Positions 1 through 32,000 of a DNA stretch of 32,000 nucleotides are shown here, one piece after another; the stretch's first letter is position 1, and every line of letters begins with the position of its first letter. Origin of the DNA: Candidatus Saccharimonadota bacterium. Its GTDB lineage: Bacteria; Patescibacteriota; Patescibacteriia; 2-12-FULL-60-25. Location: NCBI GenBank assembly GCA_963718585.1, contig OY970357.1, forward strand, positions 270,001 to 302,000, read 5' to 3'. The notes beneath the pieces are model-generated. The model did not search any database and had not been told where the DNA came from. It worked only from the letters and a program-made list of their open reading frames with translations. Position numbers and translations under genes: made by a program.

Positions 1-1
1 C

Positions 2-1207
2 ATGACCCTGTTCGTCATGACCCGGGTCGGATCCCGGTATGAGTCCAAGGACATCAACGGTGCGTCACATTTCATCGAACATCTGATGTTCAAAGGGACG
101 AAAAAGCGGCCGACGACGCTCCATATCTCGCGCGAGCTCGATCGATACGGAGCGGAGTACAACGCGTATACGGACAAAGATGTGACCGCCTATTACGTCA
201 AGATGGATGCGGCACACACACCGCTTGCGGTTGACATCCTGTACGATATGCTCTTTCATTCGACGTACGACCCCAAAGAGATCGATCGCGAACGCGGTGT
301 GATCGTCGAGGAGATCAACATGTATGAGGACAATCCGCAGCGGCATCTCGAAAATCTCCTCGAGGCGAAACTCTTCCCAAGCTCGACGCTCGGATGGGAC
401 ATCGCGGGGCCGCGCGAAGTGATCCGGACCGTGCCGCGGTCCAAGCTCATCGCGTATCGGGATGCGTATTATGTCCCGGAGCGGATGACGGTCATCGTCG
501 CAGGGAAAGTCCAACCCGGGATCTTCGCGCTTTTGGACAAGACTTTTGGCAAGGTCAAGCGCCCGGCGGGCCATGATAAGCCGTTCAAGCCCTTTCCCCC
601 GACCGTTCTGTCGAAAGACGCGGTCGGATATCAGGACAAGGCGACGGAGCAAGTCCAGTTCGCCATGGCGTTCCATGGGCTGAAGATCGGTCATAAAGAC
701 ATTGCCGCCGCGCAGATCCTTGCCAATATCCTGGGTGGGAGCATGTCCTCACGGCTCTTTGTCCAGATCCGGGAACGTCGCGGCCTTTGTTATTCGATCC
801 ACGCCGCGCATCAGGCACGCGAGGACGTCGGGGCGTTCTATATCGAAGCTGGCTTGGACAAGAAGCGATTCAAAGAAGCCGTCACGGCGATCGTCGCTGA
901 GCTGAAGAAGCTCATCAAGGATGGGGTGACCACGGAAGAGCTACGCCGGGCAAAGGATCACGTCCGCGGCAAGACGACGTTGGCCTTCGAAGACTCCGCC
1001 GTGCAGGCAGAGTGGTATGGCAAGCAATGGTTGTTCCAACGGAAGGTCGAGACGCCAGAGGAGCGCATGCGCCGGTATGAAAAGGTCACGCGCGCGGACG
1101 TCCGTCGGATCGCCAAACAGCTTTTTGTTCCGCAACACATGGCTTCGGCCGTGATCGGTCCGTTCGGGGCGAAGCAGAATGTAACGAAATTGATCACTTG
1201 GAAATGA
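2..1207 (+). CDS. M16 (insulinase/pitrilysin-like) zinc peptidase, 5' end cut by window edge
   Basis: ORF open at window start. Inverted zinc motif HFIEH (HxxEH) followed by LMFKGT near the N-terminus. About 400 aa two-lobed length typical of M16. Stop at 1205-1207. Confidence 0.85.
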   Translation: MTLFVMTRVGSRYESKDINGASHFIEHLMFKGTKKRPTTLHISRELDRYGAEYNAYTDKDVTAYYVKMDAAHTPLAVDILYDMLFHSTYDPKEIDRERGVIVEEINMYEDNPQRHLENLLEAKLFPSSTLGWDIAGPREVIRTVPRSKLIAYRDAYYVPERMTVIVAGKVQPGIFALLDKTFGKVKRPAGHDKPFKPFPPTVLSKDAVGYQDKATEQVQFAMAFHGLKIGHKDIAAAQILANILGGSMSSRLFVQIRERRGLCYSIHAAHQAREDVGAFYIEAGLDKKRFKEAVTAIVAELKKLIKDGVTTEELRRAKDHVRGKTTLAFEDSAVQAEWYGKQWLFQRKVETPEERMRRYEKVTRADVRRIAKQLFVPQHMASAVIGPFGAKQNVTKLITWK

Positions 1208-1214
1208 CGCTACT

Positions 1215-1970
1215 ATGAAGAAGATCATCATCGCCAATTGGAAGATGCACTACGGTCCGATCAAGGCGGGCGCGTGGGTCCGCGCGTTCCGACGCGAGCG
1301 ATTGCCGAAGGACTTGGACGTTGCGGTCGCAGTGCCGCACGTCTCACTGGCAGCCGCGCGCGCCTCGTTGGGTCGTGCATCCATCCCGGCATTGGCCGCC
1401 CAAGATGCGTTTTGGGAGGCAGAAGGCGCTTTCACGGGCGAAGTCTCGCCGCCAATGCTGACCGAATTCGGCGTCGAATTTTGTCTCGTCGGCCACAGCG
1501 AACGCCGTACCTTTCTCGGAGAGACGGATGAGATGGTCGCGAAAAAGACCGCAGCACTTCAGAAAGCCGGGATCATGCCGGTCATCTGTGTGGGAGAGAC
1601 GCAGAATCAGCGGCGCCGAGGTGAGGCGTCGAAGGTGGTTCGGACGCAGGTCCAAGCCGCGATCGCACAACTGAAGGGTGACGGACGTGCGCCAGCGTTG
1701 TTCGCCTATGAGCCGATCTGGGCGATCGGGAGCGGTAAGGCCTGTTCAGCCCAGGATGCGAAAGAGATGCACGAGACGATCCGCAAGGTCCTCCGGAAAA
1801 AGTTCGGTGATACCGCTGACCACATTCGCATCCTCTATGGCGGATCAGTGGATCCGCGGAACGTGCTGGAATACATGACCACGACGGGCGTTGACGGCGC
1901 CCTGGTCGGTGGGGCATCCTTGGATCCCCGGAATTTCGGGTTGCTGTGTCGGGCCGCTATTCCGGCCTAG
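1215..1970 (+). CDS. tpiA: triosephosphate isomerase
   Basis: 251 aa with ATG at 1215. Diagnostic motifs IIANWKMH, VGHSERR and YEPIWAIGSG. Confidence 0.95.
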   Translation: MKKIIIANWKMHYGPIKAGAWVRAFRRERLPKDLDVAVAVPHVSLAAARASLGRASIPALAAQDAFWEAEGAFTGEVSPPMLTEFGVEFCLVGHSERRTFLGETDEMVAKKTAALQKAGIMPVICVGETQNQRRRGEASKVVRTQVQAAIAQLKGDGRAPALFAYEPIWAIGSGKACSAQDAKEMHETIRKVLRKKFGDTADHIRILYGGSVDPRNVLEYMTTTGVDGALVGGASLDPRNFGLLCRAAIPA

Positions 1971-1988
1971 GTCGAATTTCCTGACGCA

Positions 1989-2888
1989 TTGCGTCGAACC
2001 ATGATCTATTGGATCACACTCCCCATCGCCGTAGCCGCCATCGTTTTCATCGCGGCGCTTTTCGTGCGGCACTGGAAAGAGATCCGCCTCCTGGATCCGG
2101 ACTCCATCCGGGAAGAGCGAGAAAAGAAGAAGCGCGAAGAGCTCATGTTCCAACGGTTCGATCGGATGCGGAAAGAGAGGGCCGCCCCGATCAAGGCACT
2201 CTTCCAGGGGGCGGTGACGGCGGGGAAGACGTGGTATCACGGGATCTATCTGCGTCTCGTCAAGTTGGAAAAGTTCTATGCGCAGGCGAAGTCCCCATTC
2301 CAGTTCGTCTCCCCTTCGTCCAAGGATCGGTTGAAGCTCGTGTTGGATGAGGCACGATCTCTCGGTCGCGATCTCAAATATGCCGATGCGGAACGTCGGT
2401 ATCTCGAGGCGTTGTCGATCGATCAGCATTGCTGGGAAGCGTACCGCGGTCTCGGAACGATCTATCTCAAGCAAAAGATGTATCCGCAGGCGAAAGAGAC
2501 GTTCGAATTCCTTCTACAGGCAAAGAAAGGGGATGATATCTGTTTTGCGGCTCTCGCGGACATCGCGGAAGCGGAGGAAAACATGTCGCGGGCCGAAGAG
2601 ATGCGGCGTCGTGCCATCGAGTTCCGCCCTCGACTGCCCAACCGTCACGCGGAACTGGCGGAGTTCTATCTGGAACAAGGTCAGCCCACCAAAGCCAAGC
2701 CGTTCATCGAACGGGCGACCGAGCTGGATCCGAAGTCTGCGAGGTATCTTGAACTTTCGCTGGAGACTGCTATACTCCTCGGCGATCGCGCGGAAGCCCA
2801 GCGGCAGTATGATAAACTCCGTCTCGCCTCAGAAGACCGGCCGAAGCTTCAGGCGATCAAGGAGAAGATCGACGCCATGGGTGCTTGA
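1989..2888 (+). CDS. membrane-anchored TPR-repeat protein
   Basis: N-terminal hydrophobic helix (IYWITLPIAVAAIVFIAALFV) followed by TPR-like repeats (AERRYLEALSIDQHCWEAYRGLGTIYLKQKMYPQAKETF...). The track start at 1989 is TTG; the first ATG is at 2001, so the start is uncertain. Confidence 0.7.
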   Translation: MRRTMIYWITLPIAVAAIVFIAALFVRHWKEIRLLDPDSIREEREKKKREELMFQRFDRMRKERAAPIKALFQGAVTAGKTWYHGIYLRLVKLEKFYAQAKSPFQFVSPSSKDRLKLVLDEARSLGRDLKYADAERRYLEALSIDQHCWEAYRGLGTIYLKQKMYPQAKETFEFLLQAKKGDDICFAALADIAEAEENMSRAEEMRRRAIEFRPRLPNRHAELAEFYLEQGQPTKAKPFIERATELDPKSARYLELSLETAILLGDRAEAQRQYDKLRLASEDRPKLQAIKEKIDAMGA

Positions 2889-2985
2889 ACGACCGATCGT
2901 TTCACTCGACGTGTAAGTCAGCAAGCTGTCTTTCACGCCTCGCGAAATGATCGGTAGGTGAACCTCAACACTCCACGTATTCCTC

Positions 2986-3061
2986 GCCGTTGTAGCTCAG
3001 CTGGTAGAGCATCTCCATGGTAAGGAGAAGGTCACCGGTTCAATCCCGGTCAACGGCTCCA
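2986..3061 (+). tRNA. tRNA-Thr (anticodon GGT)
   Basis: Hand-folded cloverleaf: acceptor GCCGTTG/CAACGGC, D arm GCTC..GAGC, anticodon arm TCTCC-ATGGTAA-GGAGA, T arm ACCGG-TTCAATC-CCGGT, encoded CCA. 76 nt. Confidence 0.9.
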
Positions 3062-3161
3062 TCTCGCTTCGTCCGTCAACGCGGATGAAGCGGGTCCAAA
3101 AGGAAAGATGGTTCACTCTGTGTTCCTTCTCGCGCAGCGAGCTCGTGAACAGCGTGAACAT

Positions 3162-3247
3162 GGGCAGGTACCGAAGCGGTCAAACGGGGCAGACTGTAAA
3201 TCTGCTGGCATTCGCCTTCCAAGGTTCGAATCCTTGCCTGCCCACCA
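3162..3247 (+). tRNA. tRNA-Tyr (anticodon GTA), class II long variable arm
   Basis: Acceptor GGGCAGG/CCTGCCC, anticodon arm CAGAC-TGTAAAT-CTGCT, 13-nt variable arm, T arm CAAGG-TTCGAAT-CCTTG, encoded CCA. 86 nt, collinear with E. coli tRNA-Tyr as I recall it. Confidence 0.9.
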
Positions 3248-3278
3248 TGAAAACACGACCCTCAGGTCGTGTTTTCAT
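3247..3278 (+). terminator. rho-independent terminator after tRNA-Tyr
   Basis: Core stem CACGACC / GGTCGTG with loop CTCA, followed by TTTTCATAT. The extended stem (ATGAAAAC../..GTTTTCAT) reaches into the last base of the CCA. Confidence 0.6.
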
Positions 3279-3298
3279 ATACGCAAGGATCAGAACGA

Positions 3299-3829
3299 CT
3301 AACCTGACGACTTCACGAGTAGATCGAAGACGAATCGTGCGAACGGGTCTACATCCGGACCGAGGGCCAGCGCGCCACCAAGTGCGCCGGTGACCGTGAC
3401 CGCCGTGAGACCGACCACGGCGAGGAAGCCCATGAACGCCCCGGATCGCACAAGACCGTCGCAAAAGGCTGCGGTCTCATTTGCCGCCTGCATGGCCGCA
3501 TATCTACTCTGTTCCCAGCGACCCGTGATCTGTGAGCGATAAAGGAGAGAGAGGATGTAGATGGCTGCGATGAGCGCGACGATGATGAGCGTTCCCGTCG
3601 CCCATTGCTGGTGGACGTCCGTCAGCGCACTTTGGAACTGGGGCTTGATCGCATTTCCTGCGAGATATGCCGCATCGGCACCGAGCGAACCCGTGATGGC
3701 GAGCAGGGCTTTGGTCCGGTACCAAAAATCGGTCCGGAACTTCGGGTGGATCCGTGCCACCTCGATCGCGGCGTAGACCGTGAAGAGCGCGATCGGGAAG
3801 TGGACCAGGATCGGGTGGACGTTCAACAT
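3299..3829 (-). CDS. DUF2231-like integral membrane protein
   Basis: Trimmed to the internal ATG at 3829 (MLNVHPILVHFPIALFTVYAAIE...). About 4 hydrophobic helices, and an HPxLVHFPIA motif that I associate with DUF2231. The upstream 53 codons of the track ORF are non-hydrophobic and Arg/Ser-rich. Confidence 0.6.
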   Translation of the reverse strand: MLNVHPILVHFPIALFTVYAAIEVARIHPKFRTDFWYRTKALLAITGSLGADAAYLAGNAIKPQFQSALTDVHQQWATGTLIIVALIAAIYILSLLYRSQITGRWEQSRYAAMQAANETAAFCDGLVRSGAFMGFLAVVGLTAVTVTGALGGALALGPDVDPFARFVFDLLVKSSG

Positions 3830-3859
3830 ACGCACGGATTCTACGGTACGTGCAGGGCC

Positions 3860-3888
3860 TTGAGAAGGTCGTTGGTGCGTGCTATCAT
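3860..3888 (+). promoter_or_regulatory. putative sigma70-type promoter (TTGAGA-17 nt-TATCAT with TGc extension)
   Basis: TTGAGA at 3860-3865, 17-nt spacer, TGcTATCAT at 3880-3888. It lies in the divergent gap between the DUF2231 and NUDIX genes and would give a leader of about 135 nt before ATG 4030. Confidence 0.35.
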
Positions 3889-4029
3889 CCTGCACGGATA
3901 TTTGCCGGAAGATCGAACTCTTTCGGGTGTGGATCCCTTGCGGATCCAACCCTGCCGAGAGACGGAGGATCTTCCGACAAGTGTCCAAAGAATCACTTAT
4001 TCCTGCACGGCAGGATATTCCTATTTTCT

Positions 4030-4584
4030 ATGGAACAACTTGAGATCGTCCGCGAGAGCGATGGTCTTCCACTCGGGATCTATCTCCCGCGCAACGAGGT
4101 CATCGGCCACGGGGCCTGGGTCCGCTCGACGAACGTCTTCATCCTCAATGCGTCAGGCGAGGTCTTGTGCCATCAGCGGTCGCAGGAAAAAGAGCGTTTT
4201 CCAGGGACGTGGTGTACGCACCTTGGCGGACATGTGGGGAAAGGGGAGAGCTACGAGTCTAATGCCCTGAAGGAGACGCGGGAAGAGTCGGGGATCGACC
4301 TTGACCCGTCCCAGCTCCTCGCATGGCGAACGACGCGACTGGCCTCTGCCCGTCTCTGGGTCCGGGAATTCGTGGCCATTGTCGACGCACCGATTGAGGA
4401 TCTGACCCCGCAGCCCGGCGAAGTCGATCGTTTTGTCTGGAAACGGCCTGAGAACATCCTCTGGGAGGCGCTTCACGATCCGACATCGTGGTGTGTCGGA
4501 ACACTGGATTTTCGGGTCGAATACGAATGCATGCGCGCGGTATTGACCGCCGTGCACGGAGAGCGGCGCGTCCAGGCCGTCTAA
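4030..4584 (+). CDS. NUDIX hydrolase
   Basis: Trimmed to ATG 4030 (MEQLEIVRESDG...). Nudix box GHVGKGESYESNALKETREESGI fits GX5EX7REUXEEXGU, with K in place of the first R. Confidence 0.8.
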   Translation: MEQLEIVRESDGLPLGIYLPRNEVIGHGAWVRSTNVFILNASGEVLCHQRSQEKERFPGTWCTHLGGHVGKGESYESNALKETREESGIDLDPSQLLAWRTTRLASARLWVREFVAIVDAPIEDLTPQPGEVDRFVWKRPENILWEALHDPTSWCVGTLDFRVEYECMRAVLTAVHGERRVQAV

Positions 4585-4604
4585 GGCCGGAAATCCCGTC
4601 TCCG

Positions 4605-4633
4605 TTGACAGAAAGGCCGCCGTCCGCTATTCT
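4605..4633 (+). promoter_or_regulatory. putative promoter of the tRNA-Thr/rpmG unit (TTGACA-17 nt-TATTCT)
   Basis: Consensus -35 TTGACA at 4605-4610, exact 17-nt spacer, -10 TATTCT at 4628-4633, about 70 nt upstream of the tRNA. Confidence 0.45.
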
Positions 4634-4702
4634 CTGCGTGCCTTTCAACGCAGATCCCGGATGCTGGCTCTAAGGTCAGCGGCGCATCCCGCCTTCGCCT
4701 GA

Positions 4703-4777
4703 GCCCGTGTAGCTCAGTGGCAGAGCAACGGTTTTGTAAACCGTAGGTCGTGGGTTCGATCCCCACCGCGGGCTCCA
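4703..4777 (+). tRNA. tRNA-Thr (anticodon TGT)
   Basis: Acceptor GCCCGTG/CGCGGGC, anticodon arm ACGGT-TTTGTAA-ACCGT, T arm GTGGG-TTCGATC-CCCAC, encoded CCA. 75 nt. Confidence 0.9.
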
Positions 4778-4823
4778 CCGAAGTCAGGAGGACTTTTATC
4801 CGGACGTTGCATACCCCTATCTT

Positions 4824-4979
4824 ATGTCACAAGACAATCTCATCAAGTTCGAGTGTACCCAGTGCCGCAGGATCAATTACCACTCGTCCAAGAACAAGAA
4901 GACCATCAAGGCACGCCTTGAGCTCTCCAAGTTCTGCAAGTCGTGTAAAAAGCACACGCCACATAAGGAGACGAAGTAA
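4824..4979 (+). CDS. rpmG: 50S ribosomal protein L33
   Basis: 51-aa ORF missing from the track because it is under 60 aa: [51 protein letters not shown]. Zinc-ribbon form of L33 (CxxC...CxxC, HKE near the C-terminus). TAA at 4977-4979. Confidence 0.9.
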
Positions 4980-4983
4980 CGGA

Positions 4984-5011
4984 CCGCCCTCCAAACCCTG
5001 AGGGCGGTTTT
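4984..5011 (+). terminator. rho-independent terminator after rpmG
   Basis: Stem CCGCCCT / AGGGCGG with a 10-nt loop, followed by TTTT. Confidence 0.6.
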
Positions 5012-5027
5012 CGGTTATACTGGACCC

Positions 5028-5345
5028 ATGCGCTTTCCTTCTCCACCGCCCCTCAAGCCGAAACGTCGTTTTCCTGTCATCTCCATGCAGCGAGCGCCGC
5101 GACGGATGGTCTGGTTCATCCTCGGGGTTTCCATCAGTTTTTGGCTCATCATCATCGTCGGAGGCGCATCGCTCGCCTTGGCGTTGACGCCGGCCGTGTG
5201 GAGTGGACGCTCCTGGTCCGGCTTCGTCGTCCCGATCGTCTTGGTTGTCACGCTCTGGACCGGTGTCGGTCTGGGTTGGCGTCTCGGGAAAGCCGTCCTC
5301 GTCCGTCTCCTTTCTCGCTATATCGATATCACCCATCCCGTATGA
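5028..5345 (+). CDS. small membrane protein (2 predicted TM helices), hypothetical
   Basis: 105 aa with two hydrophobic segments (MVWFILGVSISFWLIIIVGGASLALAL; FVVPIVLVVTLWTGVGLGW). Its TGA at 5343-5345 overlaps the ATG at 5342 of the next gene. Confidence 0.5.
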   Translation: MRFPSPPPLKPKRRFPVISMQRAPRRMVWFILGVSISFWLIIIVGGASLALALTPAVWSGRSWSGFVVPIVLVVTLWTGVGLGWRLGKAVLVRLLSRYIDITHPV

Positions 5346-5911
5346 CCGAAACGTCTATTCCATATCCTGAACTCGTTTTCCGTTCCCTGGAACTCGCCGC
5401 CCAATGGCATATGGGCCAATGGCGTAAGCATCCGGACGAGAAGATCCCATACATCGCTCATCCGGCTGGTGTCGGCTTGTTGTTGGCACGTCATGGATAC
5501 GACGATGAGGTCGTGTCCGCGGGGATCCTGCATGACGTGATCGAGGACTGCGGAGTCACGAAGGAGGATCTGGCAGAAGCGACGACGCCGCGGGTCGCGG
5601 ATCTGGTCGCCTGGGTCAGCGAACCGCCCAAGACCGTCGACGTAGAAGAGCGAAAAGCGCAGTATCGCGAACAGCTCGCCGATGCGCCGGTGGATGCTTT
5701 GGCCATCAAGGCGTGTGACTGCATCGCCAATCTGGGTAGCCTGCTCCGCGCGTCGCAAGCGACGGATGAGGTTTGGGCGCTATTCCATCAGGGGCGAGAA
5801 GCGAAGTTGGCGCACGAGCATGCGGTTCTGGACATCGTCACACGACGTTTGGACGGCCCGCTGGCGGAGATGCATCAGAGCATTCTCGAACACGTCGAAT
5901 CGATCCCGTGA
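5342..5911 (+). CDS. HD-domain phosphohydrolase, RelA/SpoT-hydrolase-like (HD_4 / small alarmone hydrolase-like)
   Basis: Trimmed to ATG 5342 (MTETSIPYPE...). Pattern AAQWHMGQWRK...IPYIAHPAGVGLLL...AGILHDVIEDCGVT...VADLVAWVSE resembles the (p)ppGpp-hydrolase HD fold (H..HD..D). Confidence 0.7.
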   Translation: MTETSIPYPELVFRSLELAAQWHMGQWRKHPDEKIPYIAHPAGVGLLLARHGYDDEVVSAGILHDVIEDCGVTKEDLAEATTPRVADLVAWVSEPPKTVDVEERKAQYREQLADAPVDALAIKACDCIANLGSLLRASQATDEVWALFHQGREAKLAHEHAVLDIVTRRLDGPLAEMHQSILEHVESIP

Positions 5912-5913
5912 GT

Positions 5914-7416
5914 ATGCGAGAAAAACCACCGTCCTGCGTCACTGCGACGGATATCTATAAGTATATCCAGTGTCCGCATTGGCCATATTACGATCATCAC
6001 GCGACCCCAGCGGAACGGAAGAAAGAGCGCGCAGCGACGGAGGGAGAGGTACAACGGCGCGAAGACGGGATCGTCCACGAGACGGTAGCGATCGAAAAGT
6101 ACGCCGCCGAAGCGGGAGCGCGTATGGAAGAGGTCGCCGTCAAAGGCGATGCAGAAGCGGTCTTTGCGCGGACGATCGCACTCATGGAGGCGGGAACGCC
6201 GCTGATCTATCAAGGTATGCTCATTTTTGGTGACCTCCGTGGCCGACCGGATCTCTTGGAACGCAGGTCGGGGACAAGTAGGTTCGGGGATTGGATGTAT
6301 GTCCCCATCGACGTGAAGTCTTCCCATGACCTCTCCAAGTATCAGAAGCTTCAACTGACGTTCTATGCATTGCTTTTGGAAGCGGTTCAAGGGGTCTTCC
6401 CTCCGGAAGCGGTGATCATCAACCGGGATCATGTCTGCCTTCCGTTAGACCCCGTTGAAACGAAGATCGAGTGCAAGAAGGTCATCCGTGCGCTTACGGA
6501 GGAGATCCTGGGAGCGGTCAAGCCAGATCCGGTCTTGCGGAAATCCTGCCACGATATCGGGGTGTGGGGCAGACTCTGCGAAGCGGATGCGGAAAAGAAC
6601 AAAGATATCGCATTGTTGTACAACGTAAATGTTCAAAAGCTCCATTCATTGCGTACGCTTGGTATTCGGACCGTGGATGAAGCGGCGGAGATGGATCCGC
6701 AGGCGTTTGTCGGCGCCGCACCGGGATTGACCCTCCACGGGCTCGAGACGATCAAACGACAGGCACGATCATTGAAGGAGGAAAGCGTCCTCATTCGTAA
6801 AGCGGTCGAGCTCCCGATGGAGGGATGGGAGATCCATTTTGATATTGAAAGTGATCCACCGAATGACGTGGACTATCTGTACGGATTCTTGATCCGGCGT
6901 CCGGACGGATCGGAAGAATACCTGCCGTTCGTCGCGGAGACCTTGGAGCAGGAAGGGGAGATGTGGCGTCAATTCCTCGCGTGGCTTGAGACCCTTCCGA
7001 TGGAATATACGGTCTACCATTTCGGTGTCTATGAGGTCACGCGATTGCGGACGTTGGAAGAACGGTATGGAGGAAGTCATTGGCTTGATGCGTTCCGGGA
7101 AAGGATGACGGATCTCAAACCATTGACCACGTCGAGCGTGACCTTCCCCATCTATTTTTACGGGTTGAAATATATCGAAAGATTTCTCGGCTTCCGGTGG
7201 CGGAGCGAGGTGAAAAGCGGCGGACAGTCCGTCGATGCCTTTGAAAGATATCTCGAGACCGGAGATCGGAAGATCCTTGATGCGATCATCCTCTACAACG
7301 AGGACGATGTCCGGGCGACGGCACACCTGAAGGATTGGTTGGCGCGATACGCGCGTGAGATCACGGAATACGAGCCGCCCTTCCCGTGGAAGAAGAGACG
7401 GAAAAGTGCTGAATAG
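5914..7416 (+). CDS. TM0106-family RecB/Cas4-like PD-(D/E)xK nuclease fused to an RNase H-fold (YprB-like) exonuclease domain
   Basis: Trimmed to ATG 5914, 2 nt after the HD-gene stop. N-terminus ITATDIYKYIQCPHW, nuclease core GRPDLL...YVPIDVKSS, and Cys pair SCHDIGVWGRLC. C-terminal half HFDIESDP...YLYGF...YHFGVYE...YNEDDVRAT is typical of the DEDD/RNase H-like part of this family. Confidence 0.7.
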   Translation: MREKPPSCVTATDIYKYIQCPHWPYYDHHATPAERKKERAATEGEVQRREDGIVHETVAIEKYAAEAGARMEEVAVKGDAEAVFARTIALMEAGTPLIYQGMLIFGDLRGRPDLLERRSGTSRFGDWMYVPIDVKSSHDLSKYQKLQLTFYALLLEAVQGVFPPEAVIINRDHVCLPLDPVETKIECKKVIRALTEEILGAVKPDPVLRKSCHDIGVWGRLCEADAEKNKDIALLYNVNVQKLHSLRTLGIRTVDEAAEMDPQAFVGAAPGLTLHGLETIKRQARSLKEESVLIRKAVELPMEGWEIHFDIESDPPNDVDYLYGFLIRRPDGSEEYLPFVAETLEQEGEMWRQFLAWLETLPMEYTVYHFGVYEVTRLRTLEERYGGSHWLDAFRERMTDLKPLTTSSVTFPIYFYGLKYIERFLGFRWRSEVKSGGQSVDAFERYLETGDRKILDAIILYNEDDVRATAHLKDWLARYAREITEYEPPFPWKKRRKSAE

Positions 7417-7424
7417 AAGCGTTT

Positions 7425-8663
7425 TCAGTGTACGTGGATGTGCGGTTGGCGATGCGGACCATCAGCGGCGGTCTTCGTCGTCCGACGGAAGCGGAGGGCG
7501 AACCACGCGGCGAGCAGGGCCGTGATCGGGACCGTGAAGACGAGTCCGATCGTCCCCGCGAGCGAGCGAACGACCTCGTCCACGACCGAATCGAAGTTCA
7601 GGAACTTGGCCCAGGATCCGCCGTATTGGCTGTAGAGGAGAAGAGTGGAAAGGGATGCACCGACGTAGGCGAAAACGAGCGTGTTGGCGAGGGCGCCCAT
7701 GTGATCGCGGCCCACGACCATGCCGGATCGGAATAATTGTTTGAAGCCGAGATTCGGATTGGCTTGTCTGACCTCGATGACGCCGGAGGCAATGGAGACA
7801 GCGACGTCTTCGACAACGCCGAGGGATGCGATGATGATCCCGGCGAACAATAACCCCCTAGGATTGAGGAGCGGATTCTGATCGAAGAAGAGACGGTCTT
7901 CTTCGGTCGAGAGTCCGGAGAGATGCGCCCAGGAACCGAAGATCCGCGAGATGAGATATGCGACGAGCACGCCGCCCAGCGTCCCGATGACCGTGACGAA
8001 ACTCTTTCGGTTCCATCCGATGCTCAAGACGGATGAGAGCGCTGCGAGGACGACGGCGAGGGCCATGGCGACCGGGATCGGATCCATGCCATGCAAGAAG
8101 GCCGGGATGAGCACGAGTCCGATCAAGAGGACGGAGATGATGATCGAGGAGGCGATCTTGAATCCCTGCCATCCGGCGAGGAGGACCATGGTCCCAAAGA
8201 ACAATGCAATGAGCCAATAGATGGCTCCACGGCGATCATAGCTCTCAAGATAGGGGAGCGGCTCGCCGCCGTTCGGATCGGGCTGGAGATTGACGATGAC
8301 CTTGTCACCGACCTGAGGCGTCAATCCGTACGGATTCGTAGACACGTCGCTCGACAGGGTGCGGGTCTGGCCGTTCAGCGGGCCGGACCGGAACTCCACA
8401 TCGTAACTTTTCAGCTGTTGTTCACCGCTGGAGGTTTCTTGGGTCGTTGTCTTCACGGCGGTCACGATGCCACTTTCATACGTCCCAGCCGCGGCGGAAT
8501 TCGTGTTCCCGCCTTCGTTCTTCAGCGTTGTGGTATCCACGATCGTGGGAGAATTCGCCGCCGAGGGATCTGTCGGTGTTGCTGTGGTGTCTGCCAAGAC
8601 TACTCCTGGGAGCAGGGTCAAGGAGAGGAGGATGGACAGGAGGATCTTGGAGAGTCGTGGCAT
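7425..8663 (-). CDS. YibE/F-family polytopic membrane protein with N-terminal secreted domain
   Basis: Signal peptide MPRLSKILLSILLSLTLLPGVVLA, Thr/Ser-rich extracytoplasmic region, then multiple TM helices. The C-terminal VVEDVAVSIASGV...GRDHMGALANTLVFAYVGASL matches my recollection of YibE/F. Confidence 0.65.
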   Translation of the reverse strand: MPRLSKILLSILLSLTLLPGVVLADTTATPTDPSAANSPTIVDTTTLKNEGGNTNSAAAGTYESGIVTAVKTTTQETSSGEQQLKSYDVEFRSGPLNGQTRTLSSDVSTNPYGLTPQVGDKVIVNLQPDPNGGEPLPYLESYDRRGAIYWLIALFFGTMVLLAGWQGFKIASSIIISVLLIGLVLIPAFLHGMDPIPVAMALAVVLAALSSVLSIGWNRKSFVTVIGTLGGVLVAYLISRIFGSWAHLSGLSTEEDRLFFDQNPLLNPRGLLFAGIIIASLGVVEDVAVSIASGVIEVRQANPNLGFKQLFRSGMVVGRDHMGALANTLVFAYVGASLSTLLLYSQYGGSWAKFLNFDSVVDEVVRSLAGTIGLVFTVPITALLAAWFALRFRRTTKTAADGPHRQPHIHVH

Positions 8664-8708
8664 ATCTCACGCATTGTGTGCTGGATGCGGGCGTCGGTCA
8701 AAAGGTGA

Positions 8709-9125
8709 TCAAGAGGCGTATTCGAGGAGATAGAAGAAGATGCCAGAACCGATGGAAAGCGCCCAAAGAACGGCGAACGTGATCGTCAAAGGAGTGTGTT
8801 TTTTGAAAAAGTTCACGCCCTTCGCGTAGTTCTTCCATGCAACAAAAAAGAAGATGAGGAGGGCGATGAACATCAGCAAAGAGAGTGATCCATGGATGGC
8901 TGCGAATATGAGGTTGAAGACCGGCTCTGCGGTCGCCTGCGTGTGCGTCGTCGTCCGATAGATCATGTAGCTGATGTTGAACAGGATCTCGTAGGAGACG
9001 GCGATAGCGACCCAGGCCCGTGGAAACGCATTATGTTTGTATCCGCGATAGAGGGCGGTGTAGATGATGGCTGAGACGCCGAGTTCGGCGAACAGGGTGA
9101 CGGTGCTATACAGGGGTGCGGTCAT
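8709..9125 (-). CDS. small integral membrane protein (4 TM), hypothetical
   Basis: Trimmed to ATG 9125 (MTAPLYSTVTLFAELGVSAIIY...); ATG 9146 is an alternative. The longer track ORF runs through tRNA-Pro and its terminator and cannot be real. Confidence 0.6.
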   Translation of the reverse strand: MTAPLYSTVTLFAELGVSAIIYTALYRGYKHNAFPRAWVAIAVSYEILFNISYMIYRTTTHTQATAEPVFNLIFAAIHGSLSLLMFIALLIFFFVAWKNYAKGVNFFKKHTPLTITFAVLWALSIGSGIFFYLLEYAS

Positions 9126-9187
9126 ATCGTGTGAGTATACGCGCATTCCCGATCCCGTTCGAGTCTCACGCGCATATGATGACCCGC

Positions 9188-9214
9188 CAAAAAACCGCCG
9201 GATGGCGGTCTTTT
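9188..9214 (-). terminator. terminator downstream of tRNA-Pro (bidirectional-looking)
   Basis: Stem ACCGCC / GGCGGT (9194-9199 / 9204-9209) flanked by an A5 run on one side and T4 on the other. Confidence 0.5.
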
Positions 9215-9217
9215 GTC

Positions 9218-9293
<76 letters not shown>

Positions 9294-9397
9294 ACGGTGT
9301 TCTGAATGGGGGAAGACCCAATTTCGTGCGCGAATCATAGCAAGGGACGGGGCGGCTGGCAAGGATGGCGACTCCTGTGGCCAAGGTTGTAAAACCG

Positions 9398-9426
9398 TTG
9401 ACCTGAGGTCCGCATATGGCTATCAT
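9398..9426 (+). promoter_or_regulatory. putative promoter of uppS (TTGACC-17 nt-TATCAT)
   Basis: TTGACC at 9398-9403, 17-nt spacer, TATCAT at 9421-9426. If this promoter is used, translation would start at ATG 9440 rather than 9416. Confidence 0.3.
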
Positions 9427-10126
9427 CAACCCTACTGACATGACCGCCCCCTTGAAACATCTCGCGATCATCATGGACGGCAACCGTCGCTGGGCAAAGG
9501 AGCACGGGCGACCGTCTCTCGAAGGCCACCGCGCCGGTTACGAACGGATGAAGCAAGTCGGTGATTGGTGCCTCGATCGTGAGATCGAGGTGTTGACCGT
9601 ATTCGCGTTCTCCACGGAAAATTGGAAACGGGCCGAGGATGAGGTCGGATTTCTCATGGACCTTCTTGAATACGGGGTAAGTACGGACTTGAAACATTAC
9701 GTGGATCGGAACGTCCGTCTGCGTGTCATCGGTCGGCGGGACGGGCTGCGGCCTTCGGTCCTGCGCGCGATCGAGAAAGCCGAAGCTGAGACCGCGGATA
9801 ACACCCGTGCCACGTTTTGCATCTGCGTGAACTACGGCGGACGGGCGGAGATCGCCGACGCCTGTCGACGGATCGTTGCGGAGGGTCTCGCCTCCGATGA
9901 GGTGACGGAAGAAGCTCTGACCGCACACATGTATTGGCCGGGGATGCCGGATCCGGAGTTGGTGATCCGGACCTCGGGCGAAGAGCGACTCTCCGGATTT
10001 TTGACCTGGGAAAGCGTCTACAGCGAGATCCATTGGTGCGATAAACACTGGCCGGACTTTGATGAAGCAGAGCTCGATAGGGCGCTTGAGGATTACGCCG
10101 CCCGTCAGCGTCGGTTCGGAAAATAA
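9416..10126 (+). CDS. uppS: undecaprenyl-diphosphate synthase (cis-isoprenyl transferase)
   Basis: HLAIIMDGNRRWAKEHG, FAFSTENWKR and IRTSGEERLSGFLTWES motifs. Alternative start at ATG 9440. Confidence 0.9.
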   Translation: MAIINPTDMTAPLKHLAIIMDGNRRWAKEHGRPSLEGHRAGYERMKQVGDWCLDREIEVLTVFAFSTENWKRAEDEVGFLMDLLEYGVSTDLKHYVDRNVRLRVIGRRDGLRPSVLRAIEKAEAETADNTRATFCICVNYGGRAEIADACRRIVAEGLASDEVTEEALTAHMYWPGMPDPELVIRTSGEERLSGFLTWESVYSEIHWCDKHWPDFDEAELDRALEDYAARQRRFGK

Positions 10127-10150
10127 AAACGCCCCGGAAGACGGGGCGTT
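10118..10150 (-). terminator. terminator of the minus-strand small gene at 10170-10550, overlapping the uppS 3' end
   Basis: 9-bp stem AACGCCCCG / CGGGGCGTT (10128-10150). On the minus strand it is followed by TTTTTATTTT. There is no T-tract on the plus side. Confidence 0.55.
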
Positions 10151-10169
10151 GTGACGTGACGAGATCCGT

Positions 10170-10550
10170 TCAGGCTCGGGGAAGCTGCTGACCAGGTTCT
10201 CGCCCAGAGAGTTTCGTGAGAGCCGTGAAGATGATCTCGACGACCATGGACTCCTGGAGGACGTAGCCGATCGCGTGTCCGAACGGATTCATGATGCCGA
10301 CCTGCTCTCGTACGATGTTCGCCCGCAACGTGTCGAACCGTTTGGGATCGTACGTTCGAAGATGTTGGACGGTCGCGTCCGCGATGAACGCGTTGATCAT
10401 CTCGTTCAATTCCTCTGCTTGGATGAACACTCGATCGCCGTAGGTCTCATGGACGTGCAAGGCGGTCTTATGGACGATCTCGGCCATGTCTTCAAATCGG
10501 AATGCTTCACGACAGTAGTCGAGCAAGGCGAGAACGGAGTTGGATTCCAC
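10170..10550 (-). CDS. hypothetical small cytoplasmic protein (paralog A of a tandem pair)
   Basis: 126 aa with a GTG start preceded by AAGGAG 6 nt upstream. No motif that I recognise. Weak collinear similarity to the neighbouring gene at 10685-11071. Confidence 0.6.
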   Translation of the reverse strand: MESNSVLALLDYCREAFRFEDMAEIVHKTALHVHETYGDRVFIQAEELNEMINAFIADATVQHLRTYDPKRFDTLRANIVREQVGIMNPFGHAIGYVLQESMVVEIIFTALTKLSGREPGQQLPRA

Positions 10551-10630
10551 GTTTTCTCCTTTGAAAAAGCTGCTCGCACCGTAGCGGATCTTTCCCTCTC
10601 TGTCAACGGTGTGAGGGAGTCGTTGAGAGA

Positions 10631-10662
10631 AGAAAAAACCCCTCTGTCAGCCGGCAGAGGGG
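10631..10662 (-). terminator. rho-independent terminator between the two small paralogs
   Basis: Minus strand: CCCCTCTG-(8 nt)-CAGAGGGG followed by TTTTTTCT, about 20 nt after the stop at 10685. Confidence 0.6.
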
Positions 10663-10684
10663 TCGTGAGGAGGGGCGTCGCCCT

Positions 10685-11071
10685 TTAGTTCAATAGGTCG
10701 TGACGTGATCCCTTCTGATCTAGCATGACAAGGTACTGCACGCGGTCTATCACGCGGTCGACGATGCCTGCCGCGGTCATGTTGTCCGTGAATCGATCGG
10801 CGACGCTGTCTTGGCCGACCTCATGTTCCTGCTTCAACTGAGCGATGAGGGAGGTGACGTGTTCCGGACGGAATGCTCTCAGGCGGTGGTAGAGCTGTTT
10901 GATGGTCGCGCACTGGATGATGATGTAAATGTGCGTTTCGCTTAAGTCACGCGCATCCATCTGGGGTTTGAGGATGGAGAAGACGTCTTGAGCAATATCG
11001 TCCACATCAAGGCGACGCACGGTCTCTCGGCAAAGTGCGTCAAACTGCTCGTAGCGGTTTGTTGGTTCCAT
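10685..11071 (-). CDS. hypothetical small cytoplasmic protein (paralog B of a tandem pair)
   Basis: Trimmed to ATG 11071 (MEPTNRYEQFDALCRE...), preceded by GGGAGGG. 128 aa. The longer track ORF is antisense to rarA and Arg/Pro-rich. Confidence 0.6.
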   Translation of the reverse strand: MEPTNRYEQFDALCRETVRRLDVDDIAQDVFSILKPQMDARDLSETHIYIIIQCATIKQLYHRLRAFRPEHVTSLIAQLKQEHEVGQDSVADRFTDNMTAAGIVDRVIDRVQYLVMLDQKGSRHDLLN

Positions 11072-11134
11072 GAAACCCTCCCTGTCAAAGGAACGCATAG
11101 AGAATTGCACGACGTTGAGACGTCCGTCAATCTC

Positions 11135-11163
11135 TTGCGGAAAGAAGCGGGGTGTTCTACATT
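11135..11163 (+). promoter_or_regulatory. putative rarA promoter (TTGCGG-17 nt-TACATT), -10 only 8 nt from the ATG
   Basis: TTGCGG at 11135-11140, 17-nt spacer, TACATT at 11158-11163, ATG at 11172 with no SD. This implies a leaderless or near-leaderless transcript. Confidence 0.35.
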
Positions 11164-11171
11164 TGTTCCAT

Positions 11172-12449
11172 ATGAAGACCTTGTTTGATGCGGCAAATGC
11201 CCAGCGGCGGAAGATCTTTGCGCCGCTGGCGGATCGCATGCGGCCGGTATCTCTCGATGAGGTCCTTGGGCAGCCGGACCTGACGCGCGCGGGATCCCCC
11301 TTTCGGGCCGTGTTGGAATCAGGCTCTGTGCCTTCGATGATCCTGTGGGGACCGCCGGGGTCGGGGAAGACGACGTTGGCCCGACTCGTGGCCGAGATCG
11401 CGGGATTCGCATTCGTCCAATTGTCCGCGGTCACATCCGGGTTAGCCGAGGTGCGGCAGGTCATCCGTCAGGCGGAGAATGATCTTGATTTCAATGGCAA
11501 ACGGACGGTGCTTTTCATCGATGAGATCCATCGGTTCAACAAGGCGCAGCAGGATGCCTTTCTTCCCCACGTCGAAGCCGGGACCATGATCCTCGTGGGT
11601 GCGACGACGGAGAATCCGAGTTTTGAGGTGAACGCCGCTTTGTTGTCACGGTGTAAGGTCTTTGTCGTGCATCGGCTGGAAGAAGAAGATATCAAGACCA
11701 TCATCGAGCGCGCGCTGACGGATCCGGAGCGGGGATTGGGTGTCCAACCGGTCGTGATGCCGCCGGACGTACGTGAGGAGATCGTCATCGTCGCGGATGG
11801 GGATGCGCGGACCGCGTTGAACACGTTGGAGTATCTCGTCAAAGCGACGCCCGCGGTCGAGGACCCCAAGACCAAGAAGAAGCGCATCACACTCACACTG
11901 GAACGTCTGCGGACCCTGCTGCAAAGGTCTCATCATCTGTATGACAAGACCGGGGAAGAGCACTACAACATCATCTCCGCGCTCCACAAATCGCTGCGCG
12001 GGTCGGATGTGAACGCCTCGTTATATTGGCTCGGACGGATGCTTGAGAGCGGAGAGGACCCGTTGTATATCGCGCGTCGGTTGGTGCGGTTCGCCTCCGA
12101 AGACATCGGACTCGCGGATCCGCAGGCGCTCGTGCAGGCGACGACGGGATATCAAGCCAGCCATTATCTCGGCATGCCAGAGTGCAACGTGATCCTCGCG
12201 CAGGTCGTGGCGTATCTTGCGAAGGCCCCGAAGTCGAACAGACTGTACGAAGCCTATTCTGCCGTACGCGAGGATATCCGCCGTTTGCCGAACGCATCGG
12301 TTCCGCTCCACATCCGAAATGCTCCGACCAAACTCATGAAGGATCTGGGGTATGGCAAGGGCTATAAATACAACCCGGCCTACGCGGAGCCTGTGGAGCA
12401 GGATTACCTGCCCAATGAGCTGAAAGGCCGGACCTACCTTGAGGATTGA
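11172..12449 (+). CDS. rarA: replication-associated recombination protein A (MgsA/RarA AAA+ ATPase)
   Basis: Trimmed to ATG 11172 (MKTLFDAANAQ...). Walker A GPPGSGKTT, Walker B VLFIDEIHRFNKAQQD, and C-terminal MgsA region HYNIISALHKSLRGSD...LYWLGRML. Confidence 0.9.
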   Translation: MKTLFDAANAQRRKIFAPLADRMRPVSLDEVLGQPDLTRAGSPFRAVLESGSVPSMILWGPPGSGKTTLARLVAEIAGFAFVQLSAVTSGLAEVRQVIRQAENDLDFNGKRTVLFIDEIHRFNKAQQDAFLPHVEAGTMILVGATTENPSFEVNAALLSRCKVFVVHRLEEEDIKTIIERALTDPERGLGVQPVVMPPDVREEIVIVADGDARTALNTLEYLVKATPAVEDPKTKKKRITLTLERLRTLLQRSHHLYDKTGEEHYNIISALHKSLRGSDVNASLYWLGRMLESGEDPLYIARRLVRFASEDIGLADPQALVQATTGYQASHYLGMPECNVILAQVVAYLAKAPKSNRLYEAYSAVREDIRRLPNASVPLHIRNAPTKLMKDLGYGKGYKYNPAYAEPVEQDYLPNELKGRTYLED

Positions 12450-12475
12450 CCTTGGGCCACGGGCGCACGTTTGCG

Positions 12476-12484
12476 TGCTATCAT
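12476..12484 (+). promoter_or_regulatory. extended -10 box TGcTATCAT, 6 nt upstream of ATG 12491
   Basis: The 13-mer TGCGTGCTATCAT (12472-12484) is identical to 3876-3888. No SD before the ATG. Confidence 0.35.
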
Positions 12485-12490
12485 GGCCCC

Positions 12491-13531
12491 ATGAAGCGAT
12501 TTTTCGTCGTTCTGTTTCTTATCGTCCTTGTGGGGGCCGGGGGAACAGCGTGGTGGCTATTGCGCGACTCGCCGGACAAGGTGATCCGTGATGCTGTCAC
12601 CTCCTTGACCGCCCTCCAGGGAGCGGATCGCATGACGCTCGATGTCGCCGTGACGGATCCGCAGACCCGCGTGACGGGCGGGCTCACGTTTGTCGGACGT
12701 ATCAACGCGTCGGATCTGTCGCATGTGCAGGCGCTGGGGGTCGTCCAGTCGACGGCGCCGAAGGTCGGGGCCACGCCCGAGACCGTCGATGTCGTGATGA
12801 GTACGGATACGATCGCGTTGCGGCCGGTGCAGGTCGATGCGGAACAGGAAGCACGATACCAGGCCCTTGCGCAGGATCCGTCACACGCCACGTTCATCCG
12901 GGTCGATCGGGACGGTCTTTTGAAGAAGTACGGATATGGGGTCGGGGTCGCTCACGCCTCAGACGCCTCCATCCGGGAAGCTCTCCGTTCGATCGGCGGC
13001 ATCCCTCGCGCGGACGGGGGGATCACCGCGTCTACGGAGAATGGACGAGATGTATTGACCGTGCCATTCCACCTTGATGTCGGGAATCTCCGTGCATGGT
13101 TCATCACCGCGGTCCGCGCGTGGACCGGCGCAGCGCCGACACCGGAAGCATACGGTTGGATCGACCGGATCGTGAACGGAGCGGGACACGGGTCATTCCA
13201 GGTCACCATCGATTCGCAGACCCGATCCCTGGTCCGGATCGAAGGTTCGTGGCGTGTCGTGGATAATACGGGAAGTGTCCTCTCGCTCGTCCACGCCGTC
13301 TTTGAGACCGGACAGGCCGATGGGTTCGGTCCGATCACGATCCCACAAGGAGCATTGGATGTCAGTGACGCGCTTCTTGGGACGGGGACAGCGGCTCCGT
13401 CCGGACTGCCCGGATCGGCGACGCGTGCGGAACCGTTGCCCGTTGTCCGACCGACAACTCCGAGTACGCCGCAGATCGATCTCTTTTCGACATATCAGGA
13501 GGAGATCCGGAATAAAAAGAACGTGTATTGA
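12491..13531 (+). CDS. membrane-anchored hypothetical protein upstream of the PBP gene
   Basis: Trimmed to ATG 12491 (MKRFFVVLFLIVLVGAGGTAWWLL = signal anchor). 346 aa with a Pro/Thr-rich C-terminus. No recognisable motif. Confidence 0.55.
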   Translation: MKRFFVVLFLIVLVGAGGTAWWLLRDSPDKVIRDAVTSLTALQGADRMTLDVAVTDPQTRVTGGLTFVGRINASDLSHVQALGVVQSTAPKVGATPETVDVVMSTDTIALRPVQVDAEQEARYQALAQDPSHATFIRVDRDGLLKKYGYGVGVAHASDASIREALRSIGGIPRADGGITASTENGRDVLTVPFHLDVGNLRAWFITAVRAWTGAAPTPEAYGWIDRIVNGAGHGSFQVTIDSQTRSLVRIEGSWRVVDNTGSVLSLVHAVFETGQADGFGPITIPQGALDVSDALLGTGTAAPSGLPGSATRAEPLPVVRPTTPSTPQIDLFSTYQEEIRNKKNVY

Positions 13532-13534
13532 GGT

Positions 13535-15346
13535 ATGCGGATGTACCGAGGTGGCCGGCGTCATGCCGGAGACAAGAAGGATCGCATCACCTGGCTGATC
13601 TACGGATTTGCCTTCCTGGGGATCCTCCTCGTTCTCCGCCTCGGCTATCTGCAGATCATGCAGTACGGCTTGTACGCCTTCCTGGCGTCGGATCAGCACG
13701 ATCTGCAGACGAAGTTGCTCCCGACACGCGGACAGATCCTTGTCCGCGACCGTGCGGACGGCGCGCTCCATCCGCTGGCCACCAATCAACTGACGTACCA
13801 GATCTATGCTGTCCCGCGGGAAATGGATGATGCGGTCACCGAGGGGCGTTCACTGGCATCCGCGCTCGGCGTAGACGATGTCGATCTGGTCAGCCGATTG
13901 ACGGCGCGGCCGGATAGCGCGTACACACCGGTCGCAAAAGACGCATCCCCGCAACAGGCGGATGCCGTGAGAGCCCTTGGTCTCAAAGGTGTCGGCATCG
14001 TGCAGACGACGTCGCGTTTTTATCCAGAGGTAGGCGTGGGCGGACAGCTTATCGGATTCGTCACACAGGCGGACAATGCGATCCCCAAAGGGCAATATGG
14101 GATCGAAGGTTCGTACAATACGACGTTGAGCGGGACGCCTGGCACCCTGTTCGCCGAAAAAGACGCGAGCGGGCGTCGGCTCACGATCGGGAATACACAG
14201 ATGACTCAAGCCACGGATGGCTCCGATGTGGTCCTGACCATCGATCGGTCGATCCAGTACAAGGCGTGTGATGTGATCCAGCGTGCGGTCAAAACGCACG
14301 GAGCCGATCAGGGGTCCATCATCATCATCGATCCGCAGACGGGTGCCATCCTCGCGATGTGTTCAGCCCCGGATTTCGATCCCGCGCATTACAACGAGAT
14401 CAAGGATCTCTCGGTCTTGAACAACCCGGTCACCTTCGATGCATACGAGCCGGGATCGATCTTCAAGGCTATTACCATGGCCGGTGGATTGGATGCAGGA
14501 AAGGTCCTTCCCGGAACGACGTATCTCGACAACGGATTCGAAGAGATCGACGGATTCAAGATCAAGAACTCCGACGCCCGTGCGCACGGCGTGCAGACCA
14601 TGACGCAGGTACTCGATGAATCGCTCAACACTGGCGCGATCTTCGTCCAGCGTCAGCTCGGCAAAAGCCTCTTCCAGAAATACGTCGAGGCCTTCGGATT
14701 CGGTGTGAAGACCGGCGTCGAACTCTCACCGGAGTCCAAAGGGAACGTCTCCTCCTTGTCGAAGAAGGGAGATGTCTATCCTGCCACGGCCTCCTTCGGT
14801 CAAGGGATCACGGTCACGCCGCTGCAGATCACGTCCGCATATGCGGCACTCGCGAATGGCGGACACTTGATGCGCCCATATGTCGTGGATGAGGTCATCC
14901 ATCCGGACGGGACCACGGAAAAGACCAAGCCCGTCGAGGTCGGAACGCCGATCTCCACGCGTGCGTCACGTCTCATCACGGGTATGCTCGTTTCCGTGGT
15001 CGAGAATGGTCACGGCAAACAGGCGGGTGTCCCGGGCTACTGGGTCGCTGGGAAGACCGGGACCGCGCAGGTCGCTCGGACGGATGGATTGGGATATCAG
15101 ACCGACAATACGGTCGGGTCTTTCGCAGGGTACGCCCCATCCGGCGATCCGAAATTCGTCATGCTCGTGAAGATCGATCATCCGCGGGACGTGCAATGGG
15201 CCGAATCGTCGGCCGCACCGGTGTTCGGGGAGATGGCCAAATATTTGCTGACCTATCTACAGGTGCCGCCGGAACGGCCGTTGAAGGGTCCGCCGCCGGC
15301 CCCGGTCTTGCCCCCGACGCCCGCAGCGACTACAACGACACCATGA
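13535..15346 (+). CDS. class B penicillin-binding protein (FtsI/PBP2-type peptidoglycan D,D-transpeptidase)
   Basis: N-terminal TM anchor. SxxK = SIFK (EPGSIFKAITMA), SxN = SLN, KTG = KTGTA. Pro-rich C-terminal tail. Confidence 0.9.
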   Translation: MRMYRGGRRHAGDKKDRITWLIYGFAFLGILLVLRLGYLQIMQYGLYAFLASDQHDLQTKLLPTRGQILVRDRADGALHPLATNQLTYQIYAVPREMDDAVTEGRSLASALGVDDVDLVSRLTARPDSAYTPVAKDASPQQADAVRALGLKGVGIVQTTSRFYPEVGVGGQLIGFVTQADNAIPKGQYGIEGSYNTTLSGTPGTLFAEKDASGRRLTIGNTQMTQATDGSDVVLTIDRSIQYKACDVIQRAVKTHGADQGSIIIIDPQTGAILAMCSAPDFDPAHYNEIKDLSVLNNPVTFDAYEPGSIFKAITMAGGLDAGKVLPGTTYLDNGFEEIDGFKIKNSDARAHGVQTMTQVLDESLNTGAIFVQRQLGKSLFQKYVEAFGFGVKTGVELSPESKGNVSSLSKKGDVYPATASFGQGITVTPLQITSAYAALANGGHLMRPYVVDEVIHPDGTTEKTKPVEVGTPISTRASRLITGMLVSVVENGHGKQAGVPGYWVAGKTGTAQVARTDGLGYQTDNTVGSFAGYAPSGDPKFVMLVKIDHPRDVQWAESSAAPVFGEMAKYLLTYLQVPPERPLKGPPPAPVLPPTPAATTTTP

Positions 15347-16662
15347 CTCGTATGACCATGAAACGTCTCATTGAACGGTTCCTCGGATGGTGTGTGCGCA
15401 TCTCGGTGGCGCGGGAGCGACCGCTGATCATCGCCGTTGCCGGTTCCGTCGGAAAATCCTCGACGAAGACCGCTATCGGGATCGCCCTGGGTGCCGGTGA
15501 GCTCGGAACCCGTGTTGCCGTATCCGCGAAGAACTACAACAACGAGCTGGGCATACCGCTTGCGATCTTCGGCTGCGACGCCCCGGGTCGTTCGGTGTGG
15601 AAGTGGCTTGTATTGATCGCAAAAGCGAAGTTGGTCGCATTCGGTCTTGCGCGGCTCCGTGCGAAGACCTTCGTCCTCGAGATGGCGGCGGATCACCCCG
15701 GAGACCTCGCGTATCTGACGCGGATCGCACCTCCGACCATGGGCGTCCTGACCGCCGTCGGACCGGAACATACGGAATTTTTGGGAGACGTTGACGGCGT
15801 TTTGAAAGAGGAGTCGACGGTCCTCACCGTCCTACCGCCGGATGGCGTGGCCGTGATCAACGCAGATGACCCCTTGGTTCGCGAGGCGGCGAATGACCTG
15901 TCGGCCAAACGGACAGCGTTTGGCATGGCGGAAGACGCGATCGTGCGTCTGCTGAGCACAGAAGTTGCGATCGATGCGGCACAGCCCGCATCATCCGGAT
16001 TGGACGTCACGGTCTGTCTCTACAATGTGCAAAGGACGTTTCGGCTGGTCGGGACGGTCGGGCGTCCGCAGGCGTATGCCGCTGCTGCGGCCATCGCAGT
16101 GGGGGATGCCATGGATCTGGATGTCGATGAGATGGTCGGACGGATCGCGGATCGATTCCATGGGATGGCCGGTCGGATGCGCCTATTGGAAGGGATCAAA
16201 CACACTTGGCTCATCGATGACTCCTATAATTCCTCTCCGCTCGCCGCACACTCTGCGATCCGTGATCTTGCCGCTTTCCCGGTGTCGGAAGGTGGTCGTC
16301 GGATCGCTGCGATGGGGGACATGCTTGAACTCGGCTCCTTGAGCGAAGAGGCGCACCGTGACATGGGATGCGCCATCGCGGAGAATGGGATTGACATGCT
16401 CGTCGCGTGTGGTACACTCGCGCACGTCGTTGCCGAGGCAGCGGTCGCACGGGGCATGTCCTCGGACGCGGTCTTCACATTCGCCAAGAGCTCCGAGGCG
16501 GGTCTGTTCATTCAGGACCGTTTGAAGGAACACGACGTGGTCTTGGTCAAAGGGTCGCAAGGAGCGCGGATGGAACGGATCAGCAAAGAGCTGATGGCCC
16601 ATCCGGAAAAAGCGGAGAAGTTGCTTGTGAGGCATACGAAGGATTGGCTCGAGAGAAGCTAG
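15343..16662 (+). CDS. murF: UDP-N-acetylmuramoyl-tripeptide--D-alanyl-D-alanine ligase
   Basis: Trimmed to ATG 15343, which overlaps the PBP stop (ATGA). Mur-ligase P-loop GSVGKSSTK, and the DDSYNSSP motif that I associate with MurF. Confidence 0.85.
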   Translation: MTRMTMKRLIERFLGWCVRISVARERPLIIAVAGSVGKSSTKTAIGIALGAGELGTRVAVSAKNYNNELGIPLAIFGCDAPGRSVWKWLVLIAKAKLVAFGLARLRAKTFVLEMAADHPGDLAYLTRIAPPTMGVLTAVGPEHTEFLGDVDGVLKEESTVLTVLPPDGVAVINADDPLVREAANDLSAKRTAFGMAEDAIVRLLSTEVAIDAAQPASSGLDVTVCLYNVQRTFRLVGTVGRPQAYAAAAAIAVGDAMDLDVDEMVGRIADRFHGMAGRMRLLEGIKHTWLIDDSYNSSPLAAHSAIRDLAAFPVSEGGRRIAAMGDMLELGSLSEEAHRDMGCAIAENGIDMLVACGTLAHVVAEAAVARGMSSDAVFTFAKSSEAGLFIQDRLKEHDVVLVKGSQGARMERISKELMAHPEKAEKLLVRHTKDWLERS

Positions 16663-16743
16663 AATCTAGAAGCTAGAATCTAGTGAGCCTGTAAGTCTGC
16701 CTACACTGTTCTCGCCTAGATTCTAGACCCAGCTTCTAGATCC
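16657..16743. repeat. CTAG-rich tandem plus inverted repeat forming a long imperfect hairpin
   Basis: 14-nt tandem units AGCTAGAATCTAGA / AGCTAGAATCTAGT at 16657-16684. Their reverse complement CTAGATTCTAG..AGCTTCTAGA lies at 16716-16740. Seven CTAG tetramers in 87 nt. Overlaps the murF stop and ends 7 nt before tRNA-Glu. Confidence 0.7.
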
Positions 16744-16749
16744 TCCCAC

Positions 16750-16824
16750 GGCGCCATCGTCTATCGGTTAGGACGCTAGGTTCTCATCCTGGAAAGAGGG
16801 GTTCGATTCCCCTTGGCGCTACCA
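16750..16824 (+). tRNA. tRNA-Glu (anticodon CTC)
   Basis: GGCGCCA-TC-GTCT-ATCGGTTA-GGAC-G-CTAGG-TTCTCAT-CCTGG-AAAG-AGGGG-TTCGATT-CCCCT-TGGCGCT-A-CCA. 75 nt, G1:U72 wobble. Confidence 0.9.
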
Positions 16825-16861
16825 AACAGAAAACCCCCGAAATGGGGGTTTTCTGTTTGGT
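16821..16861 (+). terminator. terminator hairpin whose 5' arm starts in the ACCA end of tRNA-Glu
   Basis: Perfect 18-bp stem ACCAAACAGAAAACCCCC / GGGGGTTTTCTGTTTGGT with loop GAAAT. U-rich 3' arm. Confidence 0.6.
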
Positions 16862-17014
16862 GTTGAACAAGCAGGGGATCAAACGGGGAGGGATAGGAAA
16901 CCGGGAGGTTCCCTTGGCAGAGGGAAGGAGTCTGCCCGGGGCGGACGAGTTGGGAACCGATGGGTTCCCAAAAGCGAACGGAGTGAGCGTGAGATTCCCC
17001 TTGGCGCTACCAAA
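16862..17014 (+). repeat. tRNA-tail-capped structured module, copy G (ends in a 22-nt perfect copy of the tRNA-Glu 3' end)
   Basis: GATTCCCCTTGGCGCTACCAAA at 16993-17014 equals 16805-16826. The body contains GCAGGGGATCAAACGGGGAGGG, two GGAACC/GGTTCC hairpins and AGCGAACGGAGTGAGC, collinear with 25455-25593. No conserved ORF. Confidence 0.6.
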
Positions 17015-17050
17015 TACAACACCCACCGCAAGGCGGGTGTTGTATTTGGT
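17009..17050 (+). terminator. second terminator hairpin, starting in the duplicated ACCA
   Basis: 16-bp stem ACCAAATACAACACCC / GGGTGTTGTATTTGGT plus a 2-bp tip capped by a GCAA loop. Confidence 0.55.
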
Positions 17051-17137
17051 ATGACGAAGAGTTAGCGCGAGGTTTTTCATGCTCCGACCCTTGTTCGGAA
17101 CCGTGTTTTCTGCTAGGGTCGCTTTTGGAGGAGTGCC

Positions 17138-17629
17138 ATGGAAGAAATAGCCTCACGCCCTTTCGACAAGACCCGTCTCCGTCATCGTTTCATCGAAGCG
17201 CCAGACGCGCATACGCTCTCGGTCATACATGAGCTAGATGATCTCATTCATCAGCTCGACGCGAGCGCCCCACCGCTCGATGCTCACTTCTTGATGGCGA
17301 TCACGAAATGTTCGCGCTTGCTCATCCTCGAGTACGACGAAGGTCCCGAGGCTGGTGTTGGCCGCCTCATCGGCATGGCCACGCTTGTCCCGAGTTTCGC
17401 GCCCTTGCACATGAAAGGTCACATCGAAGATGTGATCGTCCATGAAGAATTTCGCGGCTTCGGCCTCGGTCGTCTGTTGATCGAGTACGTGATGGAGGAG
17501 GCCACGCGCCTTGAATTGGAGTTCCTCGAACTTACAAGTCGCTCGTCGCGAACCGATGCGAATGAGATGTATCTCAAGCTCGGGTTCGAGCTTCGTGAGA
17601 CCAATTGTTACGTCTTGAAACGCGCCTGA
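17138..17629 (+). CDS. GNAT-family N-acetyltransferase
   Basis: SD GGAGGAG upstream. Motif A region IEDVIVHEEFRGFGLGRLLIEYVMEEA (R/QxxGxG/A), and C-terminal YLKLGF. Confidence 0.8.
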   Translation: MEEIASRPFDKTRLRHRFIEAPDAHTLSVIHELDDLIHQLDASAPPLDAHFLMAITKCSRLLILEYDEGPEAGVGRLIGMATLVPSFAPLHMKGHIEDVIVHEEFRGFGLGRLLIEYVMEEATRLELEFLELTSRSSRTDANEMYLKLGFELRETNCYVLKRA

Positions 17630-17634
17630 CCCGT

Positions 17635-17664
17635 CCCGCCCTTCGTGAAGAGCGGGTTTTTTTT
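17635..17664 (+). terminator. rho-independent terminator after the GNAT gene
   Basis: 9-bp stem with one mismatch, CCCGCCCTT / AAGAGCGGG, loop CGTG, followed by T8 (17657-17664). Confidence 0.65.
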
Positions 17665-17919
17665 GTAAAAAAATCCCCCCGTCCGCACGTGGTCAGAAAC
17701 GGGGGGTCAGACCAGGTGGAAGAATCGATAGAGTTCTTTTGGTACGGATTCTTCCGGAACCCAGTACAGTCGGTACGGCGATACGATTGTCGACAGAGCG
17801 TCGACGGGTTCTGCCGGATCAGGATAGGCGTCCTTTGACGCCCGGTCATGGTGTACCGGACCGCAGGGGAGGGGTCAAACAGACTCGCCCGTTCTCGATC
17901 GTCCATGTATCATGTGACC

Positions 17920-18303
17920 ATGATCAAGCATCAGCTCGAACCCATCCGGATCAAGCACCATCACGCGGCAGGGATCTTTTTCCTGGCGGCGTTGGCCATC
18001 GCCGTATCGACGGCCTATGGTTTCGGTCTGTTCTCCACCCCGAAGGCGTCTCAGGCGGCTTCTGGCTCGTCAGATGCTGCAGTTCCGCTTGGTGTCTTCA
18101 CGGGCCAACCGCAAAGCGAAGCGGACCTTGCGCGGTGTGCGGTCATTGGCACGGGGAAGAAGGCGAATTCCTATTATTACCTCGCGTCCGAGATCGATCC
18201 GAACAAACTCTCCTGGCATGAACGATATTGTTTTGCGACGACGCAGGATGCGGAATCAAATGGGTTTCATTACGTCAAAGCGCCGTCGTACACGACGCGG
18301 TGA
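17920..18303 (+). CDS. small secreted/membrane-anchored hypothetical protein
   Basis: Trimmed to ATG 17920 (MIKHQLEPIRIKHHHAAGIFFLAALAIAVSTAYG...). TATCAT at 17908-17913 lies 6 nt upstream. Its stop abuts the mgtA stop. Confidence 0.5.
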   Translation: MIKHQLEPIRIKHHHAAGIFFLAALAIAVSTAYGFGLFSTPKASQAASGSSDAAVPLGVFTGQPQSEADLARCAVIGTGKKANSYYYLASEIDPNKLSWHERYCFATTQDAESNGFHYVKAPSYTTR

Positions 18304-20880
18304 TCACGCGGTCATAGAGCGTCCGGGTGTCCGATAGTGCTCATAGAGTTTGCGACCCATCACGGTCAGCGTGGCATATCCGATCACGATCAAGAGGATC
18401 CAAGGGATGATCCTCCCGGTCAGCGGTACGAACGAGAATGCATCACCCAACGCGGTCTGTGTCAGGGCGAACGTGAGGGCGACGACCGCGGCGCTGGATG
18501 TCACGAGCGGCCACGCCGGGAGATCGCGGAAGTTCAAGATGGTGCTCCGGAAGACGAAGATGATCAGGATCTCGGTCAGCATAGATTCGACGAACCAGCC
18601 GGAACGGAAGAGAGCGGTCCCGGCATGGGCGACGAAGATGAGCAGGGCGAAGGTCGCATAATCCGCCAGGCTTGAGATCGACCCGAAGAAGTACATGAAG
18701 TTCGAGATCTGACCCACGTCCCATTTTTTTGGTTTTGCGAGATCCGCGTCGGCGACATGATCCGCGGAGAGGCTGAGCATCGGGAGGTCGGAGAGGAGGT
18801 TGAGAAGCAGGATCTGCGCCGGAAGCAGGGGAATGAAGGGGAGGAGCAATGCCGCGCCGGTGATCGTCAGCATGTTCCCAAAGTTGGAACTGATCGTCGC
18901 AAAGACATAGGTCCGCGTATTCACAAAGGTCCGTCGCCCTTCACGGATCCCGTCGGCGAGGACGGATAGTTTTTTTTGAAGGAGGATGACGTCGGCGGCT
19001 TCCTTTGCGACATCCACCGCATCCTCGAACGAGATCCCGACATCAGCGGCGCGGAGCGCGGGGGCGTCATTCACCCCATCACCCATGTATCCGACCGTGT
19101 GGTCCGCCGCCTTGAAGGCGTTGATGATGCGGAGTTTATGCGCGGGCGTGATGCGCGCAAAGATGTTCGTCGTCTCGGTCGCTTCGGTGAGCTGGGCATC
19201 GTCCATGTGCTCTACATCATCGCCTGTCAGGATGCCAGTGACCGCGAATCCCAGTTGTTCCGCGACATGACGCGTGACCCGTTCCGTATCTCCGGTCAGG
19301 ATCACGATCCGAGTATTCAATGTTTGCAGCTCGATGAGTGCATCTTTTGCGGTCTGTTTCGGGGCGTCGCTCACGAGGACGAATCCGAGCAGTTCCAGTC
19401 CTGCTTCATCCGCCGGGGAATAGGCCGATTGGATCCCGATCGCGCGTCGCGCTACGGCGATGACTCGATATCCCTGGTCGCCGAAGGCGTCGGCACGGGC
19501 GACGGCCTCGCGGCGTTCGGCATCAGAAAAGGGTCGGTGATCCTTTCCAGCGGCACGGTGCGTGCATTGAGCGACGACCTCTGCGGCGGCACCTTTCACG
19601 ATCAACGTCCGCGCATCCCCATGCTGTGGTCCGACGACACAGCTCATGCGCCGTCGTTTGAAATCAAAGGAGATGATCTCCCGTTGGACCGTATCCGCAA
19701 GCGGGGAGACGTGATGGCCTTCATCCGCCGCGTCTCCGATGGCCTGGTCGACCGGATTGGTCGCCTGTCCATCCGGGGTCTGTTCGATACAGTGCGTCGC
19801 GTATGAGAGCGGTAACGTATTTGGCCGCCCATCGACATCCACGCTGTCTCGGACGCGGAGCTTCCCGACCGTCAGTGTTCCGGTCTTGTCCGTACAAAAG
19901 ACGTCCGCATTACCGAGGTCCTCGATGGCGATGAGTCGCTTTACGAGCACTTTTTTTCGGCTCATGGCGATCGCGCCACGGGAGAGGTTGATGGTGACGA
20001 TGAGCGGGAGAAGTTCGGGGGAGATCCCGACGGCGAGGGCGAGGGCGAAGAGAGCGGATTCGAGCCATTGGCCGCGAAGGAGTCCGAGGATGACCGCGAT
20101 GATGAGTGCGAGTCCGATCGTGATCTTCAGGAGGAACGTCCCGAATCGGCGCAGCCCGCGTTGAAAATCCGTTTCTTCCGCTTTGACCGCGAGGAGAGAG
20201 GCGGTCTGTCCCATCTCGGTCTGCATGCCGGTCCGAATGACGATGCCGTGGCCGCCTCCTTGGACCACATGCGTGCCCATGAAGGCGATGTTCGTCTGTT
20301 CCTGCGGGAGAAGCTGCGTCGCGGGGATCGAAGCCATGTCCTTCGGGACCGGTTCGGATTCTCCGGTCAGCGCAGACTCGTCGATCTCGAGATCTTCGAT
20401 GTCTGTGAGTCGCAGGTCCGCCGGAACGACCGTTCCGATGTTCAGCACGACGAGATCGCCGGGCACGAGGTCGCGTGCGTCGATCCGATGGGTCGTCCCA
20501 TCTCGGACGACCGTGGCTTTGCGAGAGAGTTTTTTGCGGAGTTGGCGCAGGGCGCGTTCACTCCGGTATTCCTGCACGAACGCGAGACTCCCGCCAAGGA
20601 GGACCATGAGCAGGATGATCACGGTCTCGGTCTGCTCACCGAGCGCGAAAGAGATGAGGCTTGCGCCGATCAGCAGCATCACGAGTGGACTCGTGAACTG
20701 GCGCAAAAAGATGAGACTCGCCGGAGTCGGACGTTCCTGTTGGATCTCGTTCGGTCCCTGTATCCGAAGCCGATGTCGAGCATCGACGTGAACGAGACCT
20801 CGATGGGCATCGGTCTTGAGGTCTTTGACGAGGGCGTCTGCTTCCAGATGCCAAAAAGACTCGCGCGGCGTTTGAGCCAT
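18304..20880 (-). CDS. mgtA: P-type ATPase, Mg2+-importing (MgtA/P3B-like)
   Basis: TGES actuator, phosphorylation site CTDKTGTLT, hinge GDGVNDAPALRAADVGISF. The following AKEAADVILLQKKLSVL..GRRTF..SSNFGNM..LLPAQILLLNLL region resembles MgtA. First ATG at 20880; the track start at 20895 is GTG. Confidence 0.8.
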   Translation of the reverse strand: MAQTPRESFWHLEADALVKDLKTDAHRGLVHVDARHRLRIQGPNEIQQERPTPASLIFLRQFTSPLVMLLIGASLISFALGEQTETVIILLMVLLGGSLAFVQEYRSERALRQLRKKLSRKATVVRDGTTHRIDARDLVPGDLVVLNIGTVVPADLRLTDIEDLEIDESALTGESEPVPKDMASIPATQLLPQEQTNIAFMGTHVVQGGGHGIVIRTGMQTEMGQTASLLAVKAEETDFQRGLRRFGTFLLKITIGLALIIAVILGLLRGQWLESALFALALAVGISPELLPLIVTINLSRGAIAMSRKKVLVKRLIAIEDLGNADVFCTDKTGTLTVGKLRVRDSVDVDGRPNTLPLSYATHCIEQTPDGQATNPVDQAIGDAADEGHHVSPLADTVQREIISFDFKRRRMSCVVGPQHGDARTLIVKGAAAEVVAQCTHRAAGKDHRPFSDAERREAVARADAFGDQGYRVIAVARRAIGIQSAYSPADEAGLELLGFVLVSDAPKQTAKDALIELQTLNTRIVILTGDTERVTRHVAEQLGFAVTGILTGDDVEHMDDAQLTEATETTNIFARITPAHKLRIINAFKAADHTVGYMGDGVNDAPALRAADVGISFEDAVDVAKEAADVILLQKKLSVLADGIREGRRTFVNTRTYVFATISSNFGNMLTITGAALLLPFIPLLPAQILLLNLLSDLPMLSLSADHVADADLAKPKKWDVGQISNFMYFFGSISSLADYATFALLIFVAHAGTALFRSGWFVESMLTEILIIFVFRSTILNFRDLPAWPLVTSSAAVVALTFALTQTALGDAFSFVPLTGRIIPWILLIVIGYATLTVMGRKLYEHYRTPGRSMTA

Positions 20881-20932
20881 GCGGTCATTGTACACTGTTT
20901 AGGCAAAACGCAGGTCGCGAAGGGATGGTGCG

Positions 20933-22399
20933 CTAGTACATGCCGGGCGGCGGTGTCGTGCCGACCCCGGTCATGGGTCCTCCCATGGGAACGGTCTCGC
21001 CCTTGAGCGGGATCGGTCGGGGCGGAACGGCTTGATCTTGCGAGAAGGCAGCGTCATCCACTAGCGGGACGACCGTCCGATAATCTTCTTTACCGGTCCC
21101 TCGATCGACGGTGCCGATGGCAAGTAGGGCAGGGATCTCGTAGGTGTGTGTCATTCCATTGGTCCAGGACTGATATCGGAGATAGACCAGGGAGATCTGT
21201 GTGTATGAGACGTGGATCGTCTTTGCCGAGCCGTATGGCCAGACAGGATCCTGACCTCCAGCCTGTAAGCGTTTTTTGGCCACATCTGTGCTGATGAGGG
21301 GGTAAGCTGACCGGTCGACCTGCCCATTGAGTTGGATATTGGCGCCGGTGATGGTCTTGTCTTTGAGTTCGACGTTCACGATCGCGGATCGAGAGGGCTG
21401 TCCGCCGAGGTCCACAACGGCCCGACCATCACGACTAGATGGATATTCCACGGTCGCTTGCTGTGACCACCAGCCGCAGGGGGCGATGTCCGGTGCGACG
21501 GACGGGGATTCTACCGCGTCTCCGCTCACGACATCGGCGGATGGCTGCATCATCATGGGTTCGGCTCCTGCGGCATCAGTGGCTTGCACGGGCGCTCCCG
21601 GCGCCGGAGCAGGGGCTGTTTCATTCATCGGGCAGGGCATGGCGGCACCCGGTGTGCCCTTGAGGAGCCAGTCCTGATTTTGGAGGACCCCACCTTGGGT
21701 AGCGATCGCATTGAACCCCTTTGCATTGAGGAACGCGTCGGCGCTCGCGATCAGTTCTTTGGGATCCGGGTAGGTCCGCAGAGGAGATGTGTCCTGTTGC
21801 TGAAGCTGTTTCCAGACGTTCAATGCGCCATTCGAGGCGTCGAACGTCCAGGTCATGTCTTGCGTATCCTGCCATTGAAGGGAGAACGACGTATACGTCG
21901 CATTCGGTCCTGCGGCTTGCGAGGGGATCCCCGTGTCCTGTAAGACCGAAGAAACGGTCGATGCATTAGGGGCTTTCTGCGAGATCGAGAGAACGTTTCC
22001 TTGCGCATCCCAGCTGGGAAGATCCGTGTCGATCGTGTATTCAACGGACGCTTGATCCGGATATGGCGCGGGGATGGGGCGTGCGATGATGCCGGGCGAC
22101 GTGACGCCGACGCCGGCGGATACGGCCCCGGAACTGACATTTGCGGTCGCGGCCTCGTCCTGCAGCATGGGCATGCCTGAGACCGTCGGCGCAGACGGGA
22201 GGTTCTGTGCGACCGCTGGTTCTGCCACCTGACCCGCCTGCGGAAGCGGTGGGAGTTTCCCGAATGCTTGCGGGGAAGCGGCGGACGGTCCTGGGCCGGG
22301 TCCGGGTGTTGGCGCGGGGAAGGGGAGGGTGCAGCCAGCACCAAAAAGGGCCAGTATGGCGAATGCGACGAGACGTTTCATATGAGATGTTTGTACCAT
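20933..22399 (-). CDS. secreted hypothetical protein, lipoprotein-like signal (..ALFGAGC)
   Basis: MKRLVAFAILALFGAGC signal followed by a Pro/Gly/Ala-rich linker. 488 aa, no recognisable catalytic motif. Start at 22399 (AGGA 5 nt upstream) or 22381. Confidence 0.6.
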   Translation of the reverse strand: MVQTSHMKRLVAFAILALFGAGCTLPFPAPTPGPGPGPSAASPQAFGKLPPLPQAGQVAEPAVAQNLPSAPTVSGMPMLQDEAATANVSSGAVSAGVGVTSPGIIARPIPAPYPDQASVEYTIDTDLPSWDAQGNVLSISQKAPNASTVSSVLQDTGIPSQAAGPNATYTSFSLQWQDTQDMTWTFDASNGALNVWKQLQQQDTSPLRTYPDPKELIASADAFLNAKGFNAIATQGGVLQNQDWLLKGTPGAAMPCPMNETAPAPAPGAPVQATDAAGAEPMMMQPSADVVSGDAVESPSVAPDIAPCGWWSQQATVEYPSSRDGRAVVDLGGQPSRSAIVNVELKDKTITGANIQLNGQVDRSAYPLISTDVAKKRLQAGGQDPVWPYGSAKTIHVSYTQISLVYLRYQSWTNGMTHTYEIPALLAIGTVDRGTGKEDYRTVVPLVDDAAFSQDQAVPPRPIPLKGETVPMGGPMTGVGTTPPPGMY

Positions 22400-22427
22400 T
22401 TTCGTCCTGACCTGTCTCGCGGAATGC

Positions 22428-23795
22428 TCAGACGATCAATGGCAATTTTTCGAGCTCGATCTCCTCACCGGTCATGATACTTTCGATGCGATAGGAACCA
22501 TGTGTCGGTGCTTCGATGTATCCGTCCCATGCCATGCGTGCGAGACCGCCGCTCTCGATCCAGTCGAAGAGCCATTCATTCGTATACCGTGGATCGCCTT
22601 GGGTCACACCACCTCCGACCGAGCCGAGCCAGAGCCGGTTGAACTGCTCTTGCGAACCGATGGAAGGTGCCATGATGATGGGGATCCCTGCGCCGGTATA
22701 AAAGGAGAGCTCGCTCGGTTTGGTCCAGAGGATGTCCGTCTTGCGAAGGATCCGGCTGAAGGAAAGGAAGTAGGAGCGTCGATCTTCGAAGTAGTCGATG
22801 AACAGATTCTTCCCGAGGTGTTTTTTGAGCCGGAGTTCACCGATCTTCTTTTGGAAGAATTCCAAGAGATGTTTTTTTGTCCCGGCGACGAGTCGGAGAG
22901 CGATCTCGTTCTTTCGGATCCGACCGCGGAGACTGGTGAGGATCGTCGCGCCCAATGCGCTTTGCGCTCCGGCCCCGCCGATCGCGAAAGTGACGGTCAG
23001 GGGGTGATTGGGACGGAGCGGGCAGGTTCCGGTGCCGAGATCCGCTTCCAGCGTCCGGTAATACTTATTCGTGAAGATCCCGTTCGGGTCGAGGTTGCAG
23101 AGCCGAGCGACAAGGTCTTTTTTCACGGTCACGCCGCTTGCGCCTCCGATGAGTTCCTGGGGGAGGGGAAAACCGGTGAGGTAGATGTTCTCGGCTTTGA
23201 CACCGTAGAGCTTCAATCGTTCGACGACGCGTCCGTTCGGTGCGAAGTATTTGATGCGGCTGCGTTTCGGATCCTTCGGCACCCAGGCCCGGCTCATGTC
23301 CGCATCGCAGACCACGAGATAGATGTCACCCGGATAATCGAAATATTCCGCTGCGAAAGCGGGGATGAAGAACGTGCAGATCAACGGAAGCGGCTTTTTC
23401 GATAATTTCTGGATCAAATGTTCGCACAGTCCGAGCTTTTCGATGAAATAGTAGGTCTGATGGATCTGAAGACTCGGACGCGAGAGGTCGCGCCGCGGGT
23501 AGAACGGCGGGATGCGCTGCATGGCGTCGAGGACCTCGAACATCGCATCTCCGATCACCGGGATGGGTTTGAGACGGGAGATGGTCTCATAGATCTTCCG
23601 GCTGTCTGCCCAGAGCTTCTTATCCTTTTGAGGGATGCCGCGGTATGCGTTGGCCGTGATGATGTCGCCATATGCGAGCTCGCGCAGACCATAGGCGGCG
23701 CGCTCATGTCCGTATCCCATGTTCACGGACACGATGTAGGCGTTCTTATGATGATGACGTTCGGTCGTCGGCGTCTTCCCTTTTTTTGCGGGCAT
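22428..23795 (-). CDS. putative GT-B glycosyltransferase, MGDG-synthase/UgtP-like (GT28-like)
   Basis: N-terminal VNMGYGHERAA (GxGH-type motif) and C-terminal ILWTKPSELSFYTGAGIPIIMAPSIGSQEQFN resemble the MGDG synthase pattern KPGG..E...G.P......PGQE..N. The assignment is from memory only. Confidence 0.45.
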   Translation of the reverse strand: MPAKKGKTPTTERHHHKNAYIVSVNMGYGHERAAYGLRELAYGDIITANAYRGIPQKDKKLWADSRKIYETISRLKPIPVIGDAMFEVLDAMQRIPPFYPRRDLSRPSLQIHQTYYFIEKLGLCEHLIQKLSKKPLPLICTFFIPAFAAEYFDYPGDIYLVVCDADMSRAWVPKDPKRSRIKYFAPNGRVVERLKLYGVKAENIYLTGFPLPQELIGGASGVTVKKDLVARLCNLDPNGIFTNKYYRTLEADLGTGTCPLRPNHPLTVTFAIGGAGAQSALGATILTSLRGRIRKNEIALRLVAGTKKHLLEFFQKKIGELRLKKHLGKNLFIDYFEDRRSYFLSFSRILRKTDILWTKPSELSFYTGAGIPIIMAPSIGSQEQFNRLWLGSVGGGVTQGDPRYTNEWLFDWIESGGLARMAWDGYIEAPTHGSYRIESIMTGEEIELEKLPLIV

Positions 23796-23837
23796 ATCGA
23801 AGACAGGATATCACGCCGACCCTCTGGCGACGAACTG

Positions 23838-24419
23838 TCACGCGTCCTGACGTATCACACGCTCGATCTGTTCGAGGAGGAGGCCACGGCCTTCGCCCGT
23901 GACCGCGGAGTGGGGGATGATGACAGCGTGAAATTCCGCCTCGATCGCCTGAAGCGCGGCATACGCCTCGGTCTTGGAAAGCTTGTCGATCTTATTCGCG
24001 GCGATGACGGTGGGGATCTTGAGACCAGTGAGAAGGTCAAGCATCTCTCGATCAAGCTCGGTGACGCCGACGCGCGCGTCAACGATGACGACGACGAGGC
24101 GGAGCGCATCGGCACTTACGAGAAATTCGTGTATGAGCTGATGGAGCCGCTGACGCTGGCTCTTGCCGACCTTTGCGTATCCATATCCGGGCAGGTCCAC
24201 AAAATAGAATCGGTCGTTGATGAGGAAAAGGTTGATGTGCTGGGTCCGTCCCGGCGTATTGCTGACACGCGAAAGATCCTTGCGTTGGGTCATGGAATTG
24301 ATCAGCGAGGATTTTCCTGCGTTCGAGCGTCCGACAAAAGCGACCATCGGTCGTTCATCATGCGGAAGGGCGTCGGCGCTGGGGCAGCTTTTGACGAATG
24401 CGGCGGAGGTGATCTTCAT
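23838..24419 (-). CDS. engB: ribosome-biogenesis GTPase EngB/YsxC
   Basis: G1 GRSNAGKSSLIN, G3 DLPGYGYAK, G4 NKIDK. 193 aa. Confidence 0.9.
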   Translation of the reverse strand: MKITSAAFVKSCPSADALPHDERPMVAFVGRSNAGKSSLINSMTQRKDLSRVSNTPGRTQHINLFLINDRFYFVDLPGYGYAKVGKSQRQRLHQLIHEFLVSADALRLVVVIVDARVGVTELDREMLDLLTGLKIPTVIAANKIDKLSKTEAYAALQAIEAEFHAVIIPHSAVTGEGRGLLLEQIERVIRQDA

Positions 24420-24420
24420 A

Positions 24421-24645
24421 TCAGAATTCTGAACAGTTAAAGATGATGCGGTAGATGCATTGCGGACTCCGGCAAACGACCTTGCACTTTTCCTGAACGA
24501 GCGTCGAACCGCACACCGGACAGACAGTGGCGATATCGAACGCGGATCCGGACGGACATTCCATGGGGAAGAGTGTAGCGGATGGGACCGACGCGGGATA
24601 GGCGGGAAAAAAATCCCCGCCAGCGTATGACGGGGAAGGTCTCAT
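24421..24645 (-). CDS. small zinc-ribbon protein, hypothetical
   Basis: CPVCGSTLVQEKCKVVCRSPQC (CxxC...CxxxxC). The stop is 1 nt before the engB ATG. ATG 24645 forms an ATGA overlap with the upstream small ORF; ATG 24564 is an alternative start. Confidence 0.45.
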   Translation of the reverse strand: MRPSPSYAGGDFFPAYPASVPSATLFPMECPSGSAFDIATVCPVCGSTLVQEKCKVVCRSPQCIYRIIFNCSEF

Positions 24646-24848
24646 TCGCGGTTTTGCCGCGTCTTGTAGTGGAGGTCCATCGGCGGGTATTCGCCATCGG
24701 CGACGGGGAACTCGGAGTCAGAGACCGGCGGGGGCGCGGGGAGGGTCTCGGCGGAGCGGTGGTCGGCGCACGCCTTGATGTGATCTTGGATCTTTGTGGC
24801 GATCTGTACCTTGCAGATGGGGCAAATGCCCTCGGTCAATGTACTCAT
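24642..24848 (-). CDS. small CxxC/His-Cys protein, hypothetical
   Basis: Trimmed to ATG 24848, preceded by GGAGG. MSTLTEGICPICKVQIATKIQDHIKACADH... (C-x2-C-x11-H-x3-C) with an acidic/Pro-rich tail. 68 aa. Confidence 0.5.
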   Translation of the reverse strand: MSTLTEGICPICKVQIATKIQDHIKACADHRSAETLPAPPPVSDSEFPVADGEYPPMDLHYKTRQNRE

Positions 24849-24966
24849 GGAACCTCCGGAAAGGGCGATGCGCCGACTGTATGATGGGTCATCCTGTCCG
24901 TCAAGACGGCTGATGTCTTGAACTTTCGGGTCAGGGGTGATACATTCTGCCCACATTTTTAGACCG

Positions 24967-25077
24967 AGGGGGCCACCGCCACTCGCGAGCGGCGGGACAG
25001 GCGTCGGTCAGTGAAAGTACAACGGTCTCCAACCCCGCCTCTCGCGAGAGGCGGGGCGATTCCTTCCGCCCTCCACC
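24967..25077 (+). pseudogene. degenerate tRNA-Trp-like pseudogene interrupted by two CTCGCGAG-centred palindromes
   Basis: AGGGGGC (5' acceptor-like), then AGTACAACGGTCTCCAA at 25016-25032, identical to 25362-25378 of tRNA-Trp (D-stem 3' side through the anticodon CCA). It ends in CGATTCCTTCCGCCCTCCACC, resembling the tRNA-Trp T-loop-to-3' end. The anticodon-stem 3' side and T-stem 5' side are replaced by a 24-nt palindrome, so no cloverleaf is possible. Confidence 0.55.
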
Positions 25078-25086
25078 CTTCATGAT

Positions 25087-25338
25087 ATGTTCTGTGTCTA
25101 TCTTCTTCGATCGTTAAAGGATCGAGGATTCTACATCGGATTCACGACACGTGAGCCGAGGGATCGATTTGTAGAGCACCAAGACGGTCTCGTTGATTCG
25201 ACAAAGGATCGACGGCCCGTAGAACTGATCTACTTCGAAGCGTATGCTGATGAAGGGTTGGCCCGACAACGAGAAAGACATTTGAAAGATTTTGGATCCT
25301 CATATGTCGGGTTGCTCAAAAGATTGGGTCTTAAATAG
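25087..25338 (+). CDS. small stand-alone GIY-YIG nuclease-superfamily protein (YhbQ/COG2827-like)
   Basis: 83 aa: CVYLLRS..GFYIGFT (GIY...YIG-type strands), RFVEH, conserved Arg/Glu (PVELIYFEAY...ARQRERHLK). Ends 4 nt before tRNA-Trp. Confidence 0.8.
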   Translation: MFCVYLLRSLKDRGFYIGFTTREPRDRFVEHQDGLVDSTKDRRPVELIYFEAYADEGLARQRERHLKDFGSSYVGLLKRLGLK

Positions 25339-25342
25339 ACAA

Positions 25343-25416
25343 GGGGGCGTCGTATAATGGTAGTACAACGGTCTCCAAAACCGTTTGCGTAGGTTCGATT
25401 CCTGCCGCCCCTGCCA
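25343..25416 (+). tRNA. tRNA-Trp (anticodon CCA)
   Basis: GGGGGCG-TC-GTAT-AATGGTA-GTAC-A-ACGGT-CTCCAAA-ACCGT-TTGC-GTAGG-TTCGATT-CCTGC-CGCCCCT-G-CCA. 74 nt, G1:U72 wobble. Confidence 0.9.
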
Positions 25417-25454
25417 GACAAAAAGATCCGCCAAACGGCGGATCTTTTGTATGG
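25414..25454 (+). terminator. terminator hairpin starting in the CCA of tRNA-Trp
   Basis: Core stem GATCCGCC / GGCGGATC with loop AAAC, extended by A/T pairs and CCA..TGG. U-rich 3' arm (CTTTTGT). Confidence 0.6.
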
Positions 25455-25593
25455 CAATGGGTCGGGCGGAGGAATCGAACCTGGGAAAGGGTGAAAACGG
25501 AAGTTTTCACATGCTGAGGAGGGCCTGCGGGAACCCGAAGGTTCCCGCAAGAGGAGCGCCAGCGACGAGTGAGCATTCCTGCCGCCCCTGCCA
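25455..25593 (+). repeat. tRNA-tail-capped structured module, copy W1 (ends in a 19-nt perfect copy of the tRNA-Trp 3' end)
   Basis: ATTCCTGCCGCCCCTGCCA at 25575-25593 equals 25398-25416. The body contains GCGGAGGAATCGAACCTGGGAAAGG, a GTGAAAAC-GGAA-GTTTTCAC hairpin, a TGCGGGAACC-CGAA-GGTTCCCGCA hairpin and AGCGACGAGTGAGC, collinear with 16862-17014. Confidence 0.6.
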
Positions 25594-25630
25594 TGAAAAT
25601 CCTGACGGATACACCCGTCAGGATTTTCAT
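25593..25630 (+). terminator. terminator hairpin after the duplicated tRNA-Trp tail
   Basis: Perfect 16-bp stem ATGAAAATCCTGACGG / CCGTCAGGATTTTCAT with loop ATACAC. The stem starts at the final A of the duplicated CCA. Confidence 0.6.
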
Positions 25631-25635
25631 AACCG

Positions 25636-25702
25636 GTCGCAGGGATCGAACGGGGAGGGGGATATCAGGCAAAACACGCACCTTTCCGGTGAGTGTCATT
25701 TC
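25636..25702 (+). repeat. truncated third copy (W2) of the module
   Basis: GCAGGGATCGAACGGGGAGGG (25639-25659) is near-identical to 16871-16892. CCGGTGAGTGTCATTTC (25686-25702) resembles the right-hand block ..GAGTGAGCATTCC. The internal hairpins are absent, and the copy overlaps the stop of the minus-strand gene. Confidence 0.45.
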
Positions 25703-26001
25703 TTTGATCGCTTTTTGAGGATCCCTTTTACAGACGGACTGATCTTTTTGTCAGTGCGGTGGATACAACCGATCCAGCAGCACGGACGGCGCATGCCGCT
25801 GACCATCTTGGACCGCGCCTTTTCGATCCGGATCTTTCGGGTCTCATCCTTTTTCGCATCTTCTACCCAACAGATCCACTCATTGCGCGCGAGCGGCGTG
25901 ATGTCTTCCCAGATCGTCAACAGTTTGGGATCGGATGCAAGCGTCTTCCGCAGGTCCGCGGGGAGGCGATGTACGGTCCCGGAGGAGATCGTTTGACTCA
26001 T
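25696..26001 (-). CDS. YdeI/OmpD-associated-family-like small protein
   Basis: 101 aa: LPADLRKTL...W..ITPLARNEWICWVEDAKKDETR..RI...MVSGMRRPCCWIGCIHR. This pattern, including the CC..GC.HR end, matches my recollection of the YdeI family. TACGAT lies 6 nt upstream of the ATG. Confidence 0.55.
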   Translation of the reverse strand: MSQTISSGTVHRLPADLRKTLASDPKLLTIWEDITPLARNEWICWVEDAKKDETRKIRIEKARSKMVSGMRRPCCWIGCIHRTDKKISPSVKGILKKRSKK

Positions 26002-26076
26002 TATCGTATCGTACGGCGTGTCGGATCTCGTTGCAAGAAGTTACGACGAACGAGATGCCGTAGCGTTGAAGGCATA

Positions 26077-26104
26077 CAAAAATGCCGCAGATCGCGCGGC
26101 ATTT
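26077..26104 (-). terminator. terminator after the small ORF at 26137-26319 (symmetrical A/T flanks)
   Basis: Stem ATGCCGC / GCGGCAT (26081-26087 / 26095-26101) flanked by an A-run and a T-run. Confidence 0.55.
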
Positions 26105-26136
26105 TCGTGAGAAGGGGACTTCTCGACGGTCTGGGC

Positions 26137-26319
26137 CTACGCGGCCTTGTCCATGCCGCCGAGTTCTTCGTCGAGCTTCTTCCAGCGTTTGTACTGCGCC
26201 AGCTGAGCCGCATTCATGTTGGCACGCTCCATGAACGCTTTTTCTTCGGACGTGAGGTTCAGTTCGGCGTCGTCCTTCTTTGTTTCTTGTGAGGAGGGCA
26301 TCTGTGCTTCAAAACCCAT
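26137..26319 (-). CDS. small hypothetical protein (60 aa, charged/helical)
   Basis: MGFEAQMPSSQETKKDDAELNLTSEEKAFMERANMNAAQLAQYKRWKKLDEELGGMDKAA. It has its own terminator. There is no similarity I can recognise, so coding status is uncertain. Confidence 0.4.
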   Translation of the reverse strand: MGFEAQMPSSQETKKDDAELNLTSEEKAFMERANMNAAQLAQYKRWKKLDEELGGMDKAA

Positions 26320-26438
26320 ATGTCGTTTTGGTTAATGAGTGAGCATGCAACGATCGTAACGCCCTGACGCAAGTCTCGCAAACCAAGGCGTGAGGAGAGG
26401 TCTTCGTGCCATCCCACGGGGTCTGATCCGCCATGACT

Positions 26439-26891
26439 TCACTCAAGATCCAGGTGGTGCTTCAAGATCTCGCGGTAGATGTTCTCGCGCGTCACGATCC
26501 CGACTACTTTTCCATCTTCTACGACGGGCATGCGGTGGATGTGGTGTGCGAGCATGAGTGCACCGGCCCGCATGATGGGCGCGTCAGGTTCGACGACGAT
26601 GACCTCCCGCGTCATGAAGGAGGAGACAGGATGCGCGCGGATCTCGTCGATCTTCTGTTCACGCGCTTCGAAATCCGTATAGGATTCCGGATGTTCGTAA
26701 TAACTTTTATAAAAGGGGAACATGATCCGAAAGAGATCCTTTTCGGAGACCGTTCCGACCATCAGCCCGTCGTCGTTGACGATGGGAACACCGCTGATGC
26801 GATGATCGTGCAGGACCTTGGCGACGTGCTCGTACGTCGCGTGTTCCGGCGCGGTGATCACATCGACTTCCATCACGTCTCTGACTTTCAT
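26439..26891 (-). CDS. CBS-domain pair protein
   Basis: 150 aa with two CBS repeats (VRDVM..DVITA....V...L..HRISGVPIVNDDGLMVGTVSEKDL and ..FMTREVIVVEPDAPI..A..LM..HHIHRMPVVEDGKVVGIVTRENI). Confidence 0.8.
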   Translation of the reverse strand: MKVRDVMEVDVITAPEHATYEHVAKVLHDHRISGVPIVNDDGLMVGTVSEKDLFRIMFPFYKSYYEHPESYTDFEAREQKIDEIRAHPVSSFMTREVIVVEPDAPIMRAGALMLAHHIHRMPVVEDGKVVGIVTRENIYREILKHHLDLE

Positions 26892-27036
26892 AGAAATGGG
26901 GTTAGAGAAGGATGATTAAATGCTGTTTTACAGCATAGCGCGGAAGGGGAATAAAGCAACAGACGGGTTTTTCGTCAGATCTGAATACCCTAAAAAGGTG
27001 GTTGATTTTAAGTGGTTAAACAGTTAATCTCCTTTC

Positions 27037-28089
27037 ATGAAAAAGCTTCTCCTTGTGGCCCTCGCCATCGCGACGGCCGGCGCCGGATGCGCCTCTTCGT
27101 ATGCCCCGCGTCCCATCCCTTCGACCAGTACGGTGCCACCCCCGGCCCAGCCGGTGACCTCATCGACGTCGTCCGAGATGGCGCCGACCTCGACCGCGCC
27201 GGTCGTTTTGACCGGTCAGGATAAGATCCTGCACGAGCTTTCGGTCCAGTGGCAGAAGGATGGGGATATCGGCGCTTCCAACGGACAGACGCGGGATACG
27301 GCGGATGTCATGGGATCGTGCAGGAATCTTCCCGTTGAACCGCCGTCAGAGACCGCGGCACTCGTGCCACCGACCTATGTGAAATTGCGTTCGATCGCAG
27401 AGCATGGATGCGGTGCGATCCTGCGCGTCTATCTCGGGTGTGCGCAGTCGATCCCGGAAACGAATAGCGCGCCGGATCAATGGGTGCAGGTCGATGGGAA
27501 CTGGTACGCGTGTGGCGATTGGGAGGAGAAGCTGATCCTGGAGGATGAAGCGACGAACGCGACACATGTCGTCGCGGACATCGCCGTTCAGCGAGGGGCG
27601 AATTCCAGCGCGTTGTGGGTTCCGATCGCGTTCAGTAAGGATGAAAAGAACATCATCTTGGATGCGTGGATGGGATCGCCGGGCGCGGGCGGAGGAAGCG
27701 TCGATTACGGGTATGACTGGATCCCGGCATCGACGACCAACGGAACGAACAAGGACCTGGTCTATCTTGCGCCCCGCGCGACATTCTTCTACGACGCGTA
27801 CGGCAAGATGGTCTATCTCATGAGCTCGCCAGATCTCCCGATGTATTCCCAGCCCGGGCCGAGCTCGAATGATGGGGAGATCATGTCTGAGGACCTCGCG
27901 ACCATGCAGCGCCGGACGGCGTTGATGGAGCCGGATACGACGTATAAGCTCATCAGCCTTGATGAGCCAGGGCATACCGCGACCATCGAAAAGACGCATC
28001 ACACGTTCACGGCGAGCTGTCCGCGGCAGGAAGACGCGTTGTATTGCACGCAGAAGACGACATCCGTCCAGAAAATGCTCCTTCCGTGA
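27037..28089 (+). CDS. secreted hypothetical protein, lipoprotein-like signal (..ATAGAGC)
   Basis: MKKLLLVALAIATAGAGC signal followed by a Pro/Ser/Thr-rich linker. 350 aa, no recognised domain. Confidence 0.6.
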   Translation: MKKLLLVALAIATAGAGCASSYAPRPIPSTSTVPPPAQPVTSSTSSEMAPTSTAPVVLTGQDKILHELSVQWQKDGDIGASNGQTRDTADVMGSCRNLPVEPPSETAALVPPTYVKLRSIAEHGCGAILRVYLGCAQSIPETNSAPDQWVQVDGNWYACGDWEEKLILEDEATNATHVVADIAVQRGANSSALWVPIAFSKDEKNIILDAWMGSPGAGGGSVDYGYDWIPASTTNGTNKDLVYLAPRATFFYDAYGKMVYLMSSPDLPMYSQPGPSSNDGEIMSEDLATMQRRTALMEPDTTYKLISLDEPGHTATIEKTHHTFTASCPRQEDALYCTQKTTSVQKMLLP

Positions 28090-28106
28090 TCACGGATCAC
28101 CGACCC

Positions 28107-28649
28107 ATGAATTCCCTTCGACCATGTGCGCTCCTGCTTACACTTGCGGTGTTCGGCGCAGGCTGCCAAGCGGCGATCCCGGAACCCGTTGTTTCGCCGA
28201 CACCCTCCTCGTCCATTGGAAGTTCGTCTTGTGAGTCATTCACAGATATCTATCAAGCGCTCCAGCACGCCTCCGATGTGTGCACGTTGGATGTGAGCGG
28301 CCAACGACTCACGGGGGCGCTTCCGGCAGAGATCCGTCACCTCACGAAATTACAGACGCTCAATGCGAGGAACAATGACATGACAGGGATCCCGGCGGAG
28401 ATCGGACAATTGAACGATTTACGTGATCTTGACTACGGCTCGAACAGGCTCGATACGATGCCGAATGAGATCGCGCATCTGACCGGCCTCCAGACGCTGT
28501 CGCTCGCGCACAATACCTATCGATCGGTCCCGGATTCCGTCGTGCAGTTGAAACAGCTCAAGACGCTCGACCTGACCGGCAATCCGCTTTCTGCGGACGA
28601 GGTCGCACGGGTCAAGGCCGCGATGCCGAATACGGCGGTCGTGTTCTAG
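28107..28649 (+). CDS. leucine-rich-repeat (LRR) protein with lipoprotein-like signal (..VFGAGC)
   Basis: Trimmed to ATG 28107 (MNSLRPCALLLTLAVFGAGC). About six 23-aa repeats of the form LxxLxxLxxxxNxxxxIPxEIxxL (LTKLQTLNARNNDMTGIPAEIGQLNDLRDLDYGSNRLDTMPNEIAHLTGLQTLSLAHN...). Confidence 0.75.
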   Translation: MNSLRPCALLLTLAVFGAGCQAAIPEPVVSPTPSSSIGSSSCESFTDIYQALQHASDVCTLDVSGQRLTGALPAEIRHLTKLQTLNARNNDMTGIPAEIGQLNDLRDLDYGSNRLDTMPNEIAHLTGLQTLSLAHNTYRSVPDSVVQLKQLKTLDLTGNPLSADEVARVKAAMPNTAVVF

Positions 28650-28721
28650 CCGACGACACGGGAACGTTCCGCGGCGATCCTTTACTGAACAGTAAACAAT
28701 AGCATCCTTCTTCGTTCCAAT

Positions 28722-29402
28722 ATGAACAACACTATGTGGCAGAAGATCCTCATCGTCCTGGCCGTGCTCGTTGCACTCGGGCTCGGGGCCATGGTCGTGC
28801 TCCAGCAGCAACAATTGAATATCCTGACCCAGACGATCATGATGCAGGGAGAAAAACAGAGTCCGTCTCCGACAACGCCACAGGCTGTGAACGAGGCTGC
28901 TCAACCGTCTACGAATGCGCAGGTCCAACCACCTGCCACATCGCCGACGGCAGAAAAGACGCCGTCCTCGAACATCTTCGATCCGTCCAAAGACGTTGCG
29001 GGGAGCATCGTCGCAGGGATGACCGTGTTATCCGCCGGCGGGATCCCGTCGAGTCAACTGCCGTACGGGACGGATAATGTCCTTGCGAAGTTCATGGGGC
29101 AGACGACCCTGACCGGAACATACGACGAAGGGGTGAACGAGATGAGCGGAGTCGAGATGGCGTGTATGACGCTGACTGATCCGGCTGAGCGAGCAAAACT
29201 TCCGGTCCTGATCGGCCATCCGGATCAAAATACCCGATTTTGCTTCAGGAACCTCTCAGCCGCCAAGGCAGCATTCGGGTCGAATGTGACGAGCGGGGTG
29301 GCGACCGTCACGATCTCTGACTATGAGTTGTGGTACGCGGCAGCCGAAGTCGTGAACAAGGCGACGTTCGTCAAGGTCGTCTCAATGACGTCCGCACCGT
29401 AA
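28722..29402 (+). CDS. membrane-anchored hypothetical protein
   Basis: N-terminal anchor ILIVLAVLVALGLGAMVVL, a Gln/Pro/Thr-rich linker, then a globular C-terminal part. 226 aa. Confidence 0.55.
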   Translation: MNNTMWQKILIVLAVLVALGLGAMVVLQQQQLNILTQTIMMQGEKQSPSPTTPQAVNEAAQPSTNAQVQPPATSPTAEKTPSSNIFDPSKDVAGSIVAGMTVLSAGGIPSSQLPYGTDNVLAKFMGQTTLTGTYDEGVNEMSGVEMACMTLTDPAERAKLPVLIGHPDQNTRFCFRNLSAAKAAFGSNVTSGVATVTISDYELWYAAAEVVNKATFVKVVSMTSAP

Positions 29403-29502
29403 GGTGCAACGCGTTCCAGAACGATCTTAAAAAGATCCAGAAAAACGGATCCGAACTGGAATTGCGGATCCGAACGGTTGGGGTTTTTTCTTGGTCCGCA
29501 CG

Positions 29503-29511
29503 TGATAGAAT
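29503..29511 (+). promoter_or_regulatory. extended -10 box TGaTAGAAT, 7 nt upstream of ATG 29519
   Basis: No SD between the box and the ATG. Geometry fits a leaderless transcript for the ROK/TreT pair. Confidence 0.35.
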
Positions 29512-29518
29512 GTGATCA

Positions 29519-30361
29519 ATGTATGTATTGATCGATATCGGCGGGACGCATATGCGCATCGCGCGCGCGTCCTCCCTCCGGAAAGACGGTTTTGACATGC
29601 GGAGCATACGTTCCGTCCCGACGGAGAAGACGTATGCAAAAGCGGTCGAGGTCTTGCGGAGGGAGATCCACGCGATCGCATCTTCACGACTCCGCGCGAT
29701 CGGTGTCAGCGTCGCCGGAACGGTCGACCGAACGCGCGGGATCGTGCGTCGGTCGCAGACAACGCCGGATTGGGAAGGGCATTCACTTGGGGCAGATCTC
29801 CGAACATCGTTTCGTTGTCCGGTTCAAGTCGAAAATGATGCGACATGCGCGGCGCTTGGCGAAGCGGTCTACGGCAAGACGCGCGGGGACTTTCTTTTGC
29901 TCGTGTGGGGCACGGGGATCGGCGGCACGCAGATCCACCGACGGGGGAATGCGTTTTTGATCTCGAGCTTCGAGCCAGGGAAGCAACGCATCCAATGCAA
30001 TGGTGACACGGTGTCGTTGGAAGACTGTTGTGCGGGAAAGGGGATCGCGGCCCGGCTCAAAAAAGAACCCGCCCGCTTGGGCGCCGCGCAGTGGGAGAAG
30101 CTCTTGGATCCGCTGGAGCAGGGGATGATCAACCTGCTGACCATCCGTCCGAGCGAACAAGTCGTCTTCAGTGGTGGGATCGCGTTCCATCATCCGGAGC
30201 TCTTGAAAGCGCTCCATGAACGTCTCCGTCACGCGGGAGATCGTTTCCCGATGTATCCTGCGCCACGCATCCTGCGGCGGGCGACGTTCGGAGAGGCTGC
30301 TGGGCTCGTGGGGGCGCTTGCACTCCTTTCGCTCCCTGAACGACGTTTGGAATACCTATGA
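29519..30361 (+). CDS. ROK-family sugar kinase (glucokinase-like)
   Basis: N-terminal ATP-binding LIDIGGTHMRIA, the ROK signature-like VENDATCAALGEAVYG, and GTGIGG. Confidence 0.75.
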   Translation: MYVLIDIGGTHMRIARASSLRKDGFDMRSIRSVPTEKTYAKAVEVLRREIHAIASSRLRAIGVSVAGTVDRTRGIVRRSQTTPDWEGHSLGADLRTSFRCPVQVENDATCAALGEAVYGKTRGDFLLLVWGTGIGGTQIHRRGNAFLISSFEPGKQRIQCNGDTVSLEDCCAGKGIAARLKKEPARLGAAQWEKLLDPLEQGMINLLTIRPSEQVVFSGGIAFHHPELLKALHERLRHAGDRFPMYPAPRILRRATFGEAAGLVGALALLSLPERRLEYL

Positions 30362-31566
30362 TCCGTCTTCATCAATACCGTTCCGTGGTCGGCCGCGAGT
30401 CCATCGATCGGATCCAGCGGAAAGCACGTAAGCTTCGCGGCAAGCACATCGTCCTGGTCAGTTCCACGCATCAAGGCGGTGGTGTGGCCGAGATCCTGAA
30501 TACGATCATCTTTTTGTTGAATGACGCCGGCGTCGAATGTGGTTGGCGGATCATCCATGGGAGTACGGATTTCTTCACGGTCACGAAGAAGTTGCATAAC
30601 GCGTTGCAGGGTGCGCATCTTCCGCTCACGAAGACTGAACGTGCGCGGTATCTAGAGACGAATGAGGATTTCTGTGTCTTTACGCATCTCCAGCATCACG
30701 ACCTCGTCGTCGTCCACGATCCTCAGCCACTCCCGATCGTGAAATGGGAGAAGCGTAAGCGTCAGCCATGGATCTGGCGGTGTCATATCGATCTGACGGA
30801 TCCGGACCCTGAAGCGTGGGATCTCGTCCGTCCGTATATCAATGCGTATGACCATGTCGTGGTCTCGCATGAGACGTACAAGCAGAAGGTCCGTCCGACA
30901 CAAAGCGTGATCACGCCGGCGATCGATCCGCTTTCGCCGAAGAACGCGCCGCTTCCAACCCGCGAACGGCACCGGCTTTTACGCGACCACGGGATCGATC
31001 CTTCGCGTCCGATCATCGCCCAGGTCTCTCGCTTCGACGCTTGGAAGGACCCGGAAGGCGTGATCAAGGTGTTTGAACTCGTCCGTCGACGTATGCCGTG
31101 TCAGCTTGTCCTCCTTGGGAATACGGCGTCAGACGATCCGGAGGGGATCCATATCTACAACAAGATCAAGAATGCATACGGAAAGCGGAAAGACATGCAC
31201 ATCCTCGTCAACGTTGAGGAGAATGATCGATTCGTGAACACCATCCAGACGGACGCGGCCGTCATCCTCCAAAAATCGATCCGCGAAGGATTCGGGCTGA
31301 CCGTCTCTGAGGCCCTGTTCAAAGGCACGCCGGTCGTCGGGTCGAATGTCGGCGGCATCCCGCTCCAGATCCAAGATCGCGTGACCGGGTTCCTTCACGA
31401 CCCGGAAGACCTCAAAGGATTTGCAGACAGTACGTTGGCGTTGTTGAAGGACCCGAAAATGCGTCGGACGTTCGGTGCGCGGGGACGTGACTATGTCCGA
31501 ATGCACTTTCTGATCACGCGTTTGCTCGAAGATTGGTTGGATCTCTTCATCCGTACACTCCGCTGA
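30358..31566 (+). CDS. treT: trehalose synthase TreT-like glycosyltransferase (GT4)
   Basis: ATGA overlap with the ROK gene. The N-terminal SSTHQGGGVAEILNTIIFLLNDAGVECGWRIIHGSTDFFTVTKKLHNALQG closely follows the archaeal/bacterial TreT pattern (GGGVAE(I/M)L ... FF.VTK..HN.LQG). The C-terminal GT1/GT4 core includes EGFGLTVSEALFKGTPVV. Confidence 0.75.
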   Translation: MIRLHQYRSVVGRESIDRIQRKARKLRGKHIVLVSSTHQGGGVAEILNTIIFLLNDAGVECGWRIIHGSTDFFTVTKKLHNALQGAHLPLTKTERARYLETNEDFCVFTHLQHHDLVVVHDPQPLPIVKWEKRKRQPWIWRCHIDLTDPDPEAWDLVRPYINAYDHVVVSHETYKQKVRPTQSVITPAIDPLSPKNAPLPTRERHRLLRDHGIDPSRPIIAQVSRFDAWKDPEGVIKVFELVRRRMPCQLVLLGNTASDDPEGIHIYNKIKNAYGKRKDMHILVNVEENDRFVNTIQTDAAVILQKSIREGFGLTVSEALFKGTPVVGSNVGGIPLQIQDRVTGFLHDPEDLKGFADSTLALLKDPKMRRTFGARGRDYVRMHFLITRLLEDWLDLFIRTLR

Positions 31567-31610
31567 ACGGGAGCTATCCAGGCGCGTGGTCGATGGGTCG
31601 CGTGTGCTCG

Positions 31611-31619
31611 TGGTATAAT
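31611..31619 (+). promoter_or_regulatory. extended -10 box TGgTATAAT
   Basis: Perfect TATAAT with the TG extension, 45 nt after the treT stop and upstream of the last ORF. Confidence 0.3.
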
Positions 31620-31641
31620 CGTGTCCGCACCTTTTTGGAAC

Positions 31642-32000
31642 ATGGGGGAGAATGGGGAAGGAGTGAGTACCGAACGGATCCGTCCGAACATTTGCCCAAT
31701 GTGCCTCTCGCCACTGACGTTGCAGGGGCGCTGCGTCATGCCGGACTGCGCGTCGAATATGCTCTGCCCGCATTGTAAGATGCGGTTGAACGTCTTTCAG
31801 CAGTGCGTCGAACAGACGTGTCCGAGATACGATCCAACGATCCGGACGTCACCGATCAGCGAGGAACAGGATTTTTTTCTGGAACAGACCCTCGTGCGGA
31901 CGTGTTGCGCAGCGTGCGGCGAGATCGCCAAACGCGGCGCTATCCGGTGTGGGAGCTGTGGCAAAGGGGAATCATTCGCCTCCATGCCGCCGCCTCGCTC
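31642..32000 (+). CDS. multi-CxxC zinc-ribbon protein, 3' end cut by window edge
   Basis: Not in the ORF track. Hand translation from ATG 31642 is stop-free to position 32000: ..ICPMCLSPL..CVMPDC..LCPHCKMRL..CVEQTC...CCAACGEIA..IRCGSCGKG.. Start uncertain (GTG at 31621 or 31663 are also in frame). Confidence 0.45.
   Translation, partial: MGENGEGVSTERIRPNICPMCLSPLTLQGRCVMPDCASNMLCPHCKMRLNVFQQCVEQTCPRYDPTIRTSPISEEQDFFLEQTLVRTCCAACGEIAKRGAIRCGSCGKGESFASMPPPR

Follow-up and report, generated by a model that had tools for sequence, protein, structure and literature searches.

Site-specific integration is classically recognised by direct repeats of a tRNA 3' end that start in the T-loop, and the T-loop and the anticodon loop are reportedly the two classic sublocations at which tRNA-integrating elements cross over. 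Repeats of this kind occur twice in the window, by which we mean the whole 32,000-nt stretch of the Candidatus Saccharimonadota genome (~1.08 Mb) analysed here: the last 19 nt of a tRNA-Trp gene and the last 20 nt of a tRNA-Glu gene are each repeated exactly about 160-170 nt downstream. They delimit a gene-less, hairpin-rich module of ~110-190 bases (the insert, of 158-188 bp, holds no ORF). The initial annotation held that these modules fit no known feature class, which is too strong a statement in view of the integration signature. We favour, with about even confidence, the explanation that they form an undescribed family of non-autonomous miniature insertion elements without ORFs, whose target in Patescibacteria is specifically the 3' side of tRNA genes. 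A full-text literature search found no description of such modules.

The tRNA-Trp (CCA) gene lies at 25343-25416 (ARAGORN; Rfam tRNA, 63.9 bits); like all features of the two module loci it is on the forward strand. Its part from the T-loop to the 3' end (25398-25416) is the first repeat copy, and the repeated sequence, ATTCCTGCCGCCCCTGCCA, has only two sites in the window, 25398-25416 and 25575-25593, against a chance expectation of 0.01. The gene is followed by a terminator-like hairpin (25418-25450, ACAAAAAGATCCGCC-AAAC-GGCGGATCTTTTGT) with a bidirectional-looking stem of A-tract and T-tract. As its T-run is part of the stem, a simple terminator scan did not call it; we write "terminator-like" since such a scanner makes no call on A/T-stem hairpins. 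Next come a type A left block (25458-25481, TGGGTCGGGCGGAGGAATCGAACC), which repeats the tRNA-Trp 3' part imperfectly and in inverted orientation, and a conserved type A body (25482-25574), supported by folding, alignment, covariation and a profile match (E 2.3e-16). The body contains the purine block GGGAAAGG, hairpin 1 with a GGAA loop (25491-25510), the element GAGGAGGG between the two hairpins (25516-25523), hairpin 2 with a CGAA loop (25526-25549), and a linker whose 3' end is GAGTGAGC (25567-25574). The tail (25575-25593), the second repeat copy, reproduces the last 19 nt of tRNA-Trp exactly, from A58 of the T-loop to CCA, and a second terminator-like hairpin stands behind it (25594-25629, TGAAAATCCTGACGG-ATACAC-CCGTCAGGATTTTCA). 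This hairpin is similar to the first terminator of a tRNA-Trp module in another genome (L008), with a score at the 88th percentile only. Comparison with the same locus identifies 25635-25661 (GGTCGCAGGGATCGAACGGGGAGGGGG) as the remnant of an older type B module, consisting of the left block and the start of purine block 1, with neither body nor tail. Three copies had been counted initially; two are full modules, and this third is only a left-block remnant.

At the second locus, tRNA-Glu (CTC) occupies 16750-16824 (ARAGORN, Rfam) and the first repeat copy 16805-16824. Here too the repeated sequence, GATTCCCCTTGGCGCTACCA, is present at two window sites only (16805-16824 and 16993-17012; chance expectation 0.00). 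The first terminator-like hairpin (16825-16860), whose stem extends into the CCA, resembles the terminators that L140 and L143 have at tRNA-Glu sites lacking a module. The type B module spans 16861-16992 (folding, alignment, covariation, profile match with E 1.5e-11) and comprises the left-block core GGGGATCAAAC (16874-16884), GGGGAGGG between left block and hairpin 1, hairpin 1 itself (16896-16912), GAGGGAAGG after it, an extra hairpin (16930-16946, GTCTGCC/GGCGGAC with a T.G pair), hairpin 2 with a GATG loop (16950-16971), and AGCGAACGGAGTGAGC (16973-16988). The tail (16993-17012) is an exact copy of the last 20 nt of tRNA-Glu, with identity running 2 nt further, and the second terminator-like hairpin (17013-17051) has 20-nt arms that are 95% complementary.

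Both loci therefore present the same order of parts, namely hairpin terminator, left block, hairpin 1, purine block, hairpin 2, GAGTGAGC, tRNA tail and second hairpin. This bears out the original description of the two segments as collinear (up to the shared AGCGA..GAGTGAGC) and of each tail as an exact copy of its own host tRNA. The two copies are 58% identical and represent two subfamilies, A (Trp) and B (Glu). Their direct pairwise homology is not significant, neither copy finding the other in single-sequence nhmmer searches, and we replaced that comparison by a profile built from non-window members only. The profile has exactly two significant matches in 32 kb, 25471-25572 (E 2.3e-16) and 16878-16985 (E 1.5e-11), and since these are precisely the two modules we regard the window copies as related. 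Indels of 1, 2 and 18 nt between the copies exclude a shared reading frame, as had been proposed. The right junction is constant, GAGTGAG(C)|ATTCC, and the tail begins at T-loop position 57-59 of the host tRNA. The TTCG that stands before this sequence in the tRNA is missing before the distal tail in both window copies. Modules always have the orientation of the tRNA, and each unit is followed by a terminator-like hairpin of its own.

The left block had been read as a reverse-complemented T-arm. For Trp it is indeed an inverted copy of the T-loop plus the 3' strand of the T-stem, with the core GGAGGAATCGAA matching the reverse complement at 11 of 12 positions; the agreement is weaker for Glu. 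It had also been proposed to pair with the distal tail, but the 3' part of the tRNA itself, across the first terminator, pairs with it at least as well. Together with terminator 1 and the left block, the 3' part of the tRNA makes up a single long palindrome, though an imperfect one. Spurious matches to miRNA precursors run across 25380-25494 and 25576-25643. In three members from other genomes (L110, L083, L008) the left block follows the tRNA copy and not the distal tail. The direct repeat is 15-22 nt long except in L083, where it comprises the tail and the whole terminator (~45 nt), as does the pseudo-tRNA copy in L132. Where the gene encodes no CCA (L005, L074, L083) the repeat consists of gene sequence (CAC, CAAAA or the whole terminator) and not of the mature end; we rejected PBS-like priming by a mature tRNA on these grounds. 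The terminators that flank a module tend to be alike, five of seven pairs lying at or above the 80th percentile of similarity, but unrelated terminators score as high as putative orthologues, and similarity was dropped as a guide to the native terminator.

Several of these features could be produced by enzyme-free replication errors at hairpins, an explanation that we consider unlikely. A nascent strand would fold back at the terminator palindrome and reverse-copy the tRNA 3' part, creating the left block. The strand would next switch templates via the universal T-loop sequence, take the body from the flank of a different tRNA and come back at ATTCC. The outcome would be the direct-inverted-direct order with duplicated tail and terminator, and gene conversion together with quasi-palindrome correction would keep tail and left block matched to the tRNA. 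The long palindrome, the ~45-nt repeats in L083 and L132, the left blocks that track the tRNA copy, the likeness of flanking terminators, and the location of both junctions within the only sequence common to all tRNAs are consistent with such a process. However, it would take three coordinated switches, many times over, with the same body boundaries (AATCGAAC ... GAGTGAGC); the terminator statistic is weak for the reason given above; and covarying hairpins and a body conserved across phyla are left unexplained.

The hairpins at 25491-25510, 25526-25549, 16896-16912 and 16950-16971 fold as first described, although the loops of hairpin 1 are GNNA and not strictly of the GNRA type that had been claimed for it. 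The compensatory changes noted between the window copies were substantiated by a shuffle test on seven family members. Hairpin positions are paired in 92.5% of cells versus 83% when shuffled, and both sides change in 12 cells versus 3.9, a value reached in 0 of 500 shuffles. Compensatory changes affect four of the six pairs in hairpin 1 and two of the ten in hairpin 2; these statistics are thin because there are only 9-10 full copies. Folding energy shows no strand preference (z of -4.1/-4.1 for Trp and -1.4/-3.1 for Glu), the stems are nearly pure Watson-Crick, and all G.T wobbles observed lie on the tRNA-sense strand. GC skew is positive across the entire window, which, for both full modules, would make the structured strand part of the lagging-strand template; two cases carry little weight. 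A related 85-nt repeat of three hairpins is dispersed in Gaiellaceae contigs, where it is intergenic and abundant, and the hairpin core that it has in common with the modules suggests that a wider, undescribed class of hairpin cassettes may exist.

Covarying hairpins raise the main rival explanation, a gene for a structured non-coding RNA, to which we assign a low though appreciable probability. Read-through of the terminator would put the module on the tRNA transcript, and left block and tail would form a closing helix imitating an acceptor/T-arm minihelix with an NCCA end. RNase P, RNase Z and the CCA-adding enzyme would cut out a small RNA, and a conserved host factor would recognise its hairpins and purine-rich junctions. 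Besides the covariation, the GNNA loops, the wobbles on the tRNA-sense strand (including that of the 16930-16946 hairpin), the fold z-score of -4.1 for the Trp copy, a body kept in hosts of 31-58% GC, the constant orientation and the terminator-like hairpin behind the module would all suit an RNA. On the other hand, the stems contain hardly any non-Watson-Crick pairs and folding is just as good on the minus strand, a generic minihelix need not copy each host tRNA, and in genes that encode no CCA the repeat matches the gene and not the mature tRNA end. No promoter-like site was found at the modules, and a terminator-like hairpin stands between tRNA and module. Rfam, applied to the window at gathering thresholds and to both loci and ten related ones by E-value, returned only tRNAs, 5S rRNA and scattered sub-threshold noise. 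A small RNA with a tRNA-like 3' end had been among the initial candidates; the missing promoter, patchy presence in close relatives, where orthologous sites are empty, and visible decay of distal tandem copies weaken it. Two further RNA readings were discarded: a tRNA-like or tmRNA-like gene on the minus strand (ARAGORN finds only six tRNAs in the window and no further tRNA-like or tmRNA gene, and the would-be T-stem is unpaired in type B), and a hammerhead-like core, CUGANGA, within the purine block (the CUGA varies from member to member, and hairpin 2 has no GAAA behind it).

The family extends to other genomes. Members at tRNA-Glu(TTC) (L005, L110), tRNA-Trp (L008), tRNA-Gly (L083) and tRNA-Lys (L074) score 91-122 bits with a covariance model. 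The hosts are Patescibacteria of 31-58% GC, and the copies found in Patescibacteria are only at tRNAs. An identity matrix places subfamily A at Trp, Glu, Gly and Lys and subfamily B at Glu and Trp; the type of tRNA does not predict the subfamily, whereas tail and left block do agree with the tRNA beside them. Identity among type A bodies is 63-79% over this range of GC. A type C relative (L111) has its junction and inverted block at the anticodon loop instead of the T-loop.

Empty sites, which the initial annotation had suggested looking for, were found at orthologous genes of both types: at tRNA-Glu(CTC) after a Mur ligase gene (L139, L140, L142, L145, L146/147) and at tRNA-Trp (L131, L134, L135, L139, L140, L142). 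Large serine recombinase genes adjoin tRNA-Trp in L134 and L140, and left block and body are absent behind it. The tRNA-Trp loci form a nested series, from none (L131) through type B (L008) to type A plus the type B remnant in the window, and L110 carries three modules in tandem. Truncated remnants lie behind the Trp module and in L074, and two more were found in the window. One, on the minus strand behind tRNA-Pro and its terminator, is a left block only (9157-9169, GTGAGACTCGAAC, an exact 13-nt inverted copy of T-loop/T-stem, then GGGATCGGGAA); the other, left-block-like, is on the plus strand behind tRNA-Tyr and its terminator (3283-3296, GCAAGGATCAGAAC) and has a 12-nt core, CAAGGATCAGAA, with two mismatches to the inverted T-loop/T-stem. 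The presence at four or more tRNA types independent of subfamily, the empty sites, the arrays and the decay agree best with the first of the initial candidates, a miniature element that targets tRNA T-loops and 3' ends.

A second candidate, stubs of ordinary tRNA-integrating prophages or islands in which the P and P' arms were fused after internal deletion of a kb-sized integrase element, appears decidedly unlikely. Direct repeats of tRNA 3' ends starting in the T-loop or anticodon loop, tandem accretion, and the serine recombinase genes beside tRNA-Trp in L134 and L140 are what such stubs would predict. Independent deletions, however, are not expected to yield the same compact collinear architecture and size in every copy, and the two tRNA-Trp genes beside recombinases have neither left block nor body behind them. 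Hairpin covariation, seen across hosts of 31-58% GC, implies a structure under selection, and a check for full-length versions found neither an integrase fragment nor a long version in ~20 relevant loci.

Other traces of an active system were looked for as well. Pfam searches of all window ORFs found no integrase, transposase, HUH nuclease or reverse transcriptase, and the genes around the modules in the window are only housekeeping genes. There were no true matches in viral contigs (three patterns), phage records or plasmid records, and neither a circular junction nor a scar of excision nor any long, autonomous version turned up. The layout of ~100 nt of conserved body, a host-specific 3' segment of 19-22 nt and a terminator-like hairpin would also fit a stand-alone guide RNA, in which a scaffold and a spacer (the tRNA tail) serve a TnpB- or Cas12-like nuclease or a transposase encoded elsewhere. 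The T-loop TTCGA beside the target would be the adjacent motif, and the module would home to tRNA genes; that TTCG precedes the sequence in the tRNA and is absent before the distal tail accords with this. We think it very unlikely: the window encodes no such nuclease, the module matches neither Rfam nor other known guide scaffolds and has no promoter, the intact tRNA would stay a target of its own guide, and the left block is unexplained.

Under the miniature-element explanation, insertion would be carried out by an enzyme acting in trans and encoded elsewhere, either a site-specific recombinase or a strand transferase. The DNA would be joined inside the T-loop, and an intact tRNA with its terminator and a duplicated tail would therefore be left. 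The body hairpins (GNNA/GNA loops on the tRNA-sense strand), together with the complementarity of left block and tail, may constitute a folded single-strand recognition structure comparable to integron attC, CTX attP or IS200/IS605 ends. Two geometries can be envisaged. The unit could be [tail-terminator-left block-body], entering at the T-loop, which fits the Trp series; or it could be [left block-body], entering behind the terminator with tail and terminator duplicated, which fits the Glu and Pro terminators. The loci contradict each other on this point, and terminator similarity is unreliable either way. Ordinary integrase chemistry gives no explanation of the purpose of the left block, and strong structural conservation over a wide GC range is also expected of a functional RNA.

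More tentatively, and with low confidence, the module may be a nucleic-acid-programmed element, with left block (antisense) and tail (sense) acting as its own guides for the two strands of the target gene, to which they would base-pair either as RNA or in the form of folded single-stranded DNA. Re-targeting between tRNAs would require changes in left block and tail only, with the enzyme in trans and a unit of ~150 nt. This would be analogous in principle to IS200/IS605 guide pairing or to IS110 bridge RNAs, here ORF-less.

If mobilised in trans, the modules would be the smallest known units that home to tRNA genes, rebuilding the gene, bringing or duplicating a terminator, and matching the target at both ends. 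They would be a small natural model for studying how tRNA 3' ends come to be recognised as integration sites, and could point to an undescribed recombinase or strand transferase in Patescibacteria. They also have practical consequences: assemblies break at tRNA genes through modules (contigs L001, L143 and L144 end there), and modules yield spurious ORFs and mimic prophage att sites in island-finding software.

Among known systems, tRNA-like RNAs (tmRNA, TLS, mascRNA, YrlA) give no consistent Rfam match, and the minus-strand T-arm of the module does not pair. With OMEGA (TnpB/IscB) guide RNAs the layout is the only point in common; there is no nuclease gene nearby and no Rfam match. IS110 bridge or seek RNAs sit in the non-coding end of a DEDD-recombinase element, and the window has no such ORF. 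CIMEs and MITEs resemble the modules in small size, absence of own genes and presumed mobilisation in trans. The CIMEs of streptococcal ICEs, however, are kb-sized with recognisable att arms of a known ICE, and MITEs have transposase-type terminal inverted repeats and a 2-10-bp target duplication, whereas module ends are copies of the target and the duplication measures 19-45 bp.

REP/BIME elements and REPINs (RAYT, Y1 HUH) are likewise mosaics of short stable hairpins with GNA/GNNA loops and conserved linkers, intergenic and 3' of transcription units; IS200/IS605 elements recognise their target and cleavage sites through base pairing to a guide inside the element, and the left block may play such a part. 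Unlike either, the modules have no conserved GTAG-type head, lie strictly 3' of tRNAs in Patescibacteria and show a long target duplication, and no RAYT or TnpA was seen in the window. Some casposons target tRNA 3' ends, and casposon and CRISPR Cas1 integration share with the modules a long target or repeat duplication and a polar, leader-proximal addition; the modules differ in having no terminal inverted repeats, fixed (14-15-bp) duplication or Cas1, and in that the inserted units are homologous to one another.

Integron attC and CTX-phage attP sites are also imperfect inverted repeats that fold and would rebuild a target-like duplex, with polar growth of arrays by a fixed site, and the left-block core ATCGAAC agrees with the integron inverse core site RYYYAAC at six of seven positions. 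Yet no GTTRRRY partner is present at the module 3' end, the junction is at T-loop 57/58 and not G|TT, and there is no IntI and no evidence of Xer. Compared with tRNA-integrating islands and prophages, the modules measure 110-190 bp and not kilobases, carry neither integrase nor cargo, and have a conserved covarying body. Their left block, lying ~100 nt from the right junction, adds a further, inverted copy of the target, and the inverted core-type sites that islands and prophages have at the crossover are absent; in L083 the repeat includes the terminator. As in those islands and prophages, a direct repeat of the tRNA 3' part from the T-loop (in type C, the anticodon loop) flanks the module and the tRNA stays intact, new units join beside the tRNA while older ones are pushed outward, and filled and empty sites occur among relatives.

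Of the six tRNA genes identified in the window by ARAGORN and Rfam, two carry a complete module, an ORF-free, hairpin-rich unit 3' of the gene. Behind tRNA-Trp (25343-25416) lie an A/T-stemmed hairpin (25418-25450), the left block (25458-25481), a purine block and hairpin 1 (25491-25510), GAGGAGGG and hairpin 2 (25526-25549), a linker whose 3' end is GAGTGAGC (25567-25574), the tail, a 19-nt exact copy of the tRNA-Trp 3' end (25575-25593), and a second hairpin (25594-25629). The module behind tRNA-Glu (16750-16824) has the same order of parts plus one additional hairpin, and ends in a 20-nt tail (16993-17012). Each tail sequence occurs twice in the window, while 0.01 (Trp) and 0.00 (Glu) matches are expected by chance. 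Inspection of the layout and these counts bear out all six points of the initial annotation, positions included. The A/T-stemmed hairpins escape a simple terminator scan, and we therefore name them terminator-like only.

Further copies were retrieved by scanning species-representative genomes and metagenomes with the hairpin-2 pattern. They lie behind tRNA-Glu (TTC) in loci L005 and L110, tRNA-Trp in L008, tRNA-Gly in L083 and tRNA-Lys in L074. The tail always starts at T-loop position 57-59 of the local tRNA and runs to its end. In tRNA genes without an encoded CCA the repeat tracks the gene sequence rather than the mature tRNA: its last bases are CAC in L005 and CAAAA in L074, and in L083 it extends to ~45 nt, spanning the entire terminator. 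The left block is the inverted local T-loop and T-stem 3' strand, matching the inverted host tRNA at 11/12 positions for window-Trp and 12/12 for both L005 and L008; in L110, whose tRNA has an unusual TTCGACT T-loop, it reads AGTCGAA. In L110, L083 and L008 it fits the tRNA's own copy better than the distal tail. Together, the tRNA 3' part, first hairpin and left block therefore make up a single long imperfect palindrome, which explains the miRNA-precursor matches at 25380-25494 and 25576-25643 as spurious.

The proposed homology of the two window copies is weak by direct comparison: their bodies, the conserved parts with both hairpins, are 58% identical, and single-sequence nhmmer with either as query does not find the other. 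It is supported by a profile built solely from non-window bodies with tails stripped, which gave exactly two significant matches in the 32-kb window, at 25471-25572 (E 2.3e-16) and 16878-16985 (E 1.5e-11). Two subfamilies were distinguished: type A (window-Trp, L005-Glu, L083-Gly, L074-Lys; mutual identity 63-79%) and type B (window-Glu, L008-Trp, L110-Glu). A profile from type B alone matches the type A window copy collinearly (E 0.019). Since type A occurs at Trp, Glu, Gly and Lys genes and type B at Glu and Trp, subfamily is independent of tRNA identity. A covariance model found no additional copies over ~390 kb of related loci.

Across seven aligned members, compensatory changes maintain hairpins 1 and 2. 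Paired cells amount to 92.5%, compared with 83% in shuffles, and two-sided changes to 12 cells, compared with 3.9 (0/500 shuffles reach 12); sliding the partner columns lowers pairing to 37-64%. The helix closing left block on tail shows one-sided changes only. The stems are nearly all Watson-Crick, with the rare wobbles being G.T on the tRNA-sense strand, where the hairpin-1 loops read GNNA or GNA; this points to the sense strand as the one that folds, whether as RNA or as single-stranded DNA. Neither strand is favored by the folding energies. A module that is primarily an RNA gene would have such a conserved fold, and no promoter-like site was found in the Trp or Glu module locus; we consider this reading unlikely.

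Orthologous loci were reached from the genes that lie upstream of the two tRNAs, a GIY-YIG gene for tRNA-Trp and a Mur ligase gene for tRNA-Glu. A plain hairpin without a module follows tRNA-Glu(CTC) in L139, L140, L142, L145 and L146/147, and tRNA-Trp lacks a module in L131, L134, L135/136, L139, L140 and L142; a module follows it in L008 (type B) and in the window (type A). The hairpin 3' of the L008 tail resembles the one directly behind tRNA-Trp in L131, and the L008 hairpin and type B left block behind tRNA-Trp resemble the window segment 3' of the type A tail. L110 carries three tandem units, the farthest from the tRNA being degenerate. Left-block-only remnants lie behind the tRNA-Pro hairpin (9157-9169, minus strand, a 13-nt exact inverted copy), behind the tRNA-Tyr hairpin (3283-3296, plus strand) and 3' of the L074 module. 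Therefore all four terminator-followed tRNAs at the end of a transcription unit in the window bear a module or its trace. Filled and empty sites, tandem units and remnants are the behavior of an insertion element, active in some lineages and then decaying.

In the relatives' genomes, the 3' flanks of tRNA genes act as general hot spots for insertion: large serine recombinase genes adjoin the tRNA-Trp terminator in L134 (3466-4992) and L140 (18126-19745), and an IS1595 transposase lies ~250 nt behind tRNA-Glu in L145 (11696-12550). Directly behind tRNA-Glu in L140 (11381-11400), a 15-nt hairpin (TCGCGTTAAACGCGA) flanked on both sides by TACCA resembles a very small palindromic insertion that duplicated 5 nt of its target. 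Contigs L143 and L144 stop 10 nt past tRNA-Glu and L001 inside its terminal Trp module (10409-10517); such breaks of independent assemblies at the module position suggest that module repeats interfere with the assembly of short reads around tRNA genes.

Other repeats occur nearby. A pseudo-tRNA-Trp (24996-25077), 79% identical to the real gene in its 5' part and broken up by GC-rich, GCGA-looped hairpins, is followed by an 83-aa GIY-YIG nuclease ORF (25087-25338) and the intact tRNA-Trp. L008 has the same pseudo-tRNA layout (6700-6790); in L132/133 the pseudo-tRNA 3' part lies instead downstream of the intact gene, with the terminator duplicated. As in the modules, the junction of hairpin insert and tail falls at T-loop position 57/58. 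Immediately upstream of tRNA-Glu (16654-16745), direct and inverted CTAGAATCTAG repeats (7 matches, 0.16 expected) could be a promoter/operator region or another small repeat element.

The modules are real and are not an ordinary prophage scar. Judged from neighboring proteins, the hosts are Patescibacteria close to Candidatus Uhrbacteria. The hosts span a GC content of 31% (L083) to 58% (window), and the bodies, at ~50-60% GC, are still similar. The Pfam-matched ORFs of the window, part of a 1,084,458-bp contig, are all housekeeping (peptidase M16, TIM, PBP, Mur ligases, P-type ATPase, EngB and others), with no recombinase, transposase or reverse transcriptase among them. A miniature insertion element mobilized in trans receives about half of our confidence; the remainder, after the RNA gene, is divided among template switching without an enzyme, att stubs and a guide RNA that stands alone.

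Insertion could follow two geometries. In the first, a tail-hairpin-left block-body unit would enter at the T-loop in integrase-like fashion, the element's copy replacing the tRNA 3' end, which fits the series L131 to L008 to window. In the second, left block and body would enter behind the native hairpin, with tail and hairpin duplicated; the L083 hairpins are identical, the tRNA-proximal Glu and Pro hairpins of the window are similar to the ones in relatives without a module (AACA[C/G]AAAACCCCC in L140 and L143), and the two hairpins around a module tend to be alike. Hairpin similarity is, however, low-complexity, and unrelated pairs score equally high, so either geometry may apply. A type C relative, L111, has two tandem copies (1-170, 230-410), each ending in a tRNA-Met-like 3' half that begins at the anticodon loop, with an inverted copy of the loop ahead of it; in L064 (7181-7340, minus strand) a type C body stands without a tRNA piece. 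Elements that integrate at tRNA genes reportedly have two classic crossover positions, the T-loop and the anticodon loop, and junctions at both favor a trans-acting, site-specific strand-exchange enzyme.

The search pattern also gave 120 metagenome matches, the majority of which are not chance but an 85-nt three-hairpin intergenic repeat: GGCGGC-GNA-GCCGCC, GTCCGC-GAAG-GCGGAC, CAGGGGAGGGG, GGGGAACC-GGGA-GGTTCCCC and, after a gap, GAGTGA, with GCGAAGC/GNA loops at the hairpin tips. It occurs at L014 2154-2238, L015 3702-3781, L025 8247-8330 and some 30 further loci, among them the rpsE-rpmD spacer and a position ahead of dnaJ, on soil contigs that are Gaiellaceae-like (Actinomycetota; SecY 86-94% identical to SecY labelled Gaiellaceae). 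Rfam has no family for it. It shares with the type B core the purine block GGGGAGGGG, the GGGA-looped hairpin and GAGTGA, and lacks a tRNA tail. Homology to the modules is plausible, the similarity being partly imposed by the search pattern, and the hairpin cassette seems to predate its tRNA-linked form and to be more widespread than it.

We found no earlier description of the modules in the literature searched, nor in phage and plasmid collections. They are a variant form of kinds already known, namely elements that target tRNA genes site-specifically and hairpin cassettes of miniature or REP-like type. The left block is superfluous to ordinary integrase chemistry and could be a fold-back copy from replication. 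Alternatively, it could restore a duplex copy of the target once a single strand folds, as with attC and CTX attP, or serve as a pairing guide, as in IS200/IS605.
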